A DNA stretch of 64,000 nucleotides. Source: Thermodesulfobacteriota bacterium. GTDB taxonomy: Bacteria > Desulfobacterota_D > UBA1144 > Nemesobacterales > Mycalebacteriaceae. Shown in pieces: positions 1 through 64,000 of this stretch. The first letter of the stretch is position 1. Each line of letters starts with the position of its first letter. The position numbers were made by a program, and so were the translations under genes. The notes under the pieces were generated by a model. It was not told where the DNA came from, searched no databases, and worked only from the letters and a program-made list of their open reading frames with translations. Where the stretch lies: assembly GCA_965198945.1 (NCBI GenBank), contig CBDAQI010000013.1, positions 160,001-224,000 of the forward strand, given 5' to 3'.

Positions 1-1
1 T

Positions 2-814
2 GAGCTTATAAACGCCGAATACATAAGAGAAATTGAGCCGGGAGAAATAGTTGTCATTGATGCGGATAAATTACAATCTTTTAAGCCTTTTCCTGAAAAA
101 CCCCCCGCAACCTGTATTTTTGAATATATATACTTTTCCCGTCCCGACAGTAATTTGAACGGACGCAACACCTATCTGGTCAGAAAACAGCTTGGAAAAC
201 AGCTTGCCGTTGAGCATCCGGCCGATGCCGATATTGTCATAGCGGTTCCCGATTCCGGTGTCCCGGCGGCCATGGGGTATTCTGAACAGACGGGCATTCC
301 ATATGAAACGGGATTTCTAAGAAGTCATTATGTGGGAAGAACATTTATTGAACCGGAACAGTCAATCAGAAACTTCGGAGTAAAACTTAAACTAAGCGCC
401 ATAAGAGATATTATAAAAAACAGAAAAATTGTTGTCGTGGATGATTCAATAGTGAGGGGAACAACAAGCAGAAAAATAGTTAAAATGCTCAGAGATGCCG
501 AAGCCCGGGAAGTACATGTAAGAATATGTTCGCCTCCCATGAAGTTTTCCTGTTACTATGGAATAGATACGCCTGACAAGGGCGAACTTATAGCCAATTC
601 GCTGAATGTTGATGAAATCAAGAAATACATAACGGCTGATTCTCTGGGATATCTGAGCAGGGAAGGCATAGATATCGCTGTTCAACAATGTTCTTCTCCG
701 GCGCGAAAGAAAAAATCTGAGGGATACTGTTATGCTTGCTTTTCCGGAGACTATAAGGTTGAAATAGACGACCTGAAGCTGCCTCCTATTCAAATGGGTC
801 TTTTTCTGGACTGA
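2..814 (+). CDS. purF: Amidophosphoribosyltransferase, 3' part (5' end outside window)
   Basis: Frame open from base 2 (…CIFEYIYFSRPDS); PRPP motif VVVDDSIVRGTTS, YVGRTFIEP, CYYGIDTP, C-terminal CxACF. Confidence 0.97.
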   Translation, partial: ELINAEYIREIEPGEIVVIDADKLQSFKPFPEKPPATCIFEYIYFSRPDSNLNGRNTYLVRKQLGKQLAVEHPADADIVIAVPDSGVPAAMGYSEQTGIPYETGFLRSHYVGRTFIEPEQSIRNFGVKLKLSAIRDIIKNRKIVVVDDSIVRGTTSRKIVKMLRDAEAREVHVRICSPPMKFSCYYGIDTPDKGELIANSLNVDEIKKYITADSLGYLSREGIDIAVQQCSSPARKKKSEGYCYACFSGDYKVEIDDLKLPPIQMGLFLD

Positions 815-820
815 ATTTTG

Positions 821-3607
821 TTATTCGGTATCGCCTGCAATTCGTTTCATTTCTGATTTAAGAACAGTTTTCCGCAGCAAAAATTCCTCAAGTTTTCCCC
901 TCTCTTTCTGGATGATTTTATCAGGGGCTTTGTTTGTAAAATCAGGATTGGCAAGTTTATGCTCGCAAGCGCTTATTTTTTCGGAGATTTCCCGGATCTG
1001 TCTTTCTATGGCATCCGCGTTTCCGGCGGAGAGATTTCTTTCTTTCTTTTCCGGTTCTATTTTGAGATTGATGTTCAGCCTCCCGGGGATTTCTTTTTTC
1101 GTAATAACAAAAGAGACTGAAAGAGAAAAACCTTTTGCGGAAGAAAACTCTTTTTCATCTTCACAAAAGTGATGGGAGGAGATTCCGGCGAGTTTTTTCA
1201 GTATGGAGATTTCAGATTCAATTAAGGATTTTATGCGCTCCGAATTTTCTCCCGGCTCCGGAAAAAAAGAGACTTTTATTTTTTCAGACACTTTGATTTC
1301 CGCGGCTCCCCTTTTTATACGAATTTCATCAATGAGTCCTTCAAATAAAAATTTCATTTCATTGTATTCGGAGTCAAAGCTTTCCGGCACATTTTCATCA
1401 AACTCAGGGTAGTTTGAATCAAGCAGACTGACGGCTTCGGCACCGGAAAAAATTTTTATTCTCTCGTTTATTTCTTCTGTAATATGAGGGCAGAAAGGGT
1501 GGAGAGCATGTGCCGAGACTGACAGAACATACATAAGAACATGACCTGTTTCCCGTGCTTTTTCCGGGTTTTCACCGTATATTGAAATTTTTGCGGATTC
1601 AATGTAGCGGTCACAAAAGTCTCTCCGGAAAAAACGATATATCTCCCGCGCGGCTTTGCCGAACTCATATTCTTCCATATATTCATCAATGTTTTTTAGA
1701 CATTGTTTGAGACTTGCAAGTATCCATTTGTCGGACCTGCTGAGTTTTGCGGACGGTATAACCCCTTCCCCGCATTTATCAAACCGCCCCGGTTTTTCAT
1801 CAATTTCAAGAATAAAACGCGCCGCATTCCATATCTTGTTCATAAAATTTCTGTATCCCCTGATTGTTGAAAGGGAAAGTTCAATATCTTTTCCGCCCGA
1901 AGTCAGAGCACAGAGACAAAAACGAAGAGCATCAGCGCCGAATTGATCCGCAATTTCAAGAGGGTCTATTACATTGCCCTTGGTTTTGCTCATTTTTTCG
2001 CCCTTCTCATCTCGTATCAGGCCGTGAATGCATATGTCGCCGAAAGGGCTTTTCCCCGTAAATTGAAGTCCGAACATGGCCATGCGCGCCACCCAGAAAA
2101 ATATTATGTCAAACCCGGTTATCAGAACCGTTGTGGGGTAGTATGTTTGGAACAAACGGTCGTCTTCCCGGCCCCAGTTCAGGGTAACAAAAGGCCACAG
2201 AGCGGAAGAAAACCATGTGTCCAGAACATTCGGATCCCTTGTGATTTCAACTTTTTCGCCGTAATGTCTGAAAGAGCTTTCCGCGGCTTTTTTTCCGTCT
2301 TTTTCAACAAACACTTCCCCGTCAGGCCCATACCATGCGGGTATTTGATGCCCCCACCATAGCTGCCGCGATATACACCATGGTTCTATGTTTTTCATCC
2401 ACTGAAAATAGGTGCGTTCCCAGAATTTCGGATAAAATTTCATTTCATCTTTTTCAACTGCCCTGACGGCTTGCCCGGCAAAACTTTTAACGTCCATATA
2501 CCACTGTTCCATAAGACGCGGTTCTATGACGGCTCCCGACCTGTCGCCGTAGGGAACAGTATGTGAAATGTTTTGCGTTTTTTGCAGAAATCCGCCCTCT
2601 TCCAGATCTTTAACAAGCTTTTTTCTCGCTTCAAACCTATCAAGTGTTCTGTATTTTTCGGGCGCATTCTCATTCAGACATGTGTTTTCATCAAAGATGT
2701 TTACTGGAGACAAATTGTGCCTTTTGCCGACTTCAAAATCATTGAAATCATGGGCGGGGGTTATCTTGACCGCGCCGCTTCCTTTTTCGGGATCCGAATA
2801 CTCATCCGCGATTACCGGAACGGATCTTCCGGTGAGAGGCAAATCAACCTCCGTGCCGACAAGGTCTTTATACCTGTCATCTGAAGGATGAACCGCGACC
2901 GCCACATCACCGAACATAGTTTCAGGTCTGGTTGTGGCGACAGTTATATGTCCGTCGCCGTCTTTCAAAGGGTATTTTATATGCCAATAGTGTCCCTGAA
3001 CTTCTTTCTGTTCCACTTCCAGATCAGAAATTGCGGTTTTCAATTTCGGGTCATAGTTAACCAGCCTGTAGTCGCGTCTGATAAATTTTTGCTTGTAAAG
3101 TTCAACAAAAACATCTTTGACGGCATCGGAAAAACCGTCATCCATTGTAAACCTCTGTTTGCTCCAGTCCGGAATAAAACCGAGTCTGCGTATTTGTTCA
3201 AAAATTTTGTCTCCTGATTTTTCCTTGAACTCCCAGACTTTCTCAATAAAATTCTCCTTTCCGATGCTTTCCCTCTCAATCCCTTCCTTTGCAAGTTCAC
3301 GCTCAACAATCATCTGAGTCGCAATTCCCGCATGGTCGGTTCCCGGAACCCAGAGCACATCAAATCCTTTCATTTTTTTATAACGGACGAGAACGTCCTG
3401 AAGAGTGTTGTTGAGGGCATGCCCTATATGCAGAGAGCCCGTAACGTTGGGAGGCGGCATAACAACGGAAAAAACCGGTTTGCCGCCCTTGTCTGTTTTT
3501 AAAGACTTGAATTTTTCATTCTCAAGCCAGAAATTCCGCCATTTTTCCTCAAGCGGGACCGGGTTGTATGTTTTTTCCATGCCTTCCGGAACTGGAGGCA
3601 CGGTCAT
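821..3607 (-). CDS. valS: Valine--tRNA ligase
   Basis: [13 protein letters not shown] (HIGH), [17 protein letters not shown]-terminal coiled coil; ATG overlaps the rpoC stop (ATGA). Confidence 0.98.
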
Positions 3608-6600
3608 ACCCCCAGTTTTTCTTCAAGTTTTTCGGATTGAACTTCTTCCAGAACGGGAACTGGAACCGGAACCTCATCTTCCTGTTTTTGAATTCTGATG
3701 TCTTTATACATCCCAAGCCCGGTGCCCGCAGGTATGATTTTCCCGATAATGACGTTTTCTTTAAGTCCTTTGAGTTTATCCTCTTTGCTTTCGCATGCGG
3801 CTTCGGTAAGAACCTTTGTAGTTTCCTGGAAAGACGCGGCGGAAAGCCAGCTTTCAGTGCTCAAAGAAGAGCGGGTGATTCCAAGTAGCAGAGGTTCGGC
3901 TGTGGCGGGCTTGCCGTCTTGCTCTTCCACTTCAGCATTTTCTTTATGGAAAAAGGTTTTTGTTATATGTTCTCCGGGAAGCATGGTTGTATCTCCCGGA
4001 TCTTTAATTTTGACCCTTTTCAGCATCTGTCTGACTATCACTTCTATATGTTTGTCGTTTATCCTCACACCCTGGAGTTTGTAAACTTCCTGGATCTCTT
4101 TGACCAGAAACTCGCTGAGAGCCTTTTCCCCTTTAATTTTAAGAATATCATGAGGGTTTTCGTCACCATCCACAAGTTTGTCTCCGGAAAACACAAAGTC
4201 TCCTTCTCTCACGAGAATATGCTCTCCTCTCGGAACAATATATTCTTTTTTCTCTCCAACTTCCGGCTGAACAAAAACACGCCTTTTGCCCTTCACGTCT
4301 TCTCCAAATGCAACGGTGCCGTCAATTTCGCTCACTATTGCGAGATCTTTTGGAACACGCGCTTCAAAAAGCTCCGCAACTCTGGGCAAACCACCGGTTA
4401 TGTCTTTTGTTTTGGCGGTTTCTTTGGGAATTTTTGCTATTATGTCTCCGGGTTCCGTCAGGTCGCCGTCGCTTTTTTCAATAATCGCCCCGGTGGGAAG
4501 ATCTTCGGATTGCAGAAGTTCTACGTCGCTCTGCTTTCCCGGGTCTTCAACTATTATTCTTGGTTTAAGTTTTGTGCTTTTGGATTCAATTACAACCTTT
4601 TCAAGCATGCCCGTAACTTCATCAGCCTGCTCCTTAAAGGTTATTCCCATCTCAAGGTCTCTCCATTTAACGGTTCCCGATTTCTCTGAAATAATAGGAG
4701 TCGTGTAGGGATCCCATTCGGCAAGAAGGGTTTTCTCTTTTACTTTTTCTCCGTCTTTGACTTTAAGACGGGAGCCGAGCTCAAGTTTGTATTTTTCTCT
4801 CTCATACCCCTTTTCATCCATAATGGCTATGTTTCCGTTTCTGTTGGTAACAACAAGCTGTCCGTCAGTCGTTTCAGCGGTTTCAAGATTGGACATTTTT
4901 ACCACACCCGCGAGATTATTCTCAAGGGTGGTTTCCATTGCACTCTGGCTTGCGGCTCCGCCTATGTGGAAAGTTCTCATTGTAAGCTGAGTTCCCGGCT
5001 CGCCGATTGACTGCGCAGCCATAATTCCCACGGCCTCACCTATTTCCACTATCTTTCCGGTTGAAAGATTTCTGCCGTAACAGAGGCGGCATATTCCTTC
5101 TTCGGTATCGCAAGTCAAAACCGAACGGATTTTAACTTCACTTATTACGCTTTCGTTGATTTTTGCCGCCGCCTCGTTGTCCACCTCCCGGCCGCTTTTC
5201 ACGATAATTTCCCCCGTTTCCGGGTTTTTCAAATCATCAAGAACTACCCTTCCGAGAACCCTGTCTCCCACATGTTCTCTCACTCTGCCTCCTTCCACCA
5301 AATCGGTATAAAGCAGGCCTTCAATGGTTCCGCAGTTTTCTTCGGTGACTATTATGTCATGCGCAACATCAATCAGTTTTCTTGTAAGATGACCGGCGTT
5401 AGCGGTTTTAAGAGCGGTATCGGCAAGCCCTTTTCTGGCTCCATGGGTTGATATGAAATAGTCCATCACTTTCATGCCTTCTCTGAAATTTGAAGTGATG
5501 GGCTTTTCAATGATCGTGCCGTCCGGCCGTGCCATCAAGCCCCTCATTCCCGCAAGCTGTCTCACCTGTGTTTTGCTTCCGCGCGCGCCGGAATCTATCA
5601 TCATATATATGGGATTTGAACTGGTCCTTTTTATCTCATTGCCTTTTTTATCCGTGGCGGTTTCAAACTTGATGTTTTCCATCATTTCGTCCGCAACTTC
5701 ATCACTTGTTTTGGACCATATATCAACAATTTTGTTGTAGCGCTCTCCGTCCGTTATCAGTCCCTGGGAATACTGTTCCTGAATTTTCATTTCCTCATCA
5801 CGGGCTTCTTTGACAAGAGTTTCCTTGCTGTCCGGAATTTGCATGTCGTCAATTGAGATGGAAATTCCGGATTTGGTGGCGTATTTGAAGCCGAGCGTTC
5901 TTATTCGGTCAGCCATAACAACCGTTTCCTTGCCGCCGTTCATTCTAAAGCAGGTGTCCACAAGACTTTCAACTTCCCCTTTACTCATGGGTTTGTTAAT
6001 GAGGTCAAAAGGAATTGTTTTTGGAATGGCCTCATCGTAGAGAATTGCCCTTCCCACGGTTGTTTCAATAATTTCATCATTAATTCTGATTTTTATCTGA
6101 GCGTGAATATCAACGTGACCGGAATGATAGGCCATCACAACTTCTTCCGGCGATGAAAAGTATTTGCCCTCCCCCTTGCTATGAGAGGAATCTTTGGTCA
6201 TATAGTAAACTCCGAGCACAATATCCTGGGTCGGCAGAATAACCGGCTTTCCGTGCGCCGGGGAAAGTATGTTGTTTGTTGACATAACAAGTGTGCGGCA
6301 CTCGGCCTGTGCCTCAATTGACAGAGGGACATGAACGGCCATCTGGTCGCCATCAAAATCTGCGTTATAGGCGGGGCAAACGAGCGGGTGAACCCTGATT
6401 GACCTGTCTTCAACAAGCACGGGCTCAAAAGCCTGAATGCTCAATTTGTGAAGTGTCGGCGCCCTGTTGAGCATAACCATATGCTCTTTGATAACGTCAT
6501 CAAGGGCATCCCAAACCACCGGAGCGCCGGTTTCAACAAACTTTTTCGCTATTTTAATTGTCGGCGCGACCGAACTTCCGTCTTTATTCTTCAGTTCCTG

Positions 6601-8496
6601 AAGTTTTTGATAGATGAACGGCTTGAAAAGCTCAAGAGCCATCTGTTTTGGAAGCCCGCACTGGTGAAGCTTCAAGTTCGGGCCAACCGTAATAACCGAA
6701 CGTCCCGAATAGTCCACCCTTTTCCCGAGCAGATTCTGGCGGAATCTTCCGCTTTTGCCTTTGATAATATCCGTCAGACTTTTCAGAGGGCGGTGGTTGT
6801 GTCCCAAAACGGGTCTGCCCCTCCTTCCGTTCTCAAACAAAGCGTCAACGGCTTCTTGAAGCATTCTTTTTTCGTTTCTGACAATAATGTCCGGCGCATC
6901 CAGTTCCAGAAGTCTTTTCAATCTGTTGTTTCTGTTTATGACCCTTCTGTATAAAACATTGAGGTCTGAAGTGGCAAAACGCCCTCCGTGGGGAACCAGG
7001 GGACGAAGGTCCGGAGGCAATACCGGAATGGTCTTCAAAACCATCCATTCGGGGCGGTTGTTTGATTTGCGGAATGTCTCACATATTTTGCGTCTTTTCG
7101 CTATTTTCGCTTTTTTCAAAGGAGAACTGGATTCCTGCATTTCAGTTTTCAGTTCTTCCGAGAGAGCCTTTAAATCAATGCTTTTCAACATGTCATAAAT
7201 GGCTTCCGCTCCCATTCCGTATGTGTAGTTAACCTCAAAGCCGTCATCCGCTTCGAGAAGTATGCTGATTTCCTCTTTCGTGAAAGAAGCCTTAATGAGC
7301 TTGCCGAACTCATCCTGGTCTTTTTTCATTTTGTCTCTAACTTTTATCAGCTGCTCATAATCCTCTCTAAAATGTGAAGGAACCTCTTCGCCTTCGGCTT
7401 CCGCTTTTTTCATTTTTCTCTCTGCGTCTCTGTAAGACCTGCGCATTTCAGAGTGTTTTTTGCCCTTCTCGCCTTTTAGAAGGTTGTCGCGTGACAGACC
7501 AACCACTTCATCTTCTGCGGTTTGTGAAAGTTCTTTGAAAGCATCGCGTATTTTTTTATCGCTTGCGGGAATCTCTTCCAGTCCGAGAGTTTTGTAGTGT
7601 TCTCCGAACTGATTCTTAAAGTCCTCCCTGGCGGACTGAAAAATATCCATTGCGGTTTTGGGTTTGTCGCCGACCCGGTCTTTTTCCAACTCGGAAACTT
7701 TGGCGTCATATACTTTCCGCTCGTTTTCGTAATTTTTTTTAGCATCCAGAAAAGAATAAATCCTGCGCCTGATCTCGTGTTCGGAAAAACCTTTTTTGCC
7801 GGACAAAAGACCCTGCAATGAAAATTTTGCGGCCACTTCCCCCGGCACGAGATATTTATACCAGAAATCCTTCACCAGAGACATTTCTTCTTCACTCATC
7901 AATAAAGAAACGAGACGTTCCACGTCTTCCTCAGTTTCAAGGTGGGTAAAATCCTGCTCGGAAACTTTTTCAAGAGAGGGAATGACATACTCCGCTTTTC
8001 TCAAACTGGCCAGATCCTCACCCGTGAGAATTTGTCCCATTTTAAGAGAGGAATTGGCCGGGTCTATGACCACGTTGGATTCGTAGTAGAGAACCCTGTC
8101 AAGGTCTTTGAGACTCATATCAAGAATCATCCCTATGCGGCTTGGAGTGCTGCGCAGGAACCAGATATGAACAACCGGTGAGGCAAGGTCTATATGAGCC
8201 ATCCTTTCCCGTCTTAACTTTGAAGTTGTGACTTCCACGCCGCACTTTTCACAGACGATGCCCCTGTGTTTCAGTCTCTTGTATTTCCCGCAGGCACACT
8301 CGTAATCCTTGACCGGACCGAAGATTTTAGGGCAGAACAAGCCATTTTTTTCAGGTTTGAAGGTTCTGTAATTTATTGTCTCGGGTTTTTTAACTTCCCC
8401 GTGAGACCATGATTTTATGGCTTCGGGAGATGCTATTGATATCTGGACCCCGGAATAATCGTCCGCTTTGTTTGTTATCATATCTTCAAAATTCAC
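3604..8496 (-). CDS. rpoC: RNA polymerase beta' subunit, 1630 aa from GTG, with a ~250-aa insertion
   Basis: NADFDGD catalytic motif, Zn ribbon CACGKYK…[23 protein letters not shown] at 8496 preceded by a GGAGG RBS (the track start at 8556 overlaps rpoB). Confidence 0.98.
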
Positions 8497-8515
8497 TTTT
8501 TTGCCGCCTCCATTT

Positions 8516-11500
8516 TTAAAGCTCTGATGACGCCCGCAATTCCATTTCGCGGTCACTGTCTGAAGTTAGTTCAATCTGCAAACCGAGAGATTGAAGCTCT
8601 TTTCTTAAAACATTGAAAGATTCCGGAATACCCGGGTCAAGAGACATTTTGCCTTCAACTATTGAGGCAAACATCTTTGTTCTTCCTGCAACATCATCTG
8701 ACTTAACCGTCAGGAATTCCTGAAGCGTATGAGCTGCTCCGTAGGCTTCAAGCGCCCAGACTTCCATTTCACCAAGCCTCTGTCCTCCGAAGTGAGCTTT
8801 TCCTCCGAGCGGCTGCTGTGTCACAAGAGAATACGGCCCTATTGAACGCGCGTGTATTTTCTCTTCAACAAGGTGATGAAGCTTCAGCATATACATAATT
8901 CCCACAGTTACTTTCTGGTCAAAAGGCTCGCCGGTGCGTCCGTCAAACAAAGTTGTTTTTCCGTCTCCCGGCAGGTCTGCAATTTTCATAAAACTTTTTA
9001 TTTCCTCTTCCGTGGCGCCGTCAAAAACGGGAGAAGCAATGGGAATTCCCTCTTTAAGGGCTTTCACAAGATCATAAACCTGCTCATCTTTTATTGTGTC
9101 TATGAAAGACTTGTCACCATGAGTTTTTCCATAGAATTCTTTCAATTTGTCTTTAATGGCTCCGGGACTGTAATTTTTTTCTATATATTCATTGATTTGA
9201 CTGCCGATTTTTTTGCTTGCCCATCCCAGATGTGTTTCAAGAACCTGGCCCACATTCATCCTTGAGGGAACCCCGAGAGGGTTAAGGACCATGTCAACCG
9301 GTGTTCCGTCAGCCATATAGGGCATATCTTCCTGAGGAAGAATTCTTGATACGACACCCTTGTTTCCATGGCGTCCCGCCATTTTGTCTCCCACCTGCAG
9401 ATTCATTTTGACCGCGACATAAACCTTCACAGTTTTCAAAACACCGGGGGCAAGGTCGTCTTTCTGCTCAATTTTTTTAATTCTTTCCTCATGTTTCCGC
9501 TTTGCATCACTGATGTCTTTGATGCACAAATCCGCTTTTTCTTTGAGTGTTTCAGATAACGACTTAGGCTCAACTTTAATGTTTTGAATTTCTTCAAGGG
9601 TGAGCCGCTTCAGAGCTTCAATTTTAAAAGAGTCTCCTTTTGAAATAAGGTTTTCTCCTTCTCTGGTAATATTTGAAGACGCTTTTTTATCTTTTAACAG
9701 AGAGCATATTTCTTTGTCGGCACTCTCTCGTAAAATTGTCGTCTCCAGTTCCATTTCCTGTCTTATTTTTTTAATTTCTCTGACTTCAATCTCCTGAACT
9801 CTGGAGCTTTTTTCCGAAACTGCGCGAGAGGTCAGAACTTTGACATCTATAACCGTGCCGGCAATTGAGGAATGACTTCTCAGAGAAGTGTCTTTGACTT
9901 CTCTTGCTTTGTCTCCAAATATCGCACGCAGAAGTTTTTCTTCCTGAGACAGACGCGTCTCGCCCTTGGGCGATATTTTCCCCACAAGGATATCTCCCAT
10001 GTTCACGGTGGCTCCAACCCTTATTATTCCGCTCTCATCAAGATTTTTTATCGCATCTTCACCGATATTGGTAATGTCCCGGGTTATTTCCTCTTTGCCC
10101 AGCTTTGTTTCCCTGGCCTGACATTCAAATTCGTCTACGTGAATTGAGGTGAAAACATCATCTTTGACTATTCTTTCACTTATGAGAATTGCATCCTCAA
10201 AGTTGTATCCCCCCCAGGGCATAAAGGCCACCATCACATTCTGACCCAGGGCAAGCTCACCGTTTTTGGTGGAAGGGCCGTCCGCAATAATCTGTCCCTT
10301 TGAAACTTTCTGTCCCTTTGAAACTATCGGAGTCTGATTCCAGCAGGTTCCCTGGTTGGATTTGCAGAATTTGACCATTTTGTATGTCTCAATTCCGGAC
10401 ACTGAAGAGTTTGCGGACTTGCCCGGTTTGCTGTTTTTCACCATTATGACTTCCGAGTCGGCATGGATTACCTCGCCGTCCTCCCGGGCCACGAGAGCAA
10501 CGCCCGAGTCTTTGGCAACAGATGATTCAAGCCCCGTTCCCACAATCGGTGAAACGGCTCTTATCAGGGGAGTCGCCTGCCTCTGCATGTTTGAACCCAT
10601 AAGAGCTCTGTTAGCGTCATCATGTTCAAGAAAAGGTATTAAAGAAGCGGAGATTGAAACAAGCTGGGAGGGAGAAACATCCATATGAGTAACTTTATCT
10701 TTCTCCACCATTTTAATCTCGCCTTCGGAACGGGAAGAGACAAAGTCAAGAATAAAACGCCCGTCCTCATCAAGCGGCGCATTTGCCTGCGCAATCACTA
10801 TGTTTTTCTCTTCCTCTTCCAGTGCGCTCATTTTGACCGTCTTGTCTGTAACAACACCATTCTCAACAACACGGTAGGGAGCCCTTATGAATCCTAAGTC
10901 ATCAATTTCAGCATATGTGCTTATGCTTGATATGAGACCAATATTGGGCCCTTCCGGAGTTTCCACCGGACAGATTCGGCCGTAATGAGATGAGTGGACA
11001 TCTCTGACGGCAAACCCCGCTCTTTCCCGTGTCAGCCCTTTCGGGCCCAAAGCGCTGAGACGTCTCTTGTGGGTTATTTCCGAAAGCGGGTTGGTTTGAT
11101 CCATAAACTGTGAAAGCTGACCCGTTTTGAAAAAGTCTTTTACGATTGTGTCCACAACTTTCGGGACGACAATTTCTCTGGGCATTTTATTCTCAATACT
11201 CTGGTAACCAATCCTTTCTTTAACCGACCGCGCAAAACGTTCAAGACCGCTGTAGAAGGTTTCTTCTATCAACTCTCCGACAGTTTTCACTCTCCGGTTG
11301 CCCAGATGGTCAATATCATCCACCTGTCTGCGCCCGCCCTTCAGTTCAAGGAGGTATTTCAATGTTTGAATTATGTCTTCCCTGGTCAGAGTGAGTATTG
11401 TTTCGTCAACATTGTGTTTGAGTTTGTAGTTGAGTTTTTTCCTGCCGACCTGAGAAAGTCTGTATTTGGATGGATTGAAGAACATATCGGAGAAAAATGT

Positions 11501-12940
11501 TCGCGCAATCTCTTTACTCGGAGGATCTGTCGGCCGGAATTTTCTGTATATTTCAGCAATGGCACCGTCGCAAAAGACTTCAACTTCGGCCCCTATTGCG
11601 GAAAATGCGTCTCTAATCCCGCTGACTTCGGAAAGATGCAGGTTTTCAAAGGAGACCTCTTCGTTTTTGATAATATCAACATAACCGGGGGACTTCTTCA
11701 GTTCCTTTGAAAATTCATTTTTCCCGGCGCCCGCACGTTTCACATTCAAAGCGAATGTTCCGTTGATTGAGTTCCCGTAAATTCTTTTTTCTTCAAGAAG
11801 AGTGTCCGCAATTGAAAAAGGCACCGAAATATCGTCCATATAGTAAAAGGAAATTTTTTCAATTGAATTTTCCTTTAAAGATTTAATTGTCTCTTCGGTT
11901 ATTTTTTCTCCCAGGCGCGCTATGACCTCCCCGTTTTTATTTATGATGTTTTCAGCGCATATTTTTTCAAACAAGTCGGATTCACTTTCCAGCGGAATGG
12001 AATCTATATTCAGACTTTTCAGTTTTTCAACTGTTCTTGCCGTGAATTTTCTTCCTTTTTTAACGACTACTTCATCTCCCTTTTTGATATCCGCAAAGCT
12101 TTTCTGATGAATAATCGTTTCAGGGTTTATTTTTTTTAAGAGACCGCCTTGATTGTCAAACCTGACAGTTTCCATGCTGTAGAAATGATCAAGAATTTCT
12201 CTTTCCGTATATCCGAGAGCTTTGAGAAAAAGGGTGACAAGAAATCTTTTCCTACGGTCAATACGGACATTTAGAAAGCTTTTTGAGTCAAAGTCAAAAT
12301 CAAGCCACCTGCCGTCTTGGGGAATCACTCTTGCCACGAAAGACTCTCTTCCGGAGGCCTGAGACTGGTCTCCGAGTTTGGGGCCGTCAAAAAGCACTCC
12401 CGGAGAGCGGTGTATTTGATTTACAATAACTCTTTCGGCGCCGCCTATTATGAATGAACCGTTTGCGGTCATTTTAGGAATTTCACCGAAATAAACATCC
12501 TGCTCCGTTACGTCGCGAATCCCGTCTCCGTCTTCTTCCCAGACAATCAGACGCAGGGTGACGTAAAGCGAAACCGTATGGTCATAATTTTTGAGCTTGC
12601 ACTCCATTTCATCAAATTTGGGATTCAGGTCATAAATTTCGTGCCCGTTTTTATCTTTCAAACCCTTGCCGTCTTCGCCTACAACTCTCTGACCCAGACT
12701 GTAGTGAACAAAGTCAAGAGAAGTTCTCTCAGCATAATTTTCTATGGGGAAAACAGCCTTGAAAACGGCTTGCAGTCCGTGATTTTTTCTCCGTGCCCTG
12801 TCTTCCGGAGCAACATCCTCCTGGAGGAATTTTTTATAAGATTCCGTCTGGACATTCAGAAGGTTTGGAATTTCTTGAATAGCCGGTATTTTTGAAAAAG
12901 TTCTTCTTAAATTTATCCCATCAAAATTTTTAGAATTCAA
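8516..12940 (-). CDS. rpoB: RNA polymerase beta subunit, 1474 aa, with extra insertions
   Basis: [51 protein letters not shown] start after AGGAGG. Confidence 0.98.
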
Positions 12941-13041
12941 TATAATAAAATCCTCCTTCCACTGTTCCCCATCGGGTAGCGGGAGACGAAAACATGTTAA
13001 AAAAGCAGAATCCAGTCATTATGCAAGACGGCTTAAGAGGG

Positions 13042-13431
13042 TCAGCCCACTTCCACAGTTGCACCGGCTTTTTCAAATTTTTTCTTCAGCTCTTCCGCTT
13101 CCTCTTTTTTCAAACCGTCTTTTATAAGTTTGGGAGCACTTTCAACAAGATCTTTTGATTCTTTAAGCCCGAGAGAGGTAACTTCTCTTACGGCTTTGAT
13201 AACTTGAATCTTATTTGCTCCAACGTCTTTTAGAGTAAGGTTAAATTCGGTCTTCTCCGCACCGGCGGAGTCTTCGCCCCCCTGGGCGCCAGCCACCGGA
13301 GCCGCCATTGCGACCTGAGGAGCCGCTTTAACATCAAACTTTTCCTCTATTTCCTTGATAAGCTCAGAGATTTCCATCATACTGGCCTTTTCAAGGTAGT
13401 TGATCACCTCTTCTTTTGTTACATCAGGCAT
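13042..13431 (-). CDS. rplL: 50S ribosomal protein L7/L12
   Basis: Ala-rich hinge, [25 protein letters not shown]…[11 protein letters not shown]…GATVEV; AAGGAGG RBS. Confidence 0.98.
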
Positions 13432-13499
13432 GGTTTTTCCTCCTTAATTTGTTTTCCCGAAAATGTTTTCGTAGCATTTCTTAAGACTGTTTCGTGTTT

Positions 13500-14048
13500 C
13501 TATTCTCCGGCCTCCGCCTCAGATGTTTCTCCGGATTTTTTCTGCTTCAACGCTTCAAGCGCGTAGACAAACTTGGAGCGTATTTGGTCCAATGTTCCAA
13601 CAAAGTTTGAGACGGGGGCGGCAAGAGCCGAAGCGAACATTGATATAAGAACCTGCCTTGAAGGCAGCTTTGATATCTGCTCAATTTCCTCAACCCCGCA
13701 AACTTTCCCGTCTACAAGACCGCCTTTGACAACAAGTTTCTCAAATTCTTTGCGTGCCTCTGCAAAAACTTTCGCCGTAGCCGGAAATTCCGGCCCGCAA
13801 ATTGCAATTGCAGTGGGACCGCGGAAAAGATCTTTGATTCTTTCAACCTCGGTGCCTTCACAGGCTTTGAGAAGAAACTTGTTCTTAACAACACGCAGCT
13901 CGGCATCGGTTTGTTTCACCCGGCACCTGACAGACTGCATGGTCTTCACATCAAGCCCCCTGTATTCCACCACAAGAACCGAGGTGGGATTCTTGAAAAC
14001 ATTTGTGAGCTCGTCTATGATCTTCTTTTTGTCTTCTCTGCTTTGCAT
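13500..14048 (-). CDS. rplJ: 50S ribosomal protein L10
   Basis: EYRGL, VVKN, LFRGPTAIA, SKLPSR; position between rplA and rplL. Confidence 0.96.
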   Translation of the reverse strand: MQSREDKKKIIDELTNVFKNPTSVLVVEYRGLDVKTMQSVRCRVKQTDAELRVVKNKFLLKACEGTEVERIKDLFRGPTAIAICGPEFPATAKVFAEARKEFEKLVVKGGLVDGKVCGVEEIEQISKLPSRQVLISMFASALAAPVSNFVGTLDQIRSKFVYALEALKQKKSGETSEAEAGE

Positions 14049-14774
14049 CTATGCCGCACTCTCAAAAACTTTTATTTCTTCTTTAACACTTGCCAGAACA
14101 ACATTGATTGACGGCCCCATCGTATTTGATATGCTCACTTTTTTGAAAAAATCGCCTTTTGAAGACGATGGCTTCATCTTCTGAAGAGAACAAAGGATAA
14201 AAAGCATATTTTCTTTCAGATGAGAAGTTTTGAATGAACTTTTTCCCACGGGAGCGTGGACAACACCGCTCTTATCGTTTCTTATCTCTATTCTACCACC
14301 CTTTGACTGTTTTACCATATTTGCAACATCGTTTGTAACCGTGCCCATACTGGGAGCGGGCATCAGCCCTCTGGGGCCGAGAAATCTGCCGAGTTTTCCG
14401 ACCTCCGCCATAACATCCGGCGTTGCAATTGCAACATCAAAACCAAGCCAGTTTTCGGTCTCTATTTTTTTCACAAATTCTTCCAACCCAGCATAGTCGG
14501 CGCCCGCCTCTTTTGCTTCGGCCACTTTTTCATCTTTGGCAAAAACCAGCACAGTCAGAGTTTTGCCCGTGCCGTGGGGTAAAACAAGTGAATTTCTTAT
14601 CTGCTGATCCGCATGTTTTGGGTCTATCCCAAGCTTGACGGCTATGTCAACTGACTCATCAAACTTTGCGGAACGTGTCTTCGGGATAAGACTTACGGAC
14701 TCTTCCAGGCTGTAAAAGTTTCTCCTCTCAAACCTGTCGCATAATTCTTTATATCTTCTGCCTCTTTTTGTCAT
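14049..14774 (-). CDS. rplA: 50S ribosomal protein L1
   Basis: AKFDESVD, LPHGTGK, LGPRGLMP, STMGP-like SNTMGP; ATG at 14774 just after the rplK stop. Confidence 0.97.
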   Translation of the reverse strand: MTKRGRRYKELCDRFERRNFYSLEESVSLIPKTRSAKFDESVDIAVKLGIDPKHADQQIRNSLVLPHGTGKTLTVLVFAKDEKVAEAKEAGADYAGLEEFVKKIETENWLGFDVAIATPDVMAEVGKLGRFLGPRGLMPAPSMGTVTNDVANMVKQSKGGRIEIRNDKSGVVHAPVGKSSFKTSHLKENMLFILCSLQKMKPSSSKGDFFKKVSISNTMGPSINVVLASVKEEIKVFESAA

Positions 14775-14775
14775 T

Positions 14776-15198
14776 TCAATTCTGCTCCACATCAATTCCG
14801 ATGCTTTTTGCGCTTCCTATAATAATATTTCTGGCGGCTGATATATCATCGGTATTTAAGTCTCCAATCTTTTTCTCAGCTATTTCATCAATCTGACTCA
14901 TTGTTAATTTCCCGACCTTCACTCTTGGAACATTGGATGATCCCTTCTCTATTTTTGCAGCTTGCTTGAGCAAATAAGAAACCGGAGGAGCTTTGATTTC
15001 AAGTGAAAAAGACTTGTCTTTGTAAACCGTGATAATAACCGGAAGCAACCCTTCTTTTCCGGCTGTCTCCGCATTAAAAGCCTTGCAGAACTCCATTATA
15101 TTTATTCCCTTCTGACCTAGAGCGGGACTGATCTGTGGAGACGGGGAGGCTTTCCCCGCCGGAACAAGCAATTTTAAGTAACCGTCTGTCTGTTTCAT
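14776..15198 (-). CDS. rplK: 50S ribosomal protein L11
   Basis: [35 protein letters not shown]…GSAKSIG. Confidence 0.97.
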
Positions 15199-15199
15199 T

Positions 15200-15766
15200 T
15201 TACATTTGCTCCACTTGGTTGAAATCCAGTTCTATGGGTGTTGATCTGCCGAATATGCTTACCAGAACAAGAACTTTTCCCTTCTCAGCGTCAATCTGAC
15301 GAATGACACCGGAAAGGTTTGCAAACGGGCCTTCAACAACTTTCACCTTTTCCCCCTGGTCAAAAGATATTTTGAGTTTGGGCTTAAGGGTGCCCTGCTG
15401 AATCCGGGTTTTGAGTTTCAAAATCTCTTCCTCGTCAATGGAGAAAACCGATGACGGGTCTATTTTCCCGGATTTCATCTCCTCACCGATAAAACCGTTC
15501 ACCCTTGGTATGTCATTTATGAAATGCCAGGTCTGTTCTTTCATTTCCATATTTACAAGCACATAACCCGGAAAAAACATCTTCTCCGAAGTTTTTTTCT
15601 TTCCGTCCTTCTTTGATTCAACCAAAGTCTCGGTTGGAATCAAAACTTCGCCCACCGGAACTTTTTCCCTGGAAGCGCGCACTTTGTCTTCTATGAAAGA
15701 TTTCACTTTCTTTTCATATCCGGTGCTGACCTGGACCGCATACCATTTTTTTTTGTCTGATTCCAT
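15200..15766 (-). CDS. nusG: Transcription elongation factor NusG
   Basis: [16 protein letters not shown] motif [19 protein letters not shown]. Confidence 0.97.
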
Positions 15767-15781
15767 TTTATTTTTTTCAAA

Positions 15782-15976
15782 TTATATCAATATCAAACCG
15801 ATAAGGGATGAAAACAAGTAGTCGGCAATCGCAAGCACCACAGTGAACAAAATTGACACAAAAAGAACCACTATCGTTGCCTTTACCGTGCTGTCGCGAC
15901 CGGGCCATGATATTTTCCAAAACTCAATCTCGACCTCTTTCAAGTATTTAACAGCTTTTTTCAAATACTGCTGCAA
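15782..15976 (-). CDS. secE: Preprotein translocase SecE (64 aa)
   Basis: EFWKISWP motif plus one TM helix; TTG at 15976 after GGAGGA; between tRNA-Trp and nusG. Confidence 0.92.
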   Translation of the reverse strand: MQQYLKKAVKYLKEVEIEFWKISWPGRDSTVKATIVVLFVSILFTVVLAIADYLFSSLIGLILI

Positions 15977-16007
15977 TCTTTCCTCCGGAAACAGGCAGTC
16001 AAAAAAA

Positions 16008-16080
16008 CAGGGCAGGAGGGAATCGAACCCCCAACCTGCGGTTTTGGAGACCGCTGCTCTCCCGATTGAGCTACTGCCCT
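16008..16080 (-). tRNA. tRNA-Trp (CCA)
   Basis: AGGGCAG/CTGCCCT acceptor stem, anticodon loop CT-CCA-AA, GGTTCGATTCC T arm; no encoded CCA end. Confidence 0.96.
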
Positions 16081-16099
16081 TAAACACCCCATCCGGTAG

Positions 16100-17275
16100 C
16101 TACTCAATAATTCCGGTAACGACGCCGGCTCCCACGGTTCTGCCCCCTTCCCTGATTGCAAAACGGAGCTGCTCTTCCATCGCCACCGGAGCTATCAGCT
16201 CCACTTCCATATTCACATTATCGCCCGGCATCACCATCTCCACACCATCGGGCAGCTTCACAGAACCCGTCACATCCGTAGTCCGCAAATAAAACTGAGG
16301 ACGATACCCGGGGAAAAAAGGAGTGTGACGACCACCCTCCTCCTTCTTCAACACATACACCTCCGCAGAAAACTTCTTGTGAGGCGTAATGCTCCCCACC
16401 GCAGACAAAACCTGACCACGCTCAACAGAATCCTTCTCTATCCCACGCAGCAGCACACCCACATTGTCCCCCGCAACCGCATCATCCAGTATCTTCCTGA
16501 ACATCTCAAGACTCGTCGCAACCGTCTTCACCGTCTCACTAAACCCCACTATCTCAACCTCATCACCAGCCTCTATCCTGCCGCGCTCAACCCTGCCCGT
16601 AACAACCGTGCCGCGACCCGATATCGTAAACACATCCTCCACAGCCATAATAAAAGGCTTGTCAACCTCGCGCACAGGCTCAGGCACATATCCGTCCACC
16701 GCAGACATCAACTCCCGTATCTGACCCGCAGCATCTCCGTCTCCCTCAAGAGCCTTCAAAGCGCTCACCTTCATTATCGGTATATCATCGCCCGGAAACT
16801 TATACTCGTTCAACAACTCCCGTATCTCAAGCTCAACCAAATCCAAAAGCTCAGGATCATCCAGCATGTCCACCTTGTTCAACGCAACCACTATTGAAGG
16901 AACTCCAACCTGACGCGCAAGCAAGATGTGCTCCCGCGTCTGTGGCATGGGACCGTCAGGAGCGCTCACAACCAGTATCGCACCGTCCATCTGCGCCGCC
17001 CCCGTTATCATGTTCTTCACATAATCCGCATGACCGGGACAGTCAACATGAGCATAATGACGCCCCTCAGTCTCATACTCAACATGAGATATGTTTATCG
17101 TTATCCCCCTGTCCTTCTCCTCAGGAGACTTGTCTATGTCCCCAAACTCCACAAACTCCGCCATGTCCAAAACCTTCGTTATCGCAGCCGTAAGCGTAGT
17201 CTTGCCGTGATCAACATGACCAATAGTCCCTATGTTCAAATGAGGCTTGCCCCTCTCAAACTTCGCCTTAGACAT
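16100..17275 (-). CDS. tuf: Elongation factor Tu
   Basis: [37 protein letters not shown]. Confidence 0.99.
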
Positions 17276-17308
17276 ATCTCAAACACCTCCTGAAAAAAGA
17301 AAAATTAA

Positions 17309-17381
<73 letters not shown>

Positions 17382-17394
17382 AGTATCAGTTCCG

Positions 17395-17468
17395 AGCGGG
17401 AGACGGGACTCGAACCCGCGACCCTCAGCTTGGAAGGCTGATGCTCTAGCCAACTGAGCTACTCCCGC
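17395..17468 (-). tRNA. tRNA-Gly (TCC)
   Basis: GCGGGAGTAGCTCAG…TCAGCCTTCCAAGCTGA…GGTTCGAGTCC…CTCCCGCT. Confidence 0.96.
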
Positions 17469-17490
17469 AGACTGGCCGGACTTGTGTTCA

Positions 17491-17573
17491 TGGGGAGGGT
17501 AGGATTCGAACCCACGTAGGCTTACGCCGGCAGATTTACAGTCTGCTGCTTTTGACCACTCAGCCACCTCCCC
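17491..17573 (-). tRNA. tRNA-Tyr (GTA)
   Basis: GGGGAGG/CCTCCCC stem, GCAGACTGTAAATCTGC anticodon arm, long variable arm. Confidence 0.96.
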
Positions 17574-17626
17574 CTCTTCTTGAAAAAAAACAACAGACAT
17601 AATCCAATTTCATCCCGACTTTTTAC

Positions 17627-17699
17627 AGCTGGCGAAGGGATTCGAACCCCCGACCTGCTGATTACAAATCAGCTGCTCTGCCAACTGAGCTACGCCAGC
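17627..17699 (-). tRNA. tRNA-Thr (TGT)
   Basis: GCTGGCG/CGCCAGC stem, CTGATTTGTAATCAG anticodon arm, GGTTCGAATCC. Confidence 0.96.
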
Positions 17700-17729
17700 G
17701 GTAAAACAAACATTTACAATACCGACAAA

Positions 17730-17764
17730 GTGCCCCATTATATACGAAAGAAAAACAGTGTCAA
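17730..17764 (-). promoter_or_regulatory. Sigma70-type promoter of the tRNA-tuf operon
   Basis: TTGACA (17764-17759), 16-nt spacer, TATAAT (17742-17737), then a GC-rich GGGGCAC discriminator typical of stable-RNA promoters. Confidence 0.85.
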
Positions 17765-17774
17765 ACAGAAAGCG

Positions 17775-18218
17775 TTAAACAAAAGAAGCCGTTATTGAGG
17801 CTTCCGAAATTTTTTCTCCCCCGCCGAGTTCGGCCAGAGCTTTGAAAACCATTACTCTGCTGCGCTTTCTCGTCAGGCTTACAGAAAGAGTCAAAAGCGT
17901 CCCGGGGAGGACGGGCTTTCTAAACCGGCACTTGTCAAGCCCCATAAGGTATGCGTTGGAAAACCCGCTTTTTTTTATCTCATCCTCAAATGACGCCCCG
18001 ATAAGAACGCCGCCCGCTTGCGCCAGCGCTTCGGTGATGACAACTCCCGGCACAACCGGGTTTCCGGGGAAATGACCGCGGAAGAAAAATTCTTCGGGCT
18101 CAAAAGTTTTTTCCGCTTTTAACCGTTCGCCTTTTTCAAATTCGGTTACACGGTCAAGAAACAGGAAAGGTTCTCTGTGCGGAATAAACTTTTTTATCTG
18201 TTCTTTATCAAATATCAC
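17775..18218 (-). CDS. fabZ: 3-hydroxyacyl-ACP dehydratase
   Basis: IPHREPFLFLDRV, FFRGHFPGNPVVPGV…EALAQ, FRKPVLPG. Confidence 0.96.
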   Translation of the reverse strand: MIFDKEQIKKFIPHREPFLFLDRVTEFEKGERLKAEKTFEPEEFFFRGHFPGNPVVPGVVITEALAQAGGVLIGASFEDEIKKSGFSNAYLMGLDKCRFRKPVLPGTLLTLSVSLTRKRSRVMVFKALAELGGGEKISEASITASFV

Positions 18219-18222
18219 CTTT

Positions 18223-18780
18223 TCAGTATTTCTGGTCGTATAAACTGATTATCTTTTCCGTAACATCAACATTTTGAGATATAAAAATGACTCCCGCATT
18301 GGTGTTGGCAAGTATGAGTGAGTAGCCTTCAGACTTTCCGAATTCATTCACAACACTCTGTATTTGTGAAAAAATTTCCCTTTTCATTTCTTCCTGTTTT
18401 CTTGTCAAGTCATCTGAAAAATCTTCTTTTGCGCGCAAGAGATCTTTCTTTTTCTGTTCAAGCGCCCTGCTTTTTTCACTCAGGGTCTCTTCGTTCATGA
18501 TGGAGAGACTCTTGGCAAAATCGTTTTCCAGATTTTCATACTGGAGGCTCTTTTCATCAAGAATTTTCTGTTTGTTTTTAAATTCTTTTTCAAGAGATTC
18601 TCTGGCTCTTTTACCGGCTTTTGAGTTGATAAGAACGCGCTGGATGTCAACAATTGCTATGCGCTCCGCCGTGTTCTCCTGCGCTCCAACCTTCACGCAA
18701 AAGGGAATTGCGAGAGCAGTCAGCAGAAAAGTTGCCAGTGTAAAACTTAAAAAATAAAAACGAGAAAATCTCTTGGTCAT
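18223..18780 (-). CDS. skp: OmpH/Skp periplasmic chaperone
   Basis: Signal peptide, IAIVDIQRVL, long coiled coil, GYSLIL…DVTEKII; follows bamA. Confidence 0.9.
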   Translation of the reverse strand: MTKRFSRFYFLSFTLATFLLTALAIPFCVKVGAQENTAERIAIVDIQRVLINSKAGKRARESLEKEFKNKQKILDEKSLQYENLENDFAKSLSIMNEETLSEKSRALEQKKKDLLRAKEDFSDDLTRKQEEMKREIFSQIQSVVNEFGKSEGYSLILANTNAGVIFISQNVDVTEKIISLYDQKY

Positions 18781-18800
18781 TTTTCTCCTCCTTAAAAAGT

Positions 18801-21107
18801 CTAAAATGATGCGCCTATTGAGAAGTTTACCTGACTTTTGTCCTCAAAGGGACGTCTGTCAACAGGGTATCCGATTTCAATTTTAATCAAACCCAAAGGA
18901 GAACGCCACCAAAATCCGTAACCAAAATCTTTACGCAAATCACCGGGGTCTACTGAAAACGAGAATCCCTGTTCCGGGTCAAAAACATTTCCTATATCGT
19001 AGAACAAAATTCCGAACAAACCAATGGATTCAATAAGGGGAATCACAAAATCGGCTTTGCCGTATATTCTCTCGGTTCCGCCCAGAGCCGAGTTTGTTCC
19101 TCCAACCGCTATTTCTCTGTATTCATAACCGCGAAGATCGTAGGATCCACCGAGAAAAAGCCTTTCGTCAACGGCATGGGCATTGCTCTGCCCACCCCGC
19201 AGCCAGACCCTGTCATATCCCATTTTCAGGGACAGAAAAGAGCCCTTAAAGACCGGAATCCAAGTATTGGTTTCAAAAGCCAGTTTGCTTAAATCCGTAT
19301 CTCCTCCAAATGGTCCCGTATACTCATAAACAAGAATTGTTCTGTAACCGCTTCTGGGAAAGAGAAAATTATCGCGGCTGTCCCAGCTGATTTCCGCTCC
19401 CACGGCGCTGAGTAGTCCGCTGGAAGAACGAATATTTGCCGCTATTGCGGCGGGTGAAGGGTTTGTTATTTTCAGGTCTTCCCATCTGTAGTAAATACGT
19501 CCCCAGAGTTGACTGTAAAGGCTTCTTCCAACCCCTACGGTGAATCCTATTGAGTCCGTATCGTAATCGGTATAGTCTCTTTCCACCCGTGAGACGGAAG
19601 CATCAAAAGTCCAGTCCGTGTCAAGAAAATTTCCGTCTCTGTATCTGAGCGCATATGTGTCCGTTATGTCACCGAAATTGGCCGTCGCTTCAAGAGAGTT
19701 TCCGTAACCGAAAAGATTTCCTTCCCTGATTGAACCGAAAAATATGAAATCCTCAACGGAACTCACTCCCGCCCCGAGATTGAACTGAGCGGTTGAAGTT
19801 TCCGTTACGGCAACCGTAACATCCAATTCGTTCGGGTTTTCCCTTGACCGTTCGGTTGTAACCTGTATGGAGCCGGAGTCAAAAAATCCGCTTCTTCCCA
19901 CAAGAGGTTTGATCAGGGCCAGGCTGTCAGATTCGTAAATATCCCCTTCAGCAATGGGAATCTGTCTCCTGATAAACTTGTCCACCGTTTTGTCATTGCC
20001 GACAATGGTGATTCTGTTGATGCGGAAAAGCTCTCCTTTTTCAACCCTCAGAGTGACCGCCACTCCTGGTTTACCGCCGGGTATTGACTGCTTGACCACC
20101 ACCGGATCAACGTTTACATCTGCATAGCCTTTGTTTGAATAGATGGAGGTTACAAAGTTTATATCTGATGAAAGCTTGCTGTTACCGTAGGGCTCACCCT
20201 TTTTCAAACTGATTTTGTAAAGAATTTCTTTCTCATTTACTTCGGGCGGAGGCTCTATTCCCTCAAGTGAAATTTCAGATACGAAATACTGCGGCCCCTC
20301 ATCAATTTCAAATGTTATTTCATATGAGTTTGTCGGCTTGTCATATTTGAACTTCGGAGGTGAAACCTTCGCATCAAGGTAGCCTTCATCCAGATAGGCA
20401 TACTTTATGCGTTCGGAGTCTTTTTCAATCTCTTCCCTGATAAACAGTCCTCTTGCACCGAGACTGTAGAACTTACGCGGACTACTGAAAATCCTTTTGG
20501 AAAGGCTCTTGGTTTTTATATTTATATTCCCTTTGATTTTCACCGAAGAGATGGTTTCCCGCTCTCCCTCGTCAACTTTGTATGCAACCCTTATCCGGCC
20601 GTCTTCTTCGGGTTCTATGTTGTAGGAAACCCGGGCGTTGCCGTAACCTTTGACCGCATAGAGTTCGGTGATTTTTTCAGCCTCGGCTTTTATTTCCGCC
20701 GTGCTGACTATCTGGTTTGCCTGAATCTCCAGAGCTTCATTGATTTTTTCATCTTTAAGGTTTTTGTTTCCGCTGAATGACAAATCCACAAGAACCGGAT
20801 TTTCTTTGAGAGTATAAGTCAGTATCACACCTGACCCGGAAACCTCTTTTTCAACGGAAACATCATAAAAGTCGCCCGTTGAGTAGATTTTTTTTATGTC
20901 CTCGGCAATCAAAGATTCATCATATATTTCCCCGGCTTTTTGAGAAATAAGGAGCTCCACCGAATCGGTTCCGATTCTTCTGTTGCCCTCAATTCTGATT
21001 TCCGAAACCTGAACGCTCTGGGCATAAGAAAACGAATTCCCCGCTATGAAAAAAGCAATGGAAAGAAAGAGAAAAAACAGTTTTTTCCACGAATCCGGGC
21101 TACGCAT
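18801..21107 (-). CDS. bamA: Outer-membrane protein assembly factor BamA
   Basis: POTRA repeats (IRIEGNRR, FSGNK, IVGNDKT), LRGY motif, SPLGLI, C-terminal F. Confidence 0.95.
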   Translation of the reverse strand: MRSPDSWKKLFFLFLSIAFFIAGNSFSYAQSVQVSEIRIEGNRRIGTDSVELLISQKAGEIYDESLIAEDIKKIYSTGDFYDVSVEKEVSGSGVILTYTLKENPVLVDLSFSGNKNLKDEKINEALEIQANQIVSTAEIKAEAEKITELYAVKGYGNARVSYNIEPEEDGRIRVAYKVDEGERETISSVKIKGNINIKTKSLSKRIFSSPRKFYSLGARGLFIREEIEKDSERIKYAYLDEGYLDAKVSPPKFKYDKPTNSYEITFEIDEGPQYFVSEISLEGIEPPPEVNEKEILYKISLKKGEPYGNSKLSSDINFVTSIYSNKGYADVNVDPVVVKQSIPGGKPGVAVTLRVEKGELFRINRITIVGNDKTVDKFIRRQIPIAEGDIYESDSLALIKPLVGRSGFFDSGSIQVTTERSRENPNELDVTVAVTETSTAQFNLGAGVSSVEDFIFFGSIREGNLFGYGNSLEATANFGDITDTYALRYRDGNFLDTDWTFDASVSRVERDYTDYDTDSIGFTVGVGRSLYSQLWGRIYYRWEDLKITNPSPAAIAANIRSSSGLLSAVGAEISWDSRDNFLFPRSGYRTILVYEYTGPFGGDTDLSKLAFETNTWIPVFKGSFLSLKMGYDRVWLRGGQSNAHAVDERLFLGGSYDLRGYEYREIAVGGTNSALGGTERIYGKADFVIPLIESIGLFGILFYDIGNVFDPEQGFSFSVDPGDLRKDFGYGFWWRSPLGLIKIEIGYPVDRRPFEDKSQVNFSIGASF

Positions 21108-21768
21108 CTACAATTCTCCCGTCAGAAATAAAAAGAGATCTGTCAAATCTTTCAGACAAAGCTCTGCTGTGAGTCGCCACAACAAGTGCGGTGTTGAATT
21201 TGTCTCTGGCTGAAAACATTACATCGGCCACAAGATTTGAAGTGTTGGGGTCAAGATTGCCGGTCGGTTCATCGGCAAGGACTATATCAGGCTCCATAAC
21301 AAGAGCACGCGCTATGGAGACTCTCTGTTGCTGGCCTTCAGAAAGTTCGTCCGGAAAACTGCTAAATTTGTCTTCAAGACCCACACTGCACAGAAGATTC
21401 TCAGCCCTGGCACGGGATTGGGATTTGCTGATTCCGCAAATTAAACAAGGCAGAGTTACGTTTTCAAAAGCGGTAAAGCCGCTGAGCAAATTATGGGACT
21501 GAAAAACAAACCCCATTCTGCGCCTCATTCCAATGTCTCCCCCGGAAAAAAGGCATTTTTTGCCTTTGAAGAAAACTTCTCCCCGTGTCGGAGACTCTAT
21601 AACACCCAGCATGTTGAGCAGAGTTGTTTTCCCCGAACCGGACTTGCCGCTTATTGAAACGCTTTCCCCCGCATTTATGACGAGGCTGACACCGCCAATA
21701 ACCTTAAGAGTTTGGCCGCCCTGAATATACTCTTTGTCCAGATTTCTCACTTCAATTAGTGGTTTCAT
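21100..21768 (-). CDS. lolD: Lipoprotein-releasing ABC ATPase LolD
   Basis: GKSGSGKTT, GFVFQ, LADEPTGNLD; signature reads LSEGQ; ATG overlaps the lolC/E stop. Confidence 0.88.
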   Translation of the reverse strand: MKPLIEVRNLDKEYIQGGQTLKVIGGVSLVINAGESVSISGKSGSGKTTLLNMLGVIESPTRGEVFFKGKKCLFSGGDIGMRRRMGFVFQSHNLLSGFTAFENVTLPCLICGISKSQSRARAENLLCSVGLEDKFSSFPDELSEGQQQRVSIARALVMEPDIVLADEPTGNLDPNTSNLVADVMFSARDKFNTALVVATHSRALSERFDRSLFISDGRIVDA

Positions 21769-23006
21769 TGGGCTTTTAGCTTTGCCGCAAGATTGCCTCC
21801 GCGCAAGCAGTAAGCCGGATACAAAGAGGCAAAGAAACAAAATAACTGACCGGATGCTGCGACGACAAGGAAATATAAAGGCTCTATAATAACAGGGAAT
21901 TTTGATATTCCATAAACCTCCGGATCAAAAGGTATCAGTGACGCTACGGTTTCATTGTTGGCAAGCAGCCAGCACACAGTGAAGGCGGCCGCCGTTCCAA
22001 AAACGATTCCCGCAAATCCGAGAAGAGAACCGACAATAAGAAATATGTTTCCAATCTGTTTTCTTGAGGCTCCGGCGACACGCAGAATCGCTATATCCCT
22101 GCTCTTTTCAATCATCATCAACAACAAAACACTCATAACGCTCAGCGAAGCCATCAAAACTATAAACCCAAGCAAAACGGTCAGACCGAGCTTCTCCAGC
22201 CTGAGCGCTGAAAACAGTTTGCTGTTGGCTTCCTGCCAGCTTTTTGCGACAAACGGGAACCCCAGGGCATCTTCCAGTTTCTGCGCGCTCAGTTCGGATT
22301 GAAAGGGCTCTTCAATCATTACTTCAAAAGAAGACGGACTTTTATTTCCGAAAAATTCAAGCGCGTTGTAGAGATTCATATATGAAAATGTTGAATCGTA
22401 GTGCGCCATCCCGTATTTAAATATCCCGGCAACCTCGAAAGACCCGTTTCTGGGCCTTTTTTTCAGGGCTTTCTCTTTATCAGGAAAGAGAAATGTGACG
22501 CTGTCGCCTTTTTCAACACCAAGCGCATCGGCAAGCGCGTATCCCAGAACTATGGGCGGAAGTCCTGAAGAAGTCCGCTCTGAAAGAACTGAAAAAACAT
22601 CGGTCTTTCTTTCCGGTCTTTCACTCACAAACGGAAAATCTTTCATATAGACATCCGGGTCTATTCCCGTTGCGGTGGTTCCCTGAGATCCGTAGCCGGA
22701 GACAATCAGCCCCGTACCGTAGACCACGGGAAAAACACGCTCCACACCGGGAATCAGTTTGATTTGTTTTTCAACCTCGGAATGGTTTTCAATGTCTCCT
22801 TCGTAACTTGAAACAAGAACATGCGCTGAAGCGCTGAGAATTGATTTGCCAAGTTCCGTTTGAAACCCGCTCATAACTGCGAGAACAACATTAAGAGAGA
22901 ACACACCGACCCCTATTCCAAGAACCGAAATCAGCGCCGTTGAAAATATCGCCCGAACCTTTCTTTGCGAAAGCAGATATCTGAACGCGACAAAAAGCTC
23001 AAACAT
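21765..23006 (-). CDS. Lipoprotein-releasing permease LolC/E
   Basis: FVAFRYL, VLAVMSGFQ, EKSRDIAILR..GAS, ASLYPA; lysS-lolCE-lolD-bamA context. Confidence 0.9.
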   Translation of the reverse strand: MFELFVAFRYLLSQRKVRAIFSTALISVLGIGVGVFSLNVVLAVMSGFQTELGKSILSASAHVLVSSYEGDIENHSEVEKQIKLIPGVERVFPVVYGTGLIVSGYGSQGTTATGIDPDVYMKDFPFVSERPERKTDVFSVLSERTSSGLPPIVLGYALADALGVEKGDSVTFLFPDKEKALKKRPRNGSFEVAGIFKYGMAHYDSTFSYMNLYNALEFFGNKSPSSFEVMIEEPFQSELSAQKLEDALGFPFVAKSWQEANSKLFSALRLEKLGLTVLLGFIVLMASLSVMSVLLLMMIEKSRDIAILRVAGASRKQIGNIFLIVGSLLGFAGIVFGTAAAFTVCWLLANNETVASLIPFDPEVYGISKFPVIIEPLYFLVVAASGQLFCFFASLYPAYCLRGGNLAAKLKAQ

Positions 23007-24494
23007 TTAAGGTCTCATATGTGGGAAAAACAACACTTCCCTTATTGAAGTGGTACCGGCAAGCAGCATAACGAGGCGGTCTATGCCTATTCCGGCGCCG
23101 GCCGTCGGAGGCATTCCGTGTTCAAGAGCGACGAGAAAGTCTTCGTCAGTCTCATGAAATTCATCGTCGTTATTACTTTTCATCTCCGCCTGGGCATCAA
23201 ATCTTTTTTTCTGTTCCCGGGGGTCGTTAAGCTCTGAAAAAGCGTTGGCTATCTCACAGCCGTTTATATACAGCTCAAACCTGTCCGCTATCTCGGGATT
23301 TGTATCCGAAGCCCGCGCAAGTGGGGAAACATCAAGCGGAAAGCCGAATACAAATGTGGGGTTTTTCAGTTTTGAAGCAAACACTTCCTCGAAAATTCCA
23401 GCAATGGCCTTTCCTCTGATATTGCCATGACTGACGCCGAGCGCATCGGCCTGCTTAAACAAAAAAGAGCTGTCGGAAAATAATTTTTCTCCGTATTTCT
23501 CTTTCAAAGACCCGTAAATACTCATTCTTTTCCAGGGAACGGTAAAATCCAGTTCGTTTCCGTCAAATTCATACTTTGCCGTTCCCCCGATTTTTAATGC
23601 CAGAGAAGACAGCATTTTCTCTATCAGTTCCATCATGTCTTCGTAGTCCGCATATCCCTGATAAAACTCAATCATGGTAAATTCGGGGTTGTGGCGGGTG
23701 GAAACCCCCTCGTTTCTGAAAACCCTGCCTATTTCATAAATTTTTTCAAAACCGCCGATGACAAGCCTTTTCAAATAAAGCTCAGGCGCTATTCTGAGAA
23801 AAAGTTCCATATCAAGAGCGTTATGGTGAGTTATAAAAGGACGAGCCGCCGCGCCGCCCGCAACTCCGTGAAGCACAGGAGTTTCAACTTCAAGAAAACC
23901 TCTCGTGTCAAGAAAATTTCTTATAAAGCTTATGCACTCGGAGCGAAGACGGAAAATTTTTCTGACATCGGGATTCACAATCAGGTCCAGATAGCGTTTC
24001 CTGAACCTTGTTTCCACCTGTTGGAGACCGTGCCATTTTTCCGGAAGCGGGCGCAATGTTTTTGTGAGCATCACAATTTTTTGCGCCTTGACGGTCAGTT
24101 CTCCGGTTTTTGTTCTGAAAAGAGTTCCCTCAACTCCGGCAAAATCACCGGAATCCAGATATGTGCCGACAATTTCAAAACTGTCTTCGGAAGTCTCTTT
24201 CCTGTTCACATAACACTGAATCTTTCCCGAAGAGTCGGCTATGTCAAAAAATGCGGCTCTACCGAAATTTCTTTTGGACAGCACCCTGCCTACGACTGAA
24301 AAACGAGGAAGTGATTCAATCTCATCGGCGGTTTTTTCTTCCGACTGCAACCGGACTCGGGCTATGGAAACCGACGGTTTGAAACTGTTTGAATACGGGT
24401 TTATGCCGCGTTTGCCGAGCTGCGAAGCTTTATCTTTTCTGAGAATATATTCGTCGTTTTCGTTTTTACCGGCATTGGATTGTCCACTGCTCAT
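23007..24494 (-). CDS. lysS: Lysine--tRNA ligase (class II)
   Basis: PLPEKWHGL, RIAPELYLKRL, FRNEG..HNPEFT, GIGIDRL. Confidence 0.98.
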   Translation of the reverse strand: MSSGQSNAGKNENDEYILRKDKASQLGKRGINPYSNSFKPSVSIARVRLQSEEKTADEIESLPRFSVVGRVLSKRNFGRAAFFDIADSSGKIQCYVNRKETSEDSFEIVGTYLDSGDFAGVEGTLFRTKTGELTVKAQKIVMLTKTLRPLPEKWHGLQQVETRFRKRYLDLIVNPDVRKIFRLRSECISFIRNFLDTRGFLEVETPVLHGVAGGAAARPFITHHNALDMELFLRIAPELYLKRLVIGGFEKIYEIGRVFRNEGVSTRHNPEFTMIEFYQGYADYEDMMELIEKMLSSLALKIGGTAKYEFDGNELDFTVPWKRMSIYGSLKEKYGEKLFSDSSFLFKQADALGVSHGNIRGKAIAGIFEEVFASKLKNPTFVFGFPLDVSPLARASDTNPEIADRFELYINGCEIANAFSELNDPREQKKRFDAQAEMKSNNDDEFHETDEDFLVALEHGMPPTAGAGIGIDRLVMLLAGTTSIREVLFFPHMRP

Positions 24495-24538
24495 ATTTAT
24501 CTCCCGGAACTAATCAAGAACAAGAGCAAGAATATACT

Positions 24539-25738
24539 TCATAAAACGCCCTTAACAAGACCGAATCCACCGAAGCGGCGGACAAACAGAAAAGCAAAAA
24601 ATCCCGAAAGCGCAACTATGGAAAGAACCAGATACATGCTGAAATATCCCACGGAGTGAGCCAGAGCGCCGGAGAGAAAAGTCCCCAACATCCCGCCGCT
24701 TGTAAAAGATGCGCTGCAAAGCGCAAACACCTTTGCTTTTGAGCGGTTTTCTGATTCCTCCATCGCAAGCAGATACAAAGAGGGATAGGTTAATCCGTGC
24801 GATATTCCGAAAAGAAATCCGGCCAGAGAAACAAGAGATACGGTTTGGGAGAAGGCCAGAATCACAACGGATACAAATGACAGAAAAAGAAAAGGCGGGC
24901 AGATTGAGTAAATTCCGTATTTGTCCGGAACCCACCCCAGAAAAATCCTGACAAACAGAACCGCCACGGTGAAAAAGACAAAAAACAGATAAAAGTTTTC
25001 TATGCCGGCCAGATGAGAAGAAAGCGAAACAAATGAAAACTGAGACAGGAAGACCCAGCCGGAAATAAAAAGCACACTCACGGCGAGCACAAGAGGTCTT
25101 GAAAAAGGCACTGAAAGACCGAAACCCCGACTTTTCTCGCCGCATTTTAATTCCCCGGGCTCTTTTTTCTCTCTGACAAACAAAGACACAAAAATCCCCG
25201 CAAAAGACATTGCTGATACAAAAACAAAAAGAGAAGAAAATCCCCCGTAGTCAACAACCATTTTCCCGATATACGGCGCGACCGCGTATCCGACAATGGT
25301 GAACATTCCGTATATTCCCATTGCCTGAACGCGCTGTCCCTCGGGGGTTATCTCAGTTACAATCGCCCCCGCGGATGTAAAAAAGAATGAAAAAGCGGCC
25401 CCGTGCAGAATTCTGAGCGCATAGATTTTCCAACTCATCGTTTGAAGAAAAATAAATCCCGCGCAGGAAACAAAAAGAATTAAAAATCCCAGAGAAACAA
25501 ATATTTTCCGGCCGTATCTGTCTGCGAGAAATCCCGACAGCGGAGTAAAAAAAAGCATGCTCGCGCCGGAAATACCCATTATAAAACCTATTTCCGAAGG
25601 GTTGCCGCCAAGATTTTCTATTTGCAGAGGAAGAAGTAGAAATGAATGAAAAACAAAGAAAAAAAGCGCCGCGGCAAAAGTCAGAATAATAAAGTCAAAT
25701 GTAAGAAAAAAAGACCTGATCGGGCTTGAAAAGCTCAT
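24539..25738 (-). CDS. MFS transporter
   Basis: About 12 hydrophobic segments; motif A GFLADRYGRK and GWVPDKYG. Confidence 0.9.
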   Translation of the reverse strand: MSFSSPIRSFFLTFDFIILTFAAALFFFVFHSFLLLPLQIENLGGNPSEIGFIMGISGASMLFFTPLSGFLADRYGRKIFVSLGFLILFVSCAGFIFLQTMSWKIYALRILHGAAFSFFFTSAGAIVTEITPEGQRVQAMGIYGMFTIVGYAVAPYIGKMVVDYGGFSSLFVFVSAMSFAGIFVSLFVREKKEPGELKCGEKSRGFGLSVPFSRPLVLAVSVLFISGWVFLSQFSFVSLSSHLAGIENFYLFFVFFTVAVLFVRIFLGWVPDKYGIYSICPPFLFLSFVSVVILAFSQTVSLVSLAGFLFGISHGLTYPSLYLLAMEESENRSKAKVFALCSASFTSGGMLGTFLSGALAHSVGYFSMYLVLSIVALSGFFAFLFVRRFGGFGLVKGVL

Positions 25739-27027
25739 CTGCTTTCCGTTTGCGGCCTTGAAAACCTTATCCGCCCAGCAACAATGGTGTGTTTAACGGC
25801 GCCTTTGACCGTCCGACCTGCAAACGGGGAATTTCTGCTTTTTGAACGGAAAAAACCGGGGTCCACAGTGTATTCTTCGTTCGGGTCAAAGATAACAATG
25901 TCGGCGGCGGCTCCGGTTTGAAGGGTTCCCCCTCCGGTTTTCAGTATTGAAGCCGGAACCGTTGACAGTTTTGACACCATCTCATCAAGCGTCAGAACTT
26001 TTTCGTCAACAAGGCGCAGGGAAAGCGGCAGAGCCGTTTCAAGGCCCACCATTCCAAAGGGCGCTTTGTCAAACTCAACATTTTTTTCATCCGGTGAATG
26101 AGGGGCATGATCGGTCGCTATGGCATCTATTGTTCCGTCTGCAAGGCCTTCCTTAACCGCTTCAATATCTTTTTCGGAACGAAGCGGAGGATTCACTTTC
26201 GCGTTTGTGTTATAACCCTCAACCTCTTTGTCTGAAATCGTAAAGTGGTGGGGTGTCGCTTCCGCGGTTACCTTTATGCCTTTGCTCTTTGCCTCTCTTA
26301 TGGCTGAAACCGAACCGGCGGTGGAAACATGAGCTATGTGCAGAGGCGTGCCGGTCAGTCTGCATAAAATAACATCTCTTGTTATGCATATCTCCTCTGA
26401 CTCCGAGGGAATGCCTTTAAGTCCCATCATGTTTGAAATGTGTCCTTCATTCATAACGCCGCCGTCTGAAAGAGAAAGATCTTCACTGTGTGAAATCACC
26501 GGTATGCCGAACGGTTTTACATATTCCATGGCGCGCCTCATCATTCCTGAGTCCGTCACCGGCATTCCGTCATCTGAAATTGCCACACAGCCGGACTCAC
26601 ACATCTCACCGATGTTTGCCATTGACTTGCCCTCTTCATTTTTTGTAATGGCGCCTATGGGAAAAACTCTCGCGGCGCCCCCGGTCCGGGCTTTCATCAG
26701 TATATATTCGGTAACCGCGGCATTGTCATTTACGGGATTTGTATTGGGCATGCATGCAACCGCCGTAAAACCCCCGGCGACCGCGCTTTTTGTCCCGGTT
26801 TCTATGGTTTCCTTATTCTCAAATCCTGGCTCACGCAGATGGACATGCATGTCAACAAAACCGGGAGCCACAATCATCCCGCGCGCATCTATCACTTTTA
26901 CCCCCGGAATTTTTTCAGCGCCCGGCGGAGTTTTTTTTATTACTCCTTTCTCAACAAATAAAGCGCCCTTGGCATTCCTGCCCGCCGAAGGGTCAATAAT
27001 CACTCCGCCTTTGATAAGAATTTTCAT
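25735..27027 (-). CDS. pyrC: Dihydroorotase (type I)
   Basis: PGFVDMHVHLREPG, MPNT, KVNPPLR, ATDHAPH. Confidence 0.96.
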   Translation of the reverse strand: MKILIKGGVIIDPSAGRNAKGALFVEKGVIKKTPPGAEKIPGVKVIDARGMIVAPGFVDMHVHLREPGFENKETIETGTKSAVAGGFTAVACMPNTNPVNDNAAVTEYILMKARTGGAARVFPIGAITKNEEGKSMANIGEMCESGCVAISDDGMPVTDSGMMRRAMEYVKPFGIPVISHSEDLSLSDGGVMNEGHISNMMGLKGIPSESEEICITRDVILCRLTGTPLHIAHVSTAGSVSAIREAKSKGIKVTAEATPHHFTISDKEVEGYNTNAKVNPPLRSEKDIEAVKEGLADGTIDAIATDHAPHSPDEKNVEFDKAPFGMVGLETALPLSLRLVDEKVLTLDEMVSKLSTVPASILKTGGGTLQTGAAADIVIFDPNEEYTVDPGFFRSKSRNSPFAGRTVKGAVKHTIVAGRIRFSRPQTESR

Positions 27028-27962
27028 TGTTGCCGACCGCCTTTTCCTGAACAGAGAAGATAAAGTATCGCCATTCTGACAGAAACTCCGTTTGCCACCT
27101 GATCAAGCACCGCAGACCCCTTTCCGTAGGCGACTCCCGATGTCATTTCAACCCCCCTGTTGAGAGGGCCCGGATGCATGACCGTAAGCCCCGGAGGCGC
27201 AAGTTTCACCCGTTCTCCGGTGAGACCGAAAAAATTAAAATATTCTCTCAATGAAGGGAAATAACGGTTGCTGTCTCTTTCCGTTTGAACCCTTAGCATT
27301 ATAACCACATCCGTGCCCGGCAGCGCGTCTTCAATTGAGTTATAAATGTCAACCCCCAGATTAGAAAAACCGGCGGGCGCCATGGAACCCGGCCCGGCAA
27401 TTGCAACGGAAGCCCCCATTTTCAAAAAAGCATATATGTCCGATCTTGCCACTCTGCTGTTGAGGATGTCGCCGACTATCAAAATCCTGAGTCCTTGGAT
27501 GCGTCCCCTGGCCTGTTTGACGGTCATAAGGTCTACAAGGGCCTGGCTCGGATGTTCATTTGAGCCGTCTCCGGCATTAATTATTGACACGCCCGTCTGC
27601 CGTGCGAGAAAATCCGGAGCGCCTGACATCGGGTGTCTTATTATTATCGCTTCCGCTCCGAGAGCTTCAAGAGTTTTTGCCGTGTCAAGAAGATTCTCAC
27701 CTTTTACAACGCTGCTTTGAGAAACGGTAAAATTGAGAACATCGGAACTCAGACGTTTTTCGGCGATTTCAAAAGACGCCTTTGTTCTGGTGCTGGGTTC
27801 AAAAAACAGATTTGCTATCGTAATTCCCTTGAGAGCCGGAACTTTTTTGATTTTTCTTTGAGTCGCCTCCTTCATTGAAGAAGCCGTTTGCAGGATCAGG
27901 TCTATCTCTTCTGCGAAAAGATCAGAAATTCCCGTTAAATCTTTTCTTTGAAGCCCGTTCAT
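27024..27962 (-). CDS. pyrB: Aspartate carbamoyltransferase catalytic subunit
   Basis: FFEPSTRT, NAGDG..EHPSQAL, LRVQ.ER, MHPGP. Confidence 0.97.
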   Translation of the reverse strand: MNGLQRKDLTGISDLFAEEIDLILQTASSMKEATQRKIKKVPALKGITIANLFFEPSTRTKASFEIAEKRLSSDVLNFTVSQSSVVKGENLLDTAKTLEALGAEAIIIRHPMSGAPDFLARQTGVSIINAGDGSNEHPSQALVDLMTVKQARGRIQGLRILIVGDILNSRVARSDIYAFLKMGASVAIAGPGSMAPAGFSNLGVDIYNSIEDALPGTDVVIMLRVQTERDSNRYFPSLREYFNFFGLTGERVKLAPPGLTVMHPGPLNRGVEMTSGVAYGKGSAVLDQVANGVSVRMAILYLLCSGKGGRQQ

Positions 27963-28519
27963 GTTCCGGTGATGAAAACCCCCTGCTTTTCTGCGTTTTG
28001 ATTGTCAAGGGAAACGACAATTTTTTGATTTTGATCCGCGCTGACCTTAACCGCGCAATAGTCCGGCTGTATTGGAAACTCTCTGCCTCTCCTGTCGGCT
28101 ACAACCGCAAGTTTGATGCTGTCAGGCCTGCCGTAGTCAGTTAAAGATTCCATCGCCGCACGCACGGTTCTGCCGGTGGATATAACATCATCCACCAAAA
28201 GCACATCAAGACCGTCAACACTGAAGGGCATTTCAGTTTCCCCCGCTTTCGGAAGTTTGTTCGCACTCCAGATATCGTCTCTGTAAAGAGTTATGTCAAG
28301 AACCCCGACAGGAAAAGAGCATTTTTTTCTTTCGGACAAAAAAGCCGCCACGCGCTGCGCAATCACCTCGCCCATTGTTTTTATACCCACGATGCAAATT
28401 CCCTTTTCTCTGCCCGGATCAATAGCGTTTTCAACTCCGCGCGCAATCCGCATTATGGAATCATCCAGAGCGTTTGCGTCCATAACCGTTTTCAAAACCT
28501 TTCCGCCACGCACAAACAT
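27959..28519 (-). CDS. pyrR: PyrR-family uracil phosphoribosyltransferase/regulator
   Basis: LDITLYRDD, LVDDVISTGRTVRAA, REFPIQPDY. Confidence 0.93.
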   Translation of the reverse strand: MFVRGGKVLKTVMDANALDDSIMRIARGVENAIDPGREKGICIVGIKTMGEVIAQRVAAFLSERKKCSFPVGVLDITLYRDDIWSANKLPKAGETEMPFSVDGLDVLLVDDVISTGRTVRAAMESLTDYGRPDSIKLAVVADRRGREFPIQPDYCAVKVSADQNQKIVVSLDNQNAEKQGVFITGT

Positions 28520-29232
28520 TATTCAACCTGCGAAAAAATCCTTTTCCACCTTATTTGAGGGATTAGAGAATTTTTAAAATTCCATGACCAGTGTATGAGA
28601 ACGGCCTTTCCCACAACATCTTTATAGGGAATTGCGCCCCATGAACGGCTGTCCTGACTGTTGTCACGGTTGTCTCCCATGAGAAAAACATGCCCCTCGG
28701 GCACTACAAAACGCGAGGCGCGTCCCTTGTATGTTGAATAGAGTCCGCGCTGATAAACCACGTTTACTTTCCTGTCTCCAAAATTTTGAACATATGTGTC
28801 AAACCCGCTTTTTTCATTGGGGCCGGCATATGACTGCTCAATTTCAAAACCGTTTACAAAAACCGATCTTCCCCTTATTTGAACAACATCATTTCCCGTT
28901 GCCACAACTCGTTTTATAAAATAAGTCTTCTTGTTTTTGCCGTAGCTGACGGGTTTTTTGAAAACCACGACATCACCCTTTTCAATGGGACCGCCCTTGA
29001 AAATTTTCCGGTCGAAAAAAGGGAATCTGATTCCGTAGGCGAACTTCTCAACAATTATATAGTCTCCGACCAGAAGCGTGGGCACCATTGACGAAGAGGG
29101 GATTTTGAAGGGCTGTACTATGAAAGCCCTCACAAAAAGCGCAAGAAAAAGCGCAAGAAGCACTGATTCTATATTTTGTCTGATGAACGATTTGGAGGCG
29201 TTTCCGCCTCTGCCTGAAAAAAAGCCAAACAT
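28519..29232 (-). CDS. lepB: Signal peptidase I
   Basis: IPSSSMVPTL, FIKRV, MGDNRDNSQDSR. Confidence 0.96.
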   Translation of the reverse strand: MFGFFSGRGGNASKSFIRQNIESVLLALFLALFVRAFIVQPFKIPSSSMVPTLLVGDYIIVEKFAYGIRFPFFDRKIFKGGPIEKGDVVVFKKPVSYGKNKKTYFIKRVVATGNDVVQIRGRSVFVNGFEIEQSYAGPNEKSGFDTYVQNFGDRKVNVVYQRGLYSTYKGRASRFVVPEGHVFLMGDNRDNSQDSRSWGAIPYKDVVGKAVLIHWSWNFKNSLIPQIRWKRIFSQVE

Positions 29233-29282
29233 TGAATAAAACGCTTTATAAATCCGGGTTCATTATAGACACGGAGGAAAAA

Positions 29283-31436
29283 CTATTCAAACACCCTTCC
29301 GCATCTTTCCACTGAAACAACGCCTTCAAGTATTGAAAGAGAATCAATAATTTTTTCCAACTGACATATATCCCGGACTTTCAAAAGAAAATTGTATTTT
29401 CTGCCTTCTTCAAACCTCTTTGTTTCTTTCGTCAGCACTTCCGTGCACTGGGAATCCACTATCTCATTCACCGAGGAAAGAACTTCATCCCTGTCCGTGC
29501 AGGTCACGGAAATACCCGTTGTGGCCTCTCCTTTGAAATCTTTTCTCCATTGCACCGGAACAACTGTTTCCGCATTCATATCATTGTCGCGCATATCACA
29601 ACTTGCCGAATGAACAACAACGCCGCTTCCTCTGGTTATATAGCCCTCTATCCGTTCACCCGGAACCGGCAGACAACAGCCTGAAAACCTTGTCATTGAA
29701 GCTTCGCTGTCTGCAACTATCATTTTTCTGCTCTCCGGGTCTGCGACCTTGCCCAGGATTTTTTCTATTCTGATCATTTTTTCAGGAGTAATTGCCGAAT
29801 CCGGATCAATAATTTTCTGCAAGTCCGTTACGGACGCGCCGCCGAAACCGACCATGCGGAAAAAATCTTCGGGACTGGAAAACCCCAGTTTTTTAAGAGG
29901 TTTGAGAATTTCTCCGGACTCTATCATTGAGTTCAGGTTTCTGCCCGTTGAAGCAAGCCGCCTTTCGCAGATAGAGCGTCCTATATCCAGCGATTTTTCT
30001 CTTCGTGTTTTGGAAAATTCTTTTTTTATCCTGTTTTTCGCCTGCGGGGTAACAACCCATTTCAGCCAGTTTTCCGAAGGCCGCGTATTTTCCGAAACTT
30101 TTATCTCAACAAGATCGCCGGTTTTCAGGTGAGTGTTCAGCGGAACGGACTTTCTGTTGATAATGGCCTCACGGCAGCGGTTGCCTATGCTTGTGTGAAT
30201 ACGATAAGCAAAGTCCAGCGGTGTTGAGCCGACGGGAAGCTCAATCAGCTCGGCTTTCGGGGTGTAAACATATATGACGGTCGGCTCAAGCTCCGCTTTC
30301 AGAGAATGTATAAAGCCCGCGGGGTGAACGCCGTTTTCCGTTTCGGCAAGATCCCCTATTCTTGAAAACTTCTTTCTTATCTCGGCATCGGTTACCCCGC
30401 CCCCCTTGTAACCCCAGTGGGCGGCTATGCCTTTTTCAGCAAACTCGTGCATTTGCCGGGTTCTTATCTGGATTTCCATCTGCTCTCCGTCCGGTGATAT
30501 TACGGTGGTATGGATGGATTGATATCCGTTGCTTTTTGGTAGAGAAATGTAGTCCTTAATCCTGCCCGGCACCGGATTCCACAAACGGTGAACCTCTCCC
30601 AAAGCCAGATAGCAGTCGCTTATGGACTCCGTTATTATACGAAAAGCGATTATGTCATAGAGTTCACTCAACTCAAGATTCTGCCATTTCATTTTTCCGT
30701 ATATGCTGTAAAAGTTTTTCACCCTGCCGAAAACTTCGTTCCTTACCCCCGCATCAAGCAGGCTTTTTGAGATTTTTACCTTTGTCTCTTCTATTTTTCT
30801 CTTGCGTCTTTCCACTCCCTTTTGAAGTTTGTGCTCAATTTTTGCATATTCACGCGGATTGAGAAATTTGAAGGAAAGGTCTTCAAGTTCTGAAGCAAGC
30901 CATCCTATGCCCAGCCTGCGGGCAAGAGGGGCGTAGATTTCCAGGGTTTCTTTTGATATTTTCCTGCGTCTTTCGAGAGAGAGAACTTCAAGGGTTCTCA
31001 TGTTATGAAGCCGGTCGGCAAGCTTTATGAGAACAACCCTGACATCCCTTGCCGTCGCAAGTATAAGTTTTCTGAAATTCTCAGCCTGTCTCTGTTCATC
31101 GCTTGAATAGGAAAGCTCCCCAACTTTTGTCGTCCCGTCCACAAGATGGGAAATTTCATCGCCGAACAACCGTTTGATGTCTTCCTGAGTGGCGAGAGTG
31201 TCTTCAATAGTGTCGTGCAGAAGCCCGGTTGCAACGGTATTATTGTCAAGCCCCATCTGCGCAAGTATGAGTGAAACTTCAAGAGGATGGCTCAGATACG
31301 GCTCCCCGGAAAACCTCTTTTGGCCGGCATGCACCTTGGCGGAATAAACATATGCTTTCTTTATAAGACTGATATCTGATTCCGAAAGGGAACCGCAACG
31401 CCCGGCTTCATCAATAATATCGTTAAGTCTTATCAT
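29283..31436 (-). CDS. Bifunctional (p)ppGpp synthetase/hydrolase (Rel/SpoT)
   Basis: HD domain LLHDTIED, KLADRLHNMRT, RIKD, GYQSIHT, EIQIRT, TGS (TPLDFAYRIH), C-terminal ACT. Confidence 0.96.
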   Translation of the reverse strand: MIRLNDIIDEAGRCGSLSESDISLIKKAYVYSAKVHAGQKRFSGEPYLSHPLEVSLILAQMGLDNNTVATGLLHDTIEDTLATQEDIKRLFGDEISHLVDGTTKVGELSYSSDEQRQAENFRKLILATARDVRVVLIKLADRLHNMRTLEVLSLERRRKISKETLEIYAPLARRLGIGWLASELEDLSFKFLNPREYAKIEHKLQKGVERRKRKIEETKVKISKSLLDAGVRNEVFGRVKNFYSIYGKMKWQNLELSELYDIIAFRIITESISDCYLALGEVHRLWNPVPGRIKDYISLPKSNGYQSIHTTVISPDGEQMEIQIRTRQMHEFAEKGIAAHWGYKGGGVTDAEIRKKFSRIGDLAETENGVHPAGFIHSLKAELEPTVIYVYTPKAELIELPVGSTPLDFAYRIHTSIGNRCREAIINRKSVPLNTHLKTGDLVEIKVSENTRPSENWLKWVVTPQAKNRIKKEFSKTRREKSLDIGRSICERRLASTGRNLNSMIESGEILKPLKKLGFSSPEDFFRMVGFGGASVTDLQKIIDPDSAITPEKMIRIEKILGKVADPESRKMIVADSEASMTRFSGCCLPVPGERIEGYITRGSGVVVHSASCDMRDNDMNAETVVPVQWRKDFKGEATTGISVTCTDRDEVLSSVNEIVDSQCTEVLTKETKRFEEGRKYNFLLKVRDICQLEKIIDSLSILEGVVSVERCGRVFE

Positions 31437-31448
31437 TCAACTTCAGAT

Positions 31449-32051
31449 TCAGTCAGAATATGCCGCTTTGATGCTTTCTATTCTTTCTTTACGGGTTCTA
31501 AACATCTTTATGGCGGACTCAATCTCTTTTTTTGCGTCATCAAGTTTGTCATTCACAATTACGTAGTCGTATTGGTGAATAAGGGAAAGCTCCTGTCTTA
31601 ATGAATCAAGTCTTTTGTTTATGCTGCCCGTATTTTCGGTGTTTCTTTTTCTGAGCCTTTCCTTGAGCCTGGCAATGTCAGGCGGAGCGACAAATATCAA
31701 AACGGCTTCGGGAAATCTGTCTTTAATGCTCCCGGCGCCTTTGACATCCACATCCAGAATTACATCAGCCACTCCTCCCGCGGCCGAAGACGCCTTTTTT
31801 ATCTCATTCCACGGGGTTCCGTAACGGTTTCCGTGAACAACCGCCCATTCGGCGAAATACCCTTCGTTTATAAGGCGGTCAAATGTCTCATCGTCAACAA
31901 AATCATAGTCATTGACATCGCCGTTATCTTCCGGTCTGTGCTCACGCGTTGTACAGGAAATGGAAAAATCCACCTCCGGCATCACACTTCTTATATGTTT
32001 CACAAGTGTTGTTTTGCCGCTCGCGGAGGGACCTGAAATTACAAATATCAT
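31449..32051 (-). CDS. gmk: Guanylate kinase
   Basis: SGPSASGKTT, SCTTR, EWAVVHGNRYGT; TATAAT 9 nt upstream of the ATG. Confidence 0.95.
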   Translation of the reverse strand: MIFVISGPSASGKTTLVKHIRSVMPEVDFSISCTTREHRPEDNGDVNDYDFVDDETFDRLINEGYFAEWAVVHGNRYGTPWNEIKKASSAAGGVADVILDVDVKGAGSIKDRFPEAVLIFVAPPDIARLKERLRKRNTENTGSINKRLDSLRQELSLIHQYDYVIVNDKLDDAKKEIESAIKMFRTRKERIESIKAAYSD

Positions 32052-32085
32052 TGCGGTGCAATTATATCAGAAGGCTTGGAAAAAC

Positions 32086-32763
32086 TTAAAAAGAAGCGAC
32101 ATTCACGGCGTCAAGTTCAGAGACTGATGCAACAACTGTGTCAGCCCGCAAAAGCTCTTCGCGCGGATGTGAATTTGTCACCGCAACACATTTCATCCCC
32201 GCCGCCTTTGCGGCGGAGATCCCATGCGGGGAATCTTCTATTACAACACACTCCCATGCGCGGACTTGACTGCCGGACACCGGTATGGCATTCAATCCTT
32301 TCAGGGCGTGAATAAAAATTTCCGGGTTGGGTTTGCAGCTTTCACAGTCTTCAGCGCTTGCCACAAAGGAAAACAGACTGAGAAGATCTGCACGCAAAAG
32401 TGTTGATTCTATCTCTTTTCTGAGGGCTCCGGAAGCTATTGCAAGAGCAAAACCTGCCGCCGCAAGAGACTTTATAAAATCTTCAATACCCTCAAAAAAA
32501 GGGCAGCTTTCTATCAGTGAAGATGTCACAAGTGATTTTTGACGGGTCAGCTCCGCCACCGTACCGGCATCTGTGTCTTTGCCGTTTTCTCCCAGCAGAG
32601 CCTTGAAGAATGTCTTGTCATCAAGGGCGAGATATTTTGAAAAATAATCGCTTTCGGAAATCTCAATCCCGAGCGGGGAAAGGACATTCCTGAAAGCCTC
32701 CAGATGAACTTCTTCAGTATCGGCAATAACACCGTCAAAATCAAATATAACAACCCTTGCCAT
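32086..32763 (-). CDS. HAD-superfamily phosphatase (beta-PGM/CbbY-like)
   Basis: FDFDGV, KPNPEIF, EDSPHG..AAKAAGM. Confidence 0.9.
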   Translation of the reverse strand: MARVVIFDFDGVIADTEEVHLEAFRNVLSPLGIEISESDYFSKYLALDDKTFFKALLGENGKDTDAGTVAELTRQKSLVTSSLIESCPFFEGIEDFIKSLAAAGFALAIASGALRKEIESTLLRADLLSLFSFVASAEDCESCKPNPEIFIHALKGLNAIPVSGSQVRAWECVVIEDSPHGISAAKAAGMKCVAVTNSHPREELLRADTVVASVSELDAVNVASF

Positions 32764-32820
32764 TGTTAATTTTCCAAAGCAGAATGGTAGGATAGCACAC
32801 TAGACAAGAGGTTTTTATCA

Positions 32821-33156
32821 ATGAGCTACTATGACCCCGAAGATTTGAAAAAATTTGGCGAAGTCGGCGGTTTCGCAAAGGACTTGATGGATAAATTTTT
32901 TGACTATTACAATGCGGCCACATCGGAGGAAGGATCTCTGACAAAACGCGAAAAAGCCCTGATTGCGCTCGCGGTGGCGCATTCAAAGCAGTGTCCTTAC
33001 TGTATAGAAGCCTACACGAACAAATGTATTGAAAGCGGAGCGGGTCCCGAAGAAATGACCGAAGCCGTTCATGTAGCGGCCTCAATGGAGGCGGGAGTGA
33101 AACTGATACACGCTGTTCAGATGCGCAAAACTATGAAGAAAAACGGAGCTATCTGA
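32821..33156 (+). CDS. AhpD/CMD-family peroxidase-like protein of arsenosugar (ArsS) clusters
   Basis: LTKREKALIALAVA…CPYC; YYDPEDLKKF N-terminus; adjacent to arsS. Confidence 0.85.
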   Translation: MSYYDPEDLKKFGEVGGFAKDLMDKFFDYYNAATSEEGSLTKREKALIALAVAHSKQCPYCIEAYTNKCIESGAGPEEMTEAVHVAASMEAGVKLIHAVQMRKTMKKNGAI

Positions 33157-33179
33157 AAACCTTACGGTGAAAAGCTCCG

Positions 33180-34178
33180 ATGATGAAACAAAACAAAGCA
33201 GACAAAGACTTCGTCCGTTTTATAAAAAGATTGGGGATAAGCATAACCCCTCTTTCCGTTAAAACCCTTCAGGTAAACATAACAAAGCTCTGCAATCAGG
33301 CGTGTGTTCACTGCCATGTTGACGCATCTCCGAAACGCACTGAGCAAATGAGCCGGACAACGGTCAACCGCTGTCTGGAAATCCTTGCGGACAAAAAAAT
33401 GGAAATTCTTGATATTACCGGCGGCGCCCCCGAACTGAATCCGCATTTTGATTATTTTGTTGAGAAGGCGGCCGGGCTCGGCAAACGGGTAATAGTCCGT
33501 CACAACCTCACCGTTACACTTGACGGCAATCCCGTGAACGGTGAAAGCAAGGAGTATCTGCCTGAATTTTTTGCCCGGCACGGAGTTGAAGTGGTTTCAT
33601 CTCTGCCTCATTACGATGAGTATTTTACCGACAAGCAGAGAGGGAAAGGGGTTTTTGAAAAGAGTATTCGCGCCGCACTGCTGCTTAATGAACAGGGATA
33701 CGGAAAAGAAAAAAGCGGGCTTGTATTGAATTTTGTCTACAATCCGCCCGGCGAATATCTTCCCTCAGATCAGGATGGTCTTGAAAAAACTTTTAAGGAA
33801 AAACTCAGAAGCAGGCACGGCATCAGCTTCAACAGCCTTTACTGTTTGACAAATATGCCCGTCAACAGGTTCCGGCAGTTTCTAATCAGAAAAAACAAAT
33901 ACGAATCCTACATGGAAAAACTTATCTCATCGTTCAATCCCGCCGCCGCAGAGAGAGTGATGTGCAGAAACATGATAAGCGTTGACCATAAAGGCGCTCT
34001 TTATGATTGTGATTTCAACCAAATGCTGAAAATGGGGGTTGTCCGCAAAGACGGAGAAAAAGCCACCGTATTCAACTCATCGGTTGAAGAAATAACGGGG
34101 CGCGGCATAAAGTTCGGAAGCCACTGTTTCGGCTGCACCGCGGGATGCGGAAGCAGCTGTGGCGGAGAAATTTCTTAA
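33180..34178 (+). CDS. arsS: Arsenosugar biosynthesis radical SAM protein (Cys form)
   Basis: LQVNITKLCNQACVHCHV (CxxxCxxC), DITGGAPELNP, YDCDFNQML, C-terminal HCFGCTAGCGSSCGG. Confidence 0.88.
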   Translation: MMKQNKADKDFVRFIKRLGISITPLSVKTLQVNITKLCNQACVHCHVDASPKRTEQMSRTTVNRCLEILADKKMEILDITGGAPELNPHFDYFVEKAAGLGKRVIVRHNLTVTLDGNPVNGESKEYLPEFFARHGVEVVSSLPHYDEYFTDKQRGKGVFEKSIRAALLLNEQGYGKEKSGLVLNFVYNPPGEYLPSDQDGLEKTFKEKLRSRHGISFNSLYCLTNMPVNRFRQFLIRKNKYESYMEKLISSFNPAAAERVMCRNMISVDHKGALYDCDFNQMLKMGVVRKDGEKATVFNSSVEEITGRGIKFGSHCFGCTAGCGSSCGGEIS

Positions 34179-34250
34179 TTTTTGATTCCGTCCCGCCACA
34201 ACCGGTTCGGGCTGTGAAAATCCCTGAAAACTGATATTATTCAGCCCCGT

Positions 34251-34850
34251 ATGGACACGGTCGCAGTTTTTCTTAAACACCCGACCCCCGGAAGGGTAAA
34301 GACCAGAATCGCAAAAGATATTGGAGCCGTGCGCGCCGCACGGATTTACTCCGCAATGGCTGAAGCCGTTGTTGAGACAATAGCCGGCCAGCATCCCTTC
34401 CACATATTTTATGACCCTCCGGAAAAGAAAAATGAAATTGCGCAATGGCTGGGATTTAGGGAAAATCTTATTGCTCAAAGAGGAAACAGCCTGGGTGAAA
34501 AAATATCAAACGCAATTGATGACTGTCTGGCCGGAGGGAGCCGCAAGGTCGTTGTAATAGGAACGGACTGCATTGAGTTGACATCCGCAATTGTTAAAGA
34601 CTCGTTTAAAAAGCTTGATGAAGCGGACGCCGTAATCGGGCCGTGTGAAGACTGCGGGTATTATCTGATAGGATTAAAACAAAACCACACAAAAATTTTT
34701 GAAGGAATAGATTGGAGCACTGATAAAGTTATGCATCAAACTCTTGAAAAAATGGAAAAACTTTCTCTGAAAACAAGTTTGCTGGAACAACTGCGTGACA
34801 TAGACTCCGTAGAAGACCTCAGCGAAGACATCATGAAAAAAATAAACTGA
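34251..34850 (+). CDS. CofC-like glycosyltransferase (DUF2064 type) associated with ArsS clusters
   Basis: K.P.PGRVKTR, QRG.SLGEK, IGTDC, IGP.ED.GYYLIG, WST, DIDS.EDL. Confidence 0.85.
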   Translation: MDTVAVFLKHPTPGRVKTRIAKDIGAVRAARIYSAMAEAVVETIAGQHPFHIFYDPPEKKNEIAQWLGFRENLIAQRGNSLGEKISNAIDDCLAGGSRKVVVIGTDCIELTSAIVKDSFKKLDEADAVIGPCEDCGYYLIGLKQNHTKIFEGIDWSTDKVMHQTLEKMEKLSLKTSLLEQLRDIDSVEDLSEDIMKKIN

Positions 34851-34862
34851 AAGAGCGGCAAG

Positions 34863-35603
34863 ATGATTGAAACACCGCTTTCCCAACCCGCTTTCACCCT
34901 CGCCTTTCTTGCGGGTGTGGCATCTTTTCTTTCACCCTGCATTTTTCCGCTTATTCCGGGATATCTATCCGCCATTTCGGCAAAAAACTCCCGCAGCGTC
35001 ATGCCTTCGGGCGGGGCTTCTCTGCTTTTTCCGACACTGTTTTTCGTTTCCGGATTTTCAATTGTTTTTTCACTTCTTGGAACATCGGCCTCTTTTTTCG
35101 GCTCTTTTCTGTCATCAAACAGAGAAATTCTTTCAACCGTTTCCGGATCTCTGATAATGATTCTCGGTCTCTTTACAATGGAAGTGGTGAAAATCCCTTT
35201 TCTTCAAAAAGAAACGGCGCGCATTCAGATAAAAAGCGGAAGATCCGTCTATGTGTTCCTTCTCGGATGCGCCTTTGCAATCGGATGGACACCTTGCATA
35301 GGGCCCATGCTTGCTTCAATACTGTCTTATGCGTCTTTTCAAGAACCGGGGAGAGGATTTTTCCTGCTGCTCGTATATTCCCTTGGAATTGGAATGCCGT
35401 TTATTCTCACGGGTCTTTTCTTTTCCAGATGGCGGACGCTTTCGCATGCCGTGCGGAATTATTATCCTTTTTACAAATATATCGTGGGTTCAATGATGGT
35501 GATTGTGGGCTTTTTAATGTCAGCCGACCTTTTGTTCTATCTGAACATATACGGACAGAGAGTGTTTGAACTGCTGGGAATAGATTTCTGGGAGAAAATC
35601 TGA
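34863..35603 (+). CDS. ccdA: CcdA/DsbD-family transmembrane disulfide reductase
   Basis: SFLSPCIFPLIPGY and GWTPCIGP PC motifs; about 6 TM helices. Confidence 0.92.
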   Translation: MIETPLSQPAFTLAFLAGVASFLSPCIFPLIPGYLSAISAKNSRSVMPSGGASLLFPTLFFVSGFSIVFSLLGTSASFFGSFLSSNREILSTVSGSLIMILGLFTMEVVKIPFLQKETARIQIKSGRSVYVFLLGCAFAIGWTPCIGPMLASILSYASFQEPGRGFFLLLVYSLGIGMPFILTGLFFSRWRTLSHAVRNYYPFYKYIVGSMMVIVGFLMSADLLFYLNIYGQRVFELLGIDFWEKI

Positions 35604-35629
35604 TTGTGTGGGGCGCCGGCGTGGAAGTG

Positions 35630-35658
35630 TTGACTAACCGCGTCTGTTTGCTTATATT
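35630..35658 (+). promoter_or_regulatory. Putative sigma70 promoter for the FmdB-like gene
   Basis: TTGACT, 17 nt, TATATT; GGAGGAG RBS before the ATG at 35695. Confidence 0.6.
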
Positions 35659-35694
35659 TTCCTCTAACTTCCACATGCCCCGGAGGAGTTTTAT

Positions 35695-35955
35695 ATGCCT
35701 TGTTATGAATATGAATGTATTAAATGCGGAGACCGGTTTGAGTTTCTCCATCTTGGAAAAGACGATATTGCGAAATGCGAAAAGTGCGGAACCAAAAGGG
35801 TGAAAAAGCTGCCCTCTTCATTTGGTTTTGGATTCAAGGGCTTCGGAGCGCCCTCCGTATCACAGGGTGAACCGGCGGCTATGCCCGGAAAGGAACAGGA
35901 AAGCGCTCAGGGGGGATGCGGATGTTCGTCCGTTTCCTGTGGTTGCTCTTCTTAA
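35695..35955 (+). CDS. FmdB-family zinc-ribbon protein
   Basis: MP.YEYEC..CG..FE…CEKCG…KKLPS; Cys/Gly/Ser-rich tail. Confidence 0.85.
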   Translation: MPCYEYECIKCGDRFEFLHLGKDDIAKCEKCGTKRVKKLPSSFGFGFKGFGAPSVSQGEPAAMPGKEQESAQGGCGCSSVSCGCSS

Positions 35956-35979
35956 CAAAAAATTACGAGAGAAATTAAA

Positions 35980-37269
35980 ATGGCAAAAGAAAAAGACTTA
36001 AAAAAATCCGCTCTGGAATATCACAGGAAAGAAAGAAAAGGAAAACTTGAAGTTCTTCCGACAAAACCGTGTGACACCCAGTGGGACTTGTCTCTCGCAT
36101 ACTCTCCCGGAGTTGCGGAGCCGTGCAGAGAGATAGAAAAAAATCCGGGCGCCGCATATGAATACACCAACAAAGGCAATCTTGTCGGCGTCATTTCAAA
36201 CGGAACGGCCGTTCTGGGGCTCGGCAACATCGGCGCGCTGGCGGGCAAGCCCGTTATGGAGGGCAAAGGTGTTCTGTTCAAAAAATTCGCTGACATTGAC
36301 GCCTACGACATTGACATAAACTGCTCCGACCCGGACCAATTCATTGAAATCGTAAACAGTCTTGAGCCCACCTTCGGAGGAATAAATCTTGAAGATATAA
36401 AAGCTCCGGAGTGCTTCAAGATTGAAGAGGAATTGAAAGAGCGGATGGAAATTCCGGTTTTTCATGATGACCAGCACGGAACGGCCATTATATCGGGCGC
36501 CGGTCTTATAAATGCCTGCGAACTTTCAGGCAAAAACATTGAAGACCTTACAATGGTTTTTAACGGAGCCGGAGCATCGGCAATAGCTTGCGCAGAACTT
36601 TTTATCTCTCTCGGTGTCAAAAGGGAAAACATAATTATGTGCGACAGCCGCGGAGTCATATACGAGGGACGGGGCGAGGGAATGAATCCGCAAAAAGAGA
36701 TGTTCGCGGTTAAAACAACACACAGAACCGTTGAAGATGCCATGAAAGGGGCGCAGTGTTTTGTCGGCCTTTCAAACGGAGGCGCCGTAAGCAAGGATAT
36801 GGTGAGAAGCATGGACAGCAATCCGATAATCTTCGCCATGGCAAATCCCGATCCCGAAATCTCATATGAAGACGCCAAAAGCGCGAGAAATGACGATGTT
36901 ATTATGGCAACCGGAAGGTCTGACTACCCGAATCAGGTCAACAATGTCCTGGGCTTTCCTTTTATATTTCGCGGCGCTCTTGATGTGCGGGCAAAAGCAA
37001 TAAATGAAGAGATGAAAATAGCGGCCGTTCACTCTCTCGCCGCTCTCGCAAAAGAGCCGGTTCCCGAAAGTGTAATAAAAGCCTACGGAGGAGACCCGAT
37101 TGAATTTTCTCCCGATTACATAGTGCCGAAACCGTTTGATCCGCGCGTTCTTGCATGGGAATCGGCTGCGGTCGCCGAGGCGGCAATAAAGTCCGGCTCT
37201 GCAAGAATCAAAATAGACATCAAAAAATACAAGCAGTCGCTTGAGAAAAAGATACAAGACCAGCTTTGA
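35980..37269 (+). CDS. NAD(P)-dependent malic enzyme (no phosphotransacetylase domain)
   Basis: [46 protein letters not shown]. Confidence 0.95.
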
Positions 37270-37931
37270 GTTTCCATGCCGTCATTTTTGACATGGACGG
37301 GGTGCTGATAAACAGCGAGCCTCTCTGGGAAGAAACGGAAATCAGACTTCTCAAGTCAATGGGAGCGGAATATGATCCCGCTTTCAGAGACAACGTTGTC
37401 GGTCTCAGTCAGGCTGCCTCGTCAAAACTTATCATCCGCGAATTTGGTTTGAATTGTTCTCCTGGGGAACTGATAAGCCGCCGCGTGGAAATTCTCCTTG
37501 GCATATACGATGAAAAACTCACAATGTTCAAGGGCGCCGGTGAGCTCATTGAAAGTTTGAAAAAGGCGGGATTTCAAACCGGTCTTGCCTCCAGTTCACC
37601 GATGAGAGTAATAAACTATGTGCTTGAAAAGTTTTCTCTTATGACGTTTTTTGACGCCGTAGTTTCGGGAGACTGCGTGGAAAACGGCAAACCCGCGCCG
37701 GACATATATCTGCTTGCGGCGGAGAAACTGGGAACAAAACCGTCGGAATGCATGGCCGTTGAAGACTCTCCCAACGGGGCAAAATCGGCTGTTTCAGCGG
37801 GAATGTTCTGTATAGGAATTCCGGACAAACGTCTCAAACTTGAAGAATTTCAGGTTTGCGACGCAATTTGCAACAGCATGGCCGAGGCAGAACAAATTAT
37901 TTCTCTACAGGATTTTAACGGTCAAAGTTAA
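37266..37931 (+). CDS. HAD-superfamily phosphatase
   Basis: [20 protein letters not shown]. Confidence 0.9.
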
Positions 37932-38418
37932 ATTTTTTTGGAAAATCAAAATCAACCAGTTTTCCGTTTCCGCCCGAAAGATTAGCCCACAATTCCGCGT
38001 CAGTTTCAATTTGAACAACGCCGCAAGTGGGAACATTTGCTATTGCTTCTCCGCTCAGCAGATTTGACAAGTCCGTTACCGCAAAATTGTGACAGAAAAC
38101 CGCCACCGTTGAGAATTTTTCATCCATTGCCAATTCAACGGCTTGAAGAAGGCTGCCGGCGTCAAAAGTGTAAAAAACTTCATTCGTGATGATTTTTTCG
38201 GGCGGAAAGCCTGCGGATTGGGTTACAAGTTTCGCCGTGTCAAAAGCCCTTTTTGCTGGGCTTGAATACACGGCTTCAAAACTTATCCGTTTTTGTTTCA
38301 AAAGCTCTCCCATTTTCGGAGCGTCAGAAAGTCCACGCTCATTGAGCGGACGGTCAAAGTCCGCAACTTTCCGGGTGCGATCGGACTTCGCGTGTCTTAT
38401 TAAAAAAAGAGTCTTCAT
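37915..38418 (-). CDS. SixA-like histidine phosphatase
   Basis: LIRHAKS, DFDRPLNERG, SSPAKRA, HN. Confidence 0.88.
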   Translation of the reverse strand: MKTLFLIRHAKSDRTRKVADFDRPLNERGLSDAPKMGELLKQKRISFEAVYSSPAKRAFDTAKLVTQSAGFPPEKIITNEVFYTFDAGSLLQAVELAMDEKFSTVAVFCHNFAVTDLSNLLSGEAIANVPTCGVVQIETDAELWANLSGGNGKLVDFDFPKKFNFDR

Positions 38419-40604
38419 TTCACTTGGGCAAGACGCTTTATTAAGCGCCGTGAGTCTTCAACTGACGGAGCATAGAAACGCGCTCTGCTCGGAGTATCGC
38501 CTATTTTGATTGAATAAGCGCTCTGCGGAAGTTCCGAGAACATATCCTCATCAGTCTTATCATCTCCCATTGCTATGACACAGTCCGGTTTATTTGAAAG
38601 CCAGCGGCGTATTGAGGCTCCTTTGTTTATTGAAAAATCGCATATCTCCACAACTTTATTTCCCTGAATAACTTTGACTCCGAGATTCTGAACCGCTCCC
38701 GCAAGCGTCTCGTTCAACTCGCCCGTTCTGACAAACGCAAGGGAAGGATCCACTTTTCTGTAATGCCAGGCCAGAGAGTAGTTTTTATCTTCTATGAAGG
38801 AGCCTGGAGTCCTGTCGGTAAAAACTTCAAGGATGTGCAGAATGTCTTTTTTCCAATCCGTTGAAACCGTGGCCGCGCGCTGCCATCTTGGCCCGTCCTT
38901 TATCCATGCGCCGTGCTCGGCGACGATTGCGTTGCTTGAGTCTCCTAGCCATTTTGAAAGAGTTTTTCTGTCTCTTCCGCTGACGATGACAAGTTTGGCG
39001 TGCGGATTTGAAGAAATGGCACGCAAGTATTTTTTTATTTCCTCATCGGGTTTTGAGTCTCCGGGATTTTCCGTGAATGGAACAAGTGTGCCGTCATAAT
39101 CAAGAAGGACAACCGAGTTACGGCTTGAACGGAATTTTCTGACAATTTCAGAAGACAGACTTTTTGAAAGAACCTGGGATGACATTGCCGATTGCCGCCC
39201 TTTTATGGCGCGCAGCGCGCTGATAAAATCTTTTTTCCAACGTGCGAGGTCATATCTTAAGAGTCTCCGCCTCATGGCGCCCATATTGAGTTTGCGTTCG
39301 TCGTTTTTCATTTCAAGAGCTGAGAGAAGGATGTCCGAGATTTTTGAAATATCGTTGGGATTGACGATAAAGGCTTCACCGAGCTCTCTTGAGGTTCCCG
39401 CAGTTTCGCTGAGAATCAGAGCGCCCAGCCCGTCGGGACGTGATGAAACATACTCTTTTGCGATAAGGTTCATGCCGTCTCTTTGAGGGGTTATAAAAAG
39501 AATATCGGCCAGGGAATAGAGTGCGACCATGCCCTGAAAAGTAAAAGACCGGTAAAGATATTTAATGGGCTCCCATCTAAGGCTCCCCCATTTGCCGTTT
39601 ATTTCACTCACCATGCGCTCAATTTTTGAGCGTAAAATCTCGTAACGCTCCACATCGGTACGTGAAGGAACGGCTATCAGCAAGAGAACCACCTTCTCTC
39701 TCCATTCCGGATTTTTCTTCAAAAAAAGCTCATAGGCTTCAATGCGTTTTTCTATTCCCTTTGTGTAATCCAGCCTGTCTATTGAAAGAATTATCCGGCA
39801 GCCGTCGGGAAAAAGTTTTTTTTGCATACTCACACTCTTTTTAACCGGAGGTGAATTGCGTGCGGAGGAAAACCGGTTTACATCCACTCCCATCGGAAAC
39901 ATGTCCGCCTTAACAAGCCGCTCACCTACCGTAAAAATGCCCAGAGAGTTTTCAATCCTTTTCACCCTTCTGACACTTTCGGCAAAATGCCTTACGTAGT
40001 CAAAAGTGTGGAATCCGATTAAGTCCGCACCAAGAAGGCCGTCCAGTATCTCTGCTCGCTCGGGAATAAGTCTGAATATCTCCGAAGAGGGAAAAGGCGT
40101 ATGCAGAAAAAAACCGATTTGAGAGTCGGGCAGAGATTTTCTGAGCAGAGCCGGGAGAAGCATCAAATGGTAGTCATGTATCCATATCGTATCGCCGCCG
40201 CCGGCGATTTGAAGAACCGAAAGAGCGAATTTCTCATTGACCTTGCGGTATGTTTCATAGAAGCGCTTATTGTATTCGGCAAACTGGGGGAAATAGTGAA
40301 AAACCGGCCAGACCGTGGAGTTGCAGAAACCGTTATAGTGCCCGTCCACTTCTTCCGCACTTAAAAAAACGGGGCGGATATTTTTCCCGGCAAATTCGTG
40401 TCGTAATTCACTGACATCTTTGCGGGAAAGCGATGAAGAAGATATCCCGGGCCATCCGACCCAAACACCGTTTTCCCCGAACCCGGCGGCGCCGAGCCCG
40501 GTGGCAACACCGCCCACATTCTTTTTCAGGGAAAAACCTCCCCGCTTCTTTGGTATAACTGAAACCGGAAGACGGTTTGAAATTGTTATTATCTTTGCTG
40601 ACAT
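38415..40604 (-). CDS. Bifunctional trehalose-6-phosphate synthase/phosphatase (729 aa)
   Basis: SNRLP, WVGWPG, WIHDYHL, FFLHTPFP, DRLDYTKG, DGMNLIAKEY, then HAD LDYDGTL…GDDKTDEDMF; ATG at 40604 (the track start overlaps the divergent gene). Confidence 0.95.
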   Translation of the reverse strand: MSAKIITISNRLPVSVIPKKRGGFSLKKNVGGVATGLGAAGFGENGVWVGWPGISSSSLSRKDVSELRHEFAGKNIRPVFLSAEEVDGHYNGFCNSTVWPVFHYFPQFAEYNKRFYETYRKVNEKFALSVLQIAGGGDTIWIHDYHLMLLPALLRKSLPDSQIGFFLHTPFPSSEIFRLIPERAEILDGLLGADLIGFHTFDYVRHFAESVRRVKRIENSLGIFTVGERLVKADMFPMGVDVNRFSSARNSPPVKKSVSMQKKLFPDGCRIILSIDRLDYTKGIEKRIEAYELFLKKNPEWREKVVLLLIAVPSRTDVERYEILRSKIERMVSEINGKWGSLRWEPIKYLYRSFTFQGMVALYSLADILFITPQRDGMNLIAKEYVSSRPDGLGALILSETAGTSRELGEAFIVNPNDISKISDILLSALEMKNDERKLNMGAMRRRLLRYDLARWKKDFISALRAIKGRQSAMSSQVLSKSLSSEIVRKFRSSRNSVVLLDYDGTLVPFTENPGDSKPDEEIKKYLRAISSNPHAKLVIVSGRDRKTLSKWLGDSSNAIVAEHGAWIKDGPRWQRAATVSTDWKKDILHILEVFTDRTPGSFIEDKNYSLAWHYRKVDPSLAFVRTGELNETLAGAVQNLGVKVIQGNKVVEICDFSINKGASIRRWLSNKPDCVIAMGDDKTDEDMFSELPQSAYSIKIGDTPSRARFYAPSVEDSRRLIKRLAQVK

Positions 40605-40673
40605 ATAACACTGAACCGAGGCCTGAAAAGCTGCGTCGGCATTTTTCAAGTATAATACACCCCGGCACCAACT

Positions 40674-41213
40674 ATGAGAATAATAAAAGGAATCCTCAGC
40701 GCGGGGGTTGTGGCCTTCTGCGCCGTTCTGATTGTTTACGCTTTTGACAAACGCATTTCCGAAAAACGCGGTCAATGGCCGGAATCTCCTCTTGTAGGCA
40801 AAACCGCCCCGGCATTCATTCTTAAAACTTTTGACGGCAACACGCTGGAATTGAAAGATTTTCAGAACAGAACCGTGGTGCTTAATTTCTGGGCTTCGTG
40901 GTGCGTACCATGCGCGAAAGAAGTTGAGGAGATAAACAAAGCGCAAAAAAAATACGGCGGAAAAGTTGTTTTTCTCGGAGTAAATGTAATGGATGAAACC
41001 GAAGAAGCTCTGGACTTCATCTCAAAAAACAAAACCGTTTATCAAAACGGCTATGACCCTGAAAAAACAGTGCATATAGACTACGGGGTTGCCGGTGTGC
41101 CGGAAACTTTTTTCATTAACCCGAAAGGGGAAATATGGCGGAAAATTTCAGGCCCGCTTACATTTGGTGAAATATCGGAAACTCTTCTATCGGCTTCACT
41201 GGAGCAAAATTGA
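40674..41213 (+). CDS. TlpA/ResA/DsbE-family thiol-disulfide oxidoreductase
   Basis: N-terminal anchor, LNFWASWCVPC, YGVAGVPETFFI. Confidence 0.92.
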   Translation: MRIIKGILSAGVVAFCAVLIVYAFDKRISEKRGQWPESPLVGKTAPAFILKTFDGNTLELKDFQNRTVVLNFWASWCVPCAKEVEEINKAQKKYGGKVVFLGVNVMDETEEALDFISKNKTVYQNGYDPEKTVHIDYGVAGVPETFFINPKGEIWRKISGPLTFGEISETLLSASLEQN

Positions 41214-41260
41214 CATTGCGGAGTTTCCAGTAAAAAATTGTCCCGTTCTCTTCCCCTGTA

Positions 41261-42739
41261 ATGAACTTTAGTCAACTACTACAAAGCGCTTCTCTCGCGG
41301 CACCGGAACTTATTCTTTCTCTTGCGGGTCTCGTTTTAACTGTGTTTGCGCCTTTGTTGAAAAAAATTTCGGAACAGAAACGGTCTCTGTTTTTCTGCGC
41401 CGCAGCTCTGGCGGGCACTGGTGCGGCTTTCTATTTTAACTCGGCCAGATTTCACTCCGCCGAGACGGCTTTTTCGGGATTTATTGTGCTTGACCCTTTT
41501 TCCGGATATTTCAACTCAATCTTTCTTGTGAACATTGCGGCGACAACCTTATTCGCAAGGGCCCACCTGCGCGAAGCCGAAAGACTGGGTGAGTTTCTCG
41601 CCCTTGCGCTTTTTTGCACGGTGGGAATGATGTTTATGGCGGAATCAGTGGAATTTGTGTCCCTTTTTATAGCTTTTGAAACAATGTCAATATCTGTTTA
41701 CGCCCTTTCGGGATTTTCACGAAACATTTTCTCGTCAGCGGAGGCCGGAATCAAATACCTTATAACCGGGGGTTTTGCGTCCGCGGTTATGCTGTTTGGC
41801 ATAGCGCTTCTCTACGGCGCGACCGGAAGCCTTATGTTTGAGGAAATAGGGGCGAGTTTCTCAAACTTGTCATCAAATCCCATGCTGATAACCGGAACCG
41901 TGCTTGTGTTTGCGGGGTTTATTTTCAAAATAGGAGCGGCGCCTCTGCATCAGTGGATACCCGATGTCTACGAGGGTGCTCCGCTGCCGGCCGTGGCTTT
42001 TATGTCAGTCGGTGTCAAAGTTGCCGCTTTTGCCGTTCTTGCAAGATTCGCGGTTGAAATAGGAGCCGCAGGAGACTGGGGTTTTCAATCAGCGCTAATA
42101 GTAATTGCGGTGATAACAATGCTCGTGGGAAATATTTCGGCAATCGTCCAAAACAATATTAAAAGAATGCTAGCCTATTCAAGCATTGCCCATGCCGGGT
42201 ATGCGATAGTCGGAATTATCGCCTATCTCTCAGGAGAGAACACCGAGGGGCTTTCAGGACTTTTCTACTATCTTTACGCATATACGATAATGAGTCTCGG
42301 AGCATTTGGCGTCATATTGCTGATTGGAAAAGAGGATAATGAATATAAAACATTCGGCGACATATCGGGGCTCTGGAGAACAAAGCCCGTTTTCGCGGTC
42401 GCCCTCGCCGTGTTTATGTTTTCACTTGCGGGAATACCCGTAACCATAGGTTTTTTTGCAAAACTGAAAGTGTTCCTGCCCGCCGCAAAAGAAGGAATGT
42501 ATTGGCTTGTTGTGTTCGCTCTTGTTAACAGCGTTGTATCCGCATACTACTATTTGAAAGTGCTGGTGTTTGCTTTTATGAGACCCGTCACAAAGCAGCA
42601 AACTGAACCGGGACAAGCTGATTTGGGAGCGCAGGCGGTGATTCTGATTCTGTGCGCCGGGGTTCTGTTACTGGGAATTTTCCCCCTGTATTCGGTTGAA
42701 ATTACAGATGCCGCCGCACGGGTATTGACTGTCAGATGA
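41261..42739 (+). CDS. nuoN: NADH-quinone oxidoreductase subunit N
   Basis: EAGIKY, FKIGAAPLHQWIPDVYEGAP, KRMLAYSSIAHAGY, SLAGIP. Confidence 0.93.
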   Translation: MNFSQLLQSASLAAPELILSLAGLVLTVFAPLLKKISEQKRSLFFCAAALAGTGAAFYFNSARFHSAETAFSGFIVLDPFSGYFNSIFLVNIAATTLFARAHLREAERLGEFLALALFCTVGMMFMAESVEFVSLFIAFETMSISVYALSGFSRNIFSSAEAGIKYLITGGFASAVMLFGIALLYGATGSLMFEEIGASFSNLSSNPMLITGTVLVFAGFIFKIGAAPLHQWIPDVYEGAPLPAVAFMSVGVKVAAFAVLARFAVEIGAAGDWGFQSALIVIAVITMLVGNISAIVQNNIKRMLAYSSIAHAGYAIVGIIAYLSGENTEGLSGLFYYLYAYTIMSLGAFGVILLIGKEDNEYKTFGDISGLWRTKPVFAVALAVFMFSLAGIPVTIGFFAKLKVFLPAAKEGMYWLVVFALVNSVVSAYYYLKVLVFAFMRPVTKQQTEPGQADLGAQAVILILCAGVLLLGIFPLYSVEITDAAARVLTVR

Positions 42740-44967
42740 CAACTCCAAAAAGCCGATTCAAGAATGAAGCCGCGGGATTCGGGCTTTTTCTGCTGGGAGC
42801 CATTATCGCCGCAAGTCTTGTGGCGGGCGGCTCGCTTTCCCCCTTTGGAGGAGGCGCGGTCGGCTGGGTTGGAAAACTCATATCAAAGACTCTTTCATTT
42901 GGCCTGGGAGTATGTTCCTATCTGGTTCCGGCCGCATGCGGTTATTTCAGCATAAGGATTTTATTTTCGGACATGGACCGGAGACAGGCGTCAAAAGATG
43001 CGGCCGCAATAGTTTTTCTTGTAATTTCCTGCTGTCTGTTTTCCGCAGTGGCTCTTGAAAAGGTTTTTACCGGTTATCTAACCCTGAACGGAGCGGGAGG
43101 AAAACTGGGAACACTTGCGGCGGGACTGACTCTGGGCAGCCTGGGCATGTTCGGTTCTTACATAATATCGCTTTCAATTACTGCCGTATGTGTTGTTTTT
43201 CTTTTGAGAACAAGTTTGCTCTCGGTTCTGTCCGGGTTTTTCGGGATATTGGCAAAGCTGTTAAGAACAGCCGCGGCCGTTTGTCTGAAAACCGGAGGAT
43301 TCCTTATCAGGAGCGCGGTCAGAACGGGAAGAAAAGTATCATCCATTGTGGCGGAACAACTTAAGAAAAGACGTGAAAAAACAAAAAAAGCCATTTTATC
43401 ACCCGTTTCCAAAACTCAGCGGGCACCTGATTCCCCGGAGAAAAAAACAAGTGACGAGCAGCCTAAAATTGTCGTCAAGAAGGAAAAAACGCCTCTTGTA
43501 ATAGTTGATAAAGATACTGATGAGCAAAAACCTGCGAGAGGCGGTTTTCAGCTTCCTCCAATTGAACTCCTGGAAAAAGCGGAGATGCAAAAAACAGACA
43601 TAGACAAAGAAAGCGCCTATAAAAACGCACGTTTGATTGAGGAAAAACTGGAGAGCTTCGGGGTTTCGGGAAAAGTAACCGAGATAAAACCGGGGCCCGT
43701 AATAACGATGTTTGAATACAAACCCGCCCCCGGCGTAAAAGTCAGCAAAATTTCCGCTCTTGAAAACGATCTGGCAATGAGTCTGAGCGCTCTGAAGGTG
43801 AGAACCATCTCACCCATCCCGGGCAGAGATGTTGTCGGCATTGAGGTTCCCAACGCCGTGAGTGAAACGGTCTGTCTGAGAGAGCTTATTGAAAACTGGG
43901 AATTTTCCGAAAGCAGCTCTTTTCTGACAATAGCCGTGGGAAAAGACATATCCGGAACCCCTTATTACACAAACCTCGCCGCCGCTCCGCACCTAATGAT
44001 AGCGGGAACAACGGGTTCGGGGAAAAGTGTTCTTATGAACTCTCTGCTTGCAAGTCTGTTCTACAAAGCCGGTCCCGACCGTGTGCGTCTTCTTATGATA
44101 GACCCCAAAATGCTTGAATTCGCAATATACGAAGGCATCCCCCACCTGCTCCATCCGATTGTGACGGAACCGAGAAAAGCTATTGCGGCGCTAAAATGGG
44201 CCGTCGCCGAGATGGAAAGCAGGTATCGGCTTTTGTCGCAAAAAGGGGTGAGAAACATAGATTCCTACAATACAAAAATAGAGAATGAAAAAGGCGCGGA
44301 CTCTCCCGAAATACTCCCCTACATAGTAATTCTCATAGACGAGCTTGCCGATTTAATCCTGTCAGCCGCGGCGGACACCCGCGAGGCCATAATCAGAATA
44401 GCACAGAAGGCGCGCGCCGCCGGCATTCACCTTGTTGTCGCCACACAACGCCCTTCGGCTGATGTTGTCTCCGGACTGCTGAAAGCCAACATTCCCGCAA
44501 GAATCTCATTTCTTGTTTCTTCAAAAGTGGATTCAAGGGTCGTGCTTGACGCGCACGGCGCCGAGAGCTTGCTCGGCAAAGGAGACATGCTTTTCCTTAA
44601 ACCCGGAACAAACTCTCTGGAAAGAATCCAGGGAGCTTTGATAACCGACGGCGAGAGGGAAAAAATTGTTGATTTTCTCAAATCACAGAGCGCTCCGGTG
44701 TTTGATGAAAAAGTTACGGAGGCCATAAACAAATCCGAACAGCCGCAAAACGGTGAGGAAAAAGAAGGCGATGACGACATGTATGAACAGGCGTTGAACA
44801 TTGTAAGAGACGCGGGACAGGTTTCAATTTCAATGCTTCAGCGGCGTCTCAAAATAGGCTATAACCGCGCCGCAACAATAGTTGAGCAAATGGAAAAAGA
44901 GGGAATCGTGGGAGAACACAAGGGAGCCGGAAAAGCAAGAGAGGTTAATTTTCCAACCGAAGAATGA
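42736..44967 (+). CDS. ftsK: DNA translocase FtsK
   Basis: N-terminal TM helices, GTTGSGKS, IDELADL, ATQRPS, gamma domain LQRRLKIGYNRAA. Confidence 0.96.
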   Translation: MTTPKSRFKNEAAGFGLFLLGAIIAASLVAGGSLSPFGGGAVGWVGKLISKTLSFGLGVCSYLVPAACGYFSIRILFSDMDRRQASKDAAAIVFLVISCCLFSAVALEKVFTGYLTLNGAGGKLGTLAAGLTLGSLGMFGSYIISLSITAVCVVFLLRTSLLSVLSGFFGILAKLLRTAAAVCLKTGGFLIRSAVRTGRKVSSIVAEQLKKRREKTKKAILSPVSKTQRAPDSPEKKTSDEQPKIVVKKEKTPLVIVDKDTDEQKPARGGFQLPPIELLEKAEMQKTDIDKESAYKNARLIEEKLESFGVSGKVTEIKPGPVITMFEYKPAPGVKVSKISALENDLAMSLSALKVRTISPIPGRDVVGIEVPNAVSETVCLRELIENWEFSESSSFLTIAVGKDISGTPYYTNLAAAPHLMIAGTTGSGKSVLMNSLLASLFYKAGPDRVRLLMIDPKMLEFAIYEGIPHLLHPIVTEPRKAIAALKWAVAEMESRYRLLSQKGVRNIDSYNTKIENEKGADSPEILPYIVILIDELADLILSAAADTREAIIRIAQKARAAGIHLVVATQRPSADVVSGLLKANIPARISFLVSSKVDSRVVLDAHGAESLLGKGDMLFLKPGTNSLERIQGALITDGEREKIVDFLKSQSAPVFDEKVTEAINKSEQPQNGEEKEGDDDMYEQALNIVRDAGQVSISMLQRRLKIGYNRAATIVEQMEKEGIVGEHKGAGKAREVNFPTEE

Positions 44968-44980
44968 AGACTGAAAAGAC

Positions 44981-46189
44981 TTACCGGTCAACCTCTCCGA
45001 GCACAATATCAATGCTACTCAGCGCGGCGACGACATCGCCGAGAAGCTCTCCTTCAAGCATTGGCGACAAAGACTGAAGATTCACAAATGACGGCCCCCT
45101 CACGCGCATGCGATAAGGTTTTTTAGTTCCGTCACTCACAAGATAATAACCGAGCTCGCCTTTGGGGTTTTCAACCGCGTGATAAACCTCTCCGGCAGGC
45201 GGTGAAAAACCGTCATAAACAAGAACAAAATGACGGATAAGAGACTCCATTCTGGTATATACCTTTTCCTTTTCTGGAAGGACGATATCGGGCAAATCAG
45301 CTATGTGAGGGCCGCCCGGCAGGCTGTCTATCGCCTGTTTTATGATCCTCACACTTTGTCTGCACTCTTCCATTCTGCAAAGATAACGCGAGTAAACATC
45401 CCCTTCTTCACCCACAGGAATATCAAAATCATAGTTTTCATAACCGAGATAAGGTTTTGATTTTCTTAAATCAAACGGGACACCGCTCCCCCTCAAAGTT
45501 GGTCCGGAAAGCCCCAAATCCAAGGCATCTTCGGCGCTTATATGGGAAATTCCTTTTGTTCTCTGAAGCCAGATGGTGTTTTTTGTGAGAAGTTTGTCAA
45601 CCTCATCCAGAGTTTTTGGAAAAGCGGTGAGAAAATTGTTCACGGCTTCTTCAAACCCCTCGGGCAGATCTTTCGGGAGCCCCCCCACCCTCGGATACGA
45701 AGTGGTCATTCTTGCGCCACAGACCATTTCCAGAATATCGTAAATTCTCTCTCTTTCCTTGAAGCAATACATGAAAGAACTGAAAGCCCCGAGATCCAGA
45801 GCGCCGGTTCCTATGGCCACCATATGAGACTCTATTCTGCCGAGTTCAAAAAGAATGACTTCAGCCGTCTTCGCTCTTTCGGGAATTTCATTTTCTATGC
45901 CAAGCAGTTTCTCAACCGCAAGAACAAAACCTATGTTGTTGCAGATTGCGGCGAGATAATCCATCCGGTCGGTATAGGGAAGGCACTGCTGATAAGTTAT
46001 GTCCTCACAGAGTTTTTCTATTCCTCTGTGCAGATAACCCATGTGAGGAACCACTTTTTTAATGGCCTCTCCCTCAAGACTCAGGACTATTCGCAAAACC
46101 CCGTGCGTGGCGGGATGCTGCGGCCCCATGTTTAAAACCATTTCTTTGGTATCCGGGCTTTCGTCTGAAATAAACTGAACGCGCTCCAT
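44981..46189 (-). CDS. nuoD: NADH-quinone oxidoreductase subunit D
   Basis: NMGPQHPATHGVLR, GYLHRGIEK, C-terminal GEVDR. Confidence 0.96.
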   Translation of the reverse strand: MERVQFISDESPDTKEMVLNMGPQHPATHGVLRIVLSLEGEAIKKVVPHMGYLHRGIEKLCEDITYQQCLPYTDRMDYLAAICNNIGFVLAVEKLLGIENEIPERAKTAEVILFELGRIESHMVAIGTGALDLGAFSSFMYCFKERERIYDILEMVCGARMTTSYPRVGGLPKDLPEGFEEAVNNFLTAFPKTLDEVDKLLTKNTIWLQRTKGISHISAEDALDLGLSGPTLRGSGVPFDLRKSKPYLGYENYDFDIPVGEEGDVYSRYLCRMEECRQSVRIIKQAIDSLPGGPHIADLPDIVLPEKEKVYTRMESLIRHFVLVYDGFSPPAGEVYHAVENPKGELGYYLVSDGTKKPYRMRVRGPSFVNLQSLSPMLEGELLGDVVAALSSIDIVLGEVDR

Positions 46190-46701
46190 CAGAAGTTCCC
46201 CTTTTTGAGCGCTTTTTCAAAAGACCGTTTTGCCGGTTCTCTGTTCCTCACATTAAAATCTTTGCGGAGAGGAAATCCTTCATAGTCCTCGGCGAGAAGG
46301 ATCCTCCTCATGTCCGGATGGCCGGCAAAATTAATGCCGAACATGTCAAAAACTTCCCTCTCAAGCCATTCCGCCGCCTTCCAGACCGGTGTGACGGAAT
46401 CTATCCGGGGAGTTTCCCCATCAAGCGCCGTTTTAAGGAAAACCCTGAGTTCTTCATCGTATTGCGAATCAAAGCGAACCGCATTGTAGACAATTTCAAA
46501 ACGCGGACCGGATTTTTCGCCCAACCAGTCAACGGCGGTAATGTCGGAAAGATAGACAAATCCCAGCTGTGTTTTCAGTTTGAAACACGCTTCTTTTATG
46601 CGCCCGGAGTCTATAAAAAAAACCGGCTCCCCGCCTCTCATTTCCCCCGAAGACAAAGAGAAATCCGAAAGCGCGTTTTCAACAACATCTGCTATGTTCA
46701 T
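46189..46701 (-). CDS. nuoC: NADH-quinone oxidoreductase subunit C
   Basis: [20 protein letters not shown]…PLRKDF. Confidence 0.95.
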
Positions 46702-47177
46702 TTCAGAGGCGGGCCTTCGTTTTCTATTTTTTTCTGTATTTTGATCACTGCGTCTATAAGAGCTTCCGGACGCGGCGGGCAGCCGCCCACATAAACATCA
46801 ACCGGCAGAAATTCGTCTATACCCTGAACAACCGCATAACTGTCAAAAGGACCGCCGCCGCAAGTGCATGACCCCATCGCTATAACCCATTTCGGTTCAG
46901 GCATCTGGTCATAGATTTTTCTGCACACCGAAGCCATTTTATAAGTGATTGTTCCGGAAACTATCATAAGGTCCGCCTGACGGGGTGAAAATCTCGCCAC
47001 TTCCGCGCCGAAACGCGCCATGTCGTAGCGCGACGCAAAAGCTCCCATCATCTCAATTGCACAACAAGCCGTTCCCAAAGGCATGGGCCAGAGACTGTTT
47101 TTTCTTGACCAGTTAACAAAAGCGGAAACCTTTGTTGAAATAAAACCGTCTCCGCCCAGCAGACCGCCGCTGTTCAT
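46698..47177 (-). CDS. nuoB: NADH-quinone oxidoreductase subunit B
   Basis: [23 protein letters not shown] overlaps the nuoA stop. Confidence 0.96.
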
Positions 47178-47530
47178 CGCCAATTGAGGGCCCCCTTGAA
47201 AAGCACATAAAAATATCCAGCAACGATAACGGAAATAAATACTGCAATCTCAACCGCCGCAACGAGACCAAGATCCCGGGCGACTACGGCCCAAGTTATC
47301 AAAAAAACCGCTTCTATGTCAAAAAGTATAAAAAGCGCCCCGACAATATAGTATTTAACGGGAAATTCCCCGGCTGCGTCTCCGACCGGAGTTATGCCGG
47401 ACTCATATGGTGAAGATTTTTCTTCGGCGGGCTTTTTACGGCCGAAAAATACGGAAAAAAAAAGCAGAACAACCGCGAGACCAATCGTCAAACCCCAAAT
47501 AATCACTATCGGAGCGTAGCTGTGAACCAT
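47174..47530 (-). CDS. nuoA: NADH-quinone oxidoreductase subunit A
   Basis: [15 protein letters not shown], 3 TM helices, KGALNW. Confidence 0.94.
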
Positions 47531-47539
47531 TCCGCAACA

Positions 47540-47582
47540 AGGTTAAGTCATGGGACAGCATTGTCAAGAAAGGGACAGCATT
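47540..47582 (-). promoter_or_regulatory. Putative nuoA promoter with a flanking 11-bp direct repeat
   Basis: Minus strand TTGACA (47567-47562), 16 nt, TAACCT (47545-47540); GGGACAGCATT at 47552-47562 and 47572-47582. Confidence 0.55.
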
Positions 47583-47623
47583 ATTTGTATTGTGTATGAT
47601 TATCGCTCCGGCAGCCTATTGCC

Positions 47624-48331
47624 ATGACTACGAACTCCGCTGAACTTAATGTTTTTATAACCTGTATGCGTGAAGAGGAAAACCTTAAAGTTCTTCTGCC
47701 CCGGCTCATTGGTATTCTGAACGGATACGGAATAACATACAAAATAATCGTGGTTGACACCGTTTCCCCAATGGACGGCACCCCGGATTTATGCCGCAGA
47801 TTTGAAAATGTCATTTATGTGCCGACCGAAGGAGAAGAAGACGGATACGGCAAAGCGGTGCGAACCGGAATCAAAAATGTAAATGCGAAATACGCAATAC
47901 TTATGGACGGCGACCTTTCGCACCCGCCCGAAGTAATACCCTCCATGCTTGATATGCGCAAGAAAAAAGACATGGTGATAGCCTCGCGTTACACCAAAGG
48001 GGGAAGCTCTGACGACTACACCGCAAACCGGCTGATGTCTCGCGCTCTGAATATCACCTGCTCGGCAATAATGGGAATTGACTGCAAAGACTGGTCAACG
48101 AGTTTCAAACTTTATAGAAGCTCGCAGATTCAGGCTCTGGATTTAACATGCGAGCATTTTGACATACATCAGGAAATCATCTGCAAACTTCACGGAAACC
48201 ATCCGGATTTCACCTTTGCCGAAGTTCCGATGGAGTTTTCCAAACGAGTGCACGGCTCGTCAACGCGCAGACTAATCTACGCCTATTCCCTAATAAAAAC
48301 TATTTTCAAACTCCGCCTGGGTCTTATTTGA
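47624..48331 (+). CDS. GT2 glycosyltransferase, polyprenol-phosphate mannose synthase (DPM1)-like
   Basis: IIVVD..SPMDGT, MDGDLSHPP, VIASRY..GG, R..G.S. Confidence 0.82.
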   Translation: MTTNSAELNVFITCMREEENLKVLLPRLIGILNGYGITYKIIVVDTVSPMDGTPDLCRRFENVIYVPTEGEEDGYGKAVRTGIKNVNAKYAILMDGDLSHPPEVIPSMLDMRKKKDMVIASRYTKGGSSDDYTANRLMSRALNITCSAIMGIDCKDWSTSFKLYRSSQIQALDLTCEHFDIHQEIICKLHGNHPDFTFAEVPMEFSKRVHGSSTRRLIYAYSLIKTIFKLRLGLI

Positions 48332-49274
48332 CAAGACGAACTGCGGTTTTAACCGCTTCCTGCATACTGCGCGGGTCGGCCATCCCGCTCCAGGCTATGT
48401 CAAAAGCAGTTCCATGGTCCGGAGAGGTTCTGACAATCGGAAGGCCAAGTGTTATGTTCACGCCCCTGTAGAAAGCGAGCATCTTAAAAGGTGCCAGGCC
48501 CTGATCGTGATACATTGCTATCACGGCGTCCCACCTTCCTTCCATTGCCCCATAGAAAACCGAATCCGCAGCGATGGGACCGGAAACATCAAAACCCAGC
48601 GCGGATGCTTTGAGAACGGCGGGAGCAATTTTTTCAATTTCCTCTCTGCCGAACTCCCCGTTCTCTCCCGCGTGGGGGTTGAGGCCGCAAACGGCAATCT
48701 TCGGAGAATCTATGGCAAACCTCTCCGATAAAACCGAAGAGCATATAGTTATTGTGTTAAAAACAGATTCCTGAGTTATGAGAGCGGGAACCTCTCTGAG
48801 CGCGCAATGAATTGTAACAAGAGCCACCCTGAGATCCCCTCCCTCAAACATCATCACGGCTTGTTCCGAATTAGTCATATCCCTGAACATTTCCGTATGC
48901 CCCGGATAAGGAGAACCCGCCAGTCGTATGGCTTCTTTATTGATCGGCGCCGTAACAACCGCGGCCGTCCGCCCCGAAATCGTATATTCAACGGCCTTTT
49001 CTATTGAAAAAAGGGATTCGCGCCCCGAAGATTCACTCACTTTTCCGGGGACCAGATCGTCAAACCGGAGCTCACCGCAATCAATAAATTCAACCGTGTC
49101 CGGGTCTTTTGAGCCTATAAGTTCGCATGCGCCCGAAAAAATTTCCCTGCTTCCGAAAATAACCGGCTCGCACAACCCCCTTGTTTCATCAGACAAAGCA
49201 ACTTTTGCCACAATTTCGGGGCCTATTCCTCCGGGGTCTCCTAGAGTCATCGCTATTTTCGGTTTGGCGCCCAT
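48324..49274 (-). CDS. pdxA: 4-hydroxythreonine-4-phosphate dehydrogenase
   Basis: GDPGGIGPE, PGHTE, LNPHAGE, MYHDQG, RTSPDHGTAFDIA. Confidence 0.95.
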   Translation of the reverse strand: MGAKPKIAMTLGDPGGIGPEIVAKVALSDETRGLCEPVIFGSREIFSGACELIGSKDPDTVEFIDCGELRFDDLVPGKVSESSGRESLFSIEKAVEYTISGRTAAVVTAPINKEAIRLAGSPYPGHTEMFRDMTNSEQAVMMFEGGDLRVALVTIHCALREVPALITQESVFNTITICSSVLSERFAIDSPKIAVCGLNPHAGENGEFGREEIEKIAPAVLKASALGFDVSGPIAADSVFYGAMEGRWDAVIAMYHDQGLAPFKMLAFYRGVNITLGLPIVRTSPDHGTAFDIAWSGMADPRSMQEAVKTAVRLVK

Positions 49275-49280
49275 AAGCTT

Positions 49281-50045
49281 TTAATTCATCAGTCTGAAAA
49301 GATCCAGACTGTTGCGGAAAAGTCTCTCTTCGGTCTCATCCGGCTCTTCCCCTCTTATATCCGCTAGAAGTTCAAAAACATGACGCACAAAAGCGGGTTC
49401 ATTGTCTTTTCCTCTCATCGGAACCGGTGCAAGATATGGAGAATCCGTCTCAATAAGAATTCTGTCAGCAGGGGCTTTTTTTGCCGCCTCACGAACTTCG
49501 GGAGCGTTTTTGAAAGTCAAAATCCCGGAAAAAGATATGAAAAAATCCATATCAAGAAACCTCTTCATGGTTTTATAGTTCCCTGAAAAACAGTGTATTA
49601 CGCCCGGTTTTTCTCCGCATCGCCCGTTTTTCACCACGGCCGCAACGTCTTCTTCGGAATCCCTGATATGAACGACAAAAGGCAAACCCAACACACCCGC
49701 CATTTCAATGTGCGCCTCAAATGACTTAATCTGAATTTCACGGGGAGATTTCATATAGTGATAGTCAAGACCGGTCTCACCGATTGCGACAACTTTTTCG
49801 TGTGAAGCAAGTTCTGAAAAAACCTTTACGGTGTCATCCTGAAAAGTTGAAGCGGAATGAGGATGTATTCCGACTCCAGCATAAACGGAATTAAACCGCT
49901 CGGCGATTTCAATGGTTTTAAGAGCTGTTTCATGTTTTGTTGAGACGGAAAGGATTTTTTCCACCCCGGCCGCTCCTGCTCTCTCAACCGCCCGTGCGGA
50001 TGATTCTCCGAGCATTTCCAGATGCGCGTGTGTGTCTATGAGCAA
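49281..50045 (-). CDS. TatD-family hydrolase
   Basis: IDTHAHL, GIHPH, IGETGLDY, IHCFSG, ETDSPYLAP. Confidence 0.94.
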   Translation of the reverse strand: MLIDTHAHLEMLGESSARAVERAGAAGVEKILSVSTKHETALKTIEIAERFNSVYAGVGIHPHSASTFQDDTVKVFSELASHEKVVAIGETGLDYHYMKSPREIQIKSFEAHIEMAGVLGLPFVVHIRDSEEDVAAVVKNGRCGEKPGVIHCFSGNYKTMKRFLDMDFFISFSGILTFKNAPEVREAAKKAPADRILIETDSPYLAPVPMRGKDNEPAFVRHVFELLADIRGEEPDETEERLFRNSLDLFRLMN

Positions 50046-50524
50046 CCGTCAGTATCCTCCGGAGGTTTTTTATCCTCATCCCGCACAAGGTCTTGCAATT
50101 CTTCAAGAAACTCATTCACATCGTCAAAAGATTTATAGACGGAAGCAAAACGCAAATAAGCAACCTTGTCCAGATAACGCAAGTGATTCATAATCTGTTC
50201 GCCGATTTCATTTGCCGGTATTTCACGCTCACCCTTGCTGGCAAGTTCGCCCTCCAGCTTAAGGACGAAGTTTTCTATATCTTCCATTCTGATTCCGCGT
50301 TTTTCGCAGGCTTTTTTTACTCCGTCAAAAATTTTTTCCCTGCGGAAAGGCTCTTTGCGCCCGTCTTTTTTTACAACGGAGATTCTAACTTCCGGACGCT
50401 CATAAGTGGTAAATCTCTTTCCGCATGAACCGCATTCCCTTCTGCGACGAATGGACGGAGTTTCTTCATTGCTGCGTGAATCTATAACGCTTGTATTGTC
50501 TTCCATGCAGAAAACGCACTTCAA
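50036..50524 (-). CDS. nrdR: Transcriptional repressor NrdR
   Basis: CxxC…VIDSR…IRRRREC..C..RFTTYE, ATP cone, [10 protein letters not shown]. Confidence 0.96.
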
Positions 50525-51768
50525 ATTTTCATCCCCTCATATACCGGAAATTTTATGCAGAGCTCTTTTGCCTCGGCCTCCAGTTTCGTAAGTTTTCCCT
50601 CATCTCCGATATTTTGCAGCGCTCTGTCAATCAAATCGGCAATTTTTTCTATCTCCGCCTCTTTCATTCCGCGAGTTGTAACGGCCGGAGAGCCGATTCT
50701 TATGCCGCTTGCGATTGCCGGGGGGTGTTTGTCAAAAGGAATCGCATTCTTGTTGACCGTGAGACCGGCTTTTTCAAGCGCTTCCTCGGCGTCCCTGCCC
50801 GTAATATTCTTACTTGTCAGATCAACAAGCAAAAGATGGTTGTCCGTTCCGCCGGTCAAAATATCAAAACCGCGCTCCATAAGATTTTCCGCCATGGCGC
50901 GCGAGTTGACAACGGTCTGTTTCTGATACTCTTTGAAATCAGGGGTAAGCGCTTCGGCAAAAGCGACCGCTTTTGCGGCTATGACATGCATAAGCGGCCC
51001 TCCCTGCACTCCGGGAAAAACCCTGCTGTTTACGGTTTTCTCATGTTCTTTTTTCATCATTACAACTCCGCCTCTGGGGCCTCTGAGGGTTTTGTGTGTT
51101 GTTGTTGTGACAAAATCACAATACGGAACGGGATCGGGATATATTCCCGCAGCCACAAGCCCGGAGGGATGCGCGATGTCTGCCATCAGCAGCGAGCCGG
51201 ACTCGTCCGCAATCTCTTTGAATTTTTTGAAATCAATCTTCCGCGGGTAAGCGCTGAACCCCGCAATAATCATCTTAGGTCTGTGTTTGAGAGCAAGCTC
51301 TCTCACTTCATCGTAGTCTATGAGAAAGGTTTGCGGATTCACGCCGTAGGAAACCGCGTTATAGTAACGCCCTGAAAAATTGACTTTGCTGCCGTGGGTA
51401 AGATGCCCTCCGTGCGCCAAGTCCATTCCAAGGAAAGTGTCGCCGGGGTTCATGCACGAAAAGAAAACGGCCATATTGGCCTGAGCGCCGGAATGGGGCT
51501 GCACATTTGCAGACTCCGCCCCGAAAATCTTTTTTATCCTGTCGCGCGCAAGTTCTTCCACAATGTCAACAAACTCGCATCCGGCATAGTATCTTTTTCC
51601 GGGAAGCCCCTCGGCGTATTTGTTGGTCATAACGCATCCGAGCACTTCCATCACGGCGCGACTGGCATAGTTCTCAGAAGCTATGAGCTCAATTTTGAAC
51701 TCCTGTCTCGCAAGTTCGCGCCTTATGGCGTCAGTAATTTCAGGGTCTGTTTTTTCAAGGATTGACAA
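50521..51768 (-). CDS. glyA: Serine hydroxymethyltransferase
   Basis: [32 protein letters not shown]. Confidence 0.98.
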
Positions 51769-51896
51769 TTTTCCCGTCTCCTTTCGGTTTTGGCTACAAC
51801 GCTAACAAAATTAACGGGACTTTACAAACAAACCTCTTTGCAACAAAGCAAATTGAAATCTATAGTTAGCCTTACACTAAAAAGAGTTACGGAAAA

Positions 51897-54659
51897 ATGA
51901 CAAAAACTAATCTGCTTGTAAAAGGCGCGAGAGAAAATAATCTTAAAAACATAGATGTTGAGATTCCAAAAGGCAGTTTCACGGTCGTGACCGGGCTGAG
52001 CGGTTCGGGCAAATCCTCTCTCGCGGTTGACACCATACATTCGGAAAGCATGAGAAAATACATCCAGTGCCTCTCCACCTACACAAGACAGTTTCTTGAC
52101 CGCGTATCCCGCCCCGATGTTGATTCAATTGAAAATCTGCCGCCTTCAATATCAATAGAAAACAGAAACAGAGTGCAGAACAATCGTTCAACTCTGGGAA
52201 CAACAACGGAGATTTACGACTATCTGAGGCTTCTGTTTGCAAGTGTCGGGAAAATTTTCTGCCCCGAATGCGGCACCGGGGTGGCGGAACACTCGCCGCA
52301 AACAATAGCGCAAAAACTTTTATCTTCATACAAAGGTGAAAATGCGCTCATATCGTTTCCGCCTTCGGAGGAGGAAACGGCGCACAGACTTCTTAAGAAA
52401 GGTTATTTGAGACTTTTTACCGAAGAAGAAGGCGTTTTCAAAATTGACGAAAACACAAAACTTTCTTCCGGCAGCCGCGTTGTTGTTGACAGAATAAAAA
52501 TTACTGAAAAATCCTCGCCGAGAATTACTGATTCCCTGGAAACCGCCTTCAGGGAAAGCAAAACGGTTTATGTGCGCATTGAAAACGGAGAAACCCTGTC
52601 TTTCAAACAGGGGCTTTCATGTGAAAAATGCGGAAAGGTTTTTTCAAAACCCTACCCCGCCGTCTTTTCATTCAACAGCCCTCACGGAGCATGTGAAAAC
52701 TGCAAAGGATTCGGAAACACTCTTGAATTAGACCCCTCTCTTGTTGTTCCCGACCCTTCAAAAAGTATTAGAAAGGGTGCTATTGAGCCGTTTCAAAGAC
52801 CGTCTTTCGGTTTTGCCCGGAGAAAAATCGTTGAACTTGCGGAGAAAAACGGAATTGATCCGGACATCGCTTTTTCAAAACTGACAAAAAAACAGCGGAA
52901 TTTTATATTCTCCGGAAACGGGTCTGTAGGAGTTTCTTCGGGGGGAATAGAAGGATTCTTCAAAAAAATCGCCGAAAAAATTTACAAGGTGCAAAACAGA
53001 GTTCTGATATCCCGCTACCGCAGTCCCGTTTTATGCCCGTCATGCAAAGGAAGCAGAATCCGCCCCGAAGCGCTGGCGGTAAAAATTTCCGGACACGGCA
53101 TAAACGATTTTGTGGAAATGCCGGTCGGGGAACTCGCTGATTTTTTTTCGGAAAAATCCGTATCAAAATTTCTTTCCAAAGCTGAAATCAAACTTGCGGG
53201 CGATGTGTTGAAGGAAATCCGGGAACGTTCCGGTTTCCTCAACTATGTGGGCCTTGAGTATCTGACGCTTTCGCGTCTTGCCCGCACACTCTCGGGCGGA
53301 GAATCACAAAGAGCCGCGCTTGCTTCCCAGCTTGGTTCGGGTCTTACCGAGACGCTCTATGTTCTTGATGAACCCTCAGTCGGTCTTCATCCGCGGGACA
53401 CTCACAATATGGTTTCAATAATAAAACGGATAAAAGAAAAGGGAAACACACTGATAGTGGTTGAACATGACCCTGACATAATAAAACAGTCCGACTACAT
53501 AATTGAATTGGGCAGAGAAACCGGGGAAAACGGCGGAGAGGTTGTTTATCAGGGGCCGGCGGGAAAACTTGTTTCTTGCGCACCCGACTCGCATACCGGG
53601 CTCTATCTTTCGGGCAGGAAAAAAGTCTGCATTCCCCGCCGGAGCATAAAAAAAAGGGACGGAGCAATAAATATCACCCGTGCGGCTGAAAACAACCTCA
53701 AAAACATTGATGTTTCCATTCCGCTTGGAACATTTGTTTGTGTAACCGGAGTTTCAGGGTCGGGGAAAAGCTCTCTGATAAAAGATGTTCTCTACAAAAA
53801 TCTGGCAAACAGAATTTATGGAGAAAAGCATCGGGCGGGCAAATGCGGGTCAATCAAGGGAGCGGAGGCCGTGAGCGATATTGTTATGCTTGATCAGTCT
53901 CCGATAGGAAAAAATTCCCGTTCAAATCCGGTGACCTACATAAAGGTATATGACGCAATACGCAAAATTATGGCTTCATCGCCCGAAGCGGTGGAAAACG
54001 GCATTGCACCGGCTGATTTTTCATTTAACACAGCGGGGGGCAGGTGCGGAGAATGTGAAGGCGAGGGCATCCAAAAAATAGACATGCTTTTTCTCGCCGA
54101 TGTGGCGGTTGTCTGCCCAGAATGTGAGGGAAAGAGGTTCAAAAAAGCGGTTCTGGATGTGAGGTTTCGTGACAAAAACATAGACGATATTTTGAATATG
54201 ACAGTCAGTGAGGCGACTGACTTTTTTTCAGATTCCGGCGCGGTTGCAAAGAAACTAAGAGTCCTGATTGATGTGGGACTCGGATATATGAGTCTCGGTC
54301 AGTCTGCGACAAATTTTTCGGGGGGAGAAGCGCAGAGAATAAAAATAGTGCGCGAACTTTCAAGAAAAGACGGCAAAAACATAATCTACATTCTGGATGA
54401 ACCGTCAATCGGACTGCATTTGGAAGATGTAAGAAAACTGCTTTTTATGCTTGAAAAACTTGTTTCCGCCGGAAATTCGGTCGTGGTGATTGAGCACAAT
54501 CTGGAAATAGTTAAAAACGCTTCCCATGTGATAGACCTCGGGCCCGGCGGAGGAAAACACGGAGGGAAAATTGTTGCCGAGGGAACACCCGCGCAGATAG
54601 CGAAAAACAAAAAATCTCTAACGGGCGGGTTTTTGAAATCCCTTTTGAATGAAAAATGA
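51897..54659 (+). CDS. uvrA: Excinuclease ABC subunit A (UvrA family)
   Basis: Two ABC domains (GLSGSGKSS, GVSGSGKSS), Zn fingers, LSGGE/FSGGE, DLGPGGG. Confidence 0.93.
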   Translation: MTKTNLLVKGARENNLKNIDVEIPKGSFTVVTGLSGSGKSSLAVDTIHSESMRKYIQCLSTYTRQFLDRVSRPDVDSIENLPPSISIENRNRVQNNRSTLGTTTEIYDYLRLLFASVGKIFCPECGTGVAEHSPQTIAQKLLSSYKGENALISFPPSEEETAHRLLKKGYLRLFTEEEGVFKIDENTKLSSGSRVVVDRIKITEKSSPRITDSLETAFRESKTVYVRIENGETLSFKQGLSCEKCGKVFSKPYPAVFSFNSPHGACENCKGFGNTLELDPSLVVPDPSKSIRKGAIEPFQRPSFGFARRKIVELAEKNGIDPDIAFSKLTKKQRNFIFSGNGSVGVSSGGIEGFFKKIAEKIYKVQNRVLISRYRSPVLCPSCKGSRIRPEALAVKISGHGINDFVEMPVGELADFFSEKSVSKFLSKAEIKLAGDVLKEIRERSGFLNYVGLEYLTLSRLARTLSGGESQRAALASQLGSGLTETLYVLDEPSVGLHPRDTHNMVSIIKRIKEKGNTLIVVEHDPDIIKQSDYIIELGRETGENGGEVVYQGPAGKLVSCAPDSHTGLYLSGRKKVCIPRRSIKKRDGAINITRAAENNLKNIDVSIPLGTFVCVTGVSGSGKSSLIKDVLYKNLANRIYGEKHRAGKCGSIKGAEAVSDIVMLDQSPIGKNSRSNPVTYIKVYDAIRKIMASSPEAVENGIAPADFSFNTAGGRCGECEGEGIQKIDMLFLADVAVVCPECEGKRFKKAVLDVRFRDKNIDDILNMTVSEATDFFSDSGAVAKKLRVLIDVGLGYMSLGQSATNFSGGEAQRIKIVRELSRKDGKNIIYILDEPSIGLHLEDVRKLLFMLEKLVSAGNSVVVIEHNLEIVKNASHVIDLGPGGGKHGGKIVAEGTPAQIAKNKKSLTGGFLKSLLNEK

Positions 54660-55492
54660 AGAAATATTTTTCCTTTGTAAAATTTGAACATACTTTTTTT
54701 TCTCTCCCGATAGTTATTGCCGGAGCCATAATTGCATCCTCCGGCATTCCCGAAATACGGACACTGTTGTTGATTTTCTGTGCAGCCGCAGGAGCCAGAA
54801 CCGCCGCAATGGCGATGAACAGAATTATTGACGCCCGGATAGACGCGAGAAATCCGAGAACAAAAAACAGAGAAATTCCCGCCGGAACACTCAGCCGCAC
54901 CGAAGCATATTTTGTAACCGCCGCGGGTCTGGCCGTGTATTTTTTGTCCGCTTACTTGATATGCCCCTTCGCCTTTTATCTTTCGCCGCTTCCGGTCGCC
55001 GTTTTCGCATTATATCCTTATATGAAAAGAACAACTCCCCTTTGTCATTTCGGTGTGGGTTCGGCTCTCGCCCTTGCGCCAATCGGCGGATGGATAGCCG
55101 TTCGCTGTTCGGCGGATGACTTTTTTGCGCCCCTGATGCTGGGTTTATTCACCCTTTTCTGGGTCGCGGGCTTTGACATTATTTATTCAACCGCGGATGA
55201 GGAGTTTGACAGAAAAAACGGTTTGCATTCCATCGCCGTTTCGCTCGGAACAAAAAAAGCCGTTACAGTCTCAACACTGTTGCACGCCCTTTCAATTATT
55301 CCCCTGGCCGCTCTGCAGATAAGGGAATTTGGAGGAAATATTTTCTCAATCTCGGTTCTTCTACTGATTTGCGCCGTTTTTGCTTTTGAAAGAATCAAAT
55401 TTTCAGAAATAAATTTTGCATTTTTCAAGCTGAATGTTCTTGCCGGGACGCTGGTTTTAGTTTTCATCCTCTGCGGTATATACTTGGGTTGA
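54656..55492 (+). CDS. UbiA-like prenyltransferase (MqnP type)
   Basis: KFEHTFFSLP, NRIIDARID..NPRT..REIP, GFDIIY. Confidence 0.9.
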   Translation: MKKYFSFVKFEHTFFSLPIVIAGAIIASSGIPEIRTLLLIFCAAAGARTAAMAMNRIIDARIDARNPRTKNREIPAGTLSRTEAYFVTAAGLAVYFLSAYLICPFAFYLSPLPVAVFALYPYMKRTTPLCHFGVGSALALAPIGGWIAVRCSADDFFAPLMLGLFTLFWVAGFDIIYSTADEEFDRKNGLHSIAVSLGTKKAVTVSTLLHALSIIPLAALQIREFGGNIFSISVLLLICAVFAFERIKFSEINFAFFKLNVLAGTLVLVFILCGIYLG

Positions 55493-55505
55493 GGCTTTTA
55501 CAGTT

Positions 55506-56057
55506 TTGAGAACAGTCGTGGGCATAACCGGCGCTTCGGGAGCGATTTACGGGGTTGATTTTCTCAGGCGCTGTGAAGGTGACAAATATCTCATAACAAG
55601 CAAATGGGGAAAGGCGGTTCTCAATGAAGAGATGCAAGTCAAGGTTGAAGAACTCGGCAAGTGGACCAATAAAATTTTCAATGACTCGGATCTTGCTTCC
55701 CCGTTTGCTTCGGGAAGCAACCACTTTGACTCAATGGTTATTGTGCCGTGCTCGGTTTCCACTCTCGCAAAAATAGCAAACGGCATAGGAGACACCCTCA
55801 TAACAAGAACCGCCCAAGTTGCTCTGAAGGAAAAAAGAAAGCTCATCATAGCCCTCAGAGAAACACCGCTCAGCACTGTTGCGCTTGAAAACGCCGCAAA
55901 ACTCTCCGGATACGGAGCGGTGATAATGCCCATAAGTCCTCCGCATTATTCCGGCGCGAAAACCGCTGGAGAGATAGTGGGCGGTTTTGTGGAGAAACTC
56001 CTCTCGGTTGTTTCCGGCAAATATGAAAACGGATGGCGGAGCGGAGATTTGGAGTGA
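55506..56057 (+). CDS. ubiX: Flavin prenyltransferase
   Basis: GITGASG, ASGS, PCS, LKEKR, RETPL. Confidence 0.93.
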   Translation: MRTVVGITGASGAIYGVDFLRRCEGDKYLITSKWGKAVLNEEMQVKVEELGKWTNKIFNDSDLASPFASGSNHFDSMVIVPCSVSTLAKIANGIGDTLITRTAQVALKEKRKLIIALRETPLSTVALENAAKLSGYGAVIMPISPPHYSGAKTAGEIVGGFVEKLLSVVSGKYENGWRSGDLE

Positions 56058-57820
56058 GCAAAACCTTCCACAACCTGCGCCAATACATATTATATCTTGA
56101 AAAAAAAGGCGACCTGAGACGAGTAAAAACGGAGGTTGACCCCGATCTTGAAATTACCGAAATAGCCTCACGCGAGATGAAGGCCGGAGGGCCTGCGCTT
56201 CTGTTTGAAAATGTGAAAGGCTCATCTTTTCCGCTTGCAATTAATTTATTCGCTTCGGAAGAAAGAATCAGAATCGCTCTCGGCGGCGATCCCAAAGAAG
56301 TGGGCGAAGAGCTCGTGGAAATTTTTGAAAAGGTCAATCCGCCATCGGTGAGGGGAATTTTTTCCGCGATTCCCAAAATGACCCGTCTGGTCTCAATGAG
56401 AACCTCTCTCTCATGGACGGCGGCCCCGGTTCAACAAAATGAAACCGCCCCCGACCTTGAAAAACTTCCCGCAATAAAGTGCTGGCCCGGAGACGGCGGC
56501 AGATTCATAACATTCGGTCTTGTAATAACAAACAGCCCGGTTTCCGGTTCAAGAAATATGGGGCTTTACCGTCTTCAGATATACGACTCAAAAACCACCG
56601 GAATGCACTGGCACCCCCACAAAGGAGGAGCCGCTCATTACGGTGAGGCGGAAAAAAGAAATGAAAATCTTGAAGCCGCCATTGTTCTGGGCGGGGATCC
56701 GACTCTTATTTTCAGCGCAATCGCGCCGCTTCCCGAAGGTGTTGATGAGGTTGCGTTTTCGGGCTACCTGCGCCGCAGAGCCGTTGCAATGACAAAAGCA
56801 AAAACCATTTCAACGAAGGTTCCCGCGGATGCGGAAATGATAATAGAGGGAATTGTGCCGAAAAACATGCGCCGGACCGAGGGGCCCTTCGGAGACCATT
56901 TCGGACACTACTCAATGCAGGCGGAATTTCCGGTTTTTCAAGCGACGGGAATGACTTTTGCGGAAGATGCGATTTTCCCCGCAACCGTTGTGGGCAAACC
57001 TCCGCAGGAAGATATGTATCTCGGAGTTGCGGCCGGTGAGATGTTCTCTCCCCTAATAAGAATTATTCACCCGGAAATTAAGGATATGTGGGCATGCCCC
57101 GAAGCCGGTTTTCACAATCTTCTTTTTGTCCGTGTGGATGAGCGTTATCCGAAAAACGCGGTTAAATCCATGCTTGCGCTGTGGGGAACGGGACAGCTCG
57201 CGTTGACAAAATGCATGATAACGGTTTCGGGCAATGTGAATTTGCGGGATTTTTCCGCCGTGCTCCGGGAGATAGGAAAAAACTTTGACCCGCGTGACGA
57301 CTTTCTTCTTATTCCCACTGCTCCTCTTGACACGCTTGACTTCACAAGCGGGAGTTTCAATGTGGGCAGCAAGATGGGAATCAACGCCGTAAAAAAACCG
57401 GGCAAACCGGATATTGAATACTGCTCATCCGTTCCCGACCCGAGAGAAAAACACCCTGAAATCAAAGACTGGCGTCTGCTTGAAGGGGGATTTTTTGCAG
57501 TTCAGATTGAAGGCGCCCCAAACGGGATCATAAGACGTTTGTTTGAAACTCCGGGTTTTGAAAAAATAAGAATTGCGGTTTTGGTCAGCACGGATATTGA
57601 CATACACGATGACACGGAACTTATATGGGGAATTTTCACACGCTTTGACCCGCGCCGTGATATTGAGTTTGAAAGGATAAAAATATGCGGCTCCGATACG
57701 GTGCGTGAAGGACGCATGGGAATAGACGCCACGAAGAAGCAATGGTATCCTGAGGTGACTGAAATGACCCCTGAAATAAAGGCGAAAGTGTCTGAAAAGT
57801 GGAACAGTTACCGGAACTGA
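56054..57820 (+). CDS. UbiD-family decarboxylase of futalosine menaquinone biosynthesis
   Basis: EGPFGDH, GKPPQED, MHW..HK, GIDAT; GTG overlapping the ubiX stop. Confidence 0.9.
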   Translation: MSKTFHNLRQYILYLEKKGDLRRVKTEVDPDLEITEIASREMKAGGPALLFENVKGSSFPLAINLFASEERIRIALGGDPKEVGEELVEIFEKVNPPSVRGIFSAIPKMTRLVSMRTSLSWTAAPVQQNETAPDLEKLPAIKCWPGDGGRFITFGLVITNSPVSGSRNMGLYRLQIYDSKTTGMHWHPHKGGAAHYGEAEKRNENLEAAIVLGGDPTLIFSAIAPLPEGVDEVAFSGYLRRRAVAMTKAKTISTKVPADAEMIIEGIVPKNMRRTEGPFGDHFGHYSMQAEFPVFQATGMTFAEDAIFPATVVGKPPQEDMYLGVAAGEMFSPLIRIIHPEIKDMWACPEAGFHNLLFVRVDERYPKNAVKSMLALWGTGQLALTKCMITVSGNVNLRDFSAVLREIGKNFDPRDDFLLIPTAPLDTLDFTSGSFNVGSKMGINAVKKPGKPDIEYCSSVPDPREKHPEIKDWRLLEGGFFAVQIEGAPNGIIRRLFETPGFEKIRIAVLVSTDIDIHDDTELIWGIFTRFDPRRDIEFERIKICGSDTVREGRMGIDATKKQWYPEVTEMTPEIKAKVSEKWNSYRN

Positions 57821-58905
57821 TAGAAAAACTGTGCGTTGACAAGTCTCTGCTTCCGCTGCTTAAGAAAGTGGAATCCGGAGAGAGGCTTTCTTTTGATGAC
57901 GGCCTGCGTCTTCTTGAAACCGAAGACATGCACACGGTCGGCATGATGGCGGATTTTGCGAAACGCAGAAGAAGCGGAGACAAAGTATATTTTGTCGTCA
58001 ACCGGCACATAAATCCTTCCAATATATGCGCGATTTCATGCAGATTTTGCGCTTTTGGAAAAACAAAAAAATCAGCGGAAGCATATGAAATGACGATACC
58101 GCAGATCGTCAATATGCTTGATGAAGACTTGAAAGAGGTTCATATTGTCGGGGGGCTTCACCCTGACTGGGACTTCGGTCATTATCTTGACATTGTAAAA
58201 GCAATCAAAGAAGCGCAGCCCGCCTGCCACATCAAGGCGTTCACGGCGGTTGAGATTGACTGGTTCTCTGAAATCAGCGGAAAATCCCTGGAGGGAGTGC
58301 TTGAGGATTTGACCGATGCGGGAGTAAATGCACTCACCGGCGGCGGCGCCGAAATTCTTCATCCCGAAATAAGAAAAAAAATCTGCGCTCCTAAAACTGT
58401 GGCAACCAGATGGGAGGAAATTCACAGGCTCGCGCACAATATGAACATTCCCACAAATGCGACAATTCTTTACGGACATCTGGAAAAACCGTTTCATGTA
58501 ATAGATCATTTTGAGCGTTTAAGAAACATTGAAGATGAAGCTCCCGGATTTTTCGCATTTATCCCGGTGCTGTTTCATCCTGAAAACACGGGGCTCAAGA
58601 ATGTTCCGCCCTTCCCCGCTTCATATGATATGAAAATCCACGCCGCCGCGCGTCTGTTTCTGGACAATATTCCGCATATAAAAGCGTATTGGATAACTCT
58701 TGGTGAAAAGGCCGCGCAGGTGGCTCTTCATTATGGAGCGAGCGATGCGGACGGAACAATAATGCGAGAGAAAATCATTCACGATGCGGGGGCGCCTTCA
58801 GAACTCGGACACAGCAGAGATTTTATGGTGAATATGATTAAAAACGCCGGTTATGTGCCGGTGGAAAGAGACGCGCTTTATAATGAACTGAGGGTTTACA
58901 ATTAG
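57799..58905 (+). CDS. mqnE: Aminofutalosine synthase (radical SAM)
   Basis: NICAISCRFCAF, HIVGGLHP, GGGAEI, HIKAYW, VERDALYN. Confidence 0.9.
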   Translation: MEQLPELIEKLCVDKSLLPLLKKVESGERLSFDDGLRLLETEDMHTVGMMADFAKRRRSGDKVYFVVNRHINPSNICAISCRFCAFGKTKKSAEAYEMTIPQIVNMLDEDLKEVHIVGGLHPDWDFGHYLDIVKAIKEAQPACHIKAFTAVEIDWFSEISGKSLEGVLEDLTDAGVNALTGGGAEILHPEIRKKICAPKTVATRWEEIHRLAHNMNIPTNATILYGHLEKPFHVIDHFERLRNIEDEAPGFFAFIPVLFHPENTGLKNVPPFPASYDMKIHAAARLFLDNIPHIKAYWITLGEKAAQVALHYGASDADGTIMREKIIHDAGAPSELGHSRDFMVNMIKNAGYVPVERDALYNELRVYN

Positions 58906-58946
58906 AAAGTTAGGAATTTCAGTTTCGGGGGAAAGGACTTTTAAAA

Positions 58947-60393
58947 GTGTTGAAATTGGAAACAGACTTTTCTAGAGAAGAAACAGGTTCCTGTCTGCTG
59001 GACAGAATTGAGGGTCTGGACAAATACCTAAAGTCACACTTTGACAAAAATCTTCAGACGGACTCCAATCTCACACGGAAAATTGTCAGCTTTCAAGCAA
59101 ATAAAAAAAACCTCAATACCGTTGGTATAAATACAAAGAGGCTTTTTCTTCTGACTTGGTCGAGTATCTGCTTGAAAAGTATGAAGTGAATTCGGGAACT
59201 GTTTTTGACCCCTTTGCCGGAGCCGGCACGGCTTTGTTTACCGCTTCAGCGCTCGGTCTTGACGCGGACGGAATAGAACTGCCGCCTGTCGGACAAAAAA
59301 TAATTGAAGCCCGAAAAATTGCTCTCAAAGAAAAATCCAAAAAGCATCCGGTGGAAAGAATGAAGTGGTGGATAACAAACAAACCGTGGGAGCAAACAGA
59401 AAAAGACAAAGAGTTTTCCATACTGAGGATAACAAAAGGCGCATATCCCCAAGAGACCGAAAGACTTATAAAAAAGTATCTCGCGCTTCTGGAATCAGAG
59501 AAAGAGGAAACCGCCTCTCTTTTGTTGTTTTCTCTCCTTTGTGTGTTGGAATCGGTGAGCTATACAAGAAAAGACGGTCAGTATCTGAGATGGGATCATC
59601 GTTCCGGCAGAAAGGGATTTTGGAAGAAAATTTTTAACAAAGGAGCAACAGAACCCTTTACGAAGGCAGTCTGTGAAAAAATTGAGGAAATCATTTCCGA
59701 CTTGGAAAGACCGGACAAGAACCTTTCCCTCTTCCCTTCTGACAGCGAAACAAAACCTGAAAGAAAAGTTAACCTGCTTAAGGGTTCATGTCTGACTGTT
59801 ATGCCGACTTTAGACTCTGACCGCTACTCTGCAATTGTAACTTCACCCCCATACTGCAACCGCTATGACTACACCAGAACATACGCTCTGGAGCATGCAA
59901 TTCTGGGAGTTTCAGAAGATGAAAATCTGAATCTCAGACAATCAATTATTAGCTGAACTGTGGAAAACCGAGAAAAGGAAGTGCTTTCTATAAATCCTTC
60001 CTGGAGCAAATCAATGGAAATTTGCAACTCTCTGCCTTTGCTCTCAGAAATTCTTTCCTGTCTTGATACAATGAAAAAAATAAAAGGTTGAACAACAACG
60101 GCATCCCCAGAATGGTTAAGGGTTACTTTTACGAAATGGCTTGCGTAATTCAAGAATGTTTTAGAGTATTGAAAAAACACAGCCATATGTTCATGGTCAA
60201 CGACAATGTGCGTTATGCGGGAGCCTCAATCTCGGTTGATTTCATTCTCTCAAAAATTGCTGAAAACATCGGATTCAATGTTGAAAGCATACTTGTCCTG
60301 CCTCAAACAAAAGGAAACAGTTCACAACAGATGGGAACACACAGCAGAAATGCCCTCAGAAAGTGTGTCTATGTCTGGAGAAAAAACACTTGA
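58947..60393 (+). pseudogene. N4-cytosine DNA methyltransferase (AvaI/BsoBI-type system), disrupted
   Basis: FDPFAGAGT and TSPPY motifs spread over three frames; frameshift at A8 59103-59110, in-frame TGA 59954-59956, frameshift at A7 60074-60080. Confidence 0.85.
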
Positions 60394-61358
60394 CACAAAC
60401 CCATGGACATATTGCCGGCTATAAGTCACTTGTTACACCCCGTGAACAAATAAGGGCCGGCTTCCTGGCGATGGCTCTTGAAAAGAACCGGAGAGCAATC
60501 CCTTTTGTGGAAGAAGCAAAGGCTCTAAAGGCGTTGGCTTCAAAAGCCGTAAGCCCAAAAGAACTTATTGGGCTTACGGATATTCAAGTCCCCTTGCTGA
60601 CTGCGGCAGGCGTATCTGAAAAAGCTCTCAAGTACCTAACAGAAGAAGACAAAGAAAAAGCTATACTCAACTTGATTGAAAACTTTCTTGAACCCGCAGG
60701 CGCAAAGTTTTTGGACGAACTTCTTTACAGATTCTTACTGATACGAGGAGACACTCTGGGCGGTAAGATGAGAAACATCGCCGGGACACTCGGAGAATGG
60801 AAATTTATAAGAACTTTGATTTCAACATTGTCAATTCAATCAAAAAAATTCTATTATTTGGATAAAGAGAGCCGGGAGTGGGTTGTTGGTAATTTTGAAG
60901 ACGCTGAAATTGAACAAAGAACAAAGGGGCTCTTTTGGAATTTTAATGGCAAACCGAGAACACTCCTTTATAATTTGACCGTGCCCGCAATCAAGAAAAA
61001 TGTTGACCTTTGCCTTATGAGCTGCGAACCGGAAGACTTGACGGGAAAAGGAAGAACAAAATCTTCCCCCATTCACAATACTGAGAGTTATGTGGCTCTT
61101 GGCGAAATTAAGGGAGAATTTGACCCTGCCGGAGCGGATGAACACTTGAAAACCGCAAACTCCGCTCTTGGACGGATAAGAGCTGGCTTTGAAAAAAGCA
61201 GAGTTTTCCCTTTTACTTTTTTTGTTGGCGCGGCAATAGAAAAAGAGATGGCAAAAGAAATTTTTAATCAACTTCAAAAAGGAACTTTGACCAAGGCAAC
61301 GAACCTTACTGATGGGAACCAACTCGTTGCTTTGTGTCAATGGCTGACCAATATCTGA
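60390..61358 (+). CDS. AvaI/BsoBI-family type II restriction endonuclease
   Basis: RAGF..MALEKNR, RGDTLGGKMRN, KNVDLC, ALGEIKG..DPAGADEH.KTA; TTG overlapping the MTase stop. Confidence 0.82.
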   Translation: MTQTHGHIAGYKSLVTPREQIRAGFLAMALEKNRRAIPFVEEAKALKALASKAVSPKELIGLTDIQVPLLTAAGVSEKALKYLTEEDKEKAILNLIENFLEPAGAKFLDELLYRFLLIRGDTLGGKMRNIAGTLGEWKFIRTLISTLSIQSKKFYYLDKESREWVVGNFEDAEIEQRTKGLFWNFNGKPRTLLYNLTVPAIKKNVDLCLMSCEPEDLTGKGRTKSSPIHNTESYVALGEIKGEFDPAGADEHLKTANSALGRIRAGFEKSRVFPFTFFVGAAIEKEMAKEIFNQLQKGTLTKATNLTDGNQLVALCQWLTNI

Positions 61359-61368
61359 AGGTTTCACT

Positions 61369-62454
61369 ATGGCGTCACAAAAACTCATTAGTATCAATGA
61401 CTTCCACCGCAAAGCGAAAAAAAAACTTCCGCAGATGTTCTATGATTATTACGCGGCCGGAGCAAACGATGAAATCACACTTTCTGAAAATAGCGAGGCA
61501 TACAAACGTATAAAACTGAGATATAGAGTGATGGTTGACGTTTCGGAGCGGGATATGTCCGTAACAGTCTTCGGTAACAAAGTGTCAATGCCGATTCTTG
61601 TGGCCCCGACCGCTTTTCACGGACTGGCATCACCCGAGGCTGAATTTGCCACTGTCAAAGCCGCAAATAAAGCCGGAACTCTTATGATTCTCAGCACACT
61701 CTCAAATACAACGCTTGAGGATGTAAAAAAGGAGGCGGCAATTCCTCTCTTTTTCCAGCTTTATGTCTACAGAGACAGGAGCGCAACGGCCGAGCTTGTA
61801 AAAAGAGCCGAGGAAGCGGGCTACGGAGCCATTGTTGTTACGGTTGATGCCCCGATTCTGGGAACACGCGAGCGCGATGTGCATAATGACTTCCGGCTTC
61901 CCGAAGGGCTGACAATAAAAAACATGACGGCGGCTCAACTTGAAAGAATGAGCGAAGAAACGGGATCGGGTCTCGGCAACTACTTCGCCTCGTCAATAGA
62001 TCCTTCACTTTCTTGGAAAGATATTGAATGGCTGAAAGGAATAACAAAACTTCCCGTTCTCGTAAAGGGAGTAGTTCATCCCGAAGATGCCAAACTTGCC
62101 TTGAAAAATGGTGCGGACGGTGTTGTGGTCTCAAATCACGGAGGAAGACAGCTAGATACAAGCCCCGCCACAATAGAAGCGCTGCCCGATGTGGCGGAAG
62201 CCATGGACGGTGCGGGAACACTTTTTGTGGACGGAGGAATACGGCGAGGGACCGATATTTTCAAAGCGCTGGCCCTCGGAGCTGACGCAGTTCTCCTGGG
62301 AAGGCCTATTTTGTGGGGGCTTGCCGCGGACGGAGAAAAGGGAGCGGTTCAAATCCTTGAGATACTCAGAGCGGAATTTGATAAAGCGATGATGCTTTGC
62401 GGTTTTTGTTCAGTCAGCGAAATCAAGAAAAGGGGTAAAGAAATTCTGTTTTGA
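61369..62454 (+). CDS. FMN-dependent alpha-hydroxy acid oxidase/dehydrogenase
   Basis: FQLY, TVDAP..G.RERD, SNHGGRQLD, DGGIRRGTD. Confidence 0.93.
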   Translation: MASQKLISINDFHRKAKKKLPQMFYDYYAAGANDEITLSENSEAYKRIKLRYRVMVDVSERDMSVTVFGNKVSMPILVAPTAFHGLASPEAEFATVKAANKAGTLMILSTLSNTTLEDVKKEAAIPLFFQLYVYRDRSATAELVKRAEEAGYGAIVVTVDAPILGTRERDVHNDFRLPEGLTIKNMTAAQLERMSEETGSGLGNYFASSIDPSLSWKDIEWLKGITKLPVLVKGVVHPEDAKLALKNGADGVVVSNHGGRQLDTSPATIEALPDVAEAMDGAGTLFVDGGIRRGTDIFKALALGADAVLLGRPILWGLAADGEKGAVQILEILRAEFDKAMMLCGFCSVSEIKKRGKEILF

Positions 62455-62464
62455 AATCAGGGCT

Positions 62465-63664
62465 TTATATTCTATAGTGAGAATTGAGTTTTACATAATC
62501 AAGTGACAAATCGGACATCAGCACAAACCCCCTGCCCTTGCCTGCGGACAGACGGATTTTAATTGTAAACTCACTTTGCTTCATCATTTTTGCGGCTTTT
62601 TTCTCCACTCCGGCAATTTCCATACCGGCGCTCATAACTTTCAGTTTTCCGATAAAAATATCCATCTTTGCCGGGTTGAATTTGATCCCAGAACTTCCAA
62701 CCGCAGCGGCAACCCTTCCAAAGTTGGGATCTTCTCCAAACAAAGCGCATTTGACAAGGATTGATGAACCAACCGCCTTTGCCGCTTTATCAGCTTCTTT
62801 TGAATTTCCGGCTCCCTCAACCTCAACCCTTACGGCTTTTGTGGCACCTTCACCGTCCTCAACTATCATCCGCGCTATGTCAAAACATACTTGAGAAACC
62901 GTTTCCACAAATTTTTTGCCGTCCCCGCTTGAAGAGGAAAGCGCCCTGCCTCCGGCAGTTCCTCCGGAAAGAAAAAAGACTGAATCATTTGTTGACATAT
63001 CGCCGTCCACAATTATCCGGTTGAAAGACCGGTCGGCCGCCGTTCGGATGGTCTTTTCTGCAAAGGACCGCGTAATTTTTACATCCGTTAAAACAAAACA
63101 CAGCATGGTGGCCATGTCGGGAGCAATCATTCCGGCTCCCTTTCCAATAGCGCAAACGGTGGCTGTTTTCCCACCGATTTTAATTTTTTTTGAGGATATT
63201 TTCGCAAAACCGTCCGTTGTCATTATTGCCGCCGCCGCTTTCTCCGCCCCCTCGGATGAAAGTTGTGAGACAAGTCCGGGAACAGCTTTTGTTATTTTCT
63301 CTTCAGGGAACCCGCCGCCTATCAAACCCGTTGAAGAAGGTATGACAAGAGAAGGAGAAATTTTGAGGCTCCGCGCAAGAGCAAGAGTTGTTGATTTGGC
63401 CGCAAGTTCACCGTTTTTGCCGGTCATCGCATTTGCGTGTCCGCTGTTTATCAAAAGCGCCTGACAAAAGCCGTCGCTGACGCGCTCCATTCCCAGAATA
63501 ACGGGGGCGGCTTTAAGCCTGTTTGTCGTAAAAATTGCCGCCGTCACCGCGGGTTCTTCCGCATATATAAGCGCAAGGTCGGCCTTACGGTTTTTTTTAA
63601 TTCCGCAGGAAACGGAACTGAAAAGGAATCCCGGAACCGTAATTTTTATTTCGTTTTTCCTCAT
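62465..63664 (-). CDS. argJ: Ornithine acetyltransferase/N-acetylglutamate synthase
   Basis: IMTTD, KGAGMIAPDMATML, STND, DGEGATK, DLS.DYV..N. Confidence 0.96.
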   Translation of the reverse strand: MRKNEIKITVPGFLFSSVSCGIKKNRKADLALIYAEEPAVTAAIFTTNRLKAAPVILGMERVSDGFCQALLINSGHANAMTGKNGELAAKSTTLALARSLKISPSLVIPSSTGLIGGGFPEEKITKAVPGLVSQLSSEGAEKAAAAIMTTDGFAKISSKKIKIGGKTATVCAIGKGAGMIAPDMATMLCFVLTDVKITRSFAEKTIRTAADRSFNRIIVDGDMSTNDSVFFLSGGTAGGRALSSSSGDGKKFVETVSQVCFDIARMIVEDGEGATKAVRVEVEGAGNSKEADKAAKAVGSSILVKCALFGEDPNFGRVAAAVGSSGIKFNPAKMDIFIGKLKVMSAGMEIAGVEKKAAKMMKQSEFTIKIRLSAGKGRGFVLMSDLSLDYVKLNSHYRI

Positions 63665-63999
63665 CGGAACAACATATTCTCCAGAACCTTCGCAGATTTC
63701 AACACTTTTCCCGTCTGATACTGAAAGAAGGAATTAAAACAGATTACATTTTCCATTGCAAGGTCTCCCTTGATTACTTCGGCACAGTTGAACTTACGCG
63801 CGGATTTTTCGTGCGACTTGCCGGCGCACTCGCCGCACAAAAAAATACCGGCGGGAAAAACCAGAATTCCCCGCCCGGGATTTTGAAGCCCGCACCGGTC
63901 GCAGCCCTGAAATTCCATACCATACCCAAGACTCTCAAGCGCAGATTTCTGAAAATTCAAAAACGCCGCGGAACCGCTCCCGCGGCTCATTGCGGAAAG
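63661..63999 (-). CDS. recO: DNA repair protein RecO, C-terminal part (5' end outside window)
   Basis: L..LGY…C..CG…G..LC..C zinc finger and FFQYQ.G..LKS ending. Confidence 0.7.
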   Translation of the reverse strand, partial: LSAMSRGSGSAAFLNFQKSALESLGYGMEFQGCDRCGLQNPGRGILVFPAGIFLCGECAGKSHEKSARKFNCAEVIKGDLAMENVICFNSFFQYQTGKVLKSAKVLENMLFR

Positions 64000-64000
64000 A

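Follow-up and report, generated by a model that had tools for sequence, protein, structure and literature searches.

Residues 144–179 of the E. coli RNA polymerase β′ subunit form the clamp-toe, which the available portion of one published account names as a hot spot for lineage-specific inserts and as a contact site for the protein Crl (10.1101/726851). The same portion reports that deletion of the clamp-toe in E. coli leaves basal transcription unaffected. A second account, likewise available in part, describes contacts that the clamp-toe makes in the closed complex with the non-conserved region of sigma and that affect promoter escape (PMC7822876).

Two unrelated inserts at the clamp-toe spacer, one mycobacterial and one from Thermus, influence the way in which RNA polymerase encounters sigma and promoter DNA. 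According to the accessible text of PMC5511352, the actinobacterial insert β′i1 is about 90 residues long, consists of two antiparallel helices, spans the cleft entrance and is asymmetric in charge. Its counterpart in Deinococcus-Thermus, β′i2 or the β′ non-conserved domain, comprises five sandwich-barrel hybrid motifs, takes part in sigma binding and is inserted at exactly the same point as β′i1 (PMC5511352). More broadly, a 2024 survey of β and β′ describes, in the sections available, insert classes termed HABAS, BEAN and sLC at seven β′ sites, two of which lie in domain bD2 (PMC11515920).

Here we report on a 64,000-nucleotide stretch of bacterial DNA (the window) in which the gene for β′ carries about 250 additional codons at this location. 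We read the encoded insert as a third class, unrelated to the other two, at an established hot spot: an orphan sequence, predicted to be all-alpha, that is carried by a single genus. An earlier note, made from the letters of the window, had proposed a new class of RNA polymerase appendage. This description is fair with regard to sequence and fold, although lineage-specific inserts at this hot spot are well known. A third unrelated module restricted to one genus would indicate that the clamp-toe spacer is still acquiring domains recently, besides having done so on deep branches. The insert is also a fairly clean candidate for a domain of untraceable ancestry born inside an essential, highly conserved enzyme. 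Its host organisms are uncultured, and close relatives that carry the same enzyme without the insert provide a natural comparison.

An in-frame insert in β′ of a single genus

The host gene encodes RpoC, as its product contains Rpb1 domains 1 to 5 in order (Pfam PF04997, PF00623, PF04983, PF05000 and PF04998; E 7e-78 to 3e-23, all far over cut-off) as well as the catalytic loop NADFDGD. The GTG codon listed in Table 1 is likely its start, because the sequence GGAGG lies 10 nt upstream and the resulting N-terminus (VNFEDM) lines up with the starts of two relatives (MEFEDM and MDFEDI). A β′ of the length proposed in the earlier note agrees with this start, whereas the database gene call begins five codons later, at ATG 8481 (1625 aa). 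The surroundings are an ordinary nusG-rplA-rplJ-rpoB-rpoC cluster followed by valS, with rpoB directly upstream of rpoC. The start of valS overlaps the rpoC stop by 4 nt, and such tight packing fits a reduced genome. Two open frames antisense to rpoC (256 and 168 codons) are probably chance ORFs.

The insert was delimited by alignment to reference β′ chains. Specifically, a phmmer comparison of the N-terminal 594 aa with PDB chains matches query residues 4–157 to E. coli β′ 12–165, and query residues 412–594 to E. coli 169–352. Approximately 250 residues of the window protein are therefore without a counterpart in E. coli, where positions 165 and 169 flank only three residues. By this alignment, the insert splits the clamp-toe helix between the equivalents of E. 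coli Y165 and L169, and constitutes extra sequence between conserved blocks, within the equivalent of E. coli 144–179 (clamp-toe limits as given in the available parts of 10.1101/726851 and PMC7822876). The range 7240–7986 proposed in the earlier note captures the same feature but is shifted by about 15–20 nt from the limits set by alignment. The same comparison places Thermus residue 454 just past the insertion site, where E. coli has about residues 175–181. Given this placement, and given that β′i1 and β′i2 share one insertion point, the insert is assigned by alignment to the same spacer as these two inserts, within the clamp-toe helix.

Comparison with relatives yields a matching picture. 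When 30 loci were cut out, the segment from the N-terminus to the conserved DYSGRS block measured 592 aa in the window and 588–600 aa in the four other complete members of the genus. In the other families of the order, 23 of 24 loci have a segment of 342 aa, and the last has one of 344 aa. The insert is missing from all 24 of these aligned kin loci. Its reading frame is free of stops in 6/6 genomes of the genus, three of which carry it on single contigs, and two additional database proteins have it in the identical position. Finally, Logan contigs from two samples of one study span positions 6900–8400 identically, with no joint or indel, although the window itself may derive from one of these samples. 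Thus alignment, segment lengths, open frames and contigs all bear out the roughly 250 extra residues that had been noticed in the letters alone. We conclude that it is a real, translated, in-frame lineage-specific insertion in RNA polymerase β′.

A contrary explanation would place the extra sequence outside the mature protein, as an assembly artefact, an intein, an intron or the remnant of a mobile element. We regard this as exceedingly improbable. The insert occupies one site in the genomes of six species and in the two database proteins, its contigs from two samples are jointless, its fold is predicted to be all-alpha, and it is constrained at the amino-acid level (see below). Moreover, its GC content is the same as that of the remainder of rpoC, and the only direct or inverted DNA repeats at its flanks are matches of 12–17 nt, a size expected by chance.

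The distribution of the insert is equally sharp. In whole-genome searches it was found in 6/6 genomes of the window's genus (one copy is cut by a contig end) and in 0/35 genomes from the seven other families of the order. Phylum-wide, it occurs in 6 of 120 genomes (0/114 outside the genus) and in 1 of 32 genera, always in a single copy within rpoC, and no free-standing paralogue is present in the 120 genomes. The insert is therefore confined to one clade and absent from the sister groups, and it goes back to a single gain in the ancestor of one genus of Dadabacteria with small genomes. In NCBI records, the insert-bearing β′ of a close relative carries the label Candidatus Mycalebacterium sp. 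Genomes of this genus, at 1.2–1.6 Mb, are the smallest in the order, where others are mostly 1.8–3.8 Mb.

Table 1. Positions of the host gene, the parts of the insert and other features mentioned in the text. Positions refer to the window unless a genome handle is given.
Feature	Position	Strand	Remarks
valS	821-3607	-	928 aa; directly after rpoC
rpoC (RNA polymerase β′)	3604-8496	-	1630 aa from GTG at 8496
rpoC open frame	3604-8556	-	
Antisense open frame in rpoC	3919-4689	+	256 codons
Antisense open frame in rpoC	6448-6954	+	168 codons
Lineage-specific insert, ~250 aa	7255-8007	-	Residues about 164-414 of β′; limits by alignment
N-side boundary helix, candidate copy of the ancestral clamp-toe helix	7987-8028	-	Aligns with ITEDEYR of kin and E. 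coli 159-165; predicted helix 9-19
Acidic N-terminal part	7792-7986	-	Short helices and conserved VKDYWYK..P.E...KFSLQ..SGK.G (6-sequence alignment); pLDDT 48-71
Two long predicted helices	7585-7782	-	Model 89-120 and 127-154 (AlphaFold2); mean pLDDT of 10-residue blocks 51-85
Most conserved motif	7537-7596	-	Y-K-x-L-x-L-x(3)-P-x-S-x(2)-K-I-x(2)-A-F (7-sequence alignment)
Basic helical pair (predicted)	7291-7473	-	Model 192-219 and 227-252; split by invariant P-x-H of EEVPPHL
C-side boundary helix, candidate second copy of the clamp-toe helix	7243-7284	-	Net charge -3 to -6; followed by a stretch aligning with E. coli 169-185
rpoB	8516-12940		Directly upstream of rpoC; rplJ, rplA and nusG further upstream
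Extra segment of rpoB, ~68 aa	11573-11785	-	β residues 386-456
Extra segment of rpoB, 22 aa	12623-12688	-	β residues 85-106
sigma A gene	G000:C5:73800-77000		
rpoB of an other-family relative	G012:C1:95571-97931		Frame of 1603 aa; match split at query residues 313/316

Relatives, predicted structure and comparison with known inserts

Database searches with the insert alone, a check that the earlier note had suggested, reveal no relative outside the genus. A word search of 5.8 billion proteins returned 3 matches among 2171 candidates, all of them β′ of the window's genus. A profile search of 1.84 billion representatives gave one true match, again β′ of this genus; these representatives stand for clusters at 50% identity, such that an insert-bearing β′ may sit behind a representative that lacks the insert. 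The same search returned a repetitive coiled-coil surface protein (E 5.7e-4), which we took as spurious. When six insert sequences were compared with Pfam at E <= 10, no family matched more than three of the six, and all matches were coiled-coil-like noise. A profile search of the PDB matched only the conserved flank (28 residues) and a pair of designed helical proteins, and none of the 39 matches at E <= 10 was an actinobacterial or Thermus chain.

Several specific identities were considered and rejected. For the J domain (PF00226), a six-frame genome scan matches dnaJ only, an hhalign comparison with the J domain of the same genome gives a probability of 1.5%, and the insert alignment lacks an HPD motif. 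For the helix-hairpin-helix families PF00633 and PF14520, six-frame genome scans at E <= 10 give 6 and 12 matches, respectively, none in rpoC. Homology to the mycobacterial insert was likewise set aside: a phmmer alignment of the flank ran partly into that insert, and we took this as compositional. Literature searches on RNA polymerase insertions, on the clamp and on Mycalebacterium yielded no description of the present insert. The words 'helical' and 'coiled' are absent from the main text of PMC11515920, and a word search of one of its supplements yielded no mention of 'Dadabacteria'.

The structure of the insert with short anchors was predicted by AlphaFold2 from a 7-row alignment, giving a model of medium confidence (pLDDT 67.4, pTM 0.43). 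In this model 146 of 296 residues reach a pLDDT of 70 or more, and the N-terminal part is poorly predicted. The predicted insert contains only helices, at least ten in number, four of which are long (26–32 residues; the two pairs given in Table 1). The only strands in the model are two of 2 residues each, both in the flanks. A separate prediction of the whole 592-residue N-terminus (pLDDT 55) is too poor for placing the insert on the clamp. Searches by structure are consistent with those by sequence. Foldseek returned nothing from the PDB at E <= 0.001, and the best ESM Atlas values (0.75 for the whole insert, 0.82 for its residues 1–105) are below the level that shuffled sequences reach one-third of the time. 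A wide VIA-align fold search gave a flat list of generic alpha-hairpins; its best Z of 8.5 is in the range of common arrangements for helical models, and the hairpins cover model residues 85–256 only, hardly sampling the N-terminal part.

The insert has an estimated mass of about 29 kDa (from 250 residues) and contains 47 K+R and 57 D+E in 250 residues. This composition and the all-helical model agree with its earlier description as E/K/R-rich and mostly helix-like. The predicted helices differ in charge: those of the N-terminal part carry -1 to -4, whereas helices 127–154, 192–219 and 227–252 carry 0 to +5 in every species. Within the basic pair the net charge is +1 to +5 per helix in 7/7 sequences, with invariant K196, H198, R202, P223, H225, K241, K242 and K249 (model numbering). 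The insert as a whole has a net charge of -2 to -10 among six full-length sequences. The most conserved motif contributes Y151, L154, L156, P160, S162, K165, I166, A169 and F170 as positions invariant in 7/7 sequences, and the residues listed for the basic pair are K, H and R in GK.H..MR, the P-x-H of EEVPPHL and three further lysines. The earlier note had called the insert multi-domain. The model does present an acidic portion with short helices and a basic portion with long ones (overall pLDDT 67), but it establishes no domain boundary between them.

How, then, does the insert compare with those already described? As the earlier note had stated, the region hosts β′i1 and β′i2. Like β′i1 (Mycobacterium β′ about 140–230), the insert lies in the clamp-tip spacer, is highly charged and asymmetric in charge, and is alpha-helical by prediction. 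Unlike β′i1, which is a single two-helix hairpin of about 90 residues with homologues only in Actinobacteria, it runs to about 250 residues, is predicted to form at least ten helices and belongs to a different lineage. The Deinococcus-Thermus insert β′i2 shares its spacer and has a similar size but is built of beta-rich sandwich-barrel hybrid (SBHM/HABAS) repeats, whereas the medium-confidence model of the insert is all-alpha with no strand inside it, and the two have no sequence match. Size, helix number and fold, together with the PDB search described above, support the view that the insert looks like neither known kind. With respect to the E. coli clamp-toe itself, the flanks of the insert align on both sides and both boundary helices resemble the clamp-toe helix. 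In E. coli, however, the contacts with Crl and with the sigma non-conserved region are experimental, while any contacts of the insert are putative. Domain bD2 of the 2024 survey may correspond to the clamp-toe. The insert resembles the inserts in the available sections of this survey in being a lineage-specific β′ insertion (PMC11515920), and its predicted all-helical fold differs from the beta-containing folds of the HABAS, BEAN and sLC classes.

Divergence, constraint and possible origin

The insert is the fastest-evolving part of β′. Within the genus it is 52% identical, versus 92–94% for its flanks, and its dN of 0.375 is approximately eight-fold that of the flanks (0.044–0.056). Values of dN/dS for defined pairs are 0.11–0.30, reaching 0.41 for thirds of the insert, and are rough since dS is saturated at about 2. 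Even so, these values do not suggest neutral drift. The length of the insert is near-constant, with indels limited to a few loops, and 25 positions in the insert or at its C-terminal edge are invariant in seven sequences, including six Lys/Arg and two His.

This pattern can be read in two ways. On one reading, the insert is a tolerated addition: a charged sequence with a tendency to form helices emerged in a permissive loop on the surface, for instance through local duplication followed by expansion, and folds harmlessly with little or no role in transcription. Its rapid divergence relative to the flanks is in keeping with this, as is its failure to match any known motif or fold. Furthermore, the available part of 10.1101/726851 reports that the E. 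coli clamp-toe is dispensable for basal transcription. The clamp-toe site tolerates change, and an insert placed there need not do anything. We nevertheless consider a role-free insert somewhat unlikely, though it is the most serious rival to the explanation favoured below. Its dN/dS lies well below 1, its length is held near-constant with small loop indels only (even though synonymous sites are saturated between species), and charged and His residues are invariant besides hydrophobic ones. For comparison, other inserts are 49–58% identical to the copy in the window, somewhat more diverged than the N-terminal sigma A halves of these genomes (58–63%). Finally, the insert has persisted in genomes that are the most reduced of the order, which disfavours the role-free reading.

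The ends of the insert offer a hint of how it may have arisen. The boundary helices at both ends resemble the single clamp-toe helix of relatives, and the best internal match of the N-side helix is the C-side boundary helix (rank 1 of 242 windows, z 3.95). Because a putative copy of the clamp-toe helix flanks each end, the insert may have arisen via local duplication of this helix. Three observations weaken the case. The match spans 14 residues that are acidic, amphipathic and compositionally biased, and the likeness was noticed before being tested; a scan of the insert for internal repeats of 24 residues gave a best score of 15.3, compared with a shuffled maximum of 15.2 +/- 2.5; and the flanking DNA lacks repeats other than the chance-sized matches noted above.

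Possible roles at the cleft entrance

Our best explanation, which we put forward tentatively from position and charge pattern, is that the insert enlarges the clamp-toe, touches sigma A and/or promoter DNA where the cleft opens, and thereby tunes initiation. The acidic N-terminal part and the bundle of long, net-basic helices would project from the clamp tip. There the insert would lie beside sigma domain 2, region 1.2, the sigma non-conserved region and the DNA entering the cleft. Contact with sigma A and/or promoter DNA could then tune the formation or stability of the open complex, or promoter escape. We propose such a role by analogy with the unrelated inserts at the same site, for which cleft gating in mycobacteria and sigma binding in Thermus have been proposed.

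Several features are in line with an enlarged clamp-toe, namely the site, the published contacts made there, the distribution, the constraint, the charge pattern, the all-helical prediction and the boundary helices. On the other side stand the fastest divergence within β′, the medium confidence of the model and the dispensability of the E. coli clamp-toe noted above. In addition, the net acidity of the whole insert does not favour general DNA binding. The earlier note had placed the insert near downstream DNA. This was imprecise, because the host element is the clamp-toe, with its published contacts to sigma and Crl. The mycobacterial insert at this location crosses the cleft entrance according to the accessible text of PMC5511352.

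Alternatively, the insert might serve as a docking platform for a lineage-specific regulator or for a second RNA polymerase, without touching sigma A or DNA. Crl uses the E. coli clamp-toe as a docking site (10.1101/726851, available part), mycobacterial RNA polymerase is reported to oligomerise (PMC9886945, available part), and the conserved basic and His residues could make a protein interface. However, no candidate partner was identified, the gene cluster around rpoC is an ordinary one, and CarD and Mfd are present in 41/41 genomes searched and so do not co-vary with the insert. We judge a docking role unlikely.

The enlarged clamp-toe favoured here can be extended to a bolder scheme, which we think quite improbable. 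In this scheme, the insert would be a domain of recent birth that grew from a duplicated clamp-toe helix and moved a sigma-borne function onto the core enzyme. Its acidic part might serve where the cleft opens as a DNA mimic or as a gate built into the enzyme, and promoter DNA might be clamped by the basic helices, perhaps together with the ~68-aa β segment of Table 1. If true, the initiation machinery of this genome-reduced lineage would have been remodelled in a coordinated way.

Bearing on this scheme, components of the transcription machinery other than β′ also vary in length between the genus and its relatives. ORFs for the primary sigma factor are 474–498 aa long in the genus, versus 501–552 aa in relatives (one of 610). 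The acidic tail that precedes region 1.2 of sigma A is at most 30–43 residues in four of the five members of the genus compared, with a still shorter tail in the other one, versus 61–83 residues in the seven relatives with a readable start; in two more, the open frame allows about 70. From region 1.2 to region 2.4, sigma measures 312–317 aa in the genus, compared with 328–332 aa in 6/7 relatives and 305 aa in the seventh, and the interval between regions 1.2 and 2.1 is a net 12–17 residues shorter in the genus than in most relatives.

The β subunit differs in the opposite direction. Its ORFs span 1494–1516 aa in the genus, versus mostly 1372–1431 aa in relatives, and are thus about 100 aa longer. 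Relative to three relatives, β of the genus has two extra segments (Table 1), the larger of which maps between residues of about 357 and 367 of gamma-proteobacterial β. A relative from another family has an rpoB frame that is longer still, and the split in its match suggests a different, independent β insert.

Follow-up and report, generated by a model that had tools for sequence, protein, structure and literature searches.

A private codon set in two identical tuf genes that stops short of the 3' end

Two tuf copies in canonical settings

The window, that is, the whole stretch of 64,000 nucleotides of DNA that was analysed, contains a tuf gene in the classic tRNA-tufB layout (Table 1), which also occurs in relatives. 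A second copy lies in the str operon (contig C11:67893-69068), with fusA just upstream and rpsJ beginning 5 nt after its stop codon. The two copies are 100% identical over 1176 nt, which bears out the suggestion of the initial annotation that a second tuf evolves in concert with the window copy. Their identity had been expected to end near 16208. We found that it spans -31 to +1177, i.e., 1 nt beyond the stop codon, so the paralogues do not begin to diverge at position 16208. Upstream, the converted segment reaches as far as the start of the leader (17306, -31), and the sequence 3' of the window tuf is unique to that copy.

Table 1 Features of the tRNA-tuf locus in the window.
Feature	Position	Strand	Remarks
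tuf (EF-Tu, 391 codons + TAG)	16100..17275	-	ORF and translation; tRNA-operon ('tufB-type') copy
tuf head, codons 1-356	16208..17275	-	G/T-ending + ATA codon set
tuf tail, last 35 codons	16103..16207	-	genome-average codon usage
tuf stop codon TAG	16100-16102	-	
tuf 5' leader, 31 nt including GGAGG Shine-Dalgarno	17276..17306	-	same in both copies
Four tRNA genes upstream of tuf	17309..17699	-	ARAGORN and Rfam tRNA matches
tRNA-Thr-UGU	17627-17699	-	upstream of tuf
tRNA-Tyr-GUA	17491-17573	-	upstream of tuf
tRNA-Gly-UCC	17394-17468	-	upstream of tuf
tRNA-Thr-GGU	17309-17381	-	upstream of tuf
tRNA-Trp (CCA)	16008..16080	-	begins 19 nt past the tuf stop; followed by secE and nusG

Both copies occupy canonical contexts, here and in 13 relatives, in which the borders of the shared segment fall at -0 to -31 (-111 in one genome) and +0 to +17. 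EF-Tu orthologues are 91-95% identical in amino acids within the genus and 79-87% within the order, and identity declines with taxonomic distance. The arrangement resembles the concerted evolution of tufA and tufB by RecA-dependent conversion in Salmonella and E. coli (Lathe & Bork 2001 and Kondrashov 2007, as cited in PMC6053082; PMC5485169). The likeness extends to one str-operon and one tRNA-operon copy, to identity limited to the coding region and Shine-Dalgarno sequence, and to paralogues that are near-identical (0-33 nt apart within a genome in the 13 relatives) while orthologues differ by 5-21% in protein. An AddAB-like gene pair is present in the genome, in which a search for RecC found none. 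Fragments of tuf at contig ends of relatives (residues ~346-391 and 1-38) were considered as tract borders and rejected as k-mer-length repeat-collapse artefacts; in complete genomes of relatives the copies are alike over the whole gene.

The codon usage of tuf differs from that of the rest of the genome, as would that of a foreign tuf gained by transfer or of a chimeric or mis-assembled gene, both of which had been raised as alternatives. In a tree of EF-Tu, however, this protein falls with its genus, a 100/100 clade within the order, and a 100/99 branch has all 20 sequences of other phyla on one of its sides. A 3179-nt contig of a public run bridges both ends of the window tuf with 0 differences. 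In contigs of runs X2 and X3 the match stops exactly at 16099 and 17306 and then enters the other context, and the public-run contigs join tuf to both sets of flanks, although these runs may be the source sample and are hence not independent of the assembly. These contigs and the native EF-Tu tree led us to reject chimera and transfer, which the canonical contexts of both copies and the occurrence of the pattern across the order (below) also make highly improbable.

Codon usage of the head, the tail and other genes

The head contains 31 GAG and 0 GAA, 21 AAG and 0 AAA, and 6 CAG and 0 CAA. The codons AGA, GCA, ACA, GTA, TTA, CTA and CGA are missing from it, as are GCC, ACC, GTC, TCC and CTC. 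Its 24 A-ending codons consist of 18 ATA (out of 22 Ile codons), 4 GGA, 1 CCA and 1 TCA. Third bases are G167, T124, C41 and A24, with 82% of codons G/T-ending. The tail contains GAA three times, ACC twice, and GCA, AGA, GCC, GTC and CTC; GAA and GAG are equally frequent (3 each), GT3 is 0.54 and the third bases are G13, A8, C8 and T6. Every head and tail count given in the initial annotation was reproduced. The coding strand of tuf is rich in G and T, and the base content of the head (C 0.163, G 0.359) places it in the lowest C/G ratio class of the genome (genome mean C/G 0.85). The four-fold C share is 0.07 in the head and 0.28 in the tail. In two-fold codons of this tuf the T share is 0.64. 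NAC codons are tolerated but not favoured, with NAC and NAT in balance.

The codon-aligned antisense frame over the head has exactly one stop, as had been described (TTA 0, CTA 0, TCA 1). The frame is open because these three codons are, but for that single TCA, missing from the head. We rejected an antisense gene at this place, since the open frame is a by-product and the product would lack all G- and T-initial codons.

We ranked tuf within a set of 1259 crude ORFs (100 aa or longer) that together cover 89% of the genome. It was the top outlier, coming first in three measures, namely GT3 (0.79; ORF mean 0.51, SD 0.058), the share of G in GAR/AAR/CAR (0.95 versus 0.37, SD 0.12) and four-fold G+T (0.84 versus 0.54, SD 0.06). 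The effect was also found to be limited to the gene, with ordinary codon usage in the flanking genes, rpsJ, fusA, secE, nusG and the r-protein genes. The codon shifts of tuf and of 23 r-protein ORFs were uncorrelated (r=-0.002, 59 codons), groEL and tsf ranked 891 and 1201 of 1259 in tuf-likeness, and three HU genes were ordinary. This absence of bias in single-copy, highly expressed genes, the observation by which ordinary codon selection was to be judged, indicates that the tuf pattern is not ordinary codon selection. The codon set is private to tuf, as no other gene tested in the genome has it. Enteric tuf differs in that both copies carry the codon usage of highly expressed genes, whereas here a private set is combined with a conserved unbiased 3' tail. 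In the literature searched we found no description of a converted tuf with these two properties.

The skew ends abruptly near the 3' end, as first noted. Of the informative codons, 293 of 343 in the head and 17 of 34 in the tail end in G or T or are ATA (p=5.6e-6, Fisher test), and the last 35-codon window scored 12.9 SD below the other tuf windows in a leave-window-out comparison. The first GAA is codon 357, and the sharpest change, the maximum-likelihood change point, lies at alignment column 377, at about codon 373 and about 19 codons from the stop. Its distance from the stop is 12-22 codons in most relatives. Over the last ~19 codons of 21 tuf genes, four-fold G3 was counted 51 times in 249 sites, compared with 139 expected from context-matched head rates.

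Several causes of the tail were tried. Local sequence context was rejected, as matching for the next base and for G density failed to explain the tail. The ribosome-binding region of rpsJ is a weak candidate: order members with 21-29-nt spacers have the tail too, and it is also found in outgroups in which rpsJ lies 29-183 nt away or tRNA-Trp lies downstream. As to an RNA element, the tail matched no Rfam family and showed no conserved fold (0 covarying pairs; energy of the consensus -0.16 kcal/mol), and neither a promoter-like nor a terminator-like site was seen in it.

An order-wide pattern at silent sites

The initial annotation placed the skew in a local tract made in situ. This did not hold, as the same pattern is common to 18 of the 21 order members examined, in 8 families, with a similar position of the boundary. 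In these 18 orthologues G accounted for 0.81-1.0 of GAR/AAR/CAR, and the flanking fusA, rplC and nusG were ordinary. Codon shares were calculated by family for the tuf heads of 5 members of the genus and 13 other order members (given in this order). G-ending codons dominated the two-fold purine families (GAG 0.91/0.92, AAG 0.93/0.95, CAG 0.94/0.97) and led in four-fold families (ACG 0.81/0.73, GCG 0.71/0.67), and ATA reached 0.85/0.96. In two-fold pyrimidine codons T took only 0.53/0.59, compared with a T:C ratio of about 75:25 at four-fold sites. Outside the genus the third bases of Val, Thr, Ala and Gly were ordered G > A > T > C, and those of Ile A >> T, C. Inside the genus T, not A, is the second choice, and ATA is nonetheless kept: A:T is about 24:76 at four-fold sites, yet ATA:ATT is 87:13.

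Turnover at silent sites is as rapid in the head as in nusG and rplC, yet the composition is retained. This indicates that the composition is held at an equilibrium and is not a relic. The pattern is an old property of tuf in the order and not a recent mutational tract.

We compared these genes with an outgroup set of tuf loci from distant phyla. At most 3 ATA codons were present in 75 of 80 outgroup tuf genes. The residue drift described for this EF-Tu is part of a real trend, with G+T at codon positions 1+2 of 0.528 in the 21 order members and 0.498 in 76 outgroup genes, although the outgroups' own base composition confounds this difference. G+T at positions 1+2 also rises with position-3 G+T (r=0.73, n=21, not kinship-corrected), which hints at a base-level component.

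Forces that may hold the codon set

The pattern itself, its age, its restriction to tuf, concerted evolution of the copies and a conserved boundary are observed features, and known mechanisms do not fully account for them. The interpretation that we favour, though tentatively, is that of two identical, converting tuf genes on which an old, order-wide, tuf-only force acts without reaching the tail. The likeliest such force, we infer, is selection on decoding. It would hold the synonymous sites of tuf persistently at G-ending codons plus ATA, joined in the genus by T-ending ones. The favoured purine-ending codons would each be read by a C34 tRNA of their own and ATA by a lysidine-C34 tRNA, while in four-fold boxes the G- and U-ending codons would be readable by two isoacceptors. 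Two-fold pyrimidine codons, sharing one tRNA, would stay unbiased. Gene conversion would carry each change to both copies, and the force would stop short of the last 17-35 codons, leaving them to drift at genome-average composition.

The pattern follows codon families and not bases, which fits selection on decoding. Counting tRNA genes by copy number, we found 45, all single-copy save three with CAU, including one for each C34 tRNA (Glu, Lys, Gln, Leu x2, Arg x2, Ala, Gly, Pro, Thr, Val and Ser); each G-ending codon has a C34 tRNA. In Salmonella tuf, synonymous codon choice measurably affects fitness, according to Brandis & Hughes 2016 (PMC4786093). The translational-selection bias treated there is alike in being strong, specific to codon families and placed in the gene of the most abundant protein, and in being held at an equilibrium compatible with the tRNA repertoire. 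The tuf bias is unlike it in that it is not graded with expression (r-proteins, fusA, tsf, groEL and HU lack it), that G-ending codons and ATA are favoured, which reverses the usual Ile rule, and that the last 17-35 codons are exempt, for which translational selection gives no reason. A sister lineage, in which 7 of 7 genomes have a single tuf without the bias and without a tRNA-tuf copy, fits a link to duplication as well as a difference in the tRNA set.

A possible though rather unlikely rival is a recombination-linked, strand-specific process that pushes silent sites to G (and T) during conversion between the copies. It generalises the idea of the initial annotation and could be biased heteroduplex repair or lesions that the sense strand acquires in its single-stranded state, with the last ~50-100 nt proposed to escape, since tracts reaching the end of homology would abort. 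In a study of Salmonella tuf (PMC5485169), conversion events reaching the gene end were modelled as aborted and abnormal conversion was noted near nt 1126. Consistent with this process, the duplicated gene alone is affected, and the biased zone approximates the shared segment (-31 to the stop) minus its 3' edge. The last 20 codons hold 15 of the 80 codons that differ between the copies in 13 genomes, a density about fourfold higher. The tails are still identical between the copies here and in 6 of the 13 relatives, however, indicating that homogenisation does reach them, and the 5' end of tuf is fully biased though only 15-31 nt from the other homology edge. The ATA share (85-96%) is beyond any G-directed or keto-directed bias because of the opposite A:T ratios at four-fold and Ile sites in the genus, and two-fold pyrimidine codons are unbiased order-wide.

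Copy number in other taxa and other repeats bear on the same recombination-linked process. Some outgroup lineages also have a G-rich tuf head and an ordinary tail, and they include two-copy genomes. Of five such genomes tested, two carry two copies and three gave one match; in MAGs a single match is uninformative, since their assembly merges repeats that are identical. In a Gemmatimonadales-like order 4 of 31 genomes have two copies and 11 of 31 lack a full-length match. Against this, many two-copy bacteria, including Proteobacteria of the outgroup set, have an ordinary tuf. In line with the initial annotation, other repeated genes lean the same way: among the 40 ORFs of this genome that are richest in G/T-ending codons, 12 are repeats, compared with 4% overall, although these represent about three independent families. 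Among them, an inverse-autotransporter-like pair (99.94% identical) has a GT3 of 0.66-0.77 between ordinary flanks, and its homologues in one relative (G005) are ordinary. The gene was sought in 15 genomes and found only in this genome (G000) and G005, too few carriers (2 of 15) for an independent test across relatives. The unbiased single-copy sister lineage and the G/T-rich repeats keep a conversion-linked process a live rival. We consider it unlikely that a recombination-coupled, strand-specific bias, through heteroduplex repair or single-strand damage, remodels silent sites of dispersed identical repeats in bacteria. If true, it would be clearest in the duplicated tuf of several phyla, with the last ~50 nt by the homology edge spared, and bacteria would then have a counterpart of biased gene conversion whose strand polarity has so far gone undescribed.

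GC-biased gene conversion is alike in that a fixation bias tied to recombination would be confined to the converted tract. It raises G and C alike, whereas C-ending four-fold codons are nearly absent from the head.

The low C/G ratio of tuf may instead reflect selection on the transcript for purine-rich, G-rich and C-poor RNA, for example keeping Rho off the tuf mRNA, which we regard as improbable. In the tRNA-tuf operon RNA polymerase would arrive without a coupled ribosome, and the last 60-100 nt would be exempt as a loading site there cannot end transcription within tuf. The genome encodes rho, the length of the exempt tail would fit the scale of a Rho loading site, and the sister lineage lacks both the tRNA-tuf copy and the bias. 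The third-base order outside the genus also agrees with it, and the leader segments common to the copies are C-poor (18 C in 305 nt overall, 4 in 111 in L014). However, pyrimidine third bases are not rarer before C-starting codons (0.256 versus about 0.25), and avoidance of YC dinucleotides at the codon junctions of tuf was looked for and not seen. NAC codons are tolerated, and in the genus T and not A is the second choice with ATA still kept. Furthermore, secE and nusG behind tRNA-Trp are ordinary, as is tuf in Bacteroidota-type outgroups, which presumably carry a single tuf behind tRNAs.

Strand-asymmetric deamination of single-stranded DNA is known from the heavy strand of vertebrate mtDNA and, as transcription-associated C>T, from E. 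coli. A transcription-associated form in the most heavily transcribed gene (A>G and C>T on the non-template strand) would explain a coding strand rich in G and T, and the initial annotation had proposed these two changes. Of 42 silent changes on the branch of this genome, most indeed run to G or T, with C>T (9) and A>G (5) exceeding their reverses (T>C 3, G>A 1) and having the highest per-site rates (9/32 and 5/22 sites). The commonest change, however, is G>T (19, with T>G 0), and the direction of these changes would also suit the recombination-linked process. G over A holds in tuf, but T over C fails in two-fold codons order-wide, which argues against simple A>G/C>T deamination as well as GC-biased conversion. 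The skew is also confined to one gene and not a replicon or transcription unit, with rpsJ and fusA beside the other copy ordinary. Deamination leaves the ATA preference, the exemption of the tail within one transcription unit and the lead of G>T unexplained; it is largely refuted and very improbable. Taken as a whole, the initial interpretation was only partly supported.

Reference sets of 'highly expressed' genes, from which optimal codons, growth rate and the strength of selection are inferred, include tuf as a rule. Here, as in several further lineages of the sample, tuf would mislead such measures across the order through its private codon set. With a biased body, an unbiased tail, two converting copies and a single-copy unbiased sister lineage, the system offers a natural experiment on silent sites. 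Identifying the force, whether decoding tRNAs, conversion bias or transcript composition, bears on the interplay of conversion and selection in bacteria.

Codon usage of the two tuf copies

The initial annotation described a codon usage in tuf that breaks off near the 3' end of the gene, and every one of its codon counts was reproduced. In codons 1-356 (the head), all 58 of the 58 Glu, Lys and Gln codons end in G, Ile is encoded by ATA 18 times, ATT 3 times and ATC once, and the A-ending and C-ending codons listed as missing are all absent. Third bases are G167 T124 C41 A24 in the head and G13 A8 C8 T6 in the last 35 codons (the tail), where GAA, GCA, AGA, ACC, GCC, GTC and CTC return. Codons ending in G or T, together with ATA, make up 293/343 of the head vs 17/34 of the tail (p=5.6e-6). 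ORFs were called crudely across the genome (longest ORFs of at least 100 aa, greedy and non-overlapping), giving 1259 that cover 89% of it, some surely spurious. The two tuf copies rank first among them in G+T share at codon position 3 (GT3; 0.79 vs mean 0.51, SD 0.058), G share of GAR/AAR/CAR codons (0.95 vs mean 0.37, SD 0.12), four-fold-site G+T (0.84 vs mean 0.54) and tuf-likeness log-odds (0.37 vs mean -0.66, SD 0.16). The observation is real and striking.

The genome (1.39 Mb, 14 contigs, completeness 95%) carries its second tuf on contig C11, between fusA and rpsJ. Identity between the copies is 100% across the 1176 nt of the gene and extends 31 nt upstream, taking in the Shine-Dalgarno sequence, and 1 nt downstream; the codon-usage break at 16208 is therefore not, as had been proposed, the end of paralogue identity. 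We compared the window with Logan contigs from four public runs of one study; these may be the source sample and hence cannot count as independent of the assembly. A single 3179-nt contig spans 16031-17700 with 0 differences, and contigs of two other runs match 16099-17306 exactly and then run on into the fusA/rpsJ context. Both sets of flanks are thus reached and both tuf contexts are real, which rejects a chimera. A foreign tuf is rejected by a maximum-likelihood tree of 48 EF-Tu proteins (21 from the order, 7 from a sister lineage and 20 that we chose from 76 outgroup genes), in which EF-Tu of this genome groups in its own genus with 100/100 support and the out-of-phylum proteins all lie on one side of a 100/99 branch. 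We regard transfer or chimera as scarcely credible.

Features of the tuf locus and of other regions in the window's own genome (G000; C1, C4, C8 and C12 are its contigs)
Feature	Location	Strand	Remark
tuf, 391 codons	window 16100-17275	minus	ORF
tuf head, codons 1-356	window 16208-17275	minus	
tuf tail, last 35 codons	window 16103-16207	minus	
tRNA genes Thr-UGU, Tyr-GUA, Gly-UCC, Thr-GGU			upstream of window tuf
tRNA-Trp, secE, nusG, rplKAJL-rpoBC			downstream of window tuf
Mechanical ORF, 101 aa	window 15782-16087	minus	crosses tRNA-Trp
Mechanical ORF, 110 aa	window 17268-17600	minus	crosses tRNA-Thr/Gly/Tyr cluster
Inverse-autotransporter beta-domain gene, two dispersed copies	G000:C1:155412-157053 and G000:C4:55127-56767		outside window
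Small-ORF cluster	G000:C1:212512-221528		just upstream of groES/groEL
Tandem array	G000:C8, whole 13.4-kb contig		outside window
Two adjacent ORFs (1022 and 951 aa)	G000:C12:111213-115009		outside window

The two mechanical ORFs are artefacts of ORF listing, and the true start of secE must lie downstream of tRNA-Trp.

In the 13 relatives from which both copies were retrieved, the tuf copies differ at 0, 4, 0, 12, 6, 2, 33, 3, 17, 0, 0, 2 and 4 nt; exact identity begins 0-31 nt before the start codon, or 111 nt in one genome, and stops 0-17 nt past the stop codon. The last 20 codons hold 15 of the 80 copy-differing codons, about four times the density elsewhere, and the first 20 hold 4. This near-identity is the concerted evolution of tufA and tufB already known from PMC6053082 and PMC5485169. 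In the relative G030 (loci L012 and L139), identity extends 17 nt beyond the stop codon and the tRNA-operon copy therefore bears the first rpsJ codons ahead of tRNA-Trp, the trace left by a conversion tract that ran past the end of the gene.

Extent of the bias and the exempt tail

The order sample comprised tuf from 21 of 22 full-length matches among 30 relatives searched, in 8 families; L021, cut by a contig end, was left out. In the head of 18 of the 21 genes, G makes up 0.81-1.0 of GAR/AAR/CAR third bases and 0.43-0.65 of all third positions, with ATA as nearly all Ile (several 21-25 of 21-25). The other three (L008, L010 and L018) are only weakly biased and were tabulated separately in the pooled codon tables. 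ORFs flanking the order's tuf loci (fusA, rplC, nusG, fabZ, skp) are ordinary in codon usage. Among 80 tuf loci from other phyla, retrieved by a related-locus search and used as the outgroup, 75 have no more than 3 ATA codons. This is an old pattern, private to tuf.

Other highly expressed genes of this genome lack the bias, which argues against ordinary codon selection, as the initial annotation had reasoned. Ribosomal-protein genes, fusA and rpoBC rank 100-1200 of 1259 in tuf-likeness, groEL ranks 891 and tsf 1201, and three HU genes and rho are ordinary. Across 59 codons, the shift from genome usage is uncorrelated between tuf and 23 ribosomal-protein ORFs (r=-0.002), which share only the lean for GAG, AAG, CAG and ATA, and slightly. 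A cluster of small ORFs beside groES/groEL, lacking Pfam matches, has T-rich third positions (GT3 0.59-0.70); groEL next to it is ordinary.

By a leave-window-out score, the last 35 codons of the 21 order genes fall a median of 5.1 SD short of the remaining windows and are the lowest window in 15. For the outgroup the corresponding median is -0.1 SD, and 11% of genes have their lowest window in the tail (n=76; four of the 80 were left out for a match starting more than 5 residues in, running off the locus or having a length outside 380-410 codons). In 16 of the 21 order genes, the change point fits best at alignment columns 369-385, the last 11-27 codons. Four-fold sites are A 0.28, C 0.28, G 0.20 and T 0.24 in the last ~19 codons, and A 0.21, C 0.07, G 0.53 and T 0.19 in the head. 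Matched on codon family and next base, these last codons have 51 of 249 ending in G vs 139 expected, and 70 ending in C vs 15 expected.

Tail silent sites vary freely between species, and searches of the tail found no Rfam match, conserved RNA structure, or promoter- or terminator-like site. Local G density, analyzed without the three weakly biased genes, fails to account for the tail. Among outgroups, a larger head G-over-C excess at third positions goes with a more deviant tail (Spearman -0.50, n=76), with examples in Gemmatimonadota (L115, flagged as an unpublished genome, and L052), Glassbacteria, several Proteobacteria and a Limisphaerales MAG. In these, rpsJ lies 6 to 224 nt downstream or is replaced there by tRNA-Trp, which makes it less likely that the tail stays G-poor to serve as the rpsJ ribosome-binding region.

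Decoding and transcript composition

The pooled codon tables are the key evidence on the force acting on the head. Amino acids with a G-ending synonym are encoded mainly by it, and Ile mainly by ATA. Four-fold T:C is ~75:25, but T and C are nearly balanced in two-fold pyrimidine codons (T 0.53 in the genus, 0.59 in other order members). Under a coding-strand C>T process, as first proposed, T should far outnumber C in two-fold codons, which it does not; we hold transcription-associated deamination to be very improbable. GC-biased conversion predicts a C excess, and none is seen. In genus heads, four-fold A:T is 80:259 but ATA:ATT is 100:15; no base-level preference yields both ratios, and a decoding-level preference accommodates both. 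A C34 tRNA gene is present for each G-ending codon, alongside three CAU tRNAs, of which one is presumably the lysidine tRNA-Ile. By wobble rules, four-fold G- and U-ending codons are readable by two isoacceptors and NAY codons by one. Among congeners, head silent sites have diverged as much as those in nusG and rplC; what the head keeps is composition, not sequence. Selection on decoding specific to tuf, with conversion keeping the result in both copies, is our first choice, held tentatively at somewhat under even chances.

ARAGORN called 45 tRNA genes, one per anticodon except the three CAU. It did not call tRNA-Asp, and one gene with an unreadable two-base anticodon may be the missing tRNA-Asp or an assembly indel.

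Selection that makes the transcript rich in G and poor in C, perhaps to keep Rho from loading in the tRNA-tuf operon, would fit the extreme C/G ratio of tuf, the third-base order G>A>T>C outside this genus, the C-poor leaders shared by the copies, the presence of rho and the exempt tail. Three observations contradict it: pyrimidine third bases are no rarer ahead of codons that start with C (the C/G and codon-junction analyses likewise excluded the three weakly biased genes), NAC codons are tolerated and, within this genus, four-fold sites favor T over A. We find this explanation unlikely.

Duplication and conversion

A strand-biased process linked to conversion is a possible but doubtful shaper of the head. 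In its favor, family f9 (~1 Mb, GC 0.36), a sister lineage among the 61 genomes sampled from the phylum, carries a single tuf in all 7 of its genomes, always within a contig and always in the str context. It provides a single phylogenetic contrast, with base composition and perhaps tRNA loss as confounders. Codon usage of f9 tuf is that of its flanks (G in 12-21 of 68-74 GAR/AAR/CAR codons, ATA in 5-8 of 23-28 Ile, four-fold G 0.03-0.10), with no head/tail contrast in the 7 genomes. Outgroup lineages with G-rich heads come from two-copy taxa, where judgeable. The f9 loci seen (L173-L179) show AT-rich ordinary codon usage and no tRNA-tuf copy; their EF-Tu branch is very long (0.68 changes per site). 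Together with the single tuf, these features suggest loss of one copy and faster protein evolution.

Other repeats of this genome, which the initial annotation named as a check, lean the same way. Of the 40 most G/T-ending ORFs, 12 are overlapped by a repeat (a blastn self-match of 100 nt or more over 30% or more of the ORF), vs 4.0% of all ORFs (Mann-Whitney p=1.3e-5), a signal from only about three independent families. The clearest case is the inverse-autotransporter-like pair, 99.94% identical over 1642 nt, with GT3 0.66-0.77 vs 0.45-0.52 in its flanks. Its homologues in the relative G005 (~50% identical) are ordinary in codon usage, and among 15 relatives searched the gene was found only in this genome and G005. 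The copies are almost exactly ORF-delimited, and the C1 copy is frameshift-split. The C8 array (period ~3.97 kb, 99.3% identity) consists of family-2 glycosyltransferase genes with ~2-kb internal repeats (92-93% identity), all G/T-rich (GT3 0.55-0.71).

Polarized by majority rule against four congeners, 42 silent head changes on this genome's branch include G>T 19, C>T 9, A>G 5, T>C 3, G>C 2, G>A 1 and T>G 0; the lineage is still moving towards G/T. L003 goes the opposite way, with 42 keto-to-amino changes vs 4. In Salmonella, PMC5485169 models conversion events reaching the gene end as aborted and reports abnormal behavior of a selection point at nt 1126, which supplies a physical basis for an edge effect at the 3' end. 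Against a conversion-linked process, the ATA preference is unexplained, the 5' end is fully biased though 15-31 nt from the other homology edge, and tails are still identical between copies in many genomes. The C12 ORF pair resembles AddAB-type end-processing enzymes, with a PD-(D/E)XK nuclease domain at the end of each; no RecC-family match was found in the genome.

We found no description of the tuf pattern in the literature covered (subscription journals lay outside it). None of the five explanations accounts together for restriction to tuf, ATA alongside G-ending codons and an exempt tail. We rank decoding selection first, followed by the conversion-linked process, transcript composition, deamination and, last, transfer or chimera. 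The initial proposal of a local A>G/C>T tract with its boundary at 16208 is unsupported as stated; what stands of the proposal is that something is private to the duplicated, converting tuf.
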